In this document: positions 1-64,000 of the stretch, one piece after another | Position numbering within the stretch: the first letter of the stretch is position 1 | Layout: each line of letters starts with the position of its first letter | Assembly: GCA_000708835.1 (NCBI GenBank) | Contig: DF237142.1 | Coordinates: forward strand, 3,810 to 67,809 | Reading direction: 5' to 3' | Length of the DNA stretch: 64,000 nucleotides | Source: Klebsormidium nitens | Taxonomy: Eukaryota; Plantae; Klebsormidiophyceae | Made by a program: the position numbers and the translations under genes | The notes under the pieces: model-generated | Told to the model about the DNA's origin: nothing | Database searches by the model: none | Seen by the model: only the letters and a program-made list of their open reading frames with translations

Positions 1-3000
1 CGCGCGGTAGCCTTCGGCTAGTACCGCCAGCTAGGATAAACCTGCCGACGGTGAATTCTTGTAACCTTGAATTTTCCGAGTACACTCGACGGAGAAAGTA
101 CTGCCGCAGTGTACAAGTGCAATTCTGACAGACTTGGACTCGGTCCCTATACGTGGCACTCATCGGACGGTGCCAGCCCCAGCCAGCGGAAAGTTCGGGA
201 CCCCGAAATGTACCTAGTTAAAGTGCGCTTTTTGACAACGGGATGGTCAATGTAGTGCGGCCCTACAGCGACCTTGACCTTTGCTTTCTTCGTCAGTCGT
301 CGTAAGGAGATGCTCCAGCCGAGGCCTTGCATTTCTGCACTAGACCGCTTCAGGTACATGACGATGAATCTTCATTATATTGTCATGCAGCAAGGGGAAG
401 TGAGTTCGACGCACTAGTTCCTTTCTGATCTCCTGATCCATAGTCTGAGACGTTGGGGATACTGACTCGGAAGCCGCTACTCGGTAGCTGATCCGGAAAG
501 CGTTTCTCCGCAGCGACACGGGAGCGACACGGCCTTCAGAGGAAGAAATTGAGAAATCCTTTAATCTGTTTGAAACGATGGCGACATTGCAATCGACAGT
601 AACACAAATGTCACGTGCCAGTACGCCCCGTAGCACGACCGCGTTCTCGCGTTGCCAGATTGAATACTAGGGTCGAGGTAGCTTTGTACCCGCTTTGTAC
701 GTCCGGCGGTGGACCAGAACTTTTGTAGAGCCTGTCAAAAGGCACGTCTTCGTACACAGATGCTAAAGTTGTTACACGCTCCCAGTCTTGGCCAGTCCAG
801 ATCTGTTCTGATTGTTGGATTTTAAAGAAGGGCATGCCGGCGCCAGGTGGCGATTGATCTCTTGTACGTCACTTCAGAGAAACTGATGCAAACAGCACTT
901 TGAAAGGCGGCCAGCTTCTCAGGGTGATCTCAGCAGTACGTGCAATGAGCGTTCATTCAATGCTGTTCAGATCCAATAAAATCTTAAAATCTGTGACAGA
1001 TCGGAAGTACTTCAGAGTCACCCGAACGTTCTGCTGGCTTACTGGAAGCTTGCGTTGGTCTGTGAATCTGAACACTGGCTTGAGTTTGAGCACTCGAAGT
1101 GAAGCCTCTGTGGATCCTCCTTGATGACCAATATCAATAATATGCATTAATCGAAATATTTCGATACACCAAGCTACTATCCAACCAAGGCAGGCTCCGT
1201 GCTGACCAGCTAGGAGAGCGACAGCTTCGTAAGCTTTGGCAACATAATGCAGATGCGCAGGTGAAACAGGATGCGGCTACATGTTCGGAGAACAAACGTG
1301 ACAGCTGTTCAACACAAGCGCACAGCTTTCGTTTCGCTACCGTGGATCATACACATGCTTGATCGTACGGCCACGAGCTTCTTACAGGTTCTGTTGCCAC
1401 CCGAAAAGCAACGGTACGCGCGCTGCATGATAGCAGCCGTCCGATTGAAAGTCCAGAGTGAATTTGGACGTTTGCGACCGTTAGATCGAAATCCGGACAC
1501 CAGGCGACCCCTGATATGAAGCCTGGCGACCAGCGGTTTCTGCCTTCACCTCAGGCTCTGGGGAGGGGCGAAAATTGAAAACCTCCACATTCTGTTTTGA
1601 GGGCGTGGCACAGGAACAATGGAGGATCTGCGACTTTCTTACAACAGCCTACAAGCTGTTGCCAGGGCTGAAAGAGGGGATGCTAGTTTCAGCATTTGCC
1701 TGCCCAGGATGGTGCTTTCATTTGACCCCCTCTAACCTGAGCATCATCGTCGAGCTTGCTGGGGAAGACACGGGTTGCAGGACTTTGGATGATGGTAGAT
1801 GTGCTCCGTCTTGGATGAGACAGAGTTTGAGAAAGGGGGCAGTCACCAGCATAGCTGTTCAGGTGAGGAGCGGACCTTGATCCCTTTGTCCTTCCGTTTG
1901 TATATCTTCACGTGGTCGATTGGAAATATCCAGTTACTCACACTGCCTAGATGTGATTTCACAAAGAGCTGACGTTCTTTTCTTGGGTCCCTCTTTGCAT
2001 TTTACCCTTTTTATTCGCTCAGAAGTAAGAACATGGCATATGAGTCGATATATGGTCTAATTGTAATCTGCAGGTTGGGAGTGTTCTTTCATCGATCTGG
2101 ACTGTTCCTGATTATATTTCTGAAAGGGTCACCTGTGACATCAGTGTCACTTCCAAAAACTTTAGATGTAGTCCGTATTTCTTGTCACATGAACCAAAGG
2201 CTTTCTTCTGCTATTTATAGTCTGTGTTGTTGCCAGTTTTGAATCATGTATTGTTTCAAGCCCTTTTTTGCAAGTGGTTGTGTGAGGGTAAATTCTGCCT
2301 CTCACCCCGTTTTCCTCTCACATCTACCAGTGCTTGCTTAGGAGAAACTTGCGAGTGGTCATCTTGTGGAGTGATCTTGCACTAATGTTTGGACGCAATG
2401 TGGGAGTGTGGTGGTACTTTTTAGCATTTTCTTCTTTTGAGACTTGTTTATCTTTTCAAGTTTGAGCATCGTATAAGGCATCAGTTCGCAGATGCACACA
2501 GCGCATCTTTGCCCTTGATTGCGGGCCTTCTTGGTCTGGGTGTTTGAGCTCCTCAGATTAGAAGGCTCAGGTTCTGATGCAGATCGTGCTAAGCACGTTC
2601 ATCCAGCTGCTGAGCAACTTCAGACGGTTTTATTAGATTTTAGCACAATGTGTGATACTTCCTGTTGGCAGCAACCATTTTGAAGGGCAAAGCACGAGTT
2701 GGGATGGGAATCAATTGACCTTGAGCATATGGTATTGCCTTCATTCATGTTTAGGTGCTTTCAAGCTACACGGTGTTTCAAAACAGAAATTGCTTTATAA
2801 ATAGCGTCACAAGGTTACACGACTGATAATAGCAAGTATCAAAGGATTGCAGGAGGGAATGGTAGAACTTCTTGTCCAAGGGTGCTAGGGACAAGAGAGT
2901 CCAGAATGCTGCAGGCTCAGCAGAACCTGACTTTGACAGGACAGCATGAACATAGGTGATGGTAAGCTGGGATAGGTGATGGTAAACCGAAATTAGTCAA

Positions 3001-3770
3001 GGGACATTTAATCAGCGGTGCCAGGTGGGAGTGTAGTATGTAGAGCTTGGTGCAATCTTCTGGCTCGTGTTACAATCAGAAGTTCACACTAACCCTGTCT
3101 GCTAGCTGTGGTTAGATCGGTTTTTACTACACACTCAATGAAAATGGAGGCTCTTTTCACTCTTTTTGCACTTCAAGCAACTTGCTGGGGAGTGACAGTG
3201 ACAGCATTGCCTGGAATAGGGCACTACTTGGACCTCAAAGCTCCCAAACCGTTTTCTGGGGACTTCTCTTTGAGCAGCTGCAGGCCGCCTAATTATGCTC
3301 TGGATGTCCTTGATGCATGTACTTTGACCATCCCTATATGTACCCAGTTTACCTCTTTCGCCACGCTGTTTGATGACTCTTGTACCAAGCCACTTTGTGT
3401 TTTTTCATATTGCATTGTGTCGTGTCTCTTCTGAGGGCAACATGCCAGCTTGGAAGACCTCACAAGCTGGATTCACCACTTCTGAAGCACAACTTGATCT
3501 GGTCCCTAGCGTCAAGGTTTGAAAAGGGTGTGATTAGGCAGCTTGTGTGCACATCTCTGCAATTGAAGCCTACTTCACAAGCGTTATTCTTCTCATTTAA
3601 GCAGGTTACTCATTCTTATGTAAGAGCCTCGCATTGCAAGCAGGATGCTGCCAAGAACCTGTACCAGGAGAGCGAACCTCTGCCTTTACCTACTTGCAGG
3701 TGTATTGAGAGACAGCAGGAAGTCCACGAGCCATCAGGGATTGGTTATGACATTTAGGGTTTTCTCATAG

Positions 3771-6700
3771 GCAAGGATTTAGGACAAGCGATAGAACACA
3801 TGGAAGGGCCCCGCACACCGCTCGCTTCTTCCGTAGGGATGCAGTCCGCCCAGTCACAATTGCAGCCCCTTCCTAGTTTCCAACCAGGCAGGTCAGCTGC
3901 CACTGTAGTGGTACCGGGGGTTCCCTCTCCAAGCAAGCAACCACAGGGAAGTAACAAGCAGGGCGCCATCTCGCCCAGGAGCATCCTCCAACAGGGGCCT
4001 GAGATGCCACAGATGCTGGGCCCCCAGAGCGGCACACTCCAGCAGGGGGTGGAGTTCCCCCACATTGTGCCCCCCTACAAGAGCATTGTCCAGCAGGGGC
4101 CAGAGACACCACTGAATGTGCCCCCCCAGATGGTGAACAACCCCCTGAGAGCAGCTCTCAGTGACAGGACAGGTGGCACCCTGCTGTTGGATGCTGTGAC
4201 ATCAGATTGCGGCCACACATTTGGCGGGGCCAGTCTTCAGAGAGTCTTAGCTGTGGTGAGAGATCCACTGATCCTGCTCTTTAGTGGCATGCTTTCTCTG
4301 ATGGTGGCCTCAGCTTCCTTGCGGGAGTGATGAAATTCGCTTGTGTCAATCATTTTAGCTCTGTTGTTCCACGTGATTTGAGCTTTGATTGTCCTTCTCT
4401 TGGTTTCGACGTTTGGATGTGAAGTCTCAGCGAAGACCTTAGCTGAGGAGCTTGCGAAGCACTGATGAAGCAGGCGATACGGTCGGAGGGGGAATGCTTC
4501 ATTTTCTGAGGAAGCTGGTCTCGGGACTGAACTTGGGGAAGGGGTAAAGTTCTCAATGCAGCAACTTTGGAGCAATGGAAGATTCAGTCTCTAGATCGTT
4601 CTGGTCTTCTTGGGTGCTAGGCTCCATTTGCAAAGTGCTGCGGATCAGTAGCGCCTGTCCTGTCAGCAGGAACATAGCACAACAAATGCTTCAATCTGTT
4701 CAGCATTTCTCCCCAGCTCCTCTTGTCTTCCACTCCTTAGATCCTTAATAAGCTTCCAGCCTCAGTGTTCGCAATCGCCAGATATTTTTCACATACTCTT
4801 CTTGAATAATTAGCAAGTCTTGAGATGAGCCTGACCATTGGGTACTCTTTCCCCAGGGCACGTGCGGCGCTTGCGGGGTTCCGATTGACCCTGGACGGTT
4901 GATCCCTAACCTGGCGGTCAGGGCGGCAGCTGCCGCGTTCCAAGCTGAAGAGAGCCTGGGGCTGAAGAGGGGCAGAGACGGGGACCCAGCCCGAGGGACG
5001 CTGCCTTTCATCAGAGTAAGCAGAACCGATGTGTGAGAAGTGGCTTGAGGACTGCAATAACCACTTTCCAACTAGAAGCAAGAAAGTCTACTGACAGAGC
5101 AACGAAGGGTGTTCAGGGCTTCAACCTCGTTGCAACCATATGGAGGCACCCAGTCCGCTTCAAGTGCACTACTCTATGTGCCCGCAGTGCTCCTACATCC
5201 ATGAGCTTGTAGCACTTGTCATTGGTCCTTCCTCTCAAATCCTTGTTCTTCTTTATGCATCACCATCCTTGCTTCCAAACCCCCTTTCAAGAATGGGTGT
5301 GTGCTGGCTTTCGCATCCTCTTGTGCGAGTACATGGACTCTAAGCCCTGCCTCTGGTATCCTGGCACAAAAACGATTGTCAACGGTTGGGTTGGCTTGAA
5401 AGGAGAAGCCATGTCTACACAAGCAAGCCTTACAACCACTGTCCATTGGTTTCAGAGCTAATCAACCCAAGGGTTAAGTAGATAACCCTTTCTGCAGGAG
5501 CCTGAGCAGAAGGCGTACGTCTTTCCCTACAAGCTGCACGACCGCGTGCGCGTCAAGGGGAACAAGCGCACGCCCCCCCATTTCGTGGGCAAGGAAGCGG
5601 TCATTGTGCATGAGGGCCTCAATGGTTGGTACACCGTTCGCTTGAAGGAGTCCGGGGAAGAAACGCGGCTCCAGTACCGATCGCTTGAGGCCCTTTCAGA
5701 TGAGAAGAAACAGCGGGGGAGTGAGAAGGGAGCGGACGGAAGTTTGAAAAAGACGGTTGGGGCTGAGAAGACACCGGAAGGAAAGGAGGTCAGTTTGGAG
5801 GTGAGAAAAGAAGGAGTGGTTACGGCAAAAGAGGGGAACGCAGCGGCTGTTGGAAATGGTGAGGAAAAAGGGGCGGTCGAGGAGGGGTCGAGGAAAAGGA
5901 TCAGGACCGAAGGGGAAGAAGCCGTTCAGGAGAGAGGCGGGGCTCAGACCGGGGGGCAGGTTAGCCTTGGGTTGGTTGGAAACCAGGGGGAAACTGCTGT
6001 GGGAAACCCAGGGTTAGGGGTAAACCAGGGAGGGTTGAGGGCCGCCGCAAAAAGGGAGGGAGCCGAAAAAAGCCAAGGAACTGGTCTTGGATCCAGCAAC
6101 AGAAGCATAGTAGAAAGTGCACGGAGCTTGGAGGGTCAGGAGTCGCTAGCAGGTGTCGAGCCAGTCGTTCGGAATGGTGCTGCGGAAGTTCCTCCAGAGG
6201 CTAGCAAACCCCCTCCTGTGAGTTTCGCGGTTACTTCCGTGTCCCTTCAGGGTGCGAGCGTCCAAGTCGCGGCCGAGGTCCTTCGCATCAGGGGGGGTGC
6301 GCCAAGTGCCGAAAGCCCCAGGGGTTCTCCCTCTCCTCAACCGTGGGGGTCAGCTGGCAGAGACTTCAGCCCCCCGTTGTGGAACCCGGGTCAAGTCAGC
6401 CCAACAGGGACTCGGACGCGAACGGAACGCCGGCCAGTGGTCAATCTGGGATTCCTTGCCAGGGTCAGCGCTGACATCAGCGACGACGAGCGGAGCGTGG
6501 GGCCAAGTTCGGGGAGGGGGGACGAAGAAAGAAAGTTTGAGGGTCGGTGGGACGAAACGAATGCGGGGGGGTCTGATGTGGGTTTGGATGAGGAGAGGGG
6601 CTTTGGGGGCAATGCCGAGAGGGCAGACGCGAAGAGCACGCCTCAGAAGCTGCTGAGCGTGCCGGAAAGGGACCGGTGTGTGAAGTCGAACGGGAGGGGC

Positions 6701-7442
6701 TGGCGATGCAAACTAAGGAAGGCGCCAGGCTACCAGGTAAGCATTTTGAAGCTGTCCACGTCAGAGATGGTCGTTCAACCGTCAGGCAGAGGTCAATATT
6801 GTGCCAAGCCCTTCGTAATCTGCATATAGTGCACTTGACATAGTCGTTCCATCAAAGGCCAGAACTGACCAAGTTGGGGCAGGGTGTTCAGTGCAAAAGT
6901 CCGTTTTGCAAGTACTCGGAAATTTAGGAAGTCGTCGCGGTTAGGCCCGCCGTTATAAACTCAATAGGTAGCGCTCCAATGTTCGAGGAGTAGCAAAGGT
7001 CTTTGGAGGGTTAACCCTGCTTTCTCAGGCGGCTAGCTGTGTCCCTTTCAGCGCAACAGCTTTTGGTGCCAAACAAAAGTTGAGCCTTGAGTCCTCCAGA
7101 TGTCTACTTCAACCCGCAAGGCTATCGTGGATGAGTTCCGTATAACGGGACGGTTCAGCGAATCCTATCTTCTTTGTCACCTGGGTAAACCACTTTGTCG
7201 GCTCTTGCTCAGCTGCTATAGTCTGGCTCTTACTCAGCTTCTATAACCTGGAACCGTGTCTTCCGCAGTATTGCGAACACCATCAGCGGAATTGGGACGG
7301 GCATGAGAAGCAGTGGAAGAAGGCGTTCCCGTCTCCCGAGGGATCTGATCCGCTGCCACCGCAGGGGGGTAGGGTCAAGGTGGCCGGCGCGGGGGGTATC
7401 AAGAGGCCGAAAGAAGGTGGGTGGACGAAGGCCCATGCATGA
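3771..7442 (+). CDS. U-box protein of the plant PUB62/63 type (degenerate U-box plus GNKRTP SH3/KOW-like domain) with an added WRC zinc-finger-like domain
   Basis: Phase-consistent exons: 3771-4255 (LRAALSDRTGGTLLLDAVTSDCGHTFGG), 4857-5015 (GTCGACGVPIDPGRLIPNLAVRAAAAAF), 5498-6736 (FPYKLHDRVRVKGNKRTPPHFVGKEAVIVHEGLNGWYTVRL..LQYRSL; RCVKSNGRGWRCKLRKAPGYQ) and 7269-7416/7442 (YCEHH). The motifs match my recollection of PUB62/63 (LSDP..CGHSFG; GNKRTP..FVG..LNGWY..LQYRSL) and WRC (RC..DG..WRC..YCE.H). The 5' end is uncertain (possible first exon 1799-1862). The 3' end is either TGA at 7440-7442 or a splice at 7416. Confidence 0.85.
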
Positions 7443-8915
7443 TTCGACTCTAGCCTACCAGATACTCAACAAGATGATGCATACAGATGAATAGATAGCT
7501 TGTAGGATAAAGAACGGCCGCAAACCCCCTTGATCAGTAAAGTCATTAGGAAGCCCGTTCTGCCATCATATCGCACACGCACGCGGGCTTGCTATGATGC
7601 TCACGAAAAGGAGCAATAGTGCGGGGGTGTATTTAGCTGCGTTTAACGATATGTGTGACGCACATTCAAGCTATGGATATAGAAACGATGGAAGAGACTC
7701 CATGGTCCCTGTGACCTTGTCAACCGGCCTGTGCACCCGAGAAGCTCGTGCTTTGGCTCAAACGAGCATCCTGAATCTTAGTCCGCCAAAGGTGACTGTG
7801 ATGCTCTGTGGGCGTTCGGCCACTGCTTACAGCGGCATTTGGGTCTCTTTATATCAACTCTCATTAGGATTCTCCTCTGGAGCTGGCACAAGAAAGGAAG
7901 GGCCTACAAATTGGGTCTGCTGTAACTTTGATATCAAAAGGCTCAATAAGCTGTCTTCATCATGCTTTGACCCTCCTCAACGTGGGCTTTTGGTCCAGCA
8001 GGAAGAAGGAATAACGTTCGACCTACTACTTTTCGCTTTGACCCTACTGTAAGAGGCAGTTCTGGTACAGCAGGAAGGAGGATAAGGTATGGACGCTCCA
8101 GGATCTGACCCACAATACCACTTTGACCCCAGCTCAATCCAAATTCTTGATGCAGCAGGAAGGAGGCCAAAAGCCAAAGTGAAGGGCGCAAAACTGAAGA
8201 AGCAGGCCGTGTTTCTAGCGGGGAAGGGCATGGACGCATACGGCCTAGGCGCAACCGGGCTGCTTGTACATAAGAAGACGAAGAACCTGGCTGCAAAGAG
8301 ACTGGAGAGAGCGCTCAAGGATGCAAGAGGGGCTGCTGGGGTGGGTTCCCAACTCCTCTTTTGAATTTCTATCAGACAAGGGTTTGCGTCCATTTCAATA
8401 ATCCGTCGGGGTTGTTCATAGGCATGAGCGCCTTGTGGGTTGACCTTTACAAAGGAGCCAGTTGTCATGGTGATTGATTCGCTGTCTTCCAAATAAGAAC
8501 AAGCTTTTTCTGGTTTTCAGGGGACCGGGTAAAGTTTTTCGAAAGCTCGTCGCCCTTAGAGGGATCCATTTATTTTTCCTTCCGTGGGCTTGCCTTACAT
8601 CTCTTGCGAGTTCTCCCGTCCCTTCCGTTTCGACTCTTGAACAGAATCATGCAACTCGCCTCGAGCTCTTCATAACTTCAACGGAGATACCGATTGCAAT
8701 CAAGCCCGCCAATGGTCATCTCATTAGAACATCGTCGTCGTTATTCTGGAATGGGAGACGAAGCCTCTCTCAGCCATAACCGCTGATGCTTTTGAAAAAC
8801 CCTACCTCTTCTGCTTAAAAGTAGCACTAACATTTGTGATCCGGCCGTTTCACCTTCGCAGTCTATCATAGGCCAACTGTACACATCGGCACGCAAGCCA
8901 GCCCTCTCTTTCCAG

Positions 8916-11900
8916 ATGGATGACGACGATTACGACAGCGATGAGGTCAGCAGACTGTCTCTATCTATGATAAGCGACGCAGCATTGTATCGAGGAAGCA
9001 CGCCCCTTACATATTAAGCAGTTGCACGTGTTTAGATCTATCATTGTCATTGATAAAGAAGGAGCGCCCGATTGAGACCTCTGACCGCTTCGTTGTACAA
9101 ATCGCTCAAAGCCGACAGCTCTGGTCATCTCTGTCTTTCTCAAAGTTGTCCAATGTAAAGTCGTTCTTCCAAAGCTCTGCGACGCAGTTCTGCCCACCAA
9201 ATGGTTTTGAATCAGCGGTGCCAGCCCGTTTGTCTTGGACCAAGGGAAGCTTTCTCCACAAGTTCGTAAAAAGCTCACATGCAGAATGGGGAGAGACGAC
9301 TACTCAACTATGAGAACATTGACGGGGCTTTTCACAGGAGTCACCTGAAGAAGACACCGCCTCTCTGACCAAAATCATACGCCCAAATCGTGCTCCTCCC
9401 CATTCTCCCTCAAAATGGCTGTATCATTGAGTTCCCCCGCAAACATGCTTCATTCTGCTCGCCCCCCCTTCAATAGGCCCCTTTTCCACCTCCGTTCACC
9501 CCCCCGCCCCATCTGTATCCCGTCACCAAAACCTTCCGTTGGAACGCTCCTTCTCACTTCCTCCGCTCTTTCTTTTGCAGTACGACCTTCCCCCTGCCAA
9601 GCGCGCCAAGCTACCGCTTCACGAGTTGGACCCACATTTCCTGTCTCAAAAGCGCATCGAGAAGGCGCAAAAGTACAAGACGCTTGTGGCCAACAAGGAG
9701 TATATCGAGGACGATCGGGGAAATCTAAAGGTTCTCGAGGTCATGGGCGGAGCTGAGCCTAGCGAGGAGGAGCTCTTGGCGCAGGTGGGTTTCTTGCGTT
9801 CCATACACGATGCCAACCCCGGGTTAAGAATCTTGAAAGCCCGATGTGCGTGGATTCCACTTGGAAGCTTTGGGCATGATGATTGTTGAGCATCTTGGTG
9901 TGAGCCGTCTGGCACTCTCATCAGATGAAGGTTTCGGGTTCGACCATTCCGGTGTTCAAGATGAGCAGGGCCATCGCTTTTTTAAAAGTGCGGCGGAATT
10001 GCATTAAGCGTATGCTCGTTTCATCATAGCTTCCGCTCGTTCCATCTGGCTTATGCTCGCTCCATCGGCGCAGGTGGAGAGGGTGTGTCCGGAACTAGAC
10101 CTGGAGAGCCTCTGCAGCGTGGACATTACGGCGGCCGTCGCAGCGGTGGCCGCGACGGGACGGGAGGAAGCGGAGGTGAGGTTCTGCATGAGACCATTTG
10201 GGTCGTGGTTGCAACGTAGAAAGGAACGGGTATTCTTCATTAGTAACCCTCCTGGAGTGAAAACAACAGCGTTGCTTAAGGACTTCCTCAAGGTCTTCGG
10301 TAAAAAAGTAGCCTTTGTTCATTCACTTTGCTTACTTGTGTACGTTTGTTTCAGGTCTGAATTTCAGACTAGAGACTGCAGATAAGGTGAATGGTTTTCT
10401 TGTGCTCAATCGCTTTCCGGTACGTTTTTGCAGATCCTGCTGGGGCGGCTTCTGATGCGACACAGCACCAAGGAGCTGGCACTGGTCCAAGAAGTGATTG
10501 ATCAGGAGAAGCGGATCGTGCTGGCGAAGCTGGAAGCTCTCAACCGGAGAGATGCGGGTAAGGGTCTCATTTGTCTCCGTCGGGTGTGATCCTACAAATG
10601 AGTGATATAAATAGGATCTGTAGGCTCAGGGGTTTGGAGTGCTGGCCTGATAAGCTGGTGCGAAGTCCGCAAGAGGTCTGTTCTTTGCCTCTGTAATCTA
10701 CTAACCGTGCATAGATCTGAAGTGGGCATACTCGATTTCAAGCGAAAGTCGAGGAGATAGCGCGGCAATGGACTATCTTGGCGAGGGGACACTGCTCTGA
10801 AAGACTTGCAGTAAGACTGAACTTAAGAAACTTGAGAGTGCTCGGGCGCATGACCCGAAAATTGGCGTAGGTTGCATGTAGATACTACGGAAGACGCTAT
10901 AGACTAGGTCAGGTTTCTCGACTGCGTTTTGAGAACGTGCAATTCAAACGCATTGGCCAGTTCGAGCAATGCGCGAGCGGCTCTTTCTCCAGCTGTAGCT
11001 CTAGTCTGCTTTCCCTTTCAAATCAGCGTTCATCTATTGAAGTGGCGTCACCAGGTTATGTAGTTTCTGCCTCTAAAAGCGGTCTTTTCCTCCTTTGGCA
11101 GCCAAAGCGCAGTGGAAGAAGCGACCATTCTTGGGCTTCGGCGAAGGGGGCCCCCCCAAGAAGAAACGGAGCGTCAACCTGGTGAAGACCGGTAGAGTCC
11201 CCCGGTTGTTCTCGACCTTGTTTCCGAGCGAGTTTGGTGACTTGGAGGAGGTTGGGGAGGTGGAGGGAGAAGAGATTGGGATTACGGGCGGGGTTAAGGA
11301 TCTGGGTTTGGAACCGGCGGATGAGTTCGCGGCTCAGAGAACTGGGTCAGATGGGCATGCGCTGGGAAAGGAAGCGGACGAGGTTAAGGAAACGGTTAGC
11401 GGGAGGGGGCTTCAGGGGGAGGACGGAGCGGCGGAACTGGGCGAGGGTGAGAAATTGGCAGGGGTTGAGGAGCGGGTTAAGGAAACCGGTATCCGGACGG
11501 GGGCAAGGGGGGCTGAGTCCGCAGACGAACGGCTAGAAGCAGGGAAGGCCGAAGGTGTGGTCGGAGAACGGGTTAGTCATCGATCTGGGGTTAGGGACAC
11601 TGGGCCTACGCTTCCGGCGCTAGTTAGAGGTTCGGTTGAGGACGAACTTCGGGAAGGGATAGCGATCGGAGTTGCTCCTGAAAACTGGGGATATGGCAGT
11701 GCGTCTCCCAAAAACAGTGAAGGAAGGAGCTCGCCTCGCTTCGGAGGAGGGTCACGATTAAGGGTTAATCTGGCGGTTTGCCATAACCGGCCCCAGGGCC
11801 AACATGGCAGCGGATCTGAAAGCAGTGGGGGCCCGGAAGATTGTGCACGACGAGGGCAGCGAGCAGCGTTTGAGGACGTTGTGAGACAAGGGGTTAAGAA

Positions 11901-12680
11901 GGTTATGGGAAAGGGTTTACAAGGAGGGGGGAGTCCCCGGAACAGGGAAGGAGCGCAGCAGGCTGCAATGAGAGCAGGTAGGCAGCAAGTCCGGCAGATG
12001 TCCTTTTCTTCGGTCGCTGACAGCATTTTGTGGGGTTCACAAGAAGTAGGTGCAGGTCTAGGAGTTTGAAAGGGGACCAACTTTTTGGATCTTCAGCTTG
12101 AGTGTACACTGCCAAGCCGCCTGCAAACCACCAGTAAATAAGGGAAGCTTTTGTTCTGGCTTTTGTTTTATCGAAGGGTCCTGGCTGCTAAGTGGGAGCT
12201 CATCATCGTATTCGCCAAGTTCATTGCATCGCAGGCGGGGTGTTGTGAAGAAGTGTGAAGAGTAGGCCAAAGTGGATTTTTTTTAATTGCTGACTGCCTA
12301 CTAATCTCTTTGCAGAGTCTATCGATGCTGTGCCAAATTACTCGAGTCTCGAGGTGGAAAACGTGTCAGGTAAAGGGGAGCCCATTCCCCAACAGGTGGA
12401 GAAAAACGAAGACAACCGCAGCTTCGGGCTATCTCCGAACTTGAAGGGATTCAGCGGTCCCTCTAGGTCTTATAGCAATTCATTGTACGACTCTGTAGAT
12501 GCATCGGCCGCCCACTTGTTTTCTTCGGTCGGGGCAAGCCCTCGGGAGCATAAGCTAGGGCAGCATAGGGACGCGGTAGGCGAGTTTGATCTGGGACTGG
12601 ATCTGTTGAACGAGTTGGATAATTTTGATCCCGTGCGGTCGGGACTCGCTGACGAGACCGACGACTCGGAATCTGAATAG
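8916..12680 (+). CDS. Spliced exon chain encoding an uncharacterised, largely low-complexity protein; possibly the 3' half of the U-box/WRC gene
   Basis: Canonical GT-AG, phase-consistent exons: 8916-8945 (MDDDDYDSDE), 9581-9784, 10074-10175, 10434-10557, 11102-11977 and 12316-12680 (stop TAG). No family recognised. A strong polypyrimidine acceptor directly precedes the ATG at 8916. Confidence 0.65.
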
Positions 12681-14196
12681 ACACAGGTAAAACGGTTGTG
12701 TTTGAAGGTAGGGGTTGGGTGGGTTAGGCAAAGGAAGACAAATAAGCAGAAGAGTACCTTTAAGAGATAGGGGTGGGACGACAAGCGAAACGCTTGTAAA
12801 GTGTGCCAGAATTGAAGGCTGGCCAGAACGGTTGCTTTTATTGCTCGCTGGACCATAACTAGAGAGTTTCCAATTGTGCTAGCTGCATGCCGACTTGTAC
12901 TTCCATGTGTTTGTTTTCAGTACGCGTCTTTCACGAATTGTATTGAACCATCATTGCAACTGCGACTGAATGCTATAGGCATACCCCCTCGAGGGACTGC
13001 ACTCGTAAGTGATTTGCCAGCTCATGGTGCTTATAAATTGATTCCCGACGAAAGAATCAAGCAATCTCGTGCCAGTGGCGGCTATTTCCAGCAACATTGC
13101 TTGTACGTCTTCAGCTAGGCTTGTTCCATTGAATCTGCAGTGCTACTTCTGCCGGCACCGTCCTTTGAACTGTGCCAGCGGAGTTCTAGCTGATTGACTT
13201 GGTATGGCCTATGACGGTTCAGGCTCTTCATCGAGTCCATATTGGATGAATTAGATTAGCTAGCTGCACGGAACTGCATCATTGATCAGTGCAGGCTTCT
13301 GTCATGCAGCTAGTGAAGGGCCGCTCGCGTGCTTGCAAGCTCGAGCCTGATCGCCCGGCCCCGGGCCCCGGCACCGGAAACGTAATATTTGTCGGAACCG
13401 TCGATCGATGGGGGGAGCCCCCAAGGTCCAGCCCGCGCGCTCTGGGATGATCGACCCGGCGGGGTTTCCGGGCCTGCCAACCGCAAAAGCGATCGGCTCT
13501 ATCATGCATGTGCTGGCGATACCTTCTCGTATATTTAGAGCGAGGGCGTCGCCCGCGTTCCCGAGCTTTTGTTTTGACACATCCTGCCGATTCTGGGCAC
13601 ACAGGAAAACGACGGTTGGGTCAGAGCCCCAGCTCTAGAAGCGTGCGACGGTACTGACTGTGCAAGGCAGACCAGACTCGAAGATACAGGCCTGACTGGA
13701 GCGCACTGAGTAGATTGTTCAGACGGCACGTTGATGTTTAGCTGGCAATACGTAACGACTTGTAGCGCGGTGCAGCTAGACCTGATGGGTAGATACATAC
13801 GCCCGCGATGCTTTAATCTCATTACCGTGCCAGGCGCTGCATACACTTCTGCAGCGCCACGGTCACTGGTTTGCACGTTCTCATGGTCATTCGTTGAGCC
13901 ATGGACCGCAGACAAGTTTATGACCTGATTCTGAGGATACGCACACGCCCGGCCAGGCCCAGCTTGAAATGTCCTCGTTCCGTTCAAAATCAATCGGACG
14001 CAACAGATATCTTGCTTTGTACATCCAACAGCACGCGCCTTGACGCAAACCTCGCCTTCGCAAGACGTATGCTAGCGTAGTGTGCACACTGCATCGTTCC
14101 GGATTAACTTTGCCCGTTGCCAGAGACTTTCCATGAAGTGGAATAGCCTGATCTGTCATAACAATGGCGATGACCAGGCCGCCCGTTACACCGTCA

Positions 14197-17100
14197 CTAC
14201 ACCATATCCGGCCTGCCCAGTACGCTCGTTGGTCCACGTGTCCAACTCTGGCTGTCTTCCTGCTCCACCGGGGGCGGCGCCCCAAAATACGATGGCTGAT
14301 ACGCGCTGTTTATCCTCGCAAACAATAACCTTAGAACTTTCTCCCGGTCCGCCCACGTCAGCTCCGAAATGTCCACCCGCGGCTTCCGCCGTCGATCCAG
14401 GCTCTTGCCAGCGACCGCTACGTCCTCTTCGACGTTCGAAACGCGCCCGTGGGACCGGTCGGAAGCAGCCTGTGAGAACGCGACACGTGGCTCCTCCGAG
14501 CGCCGCTTCGCTGACGTCATATCCTCGACCGCTCGCAACAGTCCCTCGGAAACTTCGTTGCTGCGATTCGTCGGTAACTCTGCTTCCTCTTCTAAAGCCA
14601 CCCGGGTTGAAGAGGAGCCCCCGTTTATTCCGCCGCTGCTTTCCGCTGCCTCGACCGGAAGCGGAACCTGTGGCCTAATATCCGGGAGCTTGTTGACTTC
14701 CATTTCCCCATGGCTTTGCCCCTTAGCCCCTTTTAACCCGCTCCTTTTCTGAGCGCCGTGTGACCCGTTACTGCCCACCGTGCTCGTCGAATCTTGCACT
14801 CGCACGGAGGGTGTATTTGAGGGTTTTGAAGGCGCTGACGCGGCCGCGATCGCGGGGGCGCCGTTCTCCTTGCCATCCATTTTCTCGAAGGCAATCTGCG
14901 CCTTGACGTACTCAATGGACGAGATGAGGAAGTGCTCTACGTCACCGCGTTGCCGGATGACGTCCTGCGGGGAGGGGGATGATGTCACCATCTCAATCAG
15001 AGTCTTTTGAGCATCTCATGAGAGGCAAGAAATCCCTCTCGTTTGTTCTCCTTATCCTATCTTGCAAGAAGGTCGAAAGTGGACGAACCGGTTGACCAAT
15101 GTAAAAAATCCACCTTCAATCAGTTCGAGCTCGTTGTACGTCTTCGCGAGTTGAAGTTTCAACCACATTCCGCAAATTCGGTGCATCTTCCTTCTCGATG
15201 CTTTCCTTGCTGCAATGCATTCTATATCGGCGTATCTTAAAGTAAAAGTGCAATGCTACAGCTCAACAGAAAGCGTCACGAAGCAGAAGCGCAGAACCAA
15301 GCCGCAGCCGCATCCGATCTCCGGGTCGCATTTCTGCCGCTTACCTGCGCCAGATTTATAATATTCTTCAGTTCCTTAGTTATGAGGGCGACCAGTCGCC
15401 GGAACCCGACGGCTTCTACCTTGGTTTTCCGGCTTATCCAAAAGCGACAAAAAATAAGAAAGAGAGAACCAGGCCTTGTCCGCAACCTCTTGATCGCTGT
15501 TTCTGCCACTTACCTGCGCCAGTTTCCTGATGTTCTTCAGTTCCTTGGTCTTGAGGGCGACCAGCCGCCGTAACCCGTCGGCTTCTACCTTGGTTTGCGC
15601 GGCCTCCTCGCGTCGCCGCGCCTCCCACCGCTGCCGCTCCATCTCAAAATCGCCCACCACTTGACCCAAACTCTTCTCGAGACTCCGAACCTGCAGACGA
15701 AGTCAAATTTCAATGTCTTCTAAAGGGCGGCAATGCGAGCACGCAGAAGGCTCGGTTCTTTCCTGTACACTGCCCGTTGCGACTTACCATCTTCGGAACT
15801 TTTTTAAGCCTCCTGAGTTGGCTTCTGACGCCTTCTGAGAATCGCACAGACATGCGCAAGGCTAAGCTATTTTTGCCTTGTTTGTCCTTCCCTTCCGACT
15901 TGGAACCATGCCAGTATTCCGTGAGAGTCTATTCCTGCTCTAATGATACTCGCTATCTTATTTTCCGGTTTAGCTCAGTTTGAGCAAAGAGGGAGATGGC
16001 AACAGGGGGCTTGCATTGTGTTGCTGAACGACATGGCCCAAGCTTACTCAACCCAAAACTTTCTTAAGCGCTTGTTCGATCCCGGGAACCGCTGTCATGG
16101 TTCAACGTACACGACAGTGCTTCTGAGGTCTCTGCAAGCGACAGAAGCCATCATCTTGAGAAGATGTTCCTCAACGTTTCAATTGTCCTCCTGGCATTCT
16201 TGATATTCCGCTCAGCTGCTATTCTGCTCAGCTGCTATTTCGTGCACCCACCCTTCTCGTCAATGAATGTTTTGGGTGTTGTTCTGTTTGCAACACTCAA
16301 CAAAACAGAAATTATACAGAACCTCCATTATTTTACTCCTAGTTTTACGCCCTATGTTGAGCTGCAAACTCAACACCGCCACATAACCGTTGTCTCAGCT
16401 CATTCAAGATCCTTTTGAGCAGCTCATTGGTTCAATCCTCGCGCCTCCTGAGCCTCCACTTTGCACATTTACAGAGCCTCACCTTCGCCGTCGTTTCCTT
16501 GACGTCCCGCGCTTGCTTGCTCCCCCGCTTCGCGAACTCGGCCTCCCTCTGCGCGCGCAGCTCCACCTCACGCGCGAGCCGCTTGTTCTCGCCCGCGAGC
16601 GCGCTGTTTTCGCGCTGCAGCGACGCCGTTTCCTCCATATGCAGTTGCAGTTCGTCCTTCATGCGCTGGTTAGTCTGCAAAATGCGCTTGACCGAAGAGT
16701 CCTGCGATCGAAACGACGGAACTTTTTATGTCCTAAGTACGTAAGCTTCAGGTAAGGTGCTCGAAGGGATTTCAATGAGGAGGAGAGCCGTTCTTAGGCT
16801 GAAGGGACGCCGATTCGCCTGTACGAACTGGATGTCGTCCTTACATGCGTTGATTGGTTCATAAAGTGCGCTTCAATGATGAGTCCTGCAAAAGCTAATC
16901 AGAGCTTTCGTGGGTGGCGAAGGGATGGAAAGCATGGACGGGAAAAGAAGGTTCTTCTGTTACACAGCAGCAGCGCCGTTTCCTCTTTGTGAAGTTGAAG
17001 CTCGTCCTTCATGTGCTGGTTGGTTTGCAACATGCGCTTAACCGAAGAGTCCTGCAGATTGAAGGAACCACAATCAGACGCAGCTTTGACGATATCATAA

Positions 17101-20100
17101 GGACGGTGCGCTTATTAGGGGGACGGTATTAGAACAGACTTCTACAATGCTCTACTCCCCATTAGAGGGTTCCTTCGAGATAAAACATTCTGCAGCTGAA
17201 TGATACAGAACAACGTCAACGTCAGCACCTTCGCAGAATCCTCAATCTGTCTAACAGCTCTGGCGGATTCAAAAGGCGCTAGTGGAGCTTTTGATCTGCG
17301 GCCTGCCCAACAGCCGAACGGCTTGTAGTCTGATCATATTTCCCGGAACCGCAAACCTGGAGCTACCCTAGAGTTCTGAAGGAATACGAAGCGCCGAAGT
17401 CAAGGCAGCGCATTGATCAGCCAGTCAAATAAACAGAAGAAAGCGAGTCTGCACCATTTCCTCGTCGACATCCTCCTCAATCAATGCGCTTTGATCACGG
17501 GCGCTGATTTGGCAACTTCAACTCTAAGCGAGAAAGACAGCAAGCAACACAGACGTGGACGACAGATGAGGAAACTCGGATTCGATGAGCAACGAAGCAG
17601 ACATAATTGCCAGGCAAGAAGACCCACTAGCGTATTGAGCAAGACGTGAAAGCGAGTACGGTGTGCAAAGAAGAGGAAGATTTAGAAAAGGCCCAGGACT
17701 AGGTCGAGCAAATCATCGGAGTGAGTGGGTGTGACAAGGAAAGAAAAGACGGTAGAACAGATTGATTTCGCACCATCCTCTCGTCCACATCCTCCTCAAA
17801 TTTGCGCTTGAGCTCCTCGACGCGCTGCTCGTACTCCTTGCGCAGCGCCACCTGCTGCTCTATAAACTTCCGCTCCAGCGCCGCCAGCTCTTCCACGCTC
17901 ACTTTGTCGTCCTTGGGAACCTCTTCCGGATTTGTCGGGGGCGTCGTGCTCCTGAAGAGTGTCAGCCGGTGCGTCAGCTCAGGCGGAGCGAAAGATAAGG
18001 CAGCGTATCCGTATAGTTGGGTAATCAAACGTGAAAGGAACGACATGGGCAGTGGAAGCATATGAGAAAGCGGGTTCACATTCTGAACGATGATTGCCAA
18101 TCGCAAAGAGCCACGAAAGAGCCGAAAGTTGAAGCAATCTGAAACACGTCATGAACGACGAATGAAGCAGGATCCTTTGTTCAATATTGAAAATCGGGAC
18201 AAAGCAGCAGTCAGCGAATCCCTCTGTCTGTGCCCACTTTTACGCGTAGCTTTTTGTTGTGCTCTCGAGCAAGGCCAGGGCAAGAAGCACCTCCCGTGGT
18301 TGCCTCCCGGAATGAAAGGACTAACAGCCCATTCCTAAGCGGTTTCCGCAAAGGACACATCCTGTGTTCCCGAACTCTGCCTTCATCACCCTCGAGGTCT
18401 GTTCTCTTTGCCGTTCTTTCTATCTTTTCAAACTCCCCTGAAAAGTTGCATCTCTTTCCCTACAGCTCAGTCAATCATTCCATTCCGGTAAGCAGAACGC
18501 ATCCATTCTCCTAGTCTGTGGCCTGCACCTTCGTCTTGTAAGCAGCGAGCATATTGATTTGCAGTTTGATACATGGGAACGACCCATCCATTTCTCAATT
18601 ACCTGGCCTGGCGAAGCCTCGCCTTTGCGGCTTCCAGTTGGAACACCTCTAGTTCTGTCTTCAGCCCATGCAAAGTGATTTCGTACTCGCGCGTCGTGGC
18701 ATCCAACTGGCGCTGCGACTCCGCTTGGCACTCTTGCCGGATGAGCTGGAGCCTCCGGTCTTGCTGCGAGTGTCATGAAACGAGCTGACATCATGCTGAC
18801 GTCATGCCACCTGGTGAAGGATTTCAAGGAGGCACCTCCGTGCAGAAAAGAATCAAGCCTCGCCATGCGTTCTGCATCTTGACAAGAGTTCGGAGACGTC
18901 AATACATACGATCGCCAAGGAGATAGGCACGAGGTATCTAACACCTTTTATTTGCGGCGAAGCGGGTTGCGTTAGCTTTGGTGGTGGTGTTTTCATGGTA
19001 ACTTTCTTACCTCCTCTAGGTGAGCCTCGAGCTCCTTGTTACGATCATTCTTTCTGGCCAGTTCTTTTCTCAGGTACTCAGCCACCTCGTACTGCAACAT
19101 GCAACAGCGGCTGGTTAGTTCTGCTTCGGAGAGTCGTCTGTCTTTTGGTCGGAGTCGTTTACAACTCGCAGACTATCTGAAGAGTTTTCGAGATTTAACG
19201 GTGGGATGGCTCAATGCTGAGGCCATTTGGCACTGCTCCAGAAGCATGAATGGCACTGTGCTGCTAGTACCTTGCATGTGAGGCATTGCATGTGAGTAAG
19301 TAAGATTTGTCTAATTCTCTCCTGAGACCAGACAAATGCAAGGTTCGAAATGGTTGTTAGATGGCTGCGGGGTTGGTCGAAGTTTTAGAAAACTCTTGAT
19401 CCGACGATCTGCGGTGCCGTTCAACAGGTTGTGTCACAAAAGCGTAACTGGCGAACACACAAAAGGAAGGGGCGACCGTAATTGACTCGTTTCCTTCGAG
19501 ATACTCTTCAATTACCTCTAAATAGCTTTATTGGGTTCAAGGAGCAGCTGCATTGCAGCTTACCGTCTCCTGTTGGCTGGCCTCTCTTTCCTCCAGCAAG
19601 AGCTTGTTTTCTTCCACCAGCTTATCATACCGTTGCTTCATTTCCAGCAATGCCGCAGACTTCCGCTCAGACCTGCGGTCAGTTTCAAGCAATCAGCCAC
19701 AAACCTTCTTTCAAGCAGTATGATGATGCATCTGTGCTGCTTGCCGGAGCACTTTCTATTTATGTAAGCATTCGAGCTAGATGCAACTCTCTTGAGAAGC
19801 TGCGTTCGGATGCCATTGTTTCTCCCCTTCAGTTCAGAAAGAAACTAAACGATAGACAGGTCTGTTCTGTTCAGAACCCAGGCCGCCCAACAAAAGAGAA
19901 GCGACTCAGGTGCGGCACCGGTCTCTAAGAAGACCACTTTCAGCCGGTTTCTCATAGTGTAAAGGCATGCGGTTTTGCAACGTTGAGAAGAAGCATTGAG
20001 CGAGCTGGGGATATCTAAATGACAGCTCAGTTGCCTCTGATTGCATCCTCTTGTGCCTCTTGCATCCTCTAGGCAGCACGTTGTCAACAGACTTACTCTG

Positions 20101-20137
20101 CGATTTTTGCAAACTTTAGAGTGGTGTCCTCTGCCAT
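14197..20137 (-). CDS. BBOF1: Basal body-orientation factor 1 (CCDC176/DUF4515)-like coiled-coil ciliary protein
   Basis: Exons in minus-strand order: 20137-20097, 19672-19564, 19091-19011 (YEVAEYLRKE), 18763-18603, 17951-17774, 16701-16483, 15690-15514 (LKTKELKNIRKLAQ) and 14964-14197 (DVIRQRGDVEHFLISSI..VK..; VDISELTWADREKVLRLLFARIN). All phases fit. The C-terminal motif matches the BBOF1 D..LTW..(K/R)EKVLRLLFA..N signature as I recall it. The start codon is tentative. Confidence 0.8.
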
Positions 20138-21093
20138 TGCCACGTTTGGCTACGCCGCACTTGAGCTCGTTTCCAGCTGCTCCTAAACCTAAGAAAAGTA
20201 TTTCAGCTCCTGTCAGGCCCAGGAAAATGATGCCCGGTACAGCGAATGTCCAAAGCAACGTGCTTTTTTGTTTGCAGTCCTGCTCAAGCTGAAGCACGTC
20301 CCCTTATTCTGAGCAGTTCACCGACTCAACACCTTGGATTATGGTCTGCTGGTGTGCTTTATATCCTTGGTTTCAGCCCAGCACGACCTGATTGCTTTTC
20401 TTCTTCAAAAGACGTTCGAAATATTCAGCCCATCCTGGCTGACTCCTGGCAAGCTAGAGAATGGCGCGGAGCACGCAAAGCTTCAAGCTGAGCTGCAAGC
20501 AGCTAGCTCTAGCAAATATTCAGCCCGCCTCAAAGAACAAACCTGTTTCTTCAAAGCTGGTCGATGTCCAGTGAGTTCTCACGTATCATAGTCTTCACTG
20601 TACACCACATGAGAATTTCTTGTCTCAGGATGCGGCAGTAGGTACGTCAAGGCTTCGCATGTGCTTTGCTTTCAGAAGACCTCAGACTGGTGCGCGCGCA
20701 GAATGTGAGACATGTAACGATGTTACCTTGTTGCGCCACACACGTTACCATCCGATGTACCGACTTTTCAATAGGCCCTTGGTACTGTAACTTCTTACGA
20801 CTGTTGCATACATGTTACATAGGTAGGTATCCTTGACTCAAGTGGTACAAAGTACGGAATTGTAAAAGTGTTACTAGCCAAGTGTTGCCTAGGCTGGCAC
20901 TGTGGGCCGTCAGATTGCCGATAGTCCTAGATTGTAGGTAATCCCATCGTCGCGAGTGCGGGAACGCGTCATCCAAGACAAAAGCACCGAGCGACCTTGT
21001 ATGCTGCTCCTTCGGGTAGAGACGACCTTAGCAGTCAGCCTTCCTACATGACCGAACAGTAACCTTTTCTCAAATCAACTTCCAAAATACCGG

Positions 21094-21279
21094 TAACTCT
21101 CGTGTGACCTAACGGGCGTGTGACCTAAGATACAGTTTACCCGGGCACTTCAAACTAAAACACCTAACCCAAATAGTCACCCGCTCCGCACCCCAACCCA
21201 CCCTAACCACCATACCAACCCCACCCGTCCCCCGGGTGCCTATCTTAGGTCACACGGCTCTTAGGTCATACGAGAGTTA
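21094..21279. mobile_element. 186-bp MITE-like element with 39-bp terminal inverted repeats
   Basis: 21094-21132 versus the reverse complement of 21241-21279 is 35/39 identical. Each arm has two GTGTGACCTAA-like copies. The outermost TA at each end could be a TA target duplication. The interior is C-rich. Confidence 0.7.
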
Positions 21280-21626
21280 TCGAAGTACTTCCAAACGGGG
21301 TTCTGAACAAGCAAATGGCACTGAAGCCCCAAAACCGAAGCTGACAGTACGGTCTACGGTAGGTACAGTGTCAGCTCGGAAGCTTTCACCGTGATCGAGC
21401 TGACCCTCAGAAACCACTTTGTTGTTGTCCGGCTACCTAACCCAAGAGTTGTAGACCGTCACCGAGGATAGAAGAGTGCCCGGGGTGTCAAATTGTATTA
21501 AATACAAACGCACCTTGCGCGTGAACCTTTTGCATCTCCGTTCTTTGACCTTTTCGCATCATTGACATTCTTCAGCCAGAGAAGCGAGAGGTACGTACCG
21601 TGGGAGGTACATAGGTACGGTAATAC

Positions 21627-22179
21627 CAGTGTTAAGCATAACTTTTTGAATTGGGAGTCCCGGGACACCCATGGGTGTGTCATTGGGCGTCTTTTGGACA
21701 CCCCGGGGTGCTTGATTGGGTGTCACCGGGTGTCCTAGCGAGGACGTCTTTCAAGGCCCCTTTGGGCGTCCAACTTGCGTCGGTGCACACTTTGCCCTGT
21801 ATCATGCCCCTCAACCAGTGGTCACACCAATTTTAGCCCCAGGACATCTTTTCAGTACCCAAAATAGGAATGTACCGACTACCTACCTATAGTAGCCCGT
21901 CACAAGACACCAAAGCACTTCGACCGCTGAGTGTTAAAGGGTCTGATAAGTTGGAACAGGAAAGTAATCAGTATATATCAGAGATTATGAAGTGGATTTA
22001 GCCCCCTGCCCTGTAGCTGGGGGTTGAAACTGGGACCTTGGTATGACGATTGGGTGTCCTTGGGACCCCCTGACTTGGCCAAATGGGTGTCTTTCGGACA
22101 CCCCGACGACCCCTTTTGGGGGTCCATTCCGGCCATTGGGTGTCTTTTTACCTGAGAGGGGACACCAATCTTAACGCTG
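21627..22179. mobile_element. Non-autonomous hAT-type DNA transposon (553 bp)
   Basis: Ends CAGTGTTAAG ... CTTAACGCTG form an inverted repeat (9/10). A perfect 8-bp direct repeat GGTAATAC flanks it at 21619-21626 and 22180-22187. Many subterminal GGACACCC/GGGTGTC motifs are present. An 8-bp TSD with short TIRs is the established hAT signature. Confidence 0.8.
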
Positions 22180-22652
22180 GGTAATACCTAATTAATACCG
22201 CAGGTAGGTACCTTTATACGGTATACCGTACGTACCTACCGATAATGTCACGGTACGCCACCCAGGTCACCGTCCGGGTCTCGGCGGAAGGTACCGCGTA
22301 CCTACGGTACCGGTATCTTAACAATGACATGACCACATGATGCACGGGCTTTTGAAAAGTCAACATGCAGAACGAGAGCCTGAGGGACTACTGCAGGGTG
22401 CGCTCTTCAAAGATTCCAGAGCCTGAGGCAGAGTCCAGGTGAGCTCGCGAGGTGTCATCCTTTTCCCTTCCATCTTCAAGTTCCACTTCTGGACTTCAAC
22501 GTAATCAACCGGAGAGCGCTGCATTTTCAGGATCCGCAGCGAAGACTGAGCAAAGAGAGCTTTCTTTGCCTTCCATTTTGTTCTGCTCGCGCCTACAGCT
22601 CTCTAAGATCAGACTTCTAAGTATCACAAGCAATTTGTAGCAGGCACTCGCA

Positions 22653-25600
22653 ATGGGGCTTGCAAGCAAGTTGAAAGCGCAGGGTTACACAGGTCCCGAA
22701 GGCTACGGAGCTCCCGCCGGGGCTCCCCCGCCTCAGGGAGGTGCTTCTGCAACCCCGTACCCAGCACCGTATCCCCAGCAGGGCTCAGCCCCGGGCCCAT
22801 ACGGTCAGCAACCGGGTGCATCTCCATACCCCCCCCCTTCGGGACAATCCCCATATCCCCCTCCTCCAGGGCAATCCCCTTATCCTCCCTCAGGGTCGTC
22901 TCCCTATCCTCCCCCAGGTGGCGCGTCTCCTTACCCACCCCCTCCCGGTGCTTCTCCATACCCTCCACCTGGCGGTAGCGCTCCCCCCAAGCAGGGGTCA
23001 TCTCCGTATCCTCCGCCGGGAGGCAGCTCTCCTTATCCACCTCCTGGAGGCTCCTCGCCTTACCCCCCTGCCCCTGGATCGTCGCCCTACCCACCACCTG
23101 CAGGAGGTTATGGCTATCCTCCGGCTCCAGGCCAGGGAGTTCCCGGGGGTTATCCAGGGGCGCCGGGCCAGCAGAGCCAGTACCCCCCCCAAAGTGGAAT
23201 GCAAGGTGCCGTACCTGACGATATGCTGTTCAAATGCAGGCAGTCATTGTTTGCGAAATGCAGCTTTGCTTCCACGGTTAGGATGCAATTCTGGCTGATA
23301 TGTATGCATGCATGCATTTGTTTTGTTCTTCCTGGCCTTTTCTCCTTGAGTTCTTTTGCAAATATCGCATGCATTTGTTGACTACTTCACTGCAGAGAAC
23401 ATCTACCATTTCCCAATTAAGAGCTGAATCCAGCCAAAATTTGGTCCTATTGAGGTCAGATTTGACTACATGGATAGAAGTTGACCGGTGCCCCTTCTTT
23501 GCTAGTCAATGCTGTTGCAAAATGCTAGAAACAATAATGCAAGGGAGCTTTCTCTGCTTGATTGTGGTCATTGGCTTTCGTTTTGTTCAAATTGGTGATG
23601 GCACTGTTGATGAGCATCACACCAGTCTGCTGCCCAGTCTGCTGCCATAAATGCTACGGCGTTCTCTTCAAAGACGCTGAAGCACTCTGCAATTCAAAAT
23701 GCACCCAAAGCACATCGCGATGCAAACTAACCTTGAATTTTCTAATGATGCAAATGATTCCAGGGATCCATTCTTCAGATATTTCATTGTAGACTTTACG
23801 TCACCTGTGTGTGCCAGTCTCATGCTGACCTCATGCTTTTCTGTGCAGGTGCAGCTGGGGCGGTTGAGGCCAAACTGCAGCACGTCGTGCGTGAGAACCA
23901 ATTGGACCGCTTCTATCCTCCACAAGCCGTCCAGGCGCTGGCCCAGAGGATTACGCAGACCGTCAACTTTGATCAACTGGCATCCAAGTAAGGTGTTGCT
24001 ATTTTCTGGTTGCCCCTTAAATGTTTGGCTCGGATCTTTTGAGATGCTTCTAGATTGATTTCAACATCTGATGAAATGTCAGTACAATATGTTGATCGGC
24101 GTGGACTCCTTGACAAGTACTATTTTTGAATTGAAGTGCACATCACCTAGTGGTGTTGACCATCTGTCACGGTCTCTCATTCACTGTTAACCTCCTGTGG
24201 TCGATCAACCTCTGGCCTCATCTGAAACCCCTGTGTCAACTTCACAAGGTTCGCGTTCAGCTGAAGGGATTGGTTGAGTTGCTCAATCGTCCTCTTCAAG
24301 TCTCCCTTCACAGTGACCTCCTGACATTCCCCACAAATTAGCCTTTGAAAAGCGACTCAGCAATTGTGTTTATCATGAGGACCTAAATAGGGGATTTCCC
24401 ACATTGATTATGCTTGAACCAGCTTCCAGAATCCAGTTTTGAAAAATGATGACATACCGTCACATGAAAAAAGCTGTGCTGAATTGTTGTTTCTTTCCGG
24501 AGTTTCTAATCCTGTGGCCCGCATCATGACTTAGCTTTGTAGGAGGTCTCTTGCCATTGTCTATATTGCCTGGTCCTTGGAAACATCCAGCTTTGGATCA
24601 GCTTCCTATGAAATATTCTCGGATGGGGTGAGAATGAGTCATCATTGGAAGGAGTGGTAACAGCAAGGGGCTGTTTGTGAAAGCAAAACAGCAATTTCAC
24701 TCTGTAATGCACTTTTTAGTAGTACAGTAGGTCTGCAATCCGTTACTCAATTGTACACTTGACTTTGCAGGTGGCGTATGCCCAAAGAGTTGGCCATTGA
24801 CCTGGCGGGTTTGGCGCTGTTTGACATCGTGATCCTGGCGGACGACTCTTCCTCCATGTCGTTTGAGGAACAGGGCGAGCGCATTGACGATCTCAAGATG
24901 ATCCTCAACCGAGTCGCAGAGGTTGCGACGATGTTTGATCAGGACGGGATCACGATCCGCTTCCTGAACTCGCAGGCGCAGGGGAACAACATCAGGTATG
25001 TGTAGAACCAGCTTTTTGAGTTAGAACTCCACTGGATTGACTGACTGGTACAGCAAACGAAGCTTTTGGCAGGGTCTTGAGTTATGCACGCATGTTGTTA
25101 GTGGAGCTATCAGTCTGACATGCAATCTTGGCAAGCAATTACTGATGTTCCAGCCATGGGGCCATCATCCACTGCATCACAAATAGCAGGTTGAAGAGCA
25201 GGGATTGCTTTTGCACCCTTGGTGCACAACTTTTTCAAAAGACCCCACTTGTTAAACTGATTTCCCCGAGCTGCGGTCCGATGCAACCTCCCTCATCCTC
25301 TGCAGGACTGCGCAAGAAGCCAACACATGTGTTGCCAAGACCCAATTCCAGGGGCTCACTCCTCTAGCAGCAAGCATGGAGCGCAACGTGCTGCAGCCCC
25401 TCGTGTTCGGCCCCGCTCAGTCCGGACAGCTGCGCAAGCCCGTTCTAGTGATTACCATCACGGACGGGGAGCCGTCGGACAGTCCCAAAGATGCGATCCT
25501 ACAGGTCATCCGCAATGCGCGTGCGCGCCTGGCACCACAGTACGGGAAGTGCGCCGTCGTGTTCCAGTTTGCCCAAGTGAGTGCTAACCTCACCTGCTAT

Positions 25601-26148
25601 TTCGTACGTTTATTCATTGGTTGTTTGACCGTCTTCTATGCATGCCACCTCCTGCCTTTATCGTCTTTTCAGCTAGTCCGCCTCTTTCAACTTCATCTGG
25701 TCTCATCTGTGTAAGTCCGAACCCCTCTTGCTGATTGGGCGATTGGGGAAGCCATTTTGAAGTTTGCCTAAGCCACTCGAGCGGCGCAACGTGTTCTTAA
25801 GAAAGGTTCCCTGTTCAGTGAATCAACGCATCTCCGAGCTTTGAAAGACTCGGCCTCTACTTCCTTCCCCTTGGGGTTTGAGACATTACTGCCTCGGGAC
25901 TTCTAGGTGACTCAGCAAGTTGCTTTCTTGATTCGGTCCAGGTCGGCCGAGATCAGCGCGCTCAGGCGTTCCTGGCCAAGCTTGACAAGAATGCAGACAT
26001 TGGCGACGTCATTGACTGCACATCCTACTACGAGCTAGAGGCAGAAGAGTTCAAGCGGAAAGGGATTGACATGACTGTCGAGCTGTGGTTGGTGAAGATG
26101 ATGGTTGGAGCATTCGACGACTCTTATGATGCCGAGGATGAAGCATAG
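22653..26148 (+). CDS. von Willebrand factor A (vWA)-domain protein with an N-terminal Pro/Gly/Tyr-rich repeat region (copy 1)
   Basis: Exons 22653-23205, 23849-23987, 24771-24995, 25306-25576 and 25942-26148. The MIDAS motif is intact (DDSSSM, GLTP, ITDGEP). The C-terminus is WLVKMMVGAFDDSYDAEDEA*. It resembles fungal vWA proteins annotated 'RfeF' (recalled, not searched). Confidence 0.88.
22800..23130 (+). repeat. Coding tandem repeat, ~27-nt unit (SPYPP(P)G[AQS]) x10
   Basis: Ten SPYPP units counted in the translation of exon 1. Confidence 0.85.
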
Positions 26149-27638
26149 ATAATGCATATTGAGTAAAGACTGGTTGACCCTTTTTGTCAATGCCTAACCG
26201 CTTGATAAGGCTTTTCTGAGGTCGTTTGAGGCCACCTTGAGAAAGATATGTAGGAGGGGTGAAAATGGATATAGTATACATAAAGATAAGGAAGGTTTTT
26301 TAGGTGATTGTTGTTGTTTTTTATTATACCGTCCTTTTCACCAACTTCGTTTTGTCTAAGAAGCATCTAGAGCAACGGCTTGGTCATGGTGAGAAGATCG
26401 TCTTGAGAACAAAGGCCTTACTCTAAACAACCATATCAGCAACTTTGAGCACAGAAGTATGTCAAGCCCAACACTATCTAGTTGCATATGTCTTTCACAC
26501 AGTGTATTCGCCGGGTTACTCATTCACGTGAAAGCTGGGCATGCATGCAGTGCATGGTGTGAACAAAAGACCTTATCGATCCGGGCTCCTCACTGACTTT
26601 GTTTCACTACCGTCCTCCATGAGTGCACAAATTTGCGCGGTATGTTATTTTTATGAAATTTTGGTGTTCAGTCAGCCTGATTGAACATATGAACATATAT
26701 TCGGTGTTCAATCATGGCCTGATTCAAGAACATTGAAAATATATATTGCCCATATTGCCGCCTGGCAGGCGGCAAACGTCCGCTCACATGCCACTGAGCA
26801 TGGAAGTAGGTATACCCGATCACTCGGAGTTAGTAGCCGCATGAGTCGTTAGTCCCCTAGCGGACCCCGCCCCTAGCCTTCGGATGCGTGCCATAATAAG
26901 TTGAGCTCGGAAATGAAGAGAGGCGCCACAGACTCATATCAACTGCATAGGCTCGAGCTAGCTACTAGCATATAGACTGTAGCAGGACGTGCTGAGCTAT
27001 CCGATCTCATGCCATTGCACCCGGCCCTGCTTGCCTTCAGGGGGATCACCCTGCATACTGGAGCGCGCGCAGTAGCTGTCGTCGTCTGTAACGACAGCCT
27101 GGAAACGAGGTCCAGCGTTACGTTCGATTTCCAACGACTTTTCGAACTGAGCCGGCAACCTTGGCCGAAACGACGCTTCGTCTTCCACTGTCCCTTGAAG
27201 TTGCGGAGTCAAAGAAACAACAGCACGCTGACTCGGAGTCTGAGCGCCTCCGTCAGAGTGATCCGTAGCCTCTTCTCAATATCTTGTTTTGATGCTGATC
27301 AAGAGGCATGAGAAGCTTACCTAAGTAATCAGATGTCTGCACGTAGTGAGCGGCATATACATGTGGAGCCTTGCTTTTTCTTATGAAGTCGCGACAATGG
27401 TCATTGGCTCAGCAGATGGCTGCTGCTAGCTGCGAGTTCTTTTCCGTCCTGCAAGAGCTGCACTTCAAGGCTCTGGGGCCAGCAAAGACGTATTGACGGA
27501 TCTTGCTTATTCTGACACTGCCTTGGTAGCTCTTCCGAAAGCACTGACGCTTGAGTGAAGCCCTAGCTCCCCTAAATAGAAGATGTAGTGTAAAGCTTTA
27601 GCGTGGAGGCCAACCAGCTAGGAACCAGTCACGCAACA

Positions 27639-30600
27639 ATGTTGGCGGACGTGATGGAGTGTGGTGCGACGTGGGTGCAATTTCAAGGTAAGAATAAGTT
27701 TGCAAGGGAAAAACCTCAAGAATGCATGTAAGTGGGATTCCTTTTCAATGCTTCATAGCAATGCAGCTTCTCACAGCTTCTAATCGTTTTGCAGTCCCTG
27801 CATGGTGTGTACCAGGTCGAGTCTTTTTCTGGTTTGAAAATCAGGTCCAAAAGCGCAAGGTGGAGGATTTCAAGGCCAGACATGAAATGCTAAAGTTCTA
27901 TGCAGCTGCTCCGTTTCCAACTGGGACAAAAGGCAGAACCCCCTTCAGGGTCCTACTCGCAGAACTCTTACTTTGATAGGGTGCAGATCCACAAAAACAA
28001 GAATCCGATAATTGATTTGAGGTAGTGAGTTGACCGCACCACATGTCCAGGATCAACAGTCTGTCATATACTGATCAGCTGTCAGCAACATCCTCAAGTG
28101 CTCCATATCTCGTGCTTTGTGTGCAATACACATCACTTGTGTTATATGTAATGGACGTTATAATCTAATTGCTTCTTTGCTGCCTTTGGCTTCCGCGACT
28201 CTCTGCAGGTCATGAAACCCCGCATTGAGCAGCCAAAAAAACCTTCTCGCATCTGCTGATGTAACGTACATTTTCACTGTTCTGCAGACGCCTGTGCAGA
28301 TCTGGCAAGCCACACTGTTGCAGAGCTCTCCCCCGACCAGGCAGCAGAAGCACGCCAGGCGCTTGAAACTCTAGACGTCAGTCTCAGGGAGCTCTTTGCA
28401 GACCCCAACTTCGTTAGTAGCAGCGCTGCTCTTGGAAACCCTTTGGGTGGAGAGCAAAGCAACGCGCCTCAAGATTGTGCACAAAGTTTTAGCGCGCAGA
28501 CACAGGGGCTCAGCAAAGATGCAAGGGTGGATCTTGCAAACAGGTCCTCAGTCTCTAGTGCTTCTAGTGAAGGAGACCACCTAGTTCTGAAACCGGGTCC
28601 ACATTATCCTCCTTCAGAATCAGTCCCCATTACCGTCTCACCCCTTCCCCTCCTCCCAATCCAGAACCTTCTGTCCTCCCCCCTAGCCTGGGTTCGAACA
28701 GCGGGCTGGTTCTCATTCGGGCTGTGCATAGACGCCGGTACCAAGCTAGAATCGGGTCTCCCTTGCTTTATGACCAGACTTTTAGTAGCGGCAATTGATG
28801 GCATTGGTGGAGATCTGGAGTGTCACGAGGCCCTGTATGTTGTGAGGAAGCTTATAGCTTCTGGACTCGATCTCCCGAAGGCCCTGTTGAACGCAGTGGT
28901 GGCATTGGCTTCGGCTTCTGGAACGGGCTGTTTGGATGTCGCCAGCCCCGAAACAGGGCCTCGAAAAGCTGCGGAGACGGTGGAACACGCGACAGGACAG
29001 CGATTGACACCGGACGCGTTCGACGATTGGGACGAAATAGGGCCTTCAATGAAAGTGTCAAGAGAATCAAGCTTTGGTGTCAAGCATGCCTCTCGCAACG
29101 GGTCTCCTACTGGGAGCCGATTGGAAGAGGGGTCTCGGAGCCGGGGGGGTAGCGGACTGAGCGTCGTAAGCTATGCAAGTGACACGTCAGCATCTGACAC
29201 GTCAGCGACTGAGGCGGCGAGAAGTACTTCGGCTAGCCGTGCAGATACGGACGTGGTTAGGAACGGGTCAACAGACGGGGCTCTGTTAGCCAGCCGATTA
29301 TATGGTTCTGGCAGCGCAGAGCAGATTTCTGGGTCAGAAGGGACGGAGTCGTCTCAAAGCAGGCACTGGAGTGCTTGGAGTGACACGAATGGCAACTGGT
29401 CAGAGGAAAAAGACTCTAGGAGCCGGAATGCGAGTGTCAAAAGCTCAGGGAGGGGTGATTGGACTGACACTGAAGCCGGGTCTGAGGGCAGAGCAGCGAG
29501 GAGCAGTGAAGGCAGTGTCAACCACCAGGGGGGAGAAAGGTCGCCAGCACTCAGTCGGTCGAAGCAGGGGTCCTTCCAAAGTGACCCCCCCGAAACGGAG
29601 CTCGGCTCAACCAGAAAGAGTTCAGAGGTTTCGCGGCAGAAAGGAAACGCAAATCCAAAAGCCGCTGAAATTGTCCACGTCTGGGGGGTACAAAGCAGGC
29701 CTGAGGAGAGACCCCCCGGGCCGAAGTGGGAAGCGACCGGGCTTCTGATCGCGTTAATATCAACCGGGCACGAGGGAGCGCTTCTGGTCGCCCAAAGCCG
29801 AGGGCTTTCCGCACTCTTGCGTGGCCTCCAGGAGTGCCCGGGGGATGGCGAGGCCCTGCGGCTAACGATCGCGGCCGCGATCGCACTCCTTTTGAGCGAC
29901 CCCGCCTGCCGCAAGGCCGCTTCACAGGGCCCTTCGAGCGTTCTGGCGCCGCTGGTGTCGCCCTTCCTGGACGCCGCGATCGAGACGAAGCGGATTTCCG
30001 GTGAGAAGGGAGCGGAAAGGGAACTAGAGCGGACTCTGAGGGCGAGCGGAGAGGCCTTGCTGGCAGTGGCGAGGAGCTGGAGCGGGCTGTTTCTGCTCGG
30101 GGGGATGAGGGACGGAAGACGGGGAACGGAAGCCGGAAAACGGAACGGCGGAACGGACGGAACGGACGGAACGGATTCGAACCGGTCGCTGCTCGGAGAC
30201 TTGGTGGTGGCCCTGCGAGTTACCAAGAGCCAGCTTGTGAAAGGTGAGCGCACCAAAGTTGCTAATGCGTGAGCAATGTTCTTGTTAAATATAGCTTGAC
30301 TGCCATTCAACCATCTGGAAACTGATCAGCAGAATGTTGCCTCCATGAAAAGCACACTCGACCTGCATGAAAAGCACACTCGACCGCTGTTTGAAAGACA
30401 TACATGATAACCGCTTTGCCTTTGAGAAAGGGAAAGAAACGTCCCACCCTTCCTTTGGTCGCTTCTATTGAGGGTCTTTCGAACGTCAGAAGTACGTCGT
30501 CGTGGTTCAGAAGGAAAAGCGTTCCTTTCGTTCCCTCGTCCTATTTCAAAGTTTAGGGGCCTACCGCCTTCGAGCGTTTGAGTCACCTTGCGACAACAAG

Positions 30601-33600
30601 AAACAGAACTCAACGGACCTTGCTTTCAAGATAGAGTTAGAGCGACCCAGTTCCGAACACGCTTTGTTACTTTGTCTTGCAGCTTCCATCCTCGCAGTTT
30701 TCGCCGGCCTCGTCTTCCAAACCTCCCCCTCCCAAACCCTTCTCTTAAACCCAGCCCAAACTCCTGTCGGTACGTACCTTTCTGTCCTCTTATGCGCCAT
30801 CAACGCCGCGGGTCTTCCGTCCGCGCTCCACGACCTAACCCTGCAAACGGATTCCGATCCGGCGGAAAACGGAAGACAGAAAGCAGCGGCAAATGGACAC
30901 ACGGCACTGCGGTTGTTGTGCCACGTGGAGAGATTGTCGGCGGCGCTTCTGCCGAGCGTGTTGCGGGAAAGCTCGGAGACTGCGGTGGACTTTGTCGGCG
31001 ACGTCATCAGCCAAACAGAAGCCGGTCTGGGTAAATCAAAATCTACCCAGAAAAGGATAGCAGACGAAACCTCGCTCCTCTGGTTGGAAACGTTTTCCAG
31101 CTCAAAGGAGAGCATGACTTCCTCGAGGCCGATCCTAGGTCATAGTGACTCCGGTCGCCACAGCGCGGACGGTTACCGAAACCTTCTGCAGAAAACCCGC
31201 GGTTTGCGGTCCGCTCACTCTTTGCCCGCCCAATACCGCCTCCCAACGAAGCCGCTCGACGACGCCTCCGAAACGGCCTCCTTCTCCGGCCTGGACAGCA
31301 TCGGCGTCAAAGCCACAATCTCCACTCTGGACAGCACCCGGTTGACTCCCCCGGCCGGCTTTACGGTCCCAGAATGGGACGCCGAAGACCGGGAAACGCT
31401 GATGAGAGCCTCGGGAGTGGTCGAAAAACGGTCGAAGGAGTGGCTGAAGTGGGATTGGGACGTCATCCGGACCATAGTCTCTGGTCCGTTGAGAAACGGT
31501 CCCGGAAAATTCTCTCACGGCAGTAAGTTTCTGAAACGGCTGACCGGATTCTTTGCGAAGCGCCTCCCGGGGCTTTCCCCTGGGGAGGAACCGGGGCGGT
31601 GCTTGGATGTCGGGCGAGAACTAGTAGCGGCACTGTTGGAGACGGACGAGGGCTGCGCGTATCTGAGCGGGCGGGGGAGCAAGAAGAGCAAGCAGGAGTG
31701 CCTGGTAAGCGATGAACTTTCTGTAAGCTATGCGGTACTCGCAAGGTATGACCATTTTCGCCAGGCCATTTGCTCAAATCGATCGGCTTCTTTACGTGTT
31801 GGCCTTATAAGTGCTCAAACCACTTCGTCCAGCAGCAAGTACCTGTAAGATCCAGTTTGTGAGCAACCCTCTGTAAACGAGGGGAGTTGCTCGCCGTTCA
31901 AACGCTCCGTTCAACGAACATGGAATAGAGACGGACACTCGACTAATTTCAGAAGGAGTACCAAATGAGACAAGTCGACGGTTGGCGTGCTTCGAATGAT
32001 TTCCAAAAGTCAGGAAAAGAGTTGCTCTTGTTTCTCGAGAGCTTTCGGATCTGCATCGTGCTCTGTTGAGCTGCAACTGGAACAGACAAAAAGGGCAGCG
32101 GGGATGTTCATGCCATACTTGCTTCCTAGATCGCTCTCTCCCTAACTTTCAATACCTTTCGAGCCCCGCTCCAAAACATTCGTATAGGACATGTTTCGTC
32201 AGAAGAAATTGGAGCGCGTTCAGACTCGTCTTTTACACGCCTTCCGTCGATTATTCCAAAACCCAAGGTCCTGTCTGGTATGCACGTAGAACCCTGCGAC
32301 AGAACTCGTCAACGCCGAAATCCAGACCTTTTCAGATTCCAAGCTTTAACCGCTTCTTCGTCTGAAACCACGAAGAAGATTGATTTCCTCATGGATTCCT
32401 ATTGCTACATTGTTGCTCGTCGTGTCCAGGGATATCTGGGACTTTCTCACTCTGATATCGCCTTTTGCAGCTCCTCGAAGCGCTCGCGAGTGGACTGCGC
32501 GCGGAGCTCGCGCACACCGGCCGCGATTCGAAGCCGCTCTTCAGCCGCGAAAACCTCCGCAGAACCCTGGCGCCTCAGTTCCTGGCCCTGATGCTGACGT
32601 CACTGACGGGAAACGAGCGGGGCAATCTCCTGCTAGAGAAGGCGGGCGTTCTGGCCAGTGTGAAGGCGCTCCTTTCTGGGAACGGGAGGTGAGAGGCAGA
32701 AACTGTAGTCAAAGGGACATTAGGAAGAGTAATTTGAGGCTCCGGCGCGATTACTGGATCAATCTAGTAGATGGAAAAAGAGACGGAAAGTTTTGGAGCA
32801 TCTAATTTTGTGTGTTGAGAGGCTGGATTTATCAGCATCCCAGAAAAGGTAAAGCGTCCGTTCTGTACGTCCCAAGACAAGGGGTTAATTGCATGATCAG
32901 ATCAATCTTTGTGACAGAAAATGATCATCGGAGTCGACTAGTAGTTGAAAGGAGCTTGCGCCCCTCTGTGCATAAGCATCAAGCCGGCCTTTCTTCGAAC
33001 CTCTAAGTCTTCGTTGTTTTTCCATGGCTGGCGGTGAGACGAAGTGTCATCTGACCGTTTGTTCAAAATCTTCGATTGTGATTCCTTCCCGCAGCTTTTC
33101 TTTCCAGAAGCTGCTCCTCCAGCTCATCAATTTCGGAACGGACGGCGACCAGAGACAGGTAAGAGTCCGGACGTCCGAACAGAATCTTCTCCTGATGGTT
33201 GAAATGGTGATTTTTCTAATCAAGCTAAACACTTTCAGAACGTGCTCTTACTGGAGTCTGAGTCTCAATGCTCTGCACCAGATGTTATTGCGATGACACG
33301 TTGCCTTCCGGTAGCGAGTATCTTGAATCCATATCTAAAGGAGAAGCCTTGCTGTGCTTGCTTTCAGCTTTCCCAAGTTGTGCCATGTCCGAACATGTCA
33401 CAATCTCAGGACCGAGTGTCTTCCATGTTCTCCTTTGGCCGCTGCCTGTGACTTGTAACAAAGTCATCAAAGCCTGCACGATGATTCGAACCTCGTGTTC
33501 CAAGAACAGTAAGAAGTCAGTCTTCGGCTACGCATTCGGGACATCGATTTTCCCAAAGATTTGATTGGTTTCAGCGATGATTAGACACGCATACCTTGCT

Positions 33601-36460
33601 ATTGAGCTGGGGTGTCACTCAGTTCGTCCGTCATTCTCCAAAACAGAGAAGACTTCTGCAGACTCCACAAACTTTCGTCGCAGCTTCTGACCGCCGCCAT
33701 GACCAACCCGCATTCCCCATCCGCGCGCGCCTTTGCCGTAACGCACGCAGCGCGCCTCCTGCGCGCGCGCTTCGAGGCTGCGCGCCCGTCGCACGCGGCA
33801 GCCACGGCCGCGGCCCCGGCCGCGCCTTTCGAGCGCTGGCTGATGCAGCGGTTGCTGACGCAACTTTCGGACGGCGACGCGAGCGTACGGAAACGGGCGT
33901 CGGACGCGTTGGAGAGCGGCTGCGCGGGGCTGCAGGGTTTCACGGAGCTTTTAGTGTCTCTCGTGCCACGTGTCGAGGGGCTGTTGGTCGAGGGGGACGC
34001 GCTGGTCCTGGCGGTGCTGGCGTCGGACGCAGGGTTCGAGTTTCTGAAGGTGAGTCAGGCAGATGCATTCGATCTGAACTCGATCGTCGAAGTTACTTTT
34101 AGCGGAGGGGGGATGCTATTCTGGGAAGGTTTCAAATTAGAGTGTGGGGTTGAGATCAAAGGGCTTAACAAAACCGTCTGTCGATTTTGAAATTGTGGTA
34201 AGGACATGGGTTTTCAAAGCAGAGATTACAAACGCGAATGAGGACGGTAGCATATCCTTTCGAATCGCAAGTTGATTCCATAGGGGCTCCAAATGGTTCT
34301 CGACTCCGTTGCTGGACGGGATTGAGTCACCACAAGCGATACTAATCCGGTTGACTGGTTTTGCAGAAACTCGCACTTTCTCTCGCAGGACTCCCGTTGG
34401 TTTTCCACCACGTTGCAGAGTTGGACGAACAACGACTCCACGGGCGGCGCGGCCGCGTACGCGCGCCTCGCCGAGCGCGCAATCTTCCAAACCCTGCTGC
34501 GCCAAACCCCAAACCCCTCGTCAGCCCAAACCTCCCTTCGCGACCCAGACTTCAACCCAGGGTTTGAGGGAGCCAGTTCGGAGGAACGCTTGCCGCGGCA
34601 CTTTCTAGGCGCGCTTGCCGCGAGCGCGCAGGGTTTGGAGGTTCTGAAGTCGTGCCACGTGTTGCGAACCGCGGCGGCGAAGTTGCTCGAATCTGGGGGG
34701 GGAGATCGACGAGGCGCGGCATGGAGCTTGGGACACGTGGCGGCCCGCGGCGGCGCGGCCGCGGTATACGTGATCGAAACGGGGGGTTTAGCAAACCTGG
34801 AAAGGGGGGTTAGAGGGGCGGTTGGGAATCTGGGCCTTAGGGGGACGTTTCTACAGGCGTTGACGCTAGCAGCGGCAAGCCCGGAGGTTAGGACGTGGTT
34901 AAAGGCCCGGCAGTGGGTTACACGAGCGGACAAGGATCGAGGAAATTGCGGGATCGAAAAGAACTCTGGACCGTTGTACGGCAGCTTATTCGACGCTTCG
35001 AACGGGAGCGAAGTTGGGACGTCCGAGAGCATTCCTGACCGGTGGGATTCGGACAGCTCCGTCGAGAGCTTGGGCGGGTTTCTGAAGGAGCCGATTCCCA
35101 ACGCCGAAACGGAGACTGCGTTCTACGACCAGCTCTTTGGGGTTTCGAAATCAAAAGAGATCCCCGCCGTTCCGGCGGAAGCTCGTTCCACGGCCTCCGA
35201 AAGAAAATCGTCGGACAGAGCAGAGGACGCATTGGGGCAGCTGGGATCAGCCGTGCAATACGAGGAAGAAGGGGTTGAAGGAATGGACTTGCCGGCTTGT
35301 ATTTGCCTCCCAAAAGCCACCAGCATCCTCTTTTCTTTGCCCTCGGATCGCGCGCTAGATTGCGCAAGCCGGTATCGCGTGACGCTTCGAGAAGCAACTA
35401 TGGAAGGCAGGAGTCGAGCTGCAAAGATCTTTCCTGAAGATGGTTTAGAAGGAAGAGAGGGCGACCCGTCAAGCAAAGCGACGGCTGCGATGGTCGCCCC
35501 ACCCTTGGAAATGTCTAGCGGAGAACAGAATGAGCTTTCTCGAGACGGAGAGTCTGCCGTTCCTAAGATTGGAGCTTCTGCGGAAATAGGAGGATTCTCG
35601 AGGGAATCCTCAGGCACCGCAGGCGTGAACGGAACGGAACAGCGGACGTGCGGAACAGGCGCCGGCGCCGCCCATGAACCGACCGAGGTCCGGGAAGAAA
35701 AGAAAGCAGTGGCACTGCTGAACGGCTTGTGTAATCCCGTAACGGCGGTGGGTCCTGAATCTTAACCCCTCAACTCCAACCTTACCTTAAACCTCAAACA
35801 TTAAGCACTTACTTTGATGCCTGTCAGAATCTTAAATTTTCAGAGAGGTTACCTTTTTCTGACGTTTAATTTTTGCAGTGCTTCAAGTTTTTGAATGCAT
35901 ATTCTGCTTGCTTTTATACTCATTTCTAACAATTTCAGATAATCAAGATTCAGGGGGGCAAGTTTTCAACCGCTCTCGGCCTTATACTCAGACATGCTCC
36001 TTTCGGCGCTAATCGCTTCATAGAACCACTCGTGCAGTCGAGTTATATCCACTTGGCATCGATAAGTTCGTTAACATCGACCCCAAAAGCGATCATTGCG
36101 CTGGCAGACAACACGAGCGTCTGGTTGGGTGTCAGTGAGACATTTGAGGTGCTCTTCCTTTGGAAGGACTGTCTGTGACGGCGTCTTTCGGAGTCCCACA
36201 TGCCGTGGATCGGTGACGCTAATCATTGCTGACCCCGTCATGCTGACGCGCAACTTTTACAAACCTGACCGCTCAGCCAATTCTGTACGTAGGCTGAGAG
36301 CCGCGCCGATCTGGAGGAGCTGCTGGAAGGGTACCCGCAGCTTCCGGACGGAATTCCGTTCCGGTCAGCAGCACGGACGCTGCTGGACGAATACCACTTC
36401 CCCCGCTCTGTGAGGCTGGCAATCCACGAGATGGGAAGAGGGCGTGCGCACTGGCAATGA
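27639..36460 (+). CDS. RICTOR: RICTOR/Avo3/Ste20-like TORC2 scaffold subunit
   Basis: Phase-consistent exons: 28288-30243, 30683-31704, 32471-32688, 33095-33158, 33684-34049, 34389-35747 and 36293-36460 (TGA); the first exon 27639-27687 is tentative. Colinear motif matches to recalled RICTOR: LVSPFLD..ARSWSGLFLL (RICTOR_N, cf. LAPYTD..FRSWAGIINL); TYLSVLLCAINAAGL..LRLLCHVERLSAALLP; KEWLKWDWDVIRTIV..FLKRLTGFF..ELVAALLETDEGCAYL (RICTOR_M); RLLTQLSDGDASVRKRASDALESGC (REM-like); LPRHFLGALAASAQGLEVL..AAWSLGHV..LRGTFLQALTL (RICTOR_V); LCNPVTAAESRADLEELLEGYP..ARTLLDEYHF..VRLAIHEM (C-terminus). Confidence 0.85.
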
Positions 36461-37265
36461 ATCGACGCCAAAACATCTGAGCCAATGTTTCGGATTGTGC
36501 AACCGTGACTGCGAGACCTGACTCACTTCTGACACAAGAGTCTGTCTGCTTAATATAAGTCTGGTTCAGGCACCGGGAGCGTTTTAAGCCAGTCCGGCCG
36601 TTGCTTCAATTCCGCCTGTACGTTCGTCCTTCAGTCAGTATACAAAGCGGAGGGCAAACTTTAATGTGCATTCGCCTGAGTGAAAGGCCGCGCGTTTCTG
36701 CCTCGGAGTTTCTGTTCGCAAACTTAACTTGAAAAGTGTTGAAAATTTTTCAATTTGTGACCATTGCTGAAATTGAGCGTCATTCGATCGAGCTTTTTGG
36801 ATCAACAGGCTCGGTACGCACGTTGCCAGTTGATGTCAGCTCGGTATATGCAGCTAGAATGCTGCGCAAATATTATACAGCTAGCCCATTTGACTTGGAA
36901 TCATGAGCTCTATAGAATGAATGTCATCATGCATGCTTATGCATGCGACGGTGGTTGTGTGCATCAGTGCGTACATACTACTATATACTGAGCCTCGGAG
37001 TCGGCCATGCCGCTCCCAGCCAGCAGCAGCGAGAGCGCGTGTGCATAGCTTTTGCAGCGTAATTGCGGAACGATCCCGTTGAAAGTTCAGGATCCTCACG
37101 AGATATTGTCATGATATATCTGCATGCCCTATAGGATATACTATATTTCATGCAATTGATCATGATTGCATAGAATCATTGAACCGGTTTGAAGCAATGC
37201 CAGACGCGACATGCTCTGAGATTCAGTCTCGAGTTTCAGTTCTAGCTGCACTATACTCGTGTACA

Positions 37266-37870
37266 GGGCATGTCGTGTCAAAACACCTGTACAAGGGCGT
37301 CCGGACCTCCGGAAAAAAACCGGCCACCAGGGAGGGGGGTGCGAGCAGAAAAAGACACGAAAAACACCGGCCACCAGGGGTACCCAAGCCCCGGCGCAGA
37401 ATAAATTGAGATTAGATAGATATACGAGGATGGGGCCTGCAATCAATCACTCCAGGTTTAGAATGCAAACCAGTGTACTTGCAAAGGGCTCGTGTGCGAC
37501 TCAGAGCCGTACAAGGCAATAACCCGTTCACATATGCGGCTGGACCCTTCAATGTCAGGTAAACGCCGTTTGACCATCTCGTCCCAGACCGGTCGGTTGG
37601 TGTGGCCTTGTCCCATGTGCGGCTTCTCGCATGGGGCCGGCAACCCGGGTTTGGTACATGTATACGAGGTTGAGCGGTTATCTATAGGCAAACTTTCCGA
37701 CCATTTTGTGGGTTTTAAATGCTGTCGAAAATGCTCAACCGCATGCACCGGCCACCAGCCCCCTCCACTCTTCGCTAGGGAGCTCCGAGAACCGGCCACC
37801 AGCCCCACCAAGGAAATTCAGAAAACCGGAGGTCCGGACGCCATCGCACAGGTGTTTTGACACGATGCCC
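37266..37870. mobile_element. ~605-bp non-autonomous element with ~45-bp terminal inverted repeats
   Basis: 37266-37312 versus the reverse complement of 37826-37870 shows 3 mismatches plus a 2-nt indel. Four subterminal ACCGGCCACC copies lie on the same strand. No TSD found. Confidence 0.65.
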
Positions 37871-38454
37871 AGGTGACAGTCCATATTTCGGGGAGCCTGC
37901 AGATCCGCACAGTTCCGCTTAATATGCGGCGCGGTAGGACCGTCAGGTTCAACGGTTGTCCCATGATTGATCAGTGCACTTCCGGAGGCCCTTTCTCTAC
38001 ATTTCAGAGAGACTAGCCGCCATCATGTTAGAGCAGATACAAGTAGTCAAATACATTGTTTTGTTATGGTTTGAAACCTGTTTAGCTGCAACAACTGTAT
38101 TGCTAAGTTGGTATCAAGCTTATTCTCTTTATTACTCATGACCTTGCAATATCTAAAAGGAAGACACAGGATAGGAACGGACTGTCCCTACAACGAAGAA
38201 TGTTCAGAAATGACGCGTACTAGGTTCAAAGGAAAACATGAAAACGATGCTGCCCCCTTGCTTATGTGTTTATTCATCCTCCACGAGTGACCCGCTATTT
38301 GACAGACTCACTCTTCCTCACAGTTCCCAAATAGCCGCCCAATTCTTCGCCAATGTCCTCTCTACGCCAATGTCCTCTCTATTCCAACCACTTCGTTGTC
38401 CCAGATTCGCACACCCAGTCTCTGCCCGTATCCTTCTTTCAACGCCCACCTCGT

Positions 38455-41400
38455 CTAGCCCTCATCCTCCGCATCATACGACGGATCAATTGCTCCGACC
38501 ATCATCTTTACCAACCATAGTTCGACCGTCATGTCAACGCCCTTCTTCCGGAACTCCTCCGCTTCCAGCTCGTAGTATGACGTGCAGTCAATGAGATCGC
38601 CCACGTCCCTGTTCTTGTCGAGCGTACCCAGGAACGCTTGGGCTCGGGAGTCACGACCAACCTGCGAGTGACAGAAAAGCTTTAGCAGCAATAAAGTCTA
38701 ACTGTGATTAGGAACTCGACGATGACGGGTGGGGTTAGTACGAGGGTTAGGGTTGGGTTAGGTGCGGAGCGAGTCATTTTGGGTTTTGAGTCTTTATACT
38801 TATCAACCAGTGTCTCGTTATTACTATCAAATCCCTAGCACTATTAAAGTTGCTGAGAATCCTGCCAATCAGCGCAAGCAAGAAGATAAGCGAGCGGGGG
38901 ACCATGTCAGTGTCTGGACTATTGATACACAGTTTGCCGAATCAATCGCAGGGTTGTAGAGTGTAGAAAAGTCAGATAAGTGGTGCTTTGTGGGACGCCT
39001 GAAGGGGACTTGTTGAACGTGTTGCAAATGTCAAACCTGGTCGGCAGTGAATGATCGATTGAGCAGAGGCAAGTAACCAGGCAAAGGAAGAACTCCGTTT
39101 CAAGGATGGAAACCGACTCGGTTGCCATCTCGATTATCGCTTTTGTAGGAGGCCACTGTAGGAAGCGACCAGCCGCAGGCCCTTCCACAAACAGAATGCA
39201 GCTGCTATCTCGAAAAAGAACTGAGCCTCCCGTGACGAAAGCAGCAAAAGCTACAAGAGAAGCAATTTCACATAAGCAGCTCTTGGAGGGATTTGAGCGC
39301 CTAAATCCCCCAGAGCAAGATTGTAAAATTCCCTTGCTGAAAGAGCAACTAACTCTGCTAGCAGAGGCACCAAGTCTGCATGAAAGTACTGCGACAGTCT
39401 CAAACTCATCCGCTCATCTCCTGCCAAACCAAGCTGCCCAGGAAAGCGACACCCCTGAAGATTGAAAATCCCCCCCACCTGCGCAAACTGGAACGCCAGC
39501 GGCTTGGGCCCAAACTGCGCCAGCCGCGCGCGTGCATTCTTGATGACCTGCAGGATCGCGTCTCTCGGACTGTCCGACGGCTCCCCGTCCGTGATGGTCA
39601 CAATTAGCACGGGCTTTCGCAGCTGTCCGGACTGTGCGGGGCCAAACACGAGGGGCTGCAAAATGTTGCGCTCCATGCTCGCGGCGAGGGGGGTCAGGCC
39701 CTGGAAACGAGTCTGTGCAACGCATGCCTCGGCCTCTTGAGCCGTCCTGCAAGAATGACGAATCAATCAGAGAGTGGCTCGAGATGAGACAAGGCTCCAA
39801 GGAACTCCTCGCAGAAGCTTTCTCCGGTACAATAATGCCCAATCGAGGCTTTCTTGTGCTGAGCCCGTTACCAGAGGAGGCAAGCCCAGTTTTCATTTAC
39901 CAATTCCGAAAATAAGATTGGTAAGAAACGGGAGAAACGAGTAAACGACTCAGCCTAAAAGTCAGCGATTGGAACTTTGGGACATGTATGCCCTCTTAAG
40001 ATTCCTGTAGGCGAGTACTAAGGAAGTACAGAAAGGCCCGTAGGGTCTCGGCAGCACATGTAACGCCTTCTTGCGCGGTCTTGTAAGAATGACCAGATGC
40101 TGAAAGAGTACGAAAGGAGGTACGAGTCTAATGGAGGCGCAGAGAATGCAGCACCCAGGTGGAATCTGAAAGCGCCAAACGAGTTGGCCTTGACAGACGA
40201 CTTTGCGGAGAGATGCGAATCTGGCAGAATTGCGTCCAAGGAACAGCCCTAACAACGAATCTGAGAGATGCATGAACGGGAGTAAAGAGCACCCACGTAC
40301 GACAAGTCTGGCGGTTTGGCGTCCAAAGGCCAGAGCATGACGTGGATTGAGAGAGAGCCGAGGACTGGCAGAATCTCACAAAACCCTGACTTCACCTTAT
40401 GTTGTTCCCCTGCGCCTGCGAGTTGAGGAAGCGGATCTGGATTCCGTCCTGGTCGAATAGCGTCGCCACCTCCGAGACCTTGTTGAGAATCAGCTTCAGG
40501 TCGTCGATGCGCTCGCCCTGTTCTTCAAAAGACATGGAGGACGAGTCGTCGGCGAGAATGATGATGTCGTAAAGCCCCAGGCCCGCCAGGTCGATGGCCA
40601 GCTCCTTGGGCATGCGCCACCTGAGAGGAGGAACGAGGCGGTTGGGGAGATTCAACGACTTGCTGAGAGCAGAAATTGGTGAGCGAGTAGATGCTTTAAG
40701 AAGGAGTAGATTGATCGGAGAGTCCATGCTGTCTTCAAGTGAGGAGAAACGAGCGAGTGGAAGAGAAAGCGAGAATGGGCTGTAATCTAGGTTCAATTTC
40801 TCGCGACAAAGAAGTGAGACGTTTGTGAGAACAAAGTTCTGCATATAAAGCGAAGCCAGTGTGCTGGAAAGCCAGTGAATATGTGCCAGCATGCGCAGGA
40901 CGACAGTCTGATGTGGAGGACACCCTTGAAGGACGAGTCAAATAACAAAACACAGGCGCGCCTGTTTGAGATACAGGCCATTAATTTGAGTAGGAGTGAG
41001 TAGAGGTGCCAGGTAATGGCAAACGACAGCTACTCCACGGCTGACTTGCTGACGATAGCTGTGCCTACCAGAAAGATCGGGAATCATCGGGAGTGGTCCA
41101 AAGCTTGCAGCAGTGTTGTGCCGTAGAGGCAACGAGAACTGTGAAACAAACTTTTAAAGCAATCTCACTGACCAACGATATGGTGGAAGGGCTGATTAAA
41201 ACGAAATCACTCGCCCTGGATGTCTAAGCTCCACACAAGCCCAATACTCCAATGGTGCATTTCAGAACTGCCCTTTAACACCTTCATCACCTCTAAAAGA
41301 TTTGCATCAGCATACCCACTCTTTGTTGGCGATAGAAAGCTCTGGCTGACACTCGAAACAGACACGAAGAAGCAATCAAAAGAAGAAAGAGGATGCACGA

Positions 41401-42926
41401 AAAGGGATCTTCGATGTCCTCACTTGGCTGCCAGCTGATCAAAGTTGACGGTCTGCGCAATCCTCTGAGCTAGCGCCTGGATCGCCTGCGGCGGATAGAA
41501 CTGGTGAAGACCATTTGTCTGCACGATGCTCTGCAGCTTTGCCTGCACCCCGCCTGCGTCACCTGCCAAGAATGCAACGTGGGGTGAGATTCAGAGGTAT
41601 CAATTTCAGGATTAGCTACAAGTAGGTTGAGATGGGTCAGTGCCTCGGGCCAAGTGGGTTTAGTTTAGGGGTTAGACCAGTCCGCGAAGGTTTGTTCTTA
41701 GGGTTATGTTCGGAGCATCCCCGCAGTTTAGATACAGCTGTAGTTATGCGGTGTGCGACGCAGCATTGTAATGAACAGGTATGCAGTGCCTCTGCAGTTC
41801 TTGGGATTGGGTCTATGATTTGTCAGGAAGCGATTCCAAACCAGTTGTATCCAGTCAATTCAACAATGAAGAGACTGCTTCAGGTCTCGATCACAGCCAC
41901 TAAGCTAGAGAAATGATATCTTTAGAGAGTGGACCGGGAGTGGTGAGGTGGTAAAGTGTGCGTGATCGCCGCCAGATCTCAACCACGATCATCCGAGAAC
42001 TCGACAAGCGGATGTCTGTCTATGCTGCTTACCCTTAACTCTCGATATGAACATCTCCCTGTACAATGCTGCATGTCGACATCACTTCCTTCAATGCCAA
42101 CTCCTAAACGCCATTGATTGATCGGATGCTATATTACCAAGGACACAAATACAGCAGAAACTGGACAGAATACGAGTATCGATGCAAGTTGTCTAGCTGG
42201 TTGTTCCGGAAACAAGATTCTCCACAACTCATTCCTACTCCATGCACACCAACTCACTGCATTCTTACAGCATTGCACTAGCGCAATCCAATGACAACCA
42301 ACCTAGCAACATGTTGAAGAGACTTGGCATCTGCACTGATGTGGCCTCTTGAGCTTCTAGCAAAAAAGGTAGATAAACCAGAACTCAATTATGCAATCAA
42401 GAAGCTGTTTCTTACCTTGCGACCCCACAGTCTGCGGCTGCCCTGAGTACGGCGCACCTGGCTGTGCACCATACTGTCCTGCTTGCGGTTGAGCGGGTTT
42501 CCCTGGCTGCTGTCCTGCAGGGGGGTACGGTGAACTCCCCGGCGGTGGAGGGTAAGGAGAAGCTCCGGCGGGGGGGGGATAGGCAGAGGAGCCACCGGGC
42601 GGGGGATATGGAGAAGCCCCAGGTGGTGGGGGGTAAGGGGAAGCCCCAGGTGGTGGGGGGTAAGGGGAAGAGCCAGGGGCCTGAGGGTAAGGAGAGGAGC
42701 CCGGCTGGGGGGGATACGGAGAAGAGCCGGGGGGTGGGGGATAGGGGGAAGAACCGGGGGCTGCGGGAGAGGGAGCGCTGGACGCCCCTACCTTCTGCGG
42801 CGGCTGACCATAAGGAGTTCCCTGATACCCTGGCGGGGGCGGAGGCGGCTGATAAGGGGGCGCGGTTGGGATGGAGCCATCTGCGGCCCCGTATCCACTT
42901 GCCTTGAGCTTGCTAGCGAGACCCAT
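38455..42926 (-). CDS. vWA-domain protein with an N-terminal Pro/Gly/Tyr-rich repeat region (copy 2, inverted paralog of 22653-26148)
   Basis: Starts MGLASKLKASG (ATG at 42926) and shows the same exon blocks and intron positions as copy 1: ..TVNFDQLAAK | WRMPKELAIDL..DDSSSM..GNNIR | TAQEAEAC..FQFAQ | VGRDSRAQAFL..SYDAEDEG* (TAG at 38455-38457). Confidence 0.88.
42500..42780 (-). repeat. Coding tandem repeat, 27-nt unit (SPYPPPPG[AS]) x~9
   Basis: Eight SPYP units plus one SAYP unit in the translation; near-identical 27-nt copies around 42610-42665. Confidence 0.85.
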
Positions 42927-44682
42927 GCTGTCCAAGCTATTTGCGCTTCGTTCTGCACCAGAAAATGTGACTTAGAAGTTAGTGCGCCTTTCTTGGATTC
43001 GAAACTGAAGCGAGCTTTGTTCATGCAAAGATGTAATCTTACTGGCCCAAAGCAATGCCAAAATCGAACAATGGAAGGCAATGGCAATGCAGCGCCAGGG
43101 CTCCAACTCAGCCGAGTGTTTGACTTTTCAACTTCGTGAGTCGTGACTTCACTGTCAGACTTGGCTGCGGCGCGGTAGCTATGCGCCAGTTTGCAGCCGT
43201 CGATTTCGCAGATTTGTAGAGTAGTCCGTAGATATTGGTCACAGAATCACTGCGGCTTACGCGAGTCGTCACCTGCAGAGGGCGGACAAGGAGATCGGGA
43301 CCCTAGCCCGGGGGGGGCTGCTGGAAGGTGCCTGATCTGCAACGTACCTATTTAGCTTGACCAGAGCTCGGGCCAGGTGTGCACTGTGCAGTGGCAAGGC
43401 TCTTACCATCCGATGCACAAATTGCAATCATCGAACGGTGCATATCTCCTCGTCAGCCTTCATGGTTTTGCATCAGGCAGCATTCAGGCTTCGGGTTTGC
43501 CTTCGGGTTAGCTACCGTACGTTTGATTTCAAAGTCGGAGAGGACCTACTACTACTTAGGAACTGGTAGTAGGTTCCTAAGTACTAACCTACTAGCCTCT
43601 AGGTAGGTACCTACCTGGCCGACAGACGACATGCAGGCATCGCAGGAAATTTCAACCTTCCGGCCCGCAGAGTCTGCGTATAGAAGCCGCCCGGAGGCCA
43701 CGGGGCGGACTGGTTCGCTTATTACCCGGTTCGAGACGACATGGAAGGCGCCCCGGCCTGCCCCGGCCTGCCCCGGGCAAGTTTCGATCCACAGCTTCGG
43801 CTAGGAAGCTTCTTGGCCGGCCTAGGTGCTGCGATCAGGCAGTTGAAGTCGCAACTCCCGATCTTTCTCGGCTGCCCGGGTCAGCCTGCTTGCGGCCGGC
43901 GTGTCTTTTTACCTACGGTAATCTTCCCCAAATGATGGTCGACGTGACCTTACCTTTGACTGACGTGAGCTCCGCTTACATAGGTATACGATGGCGAATA
44001 AGGTAGCACTACCTAGTCACAACCACATGCCACATGGCCACATGAACATGACCACATGGCCACATGAAACGCACTGCACGTACCTACCTAGACATTGCAC
44101 AGTACGGGCTGCGACAGACGTCATCTTTACGCCGTACGCGTCATGATTGGTATTGCCGCCAGGATTTAGGACATCATATGACGGGCAGCCAGCTTCACTA
44201 AGGCATCCATCGGACGGTGATTTCTGCAGGCATGTCGTTGATCGAGGGAAAGTGAGCTTTTCCAAAAGTTTCTGACAAGAAGTGTTGCCTAATCAAGCTG
44301 AGTGGCTGCGGCTGCAGTTACGAGCGCCAGGGTTAAGAACCTATCAGTCACGCAAATTACGGCACGGATGCTGGCTTTGAAGTTGAAGTGCCGCAGCGCT
44401 CTAAGGATTCAGGAAGCTCTGTGAGGGCAACATGCATCATTCATGCTTGCGAGGTTTGGAGTTCACCTTCAAGTTTTAGATGGCGGGCTAGCAAGCGGTG
44501 TGACCACGTGAGAGGGAGGGTGAAGTTGTCTTTTGCCTGTCGGTGTTGGCTCTTTCTTGGTCGCAATGGAGGTGACAACCCTAAAAGAATCGATGCAAGG
44601 CTCCCGCGAATACCCGGCGGCTTTGCTGCTAGGTTTCTTCCAAGCTCGCAACATTATAGGTCGATGCTGGTAGTGAAGATCA

Positions 44683-47600
44683 TTGGACAGGCACGCTTGC
44701 AGTTGCGCTGAAGCAATGTCACGAAAAAGCCCTGTAAAGGGCTCGTTTGTACAAAGATTCATTCTGCTCCACCTCATTTCGGCTTTGGTCTGGTACACAC
44801 AGCTCCTGGATGCACAGGCATTGCCCAATAAAGCAGATGCAAAGAGTGCTGGAAATGCAGCCGTGGGGCGAAAGGCTCCAATCCCTATAGACGAGCCGTT
44901 TGAATGCTTCCCTGAGAAAAACGAGGATTGCTACTTCAACAAATACTCGTCTCCCATCTGGCCCGAGGTCCGGCGCAATATGAGCGCGCTGACTCAGCGC
45001 TGGCAGACCGTCGCGTTGGAAAAACCTCCCTATCCCGAGGGAAAATATCACGGGAGGGGCATTGCAATCTCCTGCGGTCCCAGGGGGATCAACAACCTTC
45101 CTGTCCTTTTGAGAGTGCTACGCGACATGGGGTGCAACCTCCCCGTCGAAATCTGGCACCTGTCGTCGGAGAGTCTGCCCTTCGAGCACGCCGGGTGGCT
45201 CGCAGGCCACAAGAACGTCATGCTGAAAGATCTGCTCGAGTATGCCAAGGATATCGAGATGGTCGAGACGAACGTCGGCCCGCGCATGTTTGCAATCAAG
45301 CCGCTGGTTCTCCTGCACAGCTCCTTTGAGGAGGTGCTGCTGCTCGACGATGACAACCTGCCGCTCCGGGATCCGACGTACTTGTTTGAGTATCCGCAGT
45401 ATAAAGAGTCGGGGGCGATTTTCTGGCCCGATTACTGGCGGACGAGCGCGTTGAATCCAATCTGGGACCTCGTGGGGGTGGACCCGCACGGGTATGAGCA
45501 AGAGAGCGGGCAATTGCTGGTGAACAAACGGAAGGGCTGGGCCGCGCTTGCTGTGGTGAGCGATCTTCTTTTCCGTTCTCTTGAAGCTTTCCACTCTGCA
45601 CGATTTGCTTCTTCAAGTTTTTAACCGTCCCGTCACGTCAAAGCTTTTGGGAAAACTTTTCTCCGTCCCGCACTTATATGATATGAGATGTTCCAAGATC
45701 AGCTTTTCTGCTGGATGCACCAGTGTCTTGCTGTGTGCAGAGTCAAGCTTCTGGAATGCGTGGCGCCAGGAAGCTCTTGCTTCCAGCGCACAGCCGGCAG
45801 CAGTCTGCATTACGTCAGGGGAGGGCAGCCCTTTCTTTATCTTTGAATCAAGGAGGCCGATTTGTGGAGGGCATTCAATTTTTTGTTGCCGAGGGAACAT
45901 TTTCTGAACATTCTGACTTTTCATCCAGATTCTGACATTGTCATGTCGTGTTTAAAAGATCTCGAAGTCAATGAGGCGACAACGATCGCTCGGCATAATC
46001 AGACACATTGCCTAGCACACCAATGGCTGAGGAATGCACGAGCGCAGGCATTGATGTGACAGCTGGGCTCGTCGTATTTTGTGCAACTCCTTTTGCTGAG
46101 GGATCCCTTAAATTTTCAGACACCTGATGTTCAGAAATCAGCAGCAAAGGTCAGAGGGCGTAGGACCTGACTGAACAAACATTGGGCGCATTTGCTCAGC
46201 CAGTATAGCCCTTGGGGAAGACAACATCAAGTTTATCAGATCCAAGACGCTGTTCTGTTTGTTGTTTGAAGTGGGGCTTCCTGATTGTTGCTTGCGGTGT
46301 GTGGTGTTTGCACATCTGCCTTGGTTCGTCTCGTACTTGCATAAACACAAAGGCAAACAGACTGGTCCATTAGAGAATGGACATTTCTTGGAATCTTGGT
46401 TGCCTGTGCACCGAGGATCTTCAGATCTTCCCCTCCCAAGCTTCACGAGTTTGGTCCTTGTATGTGCCTAGGCTGGTGTCACTTGCCACTGAACAGTCTG
46501 GATGGGACAACTTTCGGAAGCAAGAGACGAGAGACTTGTAGGATGCACTGGCCCTGCTCAGAGGCTTGATTTGAGCAGATTGACTTTGTTGCACTGTGTA
46601 TCCGATCGAGCGGTTCACTTGAGTTCAAGTTGCCCCCTTCTGGCAGATCTTAATGCTTTTCTAAGTGACCAGTTCTTGTGTTTCATTCTCTCCCACAGTG
46701 CCTCAGTCAGCAACATCTTGATGAACTTTTGATTGCATTTGCCTATACACAGCCTTACTACCCAGTATTGGATCCATCACTGTTTCAATTGTTGGGGTCT
46801 GATCTACATTGGATTTTGTTGTCCACACCCAGAATCTGCTTCTGTGTCCGCTTTATTAATACGTTTCGGGTGCTTGTGTAATGCGTGGCGGCTTCTGCGA
46901 AAGAAGCCTCTCGCTGGTATCGCCCCGCCTCTGGTTTGCTCTTCCAATCATCGATCTTGTTTCATCCTTCACCGTCTTGAGTTTTGCTGACATTCGGCTT
47001 CAGATTGTTGGCAGACCAAATAGATAGGGCAGACAAGCAACAGGCGAATCTGTGAAACGTCACGGTCCAGTCAATGGTAGTCAAGAAGTCAATGCACTAG
47101 CGTCTGGGAAGCCAAGTGACCAGCCAACTTGTGGCCCCTTCCACTAAACATCGTCTGCCTACATTCAAGGGGGACATTGCATGCAATCTCTAATCCTGCG
47201 GCACGTTGAGCAAGGATTCCTCTGTGTTTTACGCTTGGCACCTTGCAGACCTGCGTCTCAATGGGGGACGATGGCTCCCGACTTCTAGAATCATAACTGC
47301 CAGTAAAACATTGGAACTTTGAGCAGATGGATTGTGCGACAAACAAGGAGAAGCGCTCTCAAAAGCGCCTTCACTAAGTTGACACTAATCCTCGTGCTGA
47401 CTCTGCTTCATCGCTTTCTGTGTGCAGACACTGCTGTTCAACCAAGCGCCTTATAGATTGGTAAGCCTGCCTTCTCTTTTTTTCTCTCTCTCCTTATGAT
47501 GGCAACTCACTCTGTCTTTTTTTGTTCCTTGCTTGCCGAGAGCCATGTTGCTATTGTCTCTTGAGTACAGTGCAGATTTAGTTGTTATTATCTTCTGGCA

Positions 47601-50555
47601 AGGCGTTGACAAACCTAGAAGTATGACGGCTTGTGGCCTTTCTTAAGCAAGCTGTTGGTGATCTCTTCCTTCTTGTGCGACATTCAAGATGGATGTTCGG
47701 AGAGCAAGGAATCGCAAAGGTCAGATTGTGGTTCTCTGCGGCGCTTCATTCTTGAATGTTAGAATGCTCACATTCGCTACCGGGATGTTTGAACCGAGAC
47801 TGGTAAGGGGCAGGGTCGTCGTTGTTCGGATTCAGGATAGTCAGACATGAGACTGAGACTTCCGGGAGTCTTTTGAGTTCCTTTCGATGACAGCACATGA
47901 CAAACTCCCAAGTAATGATTGGTCAGGTCGTCATTCGCCCATCCTCAAGAACAATAGCTGTTCAGGCTTCCTTTTAGCGTTCTCCCTCGTCCTCGCTTCT
48001 TTCTTGTGTTCAGCGTTTCATGGGATGAGGGTCTTCTGGGGTGCCGTTTGCTTCTTTCCATCGTTCAATCAACCGCTCCATTAGACGATCTGCCTTGTCG
48101 AGTCTGCCTAGGTTTGGAATACTGCAGACGGCTTGTGAGATTCCTGCCGCTTATACGCATGTGTTCCAAGCGGATTGCTTACATCAGCGGCCACTGACAT
48201 TTCGTGCACTTCGTTGTCTCCGCCTTTTTGCCTCCTATTTGTCCTCGCTGGAAATCCCAAAATCAGTAGCCGATGCACAACTCTCATCTGAGTTCCTAGA
48301 TCATCGTCCGACCCCTTCAGGCCACCTCATCAGTCCCCCTCGAACAAGCATTTGTAGGAGAGCAGCACCTCACAGATAGAATGAATACCAGAGACGCACA
48401 TTCCGAGATGCGCCGTCCTCTGAGCTTTCCCCGTCCATCTACTCTGACGCAGCATGACGACCTGACGAAACATGACGACGGGCATGCACGCCTCTCCCTG
48501 ACCCCTTGCGTCTCACGGAACTTTTGGGAAAGCTCTGACTCTTCTTTCTTCCGTTCCTCAAACGGCGACACAAATTCAAAAACTCAAGAGAAGGAAAGCG
48601 TGTGCTGCTCTTGCCGGCAGCTTCTCCTATCCCAACCATCCGGAGGCCTGATCGGGAAAAGGACCCTGACATTACTTTCTTACCACCATAGTTCCTTTTG
48701 TCCTCAAGCGTGAACCTTTTATTGTTTCTGCAGCTTTTGGTGAGTAAGAAAGACCTTTGGCTTTCCGTGAAAAGATGTGCGGCGCCCTCCGCAGCTCGAA
48801 GAAGTCACCGTCTCTGAAAAGGGTCGGATGTGCCATTTAGTATTCGCAGTCCTTGAATGGAGACAGAAAACACGACCCGCTTTGCCCGGATAGCCGTGGA
48901 GCACCCTCCGTAGCTCCGAGTATTTGAAACTTTGCACCTTGTGGAAAGCGATGACGGCGCACTCTCTCTACTGCAGCTCTTGAAGAACGAAGCTGAGGGG
49001 CATCATTATAGCAGTTGCACGTGAAGCACCCTCTGCGCTTTATATGCTCGGATTTCCACCAAGCTTCAAACCCGGATTGGTGCTGTCTCTCCTTGCAGCT
49101 ATTAGAAGGCGACAAGGGCACCTACCCCTTTGCGTGGTTGGCCGAAATAGCCCCCACGGTTCCCAAGTTCGTGAATGTTGATTTCTGAACAGTTCTTTCG
49201 TTTTGGATGTATGTTTCCTCTATAGATCCTCTTCCCAAAGCTTCGCACACGGGACACCGGGTCTCTCTCTGTGTGCAGTACATTTCTGACGGCAGAGACA
49301 CACATCCTTTCGTGTGAACGGCCGCGGACAAATTCTCCGCAGATCCATAACAAGACCCAAACCATTGCCATGGCATCCCTGCAGCTCTTGATTGTCGACA
49401 AGGACTGGTACCGCTTTGCGCGAGGGGTAACGAAGCACCTCCGCAACCCGGTGCTAGCAAGACCCAAAACCAACTGAAAACATGAAGGACATTTCATTTG
49501 CCTCTGCAGCTCTTGAAAGCCGACGAAGGCAGCTACCACTTTTGCGTGGTTATCTTGAACAATCCCCTGCAGCTTAGCTCAGAAAAGACTCAAAGCGTTG
49601 AAGCGTACTGATTCACCCCTCGCAGCTTCTGAACGGCGACAAAGACACGTACCGCTTTGCGTGGATGGCGGTCAAGCAGCCCTTCTCGTTCGTGCGGCAA
49701 CCGATCGGTACGGCGGGCATGGTCGACTCCAAGAAGGAGCTGTGCGGGACGACCATGGTGCAGTTCGATCTGGACGGCCACGAAATCTTCCTGCACCACA
49801 ACATGCTCAAATCGGGGCCGTTGAAACGGGCGGGGGCGAACTGGGCGGAGGCGAAGATCCCGGTAATGGGGCCGATGGAGAAGTTCAAGCCGGTGCCGGG
49901 GGATGCGTTGGAGTTGGCGGACGAGACGAGCATCAACTGTATGGATATCAGTGGGCGGTATGACGTCAAGTTGCGGCCGTTCAAGGAGTTTGAGGAGAAG
50001 TACTTCGACTCGCACGAGGTGTTGACGGAACCGTGGCTTTTGACGAACACGACGGAACGGTTCAAAGTACCGTTCCCGGAGGACTCGGTGCTTGCGGCGA
50101 TCAAGGGGGTCAACTTGAAGGGGACGTCGACGCACGAGCTGAGCTTCCCCGCGCCCAACACGACCCGGTTAAAGATCGAGTTGACCATAACCCATGTTCA
50201 AGAAGAGGGGGAGACGGCCATCGATCCGTTGTGTGAGTCCAAGGTTTGGGTTGACCAGGTGTTGTTGCCATTGGGGCGGTGCTCGGCGATTGGCGCGGGG
50301 TATGTGGGGAAGACGTTTTTCATGCACAACAAGTCGTACCATAAGCTGCTGAGCAGGGATACAGGGAAGGGGATGTGTAGCAGGGTTTTTGAGCTAACGG
50401 CGCAGCCGTTTACGGGGGTGATCACGAAAAAGGCCGTCAAGTTGCGGCTGTGTGGATGGGTAAAGAGCGTCAACGCTGTAAGGTGTTTAAACACCAGCGT
50501 GAAGCTGCACATGCCCCGATGCAGGGGTAAACCTATGCAACCGGGATATATATAG
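44683..50555 (+). CDS. GT71 / MNN2-MNN5-like alpha-mannosyltransferase (Mannosyl_trans3 family)
   Basis: Exons: 44683-45555 (hydrophobic N-terminal anchor; GRGIAI..LPVEIWH; KPLVLLHSSFEEVLLLDDDN..DPTYLFE..SGAIFWPDYW; EQESGQLLVNK), the 33-nt micro-exon 47428-47460 (TLLFNQAPYRL) and 49626-50555 (LLNGDKDTYRFAW..CGTTMVQFDLDG..FLHHN..K). These are characteristic GT71 motifs. The start may instead be 44716, and the extreme 3' end is uncertain. Confidence 0.88.
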
Positions 50556-51983
50556 GGATTGGCGTGGTAACATAGGCTTCTGTCCTGAGGTCAAAGCTGA
50601 TCAGTGGCAAGCGGGCTTGGGTGTACAAATCTAGCACCAGCAGCGAACGTTTTCCGACATCTTCTCGGATCTGGTAGGCGACCTTGGAGGAATCGCGTCT
50701 CGAGGTTGCCGCCTATTAAATTAAGCCGCACACTATCTGGAACTCTACTGGGTAGAACTGTCCAGACCCGTTTCACCACTCTCTGTCCAACAGTAAGGCG
50801 GCTAGAAAGAGCTTCATGCTACACCCAGCAATGGGACGATAGCACGCTGTCCCCTTTTTTGAACAGCAGATTCCGATATATGTCACCTGCATGGACAGTT
50901 CTGCGCCAGCACCTTGGCCGGTATTCAAGTTTTTAAGGTCAAAGAACGAAAATCATGTTGAGTGAGAACAAGCATGCTCAAACCATGCCAAGTCATTGTC
51001 GCTTCGGCAAGTGTTTCACTGTTGCCTACAATAGTCAAATTCGGTCGACAAGGTTCTACGGTTCGAATCAGATTGATGTCTTCATGTGCAATCCGGCGTA
51101 CTCAGTACCAGGGATATATCAAGTATACATTCGTGAAGGCCCATGGTTCGATCGAGGTCGTAAGGCCCCATCCAATTTTGGCTCGATCTATTATTGAGAT
51201 GCAGGGAACCTAGATCAGCTGTATGAGTTAACAGATCGAGGCCTCTCTGGCCTTGGACAAACACTGAACAAACGGGCCCGTTGCATGTTCAAGGGACTGC
51301 ATGGATTAAGGAGTGGCCATCAAATGCTGGTCGACACCACAGGCCGCGCCTGCCCGGCCACTGCAAGATCGAACTCGGGTTGAGCGCCGAGCTTGAGTGC
51401 ATGCTAGCCCGGGCCAGCTAGCATAACATCAATGAGCAAACCTCAGACGTACTTTTCTTCCCGTCTGCCAACCTACATGCATCATGCACTCAAGTTAGGA
51501 CGTTCTTAATTGGAGCTGAGTCTAAGTTTCCATTCACCTGTAGCCAGTCCATGGCTGAGTCATGCGGGAATCATGAAAGGCTTCAACTTACTTCGTACCA
51601 TAAATTTCCAATCAATCCGAAAGTCTGCATGCAGTTACGCTGACCTCGGCCACTACGTCACGTTGAATGTTTCAAATAAGGTGCCAGTGCGGTGCAAACT
51701 CGTCACACCTGCCGTCGGCTACTAACAGCCATTAAGTAAACAACGAAGATCATGCAAAAGCTCCCATCGTGAATATATTGAACTCTGTTGACCCCGTCGA
51801 ATTCAGTGCATGCATGATCGAGACGGTCAGAGAACTAAGAAGGAATCTGTCATCATTCAGCTATGTTGTGCATAATCATGGTTTCCTTTCAGTATTCGCC
51901 GTAGCTGAGCAGGGCTGCATACCGTAGTATCCCATAACGAACAAAGCTAGTGAAGTCGTTGCGTCTGGCAGATCGAAGGACGT

Positions 51984-54900
51984 CTACCAGCCTAAGAACC
52001 CAAGCCACCGCCACCCTGCGTTCGCTTGATCAGCTTCCTCATCGTCAGCGGTTGTGCCACCTGGGAAATCCAGATTTCAAACATGGGTCTCGAAGCCGAA
52101 GCCACAGTCAAGGAGCCCTATACTTTAAACAGTGGACAGCCGAAGTCTTCTCCAAGTGGCAGTGTCACTTCAAAGTCTTTCATACATCGATCACCAGCTT
52201 GCTTGCATGATGAGAGGACGTGCGTGAAAACCGCCCAACAAAGTCAAGGTGCTACAGTGGCCCTCGGGCTGGTAGGTATGTTCGATACTGGTCCATCCTC
52301 AGAACAGCTAGAAAGTTTTTACGAATCATGTGCAACAATAAACCTGGCAAAGGGAAGGCCCAGAGACTCGGATCAAATTCTTGCTGGGAAATATACTGTT
52401 GCAGTGAAAGTCCATGTCTGTGCTGACGGTTTTTAGGCATAAAAAACCAGTTGCAAGCCAAAGGTGAGACCACCCAAGCAGCGGACTCACCAGCAGCACC
52501 TCCGCTCTTCTCGTCGTCTCGCGCCCCATGTCTCCCGCTCCGAGGCGTCCGGATCTCTTCCAAACTGTGCGGGTTTCCAGGGGCAATGTCCTCCAGAAAC
52601 GGATTGTCGCCCCCGAAAACGGACCGCTGGAGGTTGCGTGGAGTCGATGAAGCGCCGCCCCTGGTGTGAATGCCCTCGCTGCCAGTGCTGACGGTGCCGA
52701 AGTCGGCGCCACGGGGCTCCCAGATGTGCATTTTCACACTGCGAACGAAACACCGTGGTGAGGGGGGGTGCAAAAGGTTGCGCAAGGGGCATTGACGTTT
52801 GCAAGCCGTATGAGGCGAGAAGGTGGAGGAAGTCAGTCCGTTGAGGTGAAGGGGTCAAGGGAAGAGTTCTGATGCTGGGAGAAAACCTGATTGAAGCGAA
52901 GCAGGGAACGGGATTCTTGGATAAGGCCTTGGGCTTTTGAGAGCAGGCAGCATGCATATCTGAAACAAATTGCGAACGACCTATGGTCCTCAACGTAGGT
53001 TGCAAGATTCCGAACCAGGTTCCGTTGAATAACCAGGTCGACTGGATTCAAAGTCGATAATCGATGCCAGCATTCGCCAAGTACGGCGTCAGCAAATGCA
53101 ACACTCTCCCTGCTTCCCCGAATCCACGGTCCTGGAGAACCAAGGTCAAATAAAACGAGGCCGACAGAAAAACGGAATGCGGGAGCAAAGTACTAACTAG
53201 CAGAGGGAGGAACTCGGTTGACCCGCTCACAGCGTCGACTTCCGCAGATTGTAGCGCCGCAGCCCTGCGCTCATATCCTCTCCGTCCCTCGGATCGACTA
53301 CCGCCCGCAAGTGCCGTTTCCCGCCCCCCTCGCTCGGCGTATCTTCACCCTCAACTTCCCCCCTGAACTTAGTCGCAAACTCCACCACCCGCGGGTCCAC
53401 CAACCCAGCCTCGTCTTCCGAATCCGCCTGCTTAACCCGCCTCTTAACCTTGCCCCGTTTGGGTCCCACGTCGTCTTCGTTCTCCGAGTCGGTCACCTTC
53501 CCCTTCCCCTTTCCGCTCTCAGGTGCCTTCCGTTTGCTCCCCCTGCGCTCCTCCCCGTTTCCCCCCTCCTTTTTCGACTGGACTTTTGCCCCCCCTCTCG
53601 TTGAGCGCGCCCCTCCTTCGGCACCTCTAGACGGATCGGCCGCCAAGGCGGAACTGCCCGCTGCTCCTGCACCCTGTAGACTTCCCAAGGCTCCAGTCAC
53701 CAGATCGGAGCCAGTTTCCACCAAGCTTTTCCCTTGAGCGTCCCGGGTGTGAACAGCCCCCAACTCGTCTGCAAGTGCCTCCCCAATGTTTCCGGTCAGT
53801 TCGTCAGCCACCCCCCCGACTGTTGCCTCCACAGCGCCTCCTAGAGCGGTGACGTCATCCGCCAGGTCAGCAGCAGAGCGCGTGACGTCATCTGCCACGT
53901 CAGAGGCGGACACGCCCACCGCAGCGTCCGCTAGCTCCATTGCTGTCTCGTTCAGATCAAATGCTGCCGTTTTCGCCTTCTTGACAATCACGCTCCCCGC
54001 TTTTTGCCCCTTCTCAACCACTTCTCTCAATGCCGCCTCGCTTTTCTCGACGACTGTCTCTGTGAATGTATTTAGGAGCCCCTCCCCTCCCTGCGCCGCC
54101 TCTCGCCCTCTCTCCTCCCCCTCTGGCCCATCGAACGGCACCCCTTCGGGGGTGCCAAACTCCAGCCTTTCCGGACCCCCCATCTCCATGTCCTCGTCTC
54201 TATCCGCAGCCTCTACCAGATCGCCCACGATGCTCCGCAACTCCCCGACTTGGCTCCGATACACGCCCCCGGAACCCTCCAGACTTCCCTCCTCATCCCC
54301 CTCGCTGGCAGGCCCTCTAGAGCTTCCCGCCCCAAAGCCCCACGCCGCCCGGAAGCCGTCGAACGCTCTCCCAAAGGCGGACTTTGGCGTTTTCGGGGGG
54401 AGAGTGGATGTCGGACCGGGAGGGCTTGGCGAGACAGTTGGCAGCTCCGCAGCATCGACGGCTGCGGACGCGCCACCTGGCGCCATGGGATTGGGCGCTG
54501 GGGCTTCTTGGGGATCGTCGTTGGGGAGCTCTTGGTTTTTTGCGGCTGCTGCTTCGATCAGAAGAGTCTCATCTGCAACGCATTCGAAAATGCACCTTTG
54601 CTCAGGAGCTATAGTAAGTCGGACTTTCAGAAATAACTCCTTGGCGCCATGAAGGGACAGAAGGAAGCGCGAGTGTGCTGTCCCACTGCTGCAAGGGTCG
54701 CTGTTCATTGTGAGAAGCACGGAAAGCTGGGCACATTATGAGGGAAAAGGTGTTCGAGCTCGAAGCTGCTGATTACAGGGGCTCAAAGGACACGAGAAAG
54801 AATGAACCTGCACAATATCCGTAACCGAAGGGGAACCGATCGGAGGAAACAAAGCTTTCCAATCTTTGTTGCCGAGCGGTTAGCTTCTCATGCGAAATAG

Positions 54901-57900
54901 AGCTATTGCCCATTGAGTGCCCGGCCCATACCTGTCTTGCCCGAAGCTCCGGCCCTCTCCCCGCTCCTCCTCTTCACAGCCACTTTCGCCTTCTTGAGCC
55001 CCGAATTCCCAGTCTCCGGAGCCCCCCTCACTTTCTCCAAACCCTTCACAGTTGCGCCATCCACAATGTCGGCGTTCGCAGCCTCGCGTTCAGGCACTGA
55101 GGTTTTCGCCCCGTCCGCAGATCCGGCGTTTAAGAATTCACGTTCGGGGGCCAAGTCAGGCGAGGTACGCGCATTCAGCGGCCCCACCGCCGCTTCGTCA
55201 GCGGCGATCGCGCGTTCTTCCGCCTCGAGGCGCGCCATGATCCGCTCTATTTTCGCCTGCTCTTCCGCCGTCAGAGCCCTCTGCAACCGTCTCGCCGGTC
55301 CCGTGCCGGGCGTCTTTGCCGGAGAGGGATCCCTCTGCTCACGCCCCGCGATCTCGGCGCTCTTTCCCGGCGCCTGGTTCCGAGTCCCGTCGGTAAGCGG
55401 GGAAACCCTTTCGGTTTGTTTGGGCGGTTCTTGCGATTGAGCGTCTGGACCAACATCCGCTCCGGGTGGGGAACTCTTACCCCTTTTTCCGGAAGAGCCC
55501 GCCAGCTGGGTAGCCGAAGTCGGCTCTAAGGTTCCCTTGAGATCTGACGACAAGGTCCGCTCCCGCAACCGGCTGCTCGTTCTCACTGCGGACAGTGGGG
55601 GCTTCGGCGTTCGCGCAGGTTTGGGGGTTGGAAGGACGGCCCTTCCCACTCTCGTGTTGGGGGTCTTAGCAACTCGAGTGGCCCGCTCTTCCGCCGCTCT
55701 CGTCTCATCTCCTCTCAGATCCATCTCAGGTGGCGTTTCGTTTTCTGTGGGAAGGGGCCCCTGTTGCACGTCCATCAAAACCGGGCCAACCTCTCCCCCG
55801 TCGTTTCTCGCATTCTCCAGCAGGGGGCTGCTTTGCCCCTCAACCTGACCCCCTGGAAGGTTTTTCTCCGCCCCTTCCTCTCCTGAGGGGCTCGTCCCTG
55901 CACCGTCTTGGCCCCCCTCTTCCGCTTTGGCTTTCCTTGGCGAAAGGAACCCCGGCCACAGGCTCCAGCGGGGCTTCTTCACACTCACTTCCCGCGGGGC
56001 TTTCCTGTCAGTGTGACCTGGGACAAAACCCAGGTCTGTGTCGTCCAGAACAAAGCCGAAAGGCCCCGTAATTGTATCCGCCGCGCGTCCCACAGCCGTC
56101 ACCGCGGCGCCCAGCGCTTCAACAGGGCCTCCGTGCTTCTCCTCTAAAACCGGCTTATCTGGACCTGCGTCCGCTATGATTCTCCGCTGTTTCAGGGGGC
56201 GCTCTTCAGGGGCCTCCTCAGGGGGGGTCTCCGGCTGCTTCCGCTTGCTCTGCAGTTTCGGGCGCTTAGGCGAGGGAGCCCCATTCACACCAGCAGAGAC
56301 AACTGGCGTTGGCTCAGCGTGAACAGCCACCTCGTCAGCACTTGCGCCTTCTACCCCGGCAGCCTCGCTTGACCCGACGGGGTTAACAGCGACCGGAGGG
56401 GTTTCCATTCCCACCTGTGACAGCAAGCCATCAATCTGCTCAAGAGGCGGCACTCCGTCCACCAGAATCTGCCTCTCCCCTTCTTCGTTCTCTCTGGCTT
56501 CTGAGGGCTGAGCCCCTCGCCTTGGGGACCCTAAACCAAACCAGCTCCTCCTTGGAACCCCCTCCTTCGGACCCCCTGCTTGCTCCCCCTCGGTTAGCTG
56601 ACTAACCCCCTCCAAACCCTCACCGTTTTGCAGCGAGCTCTTCTCCCCCTCAGCCTCACTGACAGCCCTTGCTTGCCCCGCCGTTCTGCTCCGCTCTTCT
56701 TTCACCGCCTTGTCAATCGCAGCCCGCTTTTCCCCTTCAGCCTTCCGTTCCGCATCTCTCACCGCTTTCTGGATTGCAGCGCCCCTTTCCTGATCGTACT
56801 TCGCTTTCGCTTCCTCTTTGGCCTTCTTGACCGCGTCCTTAACCTGCGCCTTAACTTCTCTCTCCACTCCCTTCTTCGACCCCTCGCTGACCCGCCTCTC
56901 CACCTCTTCTCTGTTTCGCACCTCCAGCTCACTAACCCGCTCCTTAAGCTGCGCGCTAACGCGCCGTTCCACTTCCAAGTCTACTCCTGCTAACCGCTCC
57001 TGTAACCGCACCGTTGCCCGTTCTTCTGCCCTGATCTCAGCCTCGCGTTCGAGATCTTTCACCCGCTTTTCTACCTCCGACTTTGCAGCCCGTTGCGTCG
57101 CCGCATCGGCGGTGAGCATCTTGGTTTGAAACTCTATCTCCAAAGAAGCTCGCGTCTCCTGCAACTCTAGTTGCATCGCGGCTCGCTCCTTATCTAACTG
57201 CGCCCTTGACGCCTGGAGAAGCGCTTCGCCCTTTGCTCTGTCCCCTTGCAGCTGCACAAATCAACAGAAGCCTTTCAGCAAAGTAGTCAAGAGAAAAGGA
57301 AGCAATTCAGCAAAGCAGTCAAGAAAATTGAGGTGCAATGGCAGAGAAAGAAGGTTTTAAGAGAGCGTCAAGCTGGCCCTGTGACTATCCGAAGGAGTGT
57401 ACCCAGCCACGGTCGAGATCCTGCCTCCATTGAGATCCAAAGACAAACAAGTATACTGACGACCGATGTAGAAACCGTAGATTCTCCAGTTCAACAATGT
57501 GAACGGACCGAGAACGAGTGCAGACGAACTGACAGAAAGTAAGCCCTATAGCTGTTCAAGTCCACTTGAATAGTCCCTTCGCTTTCATCACGAAAGAACT
57601 ACAGTACAAAACAAGGCCCTCACGCCCCCTGAATCCTTCGACTCTAGGACCCAGGATCCGCAAAATCAGACGCAACAGAGGACAAAAGGGCCCACCTGCT
57701 GCAACTGCTTTGCCACGTCTGCCTCCGCTTGTCTCCTCTGGGCCTCCAACTCCTCCTTTTGCTGCCTAAGATTTTCGTCCGTGCCCGACTCTCGCAATAA
57801 CAGCTGCACGAAAAGAAGCCAACTTTTCAGTGGTTGGAAGTTAGCCTGCCGTCAACTGAAAAGAAACAAGGCTTTGCACACTGCACAGGCCATCGCAAGT

Positions 57901-60900
57901 CAGTGCTTGGATCAGTGCCCATGTTTGGCCCTCGATAATGGTTACAGTATCACAGCCAAAGAGAAGACTTCGCCTGCAACGAATATTCGATTCCTAACTA
58001 CGAACGCAAGGGTAACTTCTGTTGGTTACTTACTTGGCTCTTACATTCAAGCAGCGTGTTTGATCACTGAAGGGCTGACCGAACACACAAAGGGAGCGGG
58101 TTGCTTTTCTAAACAACCCATGGCACAATCAGATCTCGACCAGTGAGGAAATTTCGTTTGTCACACCACACAAACATAGCCCGAACTCAACCCACTGCAT
58201 TCAAAACGAAGGGAATCCAACATTTGCTGCTTCTTACCTCATGTTCCCTTGCCGCCAGATCCTTGTCTTTGCTGGCCAGCTGGCGAGTCTGCTCTTCCAA
58301 CTGCGCCTCCTTGTCAAGCAGTGCCGCTGCCTCCATTTCCAGCTGCGCTGCTTTCCTGAAGATGACGAAACAAATCGCTTACATCAGCGTTGGGGAGATA
58401 TGGGGCACCACGACATGGGCTCGACCACTACGACATAGTATCTCTGAATCGTGTGCTTCAGGTTTTGAAAGTACGTACGGCCCCTCAGGCAGAGAAGCAA
58501 GACACGAATCTGAACGCCAGTCCCCTCCCTGTATTCCTCACGCGTTGAAAAATCCGTCTTTTCTTGTTGAAAATGTCCTCACCGCTGAATCCAGGGGTCC
58601 CTCTGATTTCCGCACAGAGTGAATCGCGGATACCTTTCCCAACCCCGAAAGAAGACCAGACTTGTAAAATGCAGAATTAAGAGAATACTGAGAACCTTCC
58701 ACCAGGCCAAAGAAACGGCACCCGTTCTCCATGTGGACTGCGAGAACTTCGCCATGAACTGGCCCTAAACAAGCGTTGTAGGTTGACCACTTGTGACACA
58801 TGACCAGAATAAGACCAACCTTCAGGGCACAAGAAAAAGAGAAACGCACTTCTCAGCCTGTTCCCTCTCCAAGACGTCCTCCCCCTTCCGCCTTTCCAGC
58901 GCTGCCCTCTCGCTCTCCAGCATCTGTGCCCTCCCTTTAAGCTGCTTCTCTAACTTCCCCAGATCTTCCTCCTTCTTTTGCACTGCCTCTTCCTTCTCTT
59001 CTAGACCCGCCTGCCTCTCCCGCAGAGCTTTTGCCCCCTCCTCTAGTTCCTTTGCAGAGCTCTCGGCTGTTGACTCAAATGCTTGCACTGCCGCTTCCCT
59101 AGCGTCTATTTCTTTGACACGCGCGTCGATCTTCGCCTCAATACGCTGCCACTCGCTTTCTTGCTCCGCCAGACGAGCCCGCTCCTCATTCATAGACTGC
59201 ACAGAGAGATTTGCAAGCTCTTGAGACAGAGATGGAATCAGAGATCCTGAACTGCTCGGTCAAGGAATGCAATCTGCTTGGACAAAGTCAACTTGGCACA
59301 GAAGCAAGAAGGAATATGAGCTCTGAAGTTCGTGCAACTCTTGTTTGTGCATTTGACTTGGAAGCCTCAAGGGCCCTATTTTCTTCCGTTTTTGCAAGCT
59401 CTCCCGGTGGGGAGCGTGTTTCAACAGGAAGAAGAGAGAACCATTGGCACAAACACGTACAGACCACTTTTGAGTGCAGATGGCACTTCCATTTTTTAGC
59501 ATGTAACTTCAATCCTTCGTGCTGGTCGTAAAGCCATAATCCTGAATTCAAATCAAAAAAGCAATGACATTGTGGGGGAGTGAGAACCTGACTGATGGGC
59601 TTCCCCGAGCTCTGTTCCACTATGCAACATGACTTGCCTACGAACCGAATCTATCACACTCCAAAAAAGGTGTCGCTCCCCAAGGATCTGAAAGACCAAT
59701 TTCCCATGAGAAAACTCACCTTTTGTTGCTCGCGGAGGTCTGCCTCCGTCCTCAGCATCTCGCGCTTCTCGTCCCCCAGTAACTTCTCCCGCTGATCCAG
59801 ATCTTGGTCGCGCTTGTTCGCGTCCTCCTGCTTTCTTTCCAGCTCATCTTGGGACATCTGAAGCGCCTTCTCCTGCGCAGCCAAGCTGTCCTCCTTCACG
59901 CTGATCTCAGCCTTGCGAGTGGACATGTCGTGTTCGGCAGCCTCCTTCTCTGCTCTGCGAGGGGGACAAAAAAGCCGTTGTGAACTGATGCACTCGGTTG
60001 CAGAAGTCAAAGAAGCGGGGTTCCAATGTCTATTGGGCAGCGCTAATACTATCAAAACGCGGGCTGCGAACCATCTTCAACTCTTTCAAAACGTCCTAAG
60101 TGCCAAACCTGATGGTATTATAAAACCGATTGAAAACTGCTGAGAGTTCACTTTCTGTTGCCTTGCTTTGCAGTTGCAAAGCTTGATTGTGTCTGTCGCC
60201 CCTCCATAAACATCCGCATGGCCACTCACTGCATCTCCTTCTGCATCTGCTCGCGCTCGCCCTCCACACTTCGCCGCAGAGCTTCGACCCTCAGTTCCTC
60301 CTCTTCTCGTTCCCGTCCCAGCTTCTTTCTCTCCTCTTCTAGTTCTCCCTCCACCTTTCTCTTCCTCTCCGCAAGCTTGATTCCCTTCTCTGTCAGTTCC
60401 CGCTTGCCAGCATTCAGCGCTGCTTCCCCCTCATTCAGCGCCTTCTCTCGGCTAGCTGCGTCATCCTCCCTCTCCGCCAATCCACGCAGTTTCCCGTCTA
60501 GCTCACTCTCCCTGACTTTAAGCCCCTCTTCTAGTTGCTGTGCCCCCTTCAGATCCCTGGCGGCCTTCTCGAACAGTTCTTCCGAGCGCTCACGGTCCTT
60601 AACGGCTCCCGCCTCTAGTTCTTGTGCCCGGGCCAACCGCTCTCGGGAGCTCTTCTCCTCTGCTTGCAGCTTGGCATGCATCTCTTCCAGCGACTGTTTC
60701 AGCTGCACACACCGATCACGACACATCAATGCCTGACTTTGAAATACTTCATCACGTTTGGCTGTAGTGCGAGTCTACTTTGTAAATTTTGACCGACTGA
60801 AGCCCGTGGTAAGAGTCGGATCAATCAACCGTTCTCTTCGTGGACCTGCAGGGATTGCGGGCTATTATGCACAGCTTGCTCCATGTGTGACAAGATGGCT

Positions 60901-63187
60901 CCTTAAGAGCATAACATCATTCTCTTTTCATCGCACTAACCCAAACCCCCCCAAAACCCCCCCCAAAATCCCCGCTCGATAACTACTCCTTTGTTCCACA
61001 ATGTTGACACCACATCACTTGCAACACATTGGCATCAACTTCGCCCCAAAGAATATGAAGAGTTACCGGCATCATGCCTCTATTCCCCAATGTTAAACAG
61101 AAGCTGCTCATGTTGCCCTTCATGGTAAGGATATTGTACGAAAGGCAGTACTTCGTAAGTGCAAAGCACTCACAGAAACAACCCACGAAAGAAAGCAAAG
61201 CAACAACAGACTCAAAACAGAAAACAACCTTAGAGCCATAAGAAACAGAACAGAGAGGATGAGAAGTATCGCAGCTATGCGCACATCAGCAATGACCGTC
61301 CGCTCTGCCTTGAGGCTGGCCCGCAGCCCGTCCTCTCGTCTGGTGACATCATCCAGTGCTAGCTGAAGGCTGCGGCCCTCCTTTTGCAGCTCCTCCCTCG
61401 TCCTTTGCAGCGCTTTTTCCAGCTCATCGATCTGGGGCTTGCATTTCTTGTGCTCCAGGATGAGGACGCCCAGATTGTAGCGGTAATCTGCCAGCTGCAA
61501 ATGAGAGGAGCTACGCCTAATTCAAATCGTTCTATTCTTGTGGACCACAATCCCACGAGGATTTTCGCTGAAAACAATGGGGCGAAGCAGACCAAGGCTC
61601 CGATGCGACTGCTGTTTCAAGGGCACAGAGCAAGGAAGGTCCAACAATGTTAACGCTATAATAGGTTACTCCGGTTCCAACCAAAGTAACGATTTCAGGG
61701 ACAGTGATGATGAAGACAAATCCACTACTGCACGCTGAGGTTCCCGGACTGATTCAGAGGGTTTCAATCTGAAAGACTTTCCACAGCATGTGGATTGGTG
61801 GTCAATGAAGGACTCAAAAAAGGGTAACATCACAGATCTCCTCTGTATGGAAACAAACGACATGATCTGCTCAGGATTGAAACAACCGAGAAAGGCTTTT
61901 CTTTTCACCACTGCATTTGGACGGATCACCATAACTATTCTCAGAATTACCCCCCTGGACTACGCAGTATTCTGATTGATGCTTCGTTACTAAAAAATAA
62001 GCAGATTCTGACAGATTATTGTCTTCAAACAGCCTACAAAGCTGCTATAAGGGCACACCACCCTAGATTCTGGATGCAAAGCGACCCCAACTCTTACTGA
62101 AATTACGTATAAGCAACAGATAAGTTCTTCATCATCAGCCAGATCAAAACAACCCACTCACACAACATACAGAGAATTTCGTCATCTGTAAGTAGCGAAC
62201 GCTCTAAAAACTCTGCATGATCAATGAAAGACTGACTCGATGACTTTGCTAAGGCATGCACATTCAAACGGAGTTGCTCGCTCTGTTTCCATCAGAAGCC
62301 CCATTCATAAAAGCAATATTGCCCATAATCGATGAGAGGTTCCACTGGTCTGATACAGAAGCTCTGGATAATCATCGATCTCAAGAAACCCATACACTCC
62401 GTAACTCACAACCAGGGAATATCACCATGCACGAAAGGTTGCTTCAAAAGCTAAAGAACCCTACCTCTCTTTCCACATCGTCAAGCTGCCGTTGCAGCTC
62501 TTCCTTCTCCCTTCTTACAAGCACCTCCTCGTCCAGAGCCCCCGCCCCTCGGAACCTCCTCCAGACCTCTTCCTCACCACTCGGATTAACCGCCGTGAGA
62601 GCACGCTCTGTATTCTCTTCCCTGCGGTCCACAGACACTCCGACAGACTCGTTGACAGCTGTCCAGACACGAATCGATCGGGCCGCCTCCCTTGCATGCA
62701 ATTCCTCTGCAAGGATGGCTGTACCAGGGGAGTCAAACATAGCACGCCTGCCCGGCGCATTGTCCCTCATCTGCGAACGTTCCGAGTTTCTGGAAGTACC
62801 AGCTAAGCCAGTGTCTGAAACCTTCCCATCGTCTGGCCGGAGTGGGACTGCATTGCTATCAGGGCCGTTACCATCAACTGCACCGCCATCCCTCCTCATT
62901 CCTCCATCGAATGGTGCGGGTTGTGCCTTGTCCGCTTGCTGGGCATCCAAGGTGCGACGGACTCTGGAACTTTCAGCTGCCGCATTTCCCTGTGCTTGCT
63001 CATTCAAAGCACCTCTTGCTTCAGAGGAAGGCCTTTCAAAGTCCATGAATCGCCTCGGCACGGCCGCTGGCGTCGCCTCTTCCCCACCTGGAACTACACT
63101 GAATCGCGAGGGGCCAGGGGTCCTGAAGTCTGTTCTGCCAGGCGTCTTTGCGCGCAGCGAGCTGCGCCTTCCACCGCTAGAAAACAT
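51984..63187 (-). CDS. NMCP: Nuclear matrix constituent protein (NMCP/CRWN/LINC), plant lamin analogue
   Basis: Eleven phase-consistent exons: 63187-62465, 61494-61285, 60702-60230, 59954-59720, 59196-58850, 58355-58238, 57803-57696, 57251-54932, 54572-53231, 52738-52491 and 52060-51984. Diagnostic motifs: VWRRFRGAGALDEEVL..LADYRYNLGVLILEHK (cf. W.RF.E.G.LDE..L.DYQYNMGLLLIEKK), a long coiled coil, RRYNLRK in the tail, and an acidic/aromatic C-terminus DDEEAD..WRWLGFLGW*. Confidence 0.87.
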
Positions 63188-64000
63188 CTTCACCCCCTGC
63201 CAAGACCCGCAACCTTCAAAGGCGATTGCTGGCTGTCAAGCTACAGCCTAGCTATGGCCGCGCCCTAGCAGACACACATGAACATCCGCCCTTCGAGATG
63301 CTCTGCGAATGGCTCCAGAGCGGCGAGAGCCCTGGCATGCCTGGCGAGCGTGGTGACTTGACACCTGATTCCCTGTGGACCAGCCCAGACCAATTTGAGA
63401 GGAGAGATTGAATTCATGGTGTCATGTCAGACACGAGAGAAACGGCAGATCAGCAAACGGTCATATTTCCTCGAGGTCGAGTGATGCTTTAACCCGATCC
63501 AGGCCTGTCGACTTGACTTGCTATTCCCCGGCTCGCGAACGTGTTTCAAAAGATCGCCGTCGAAGAGGTTATCTTAACAGATCATTTCGTATTGCTAACC
63601 CATCTAACCCGGCTACCTGCAAGGCGACGCGAGGCTCTTGAGTTTTGAGCAAGACGCGAAAATCCGAGCTGTAAAATGAGAGAGAGAAGACGAAGCTCCC
63701 AGCTTCAGCTGATTGCATGAAAGCTGTTGAAGGAAGAAAGTTGCGGCTACATTATTGCATAGAAGCCATCTGCCAGCTTCCCCCGGGGCCACTCCGGATA
63801 GGCTGGTAACATATCACTACATGCATAGCAAGTTAAGAAGGGCCGGAGCTGGATTGTCAACGCTGCTGCATGACTGGGTTCGAGGGCGTCAAGAATCAAA
63901 TGTGTTCCTTAAGAACAGGTGAGATCGATCAGTCGGAGCTTAAGCGTAGCCTACTTTCCAAATCAGTGTACCACCTCGCTGCAAAAACATATCAGAGCCG

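Follow-up and report, generated by a model that had tools for sequence, protein, structure and literature searches.

The window, that is, the whole 64,000-nt stretch of Klebsormidium nitens DNA that was analysed, contains an eight-exon gene that, with a probability of roughly 80%, is a functional nuclear algal gene encoding a RICTOR orthologue (Avo3/Tsc11 in yeast) that has diverged strongly; RICTOR is the defining scaffold of TORC2. In reviews and surveys published up to 2026, TORC2 is described as absent from all plants and green algae; the absence of RICTOR and SIN1 from the green lineage is cited in the first-pass annotation of this DNA and is still stated in the literature searched to 2026. 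The gene is a new member of the RICTOR family where the literature reports absence.

The coding region on the forward strand (27639–36460) comprises 5,202 nt and, when assembled and translated, yields 1,733 amino acids, running from the ATG at 27639 to a TGA at 36458–36460 with zero internal in-frame stops; all seven introns are of the GT..AG type (Table 1). A spliced reading frame of about 1,700 residues without frameshift had been proposed earlier, and it is recovered here with the same ATG and the same TGA end. The gene is spliced and transcribed: the RNA evidence is a set of spliced contigs that match with zero mismatches and come from four runs whose labels give the same organism (Klebsormidium nitens). 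The junctions of introns 1–4 are read directly in RNA contigs from two to three runs each: 27687/28288 (runs X1 and X4), 30243/30683 (three runs, with exon 2 tiled by RNA contigs), 31704/32471, and 32688/33095 (runs X1 and X2). For intron 5, a loose RNA end of 26 nt past 33158 fits uniquely at position 33684. Introns 6 and 7, which would form both boundaries of exon 7, were placed by ortholog conservation and frame; similarity to the related loci ends exactly at their GT donors, and the frames agree. RNA, the check on the junctions foreseen by the first-pass annotation, bears out five of them, four directly and that of intron 5 through the loose end, and leaves introns 6 and 7 and the start codon outside its reach. 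The small exons that had been drawn between 27687 and 28288 are removed from the model, because the RNA joins these two positions directly. RNA contigs extend beyond 27600 in the upstream direction by at least 388 nt, which leaves the 5′ end and the start codon provisional; an in-frame TAA lies upstream of the ATG at 27591, provided that the RNA is colinear there.

Table 1. Exons, domain matches and neighbouring features in the window.
Feature	Position	Strand	Remarks
PUB62-63_C and weak WRC match	5486–6826	+	stop-free stretch on the same sequence as RICTOR
Exon 1	27639–27687	+	16 codons plus 1 nt; start codon provisional
Exon 2	28288–30243	+	N-terminal helix and ARM-domain blocks, interrupted by a long serine-rich insertion
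Serine-rich insertion	28935–29723	+	~260 aa within the ARM domain (alignment and motif scan); predicted to be disordered
RICTOR_N (PF14664)	29784–30098	+	profile positions 142–234; 27.2 bits, E 2.5e-6; gathering threshold 28.5
Exon 3	30683–31704	+	end of ARM domain, linker, conserved W-x-W / KFLKRL block (four-sequence alignment)
Tsc11/Avo3-matching block	31363–31665	+	yeast Tsc11 residues 729–834
Exon 4	32471–32688	+	contains the RICTOR_M match; both end junctions in RNA contigs
RICTOR_M (PF14666)	32525–32674	+	18.6 bits, E 1.6e-3; threshold 27; top family for exon 4
Exon 5	33095–33158	+	64 nt; kept in L003, L004 and L005
Exon 6	33684–34049	+	contains the RasGEF_N_2 match
RasGEF_N_2 (PF14663, RICTOR-specific)	33828–34046	+	35.0 bits, E 1.9e-8; gathering threshold 27
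Exon 7	34389–35747	+	RICTOR_V-like ARM/HEAT block at 34710–34916, then mostly disordered, with conserved motifs
Exon 8	36293–36460	+	conserved C-terminal 55 aa and stop codon; acceptor AG 36291–36292
GT71 (Mannosyl_trans3) gene	44677–50552	+	Pfam matches; adjoins RICTOR in related algae, in opposite orientation there

In terms of family assignment, the protein matches four RICTOR-only Pfam families, each as the top match of its own exon and in the N-to-C order RICTOR_N, RICTOR_M, RasGEF_N_2 and RICTOR_V. The order of RICTOR-like blocks described in the first-pass annotation is found again, together with a conserved C-terminal exon 8, and within one polypeptide the matches in exons 2, 3, 4, 6 and 7 follow the canonical sequence. 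Scored against the curated Pfam thresholds, the four matches divide: RasGEF_N_2 exceeds its threshold, as does its counterpart in the ortholog at locus L003 (35.7 bits), so that this family lies above threshold in two taxa, and RICTOR_N, RICTOR_M and RICTOR_V remain below. RICTOR_N, although significant by E-value, falls just under and covers only part of its profile, the remainder being unmatched; the L003 ortholog behaves likewise (27.0 bits), and PF14664 is precomputed for the orthologs P0001 and P0007. The RICTOR_V (PF14668) match on exon 7 is weak and not significant by sequence (11.7 bits, E 0.31), and the nearest clusters in language-model features for residues 1–215 of this exon are those of RICTOR_V (0.95, 186–187 shared features). 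A profile of the exon 3 orthologs (alignment A2), run against PDB sequences, has yeast Tsc11/Avo3 as its best match (9rsq_C, E 6.1e-4), and the profile of exon 6 (A4) aligns weakly to human RICTOR residues 742–818 (E 0.035), which are the RasGEF_N_2 region and the expected position. The earlier identification as RICTOR is supported by the domain matches, the Avo3 match, the language-model clusters and the RNA.

Some of these comparisons would also be expected of a generic ARM/HEAT-repeat protein that is not RICTOR and whose profile matches arise by chance or from its repeats, a reading that we consider highly improbable. Three of the four Pfam matches lie under their gathering thresholds; designed armadillo repeats outscore RICTOR when the RICTOR_V-like block is compared with PDB sequences, and designed HEAT-repeat proteins outrank human RICTOR for exon 6. 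No RICTOR match was obtained with the exon 2 and exon 7 profiles against PDB sequences. The AlphaFold2 models are poor (mean pLDDT 32–38), and generic ARM repeats make up the bulk of the fold-search matches, human RICTOR appearing only at rank 35; the low-confidence model of the RICTOR_V-like block matches human RICTOR 826–1003 with a Z score of 10.9, which is no better than generic ARM repeats. Repeats would, however, not account for four RICTOR-only families heading separate exons in canonical order, for RasGEF_N_2 above threshold in two taxa, for the human RICTOR alignment falling on the RasGEF_N_2 region, or for the Avo3 match, which lies in the non-repeat W-x-W/KF.KRL block at the homologous position. 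It is also conceivable, though unlikely, that the gene descends from RICTOR but has been uncoupled from TOR, its ARM/HEAT scaffold having been repurposed in an alga without TORC2. The C-terminal domain of RICTOR touches TOR near the FRB in solved mTORC2 structures, and no similarity to this domain was detected in the algal protein; for the conserved C-terminal block, which consists of exon 8 and the last part of exon 7, comparison with families and PDB chains brought up nothing similar. The extreme divergence from known RICTORs and the large lineage-specific insertion in the ARM domain would likewise fit a repurposed scaffold, but the blocks that are still recognisable are RICTOR-specific, stand in order and are the most constrained parts of the protein, in keeping with a functional RICTOR.

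The insertion is transcribed as exon sequence, as seen in the RNA contigs, and in the AlphaFold2 model its pLDDT is low and secondary structure is lacking. It carries two R-x-R-x-x-S motifs, at 29136–29153 and 29418–29435, that are invariant in three taxa, and we speculate that this lineage-specific serine-rich loop might be a phospho-regulatory site.

The gene is not confined to this contig. The same exons, with GT71 again as the neighbour, recur in three related algal taxa, which are represented by independent Logan and JGI assemblies. Exons 2–8 are open and in order at loci L003 and L005, the shorter contig L004 carries the last part of exon 2 and all exons from 3 to 8, and exons 2–3 are present at L001/L002; no equivalent of exon 1 was detected in the related loci. 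Exon 2 is 55% identical to its orthologs across its full length, and for exon 8 the identity is 81% with L004 and 48% with L003. The dN/dS ratios of 0.33 and 0.29 overall, and of 0.13–0.25 for exon 6, show that the RICTOR gene is under purifying selection. The taxa that share the RICTOR–GT71 placement have diverged to a dS of ~1.2, and the gene is long resident in this algal lineage; contamination, a pseudogene and a recent transfer are unlikely explanations for it.

With respect to contamination, GT71 mannosyltransferases are best known from fungi, and the fungal association of the family to which the conserved neighbour belongs would suit a contaminant or chimera in which a fungal or protist RICTOR is fused to algal sequence. 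A 2025 survey, moreover, found that unexpected matches to TOR components in green genomes were often contaminants. We nevertheless regard such an origin as exceedingly unlikely. The window is uninterrupted, with zero N, and holds a plant-type PUB62-63_C domain (PF23112, E 2.8e-24); of the plant-type neighbours named in the first-pass annotation, this PUB62-type gene stands, and the WRC match (PF08879, E 5.4e-4) is weak, its 20 bits lying below the threshold of 28.6. The exons are free of mismatches in the RNA runs, the gene has no close homologue in any well-sampled non-green group, and its GC3 of 0.655 lies within the 0.56–0.80 of neighbouring ORFs. ORFs at L003 and L005 are 67–75% identical to the GT71 stretches 44764–45558 and 49629–50540, and the recurrence of the same exons adjoining the same GT71 gene in related algae makes contamination very unlikely. 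The earlier judgement against contamination accordingly holds, on the shared GT71 neighbour, the gap-free contig and the host-like GC3. A less remote alternative, although still an improbable one, is that the gene is a true RICTOR that entered an ancestor of the algal group horizontally, from a non-green eukaryote, instead of being handed down from the common ancestor of green plants. In every large survey RICTOR is listed as missing from the other Archaeplastida, so that a single gain would require fewer events than many losses, and in the protein databases searched a RICTOR of this type is confined to a narrow group of related taxa. However, when 1.84 billion representatives were scanned exhaustively by HMMER with the ARM block, nothing similar turned up beyond the alga's own relatives; no candidate donor is visible, which makes a recent transfer unlikely. 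The seven host-type introns, the host-like base composition and the placement beside GT71 common to taxa at this divergence also argue against transfer, and raw RICTOR HMM scores of 186–342 in three chlorophytes (PMC12467227) hint that RICTOR may be spread more widely in the green lineage. Vertical descent of the gene from the eukaryotic ancestor, coupled with several losses in other branches of the green lineage, is the more economical account rather than a demonstrated one.

These chlorophyte scores are 342 bits for Cymbomonas tetramitiformis (with 109 for SIN1), 186 for Chloropicon roscoffensis and 193 for Chloropicon primus (Supplementary Table 1, PMC12467227); all three species were scored absent (NA) by the authors without discussion in the text (PMC12467227). 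On these table scores, they could be further cases in which a retained RICTOR was overlooked.

If the RICTOR orthologue of K. nitens works as its counterparts do in animals, fungi and amoebae, it would use its ARM and HEAT-like domains, alongside a SIN1-type subunit, to bind TOR and LST8, and AGC-family kinases would be the substrates of the resulting rapamycin-insensitive, TORC2-like complex. Such a TORC2 complex may exist in K. nitens, and we see about an even chance that this green alga with plant-type genes retains a complete ancestral TORC2. Were this so, TORC2 would have disappeared several times among green lineages instead of once at the base of the Archaeplastida, and a relative of land plants would offer a TOR branch insensitive to rapamycin for study.

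RICTOR-like proteins are known from Bigelowiella natans, Ectocarpus and Nannochloropsis, and RICTOR homologues in photosynthetic eukaryotes have been read as a possible algal TORC2-like complex (PMC9664231, PMC12467227). Those organisms, compared here by description only, are rhizarian and stramenopile algae with secondary plastids, whereas the present gene lies in a green alga, within the Archaeplastida. Compared with RICTOR/Avo3/Ste20, the algal protein is of the same length class (1,733 residues, against 1,708 in human RICTOR and 1,430 in yeast Tsc11 in the PDB tables). It shares with RICTOR/Avo3 the order ARM, W-x-W/KF.KRL, RICTOR_M, RasGEF_N_2 and RICTOR_V-like, and its matches to yeast Tsc11 (729–834) and human RICTOR (742–818) fall at homologous positions; it differs from them in its great sequence divergence and in the conserved serine-rich insertion of about 260 residues that splits its ARM domain.

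In terms of family identity, the separate stop-free stretches of the locus each have a RICTOR-specific family as their best Pfam match, and the matches follow one another along the gene as they do in RICTOR proteins (RICTOR_N, RICTOR_M, RasGEF_N_2, RICTOR_V). The first-pass annotation had described RICTOR-like blocks in this order; the order stands, but the individual RICTOR_N, RICTOR_M and RICTOR_V matches fall below their gathering thresholds. RasGEF_N_2 is above threshold in two taxa, and its match and that of RICTOR_N are reproduced in the ortholog at L003, a related locus on a metagenome contig.

Profiles built from the ortholog alignments were run against the sequences of solved structures (PDB). 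The best match of the exon 3 profile is the yeast TORC2 subunit Tsc11/Avo3, residues 729–834 (E = 6e-4), in a stretch spanning the W-x-W and KF.KRL motifs. The exon 6 profile matches human RICTOR in a single stretch, residues 742–818 (E = 0.035), and is outscored there by designed HEAT-repeat proteins. The exon 2 and exon 7 profiles, whole or trimmed, gave no RICTOR match among the PDB sequences; that of exon 7 picked up designed armadillo repeats because of a recurring A-x-W-x-L-G motif. In a language-model feature search, residues 1–215 of exon 7 placed RICTOR_V clusters at the top (score 0.95, 186–187 shared features); the same searches with exons 6 and 3 returned generic HEAT or unrelated clusters only. 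AlphaFold2 models from alignments of 3–4 sequences were unusable (mean pLDDT 38 for exon 7 and 32 for exon 2), and fold comparison with VIA-align returned generic ARM repeats at Z of about 12, with human RICTOR 826–1003 at rank 35 (Z 10.9), a result that is consistent with RICTOR and not discriminating. Judged by the combined evidence, the protein is a RICTOR homologue, and a very divergent one: several RICTOR-only families occur in canonical order, RasGEF_N_2 among them above threshold in two taxa, and the Avo3 match lies in a non-repeat block.

Exons of the RICTOR gene and associated features (window coordinates unless a related locus is named; Pfam matches with bit score, E value and gathering threshold, GA)
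Feature	Position	Strand	Basis or remark	Pfam match
RICTOR exon 1	27639–27687	+	RNA-supported; start codon provisional	
RICTOR exon 2	28288–30243	+	RNA-supported	RICTOR_N, profile 142–234; 27.2 bits; 2.5e-6; GA 28.5
Serine-rich insertion	28935–29723		inside ARM domain	
RSRGGS motif	29136–29153			
RSRNAS motif	29418–29435			
RICTOR exon 3	30683–31704	+	RNA-supported	
RICTOR exon 4	32471–32688	+	RNA-supported	RICTOR_M; 18.6 bits; 1.6e-3; GA 27
RICTOR exon 5	33095–33158	+	RNA-supported; 3' junction from loose contig end	
RICTOR exon 6	33684–34049	+	3' end placed by conservation and frame	RasGEF_N_2; 35.0 bits; 1.9e-8; GA 27
RICTOR exon 7	34389–35747	+	both boundaries placed by conservation and frame	RICTOR_V; 11.7 bits; 0.31; GA 27
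RICTOR exon 8	36293–36460	+	placed by conservation and frame	
447-codon stop-free stretch	5486–6826	+	about 22 kb upstream of RICTOR	PUB62-63_C, residues 13–68; 2.8e-24. WRC, residues 393–416; 5e-4; below threshold
GT71 (Mannosyl_trans3) gene	44677–50552	+	co-oriented with RICTOR, 8 kb away, other ORFs between	
GT71 orthologue	L003 13507–20321	-	tail-to-tail, about 0.9 kb past RICTOR stop	
GT71 orthologue	L005 13441–20289	-	tail-to-tail, about 0.9 kb past RICTOR stop	

The plus strand of the window has several long stretches without stops at 27.6–36.5 kb. The gene model comprises 5,202 nt encoding 1,733 aa, with seven GT..AG introns of 339–766 nt and no internal stop, in agreement with the roughly 1,700-aa ORF without frameshift proposed from the sequence alone, whose start and stop coincide with those of the model. 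Four RNA runs labelled as the window's organism contain 38–49% of the sampled words of 28400–35800. Contigs from these runs were aligned to 27600–33599, and all match at 99% or more with no differing letters. Two or three runs support each of four GT..AG joints, at 27687/28288, 30243/30683, 31704/32471 and 32688/33095, and a 26-nt loose contig end after 33158 matches the window at 33684 and nowhere else. Spliced RNA of the RICTOR gene is therefore present in the runs, with four junctions observed directly and the fifth via the loose end, and the five RNA-supported exons form one continuous reading frame. The RNA joins exon 1 straight to 28288, with no small exons between.

The last two introns were placed by protein comparison with L003 and L004, the latter a locus in a second related assembly. 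Similarity ends exactly at the donor GTGAGT (34050), restarts after the acceptor ending at 34388, ends again at GTGGGT (35748) and restarts at 36293. Only these sites preserve the frame, exon 6 ending in phase 0 with GT at 34050–34051; the acceptors 34367 and 34419 were rejected for exon 7 as out of frame, and 34389 fits. At the other end of the gene, RNA contigs covering exon 1 extend upstream past 27600 by 388 nt or more (record 6 of run X2), so the transcript carries either a long 5' leader or additional upstream exons. If the transcript is colinear with the genome in this part, an in-frame TAA at 27591 would leave the ATG at 27639 as the first start. The related loci were searched for a conserved counterpart of exon 1 and for coding exons farther upstream, and neither was found.

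Two local features of the locus were also recorded. At 31522, in exon 3, one RNA contig from X2 only is missing 2 nt, which would shift the frame; the loss is absent in X1 and X3 and probably reflects either misassembly at low coverage or a rare variant. Intron 2 contains a tandem duplication of a 22-nt unit at 30340–30383 (perfect to 95%); beyond this, a search of the RICTOR introns for larger junction-echo arrays found none.

The same gene is present in five related loci. L004, on a shorter contig of the Logan assembly of SRR23617307, covers the last part of exon 2 and all exons from 3 to 8 at 66–88% protein identity; L001 and L002 (SRR14092359 and SRR14092358) cover exons 2–3; and exons 2–8 are carried by L003, on an 88-kb JGI metagenome contig, and by L005, which is on a separate JGI metagenome contig and whose exon 7 shares 74% identity with that of L003. 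L001–L003 were counted as one taxon because their mutual DNA identity is 92–95%. In L003 and L005, exons 2–8 are ordered and free of stops. The dN/dS of RICTOR is 0.33 against L004 (dS 0.42) and 0.29 against L003 (dS 1.2), falling to 0.13–0.25 in the RasGEF_N_2 exon. The ordered open exons, the low dN/dS and the conserved GT71 neighbour therefore exclude a pseudogene and establish a long residence of the gene in this algal group.

The serine-rich insertion, about 260 aa long, is predicted to be disordered and is lineage-specific, and it is poorly conserved overall except for islands. Among these, two R-x-R-x-x-S motifs show no change between the window, L003 and L005. The pattern resembles the basophilic AGC-kinase consensus, and the two motifs could be kinase target sites; that the insertion serves as a regulatory phospho-loop is speculation. 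RICTOR and SIN1 bind TOR and LST8, set substrate choice towards AGC kinases and confer rapamycin insensitivity on TORC2. The RNA contigs and related loci place a conserved, expressed RICTOR-type scaffold gene in this alga, and by analogy its function would most likely be that in known TORC2, acting with TOR and LST8 in a rapamycin-insensitive complex that directs AGC-kinase substrate choice. Such a function would require a SIN1-type partner.

Contamination or a chimeric join as the source of the gene is very unlikely, as had been anticipated, because the window is gap-free (no N), carries a plant-type domain and is matched by independent related loci with GT71. Of the plant-type neighbours named in the first-pass annotation, the PUB62-63_C domain is firmly present, but the WRC match is weak. 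Exon and intron GC of RICTOR are 0.605 and 0.463, and its GC3 of 0.655 is inside the range of neighbouring ORFs. GT71 differs in orientation and distance between the window and L003/L005, which suggests that an inversion or an insertion took place locally. With regard to horizontal transfer, 1.84 billion representative proteins were searched exhaustively with HMMER, the ARM block serving as query; the sole relative was P0001, the ortholog cluster, and the only other hit was a spurious repeat protein. Word-indexed searches, which are length-filtered so that full-length RICTORs fall outside, returned three clusters each, ORF fragments of three related taxa only, and two scans of metagenome_contigs gave no match. 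Since no similar protein occurs in any well-sampled potential donor group, recent transfer is excluded on these sequence comparisons; the gene may derive from ancient transfer or from vertical retention.

Reviews and surveys of 2011, 2017, 2022, 2025 (>450 Archaeplastida genomes) and 2026 assign only TORC1 to plants and green algae, and one recent model has TORC2 lost at the base of Archaeplastida in connection with autotrophy. No paper in the searchable literature reports RICTOR from a green alga or a plant, and the papers of 2011–2026 state its absence, as the first-pass annotation had held. One survey (PMC12467227) concludes that TORC2 is wholly absent from Archaeplastida. Its Supplementary Table 1 (rows 805–808) lists substantial raw RICTOR HMM scores of 342 for Cymbomonas tetramitiformis (SIN1 109) and of 186 and 193 for two Chloropicon species, with calls of 'NA' and the species unmentioned in the text; for Klebsormidium nitens the survey has no scores, and Mesostigma, Chlorokybus, Mesotaenium and Prasinoderma were left out of the sampling. 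These raw scores hint at a wider green-lineage distribution of RICTOR, and the gene in the window suggests that the values set aside in the three chlorophytes merit re-examination.

The presence in a green alga of a RICTOR gene that is intact, expressed and kept under selection contradicts the textbook claim of complete absence. It replaces the loss scenario by one of several later losses, or by an ancient regain. The open question of a second TOR complex, TORC2, in photosynthetic green organisms thereby becomes testable. In comparison with known systems, this one is not new in kind; the RICTOR family is already known, and what is new is its occurrence in a lineage described as having lost it.
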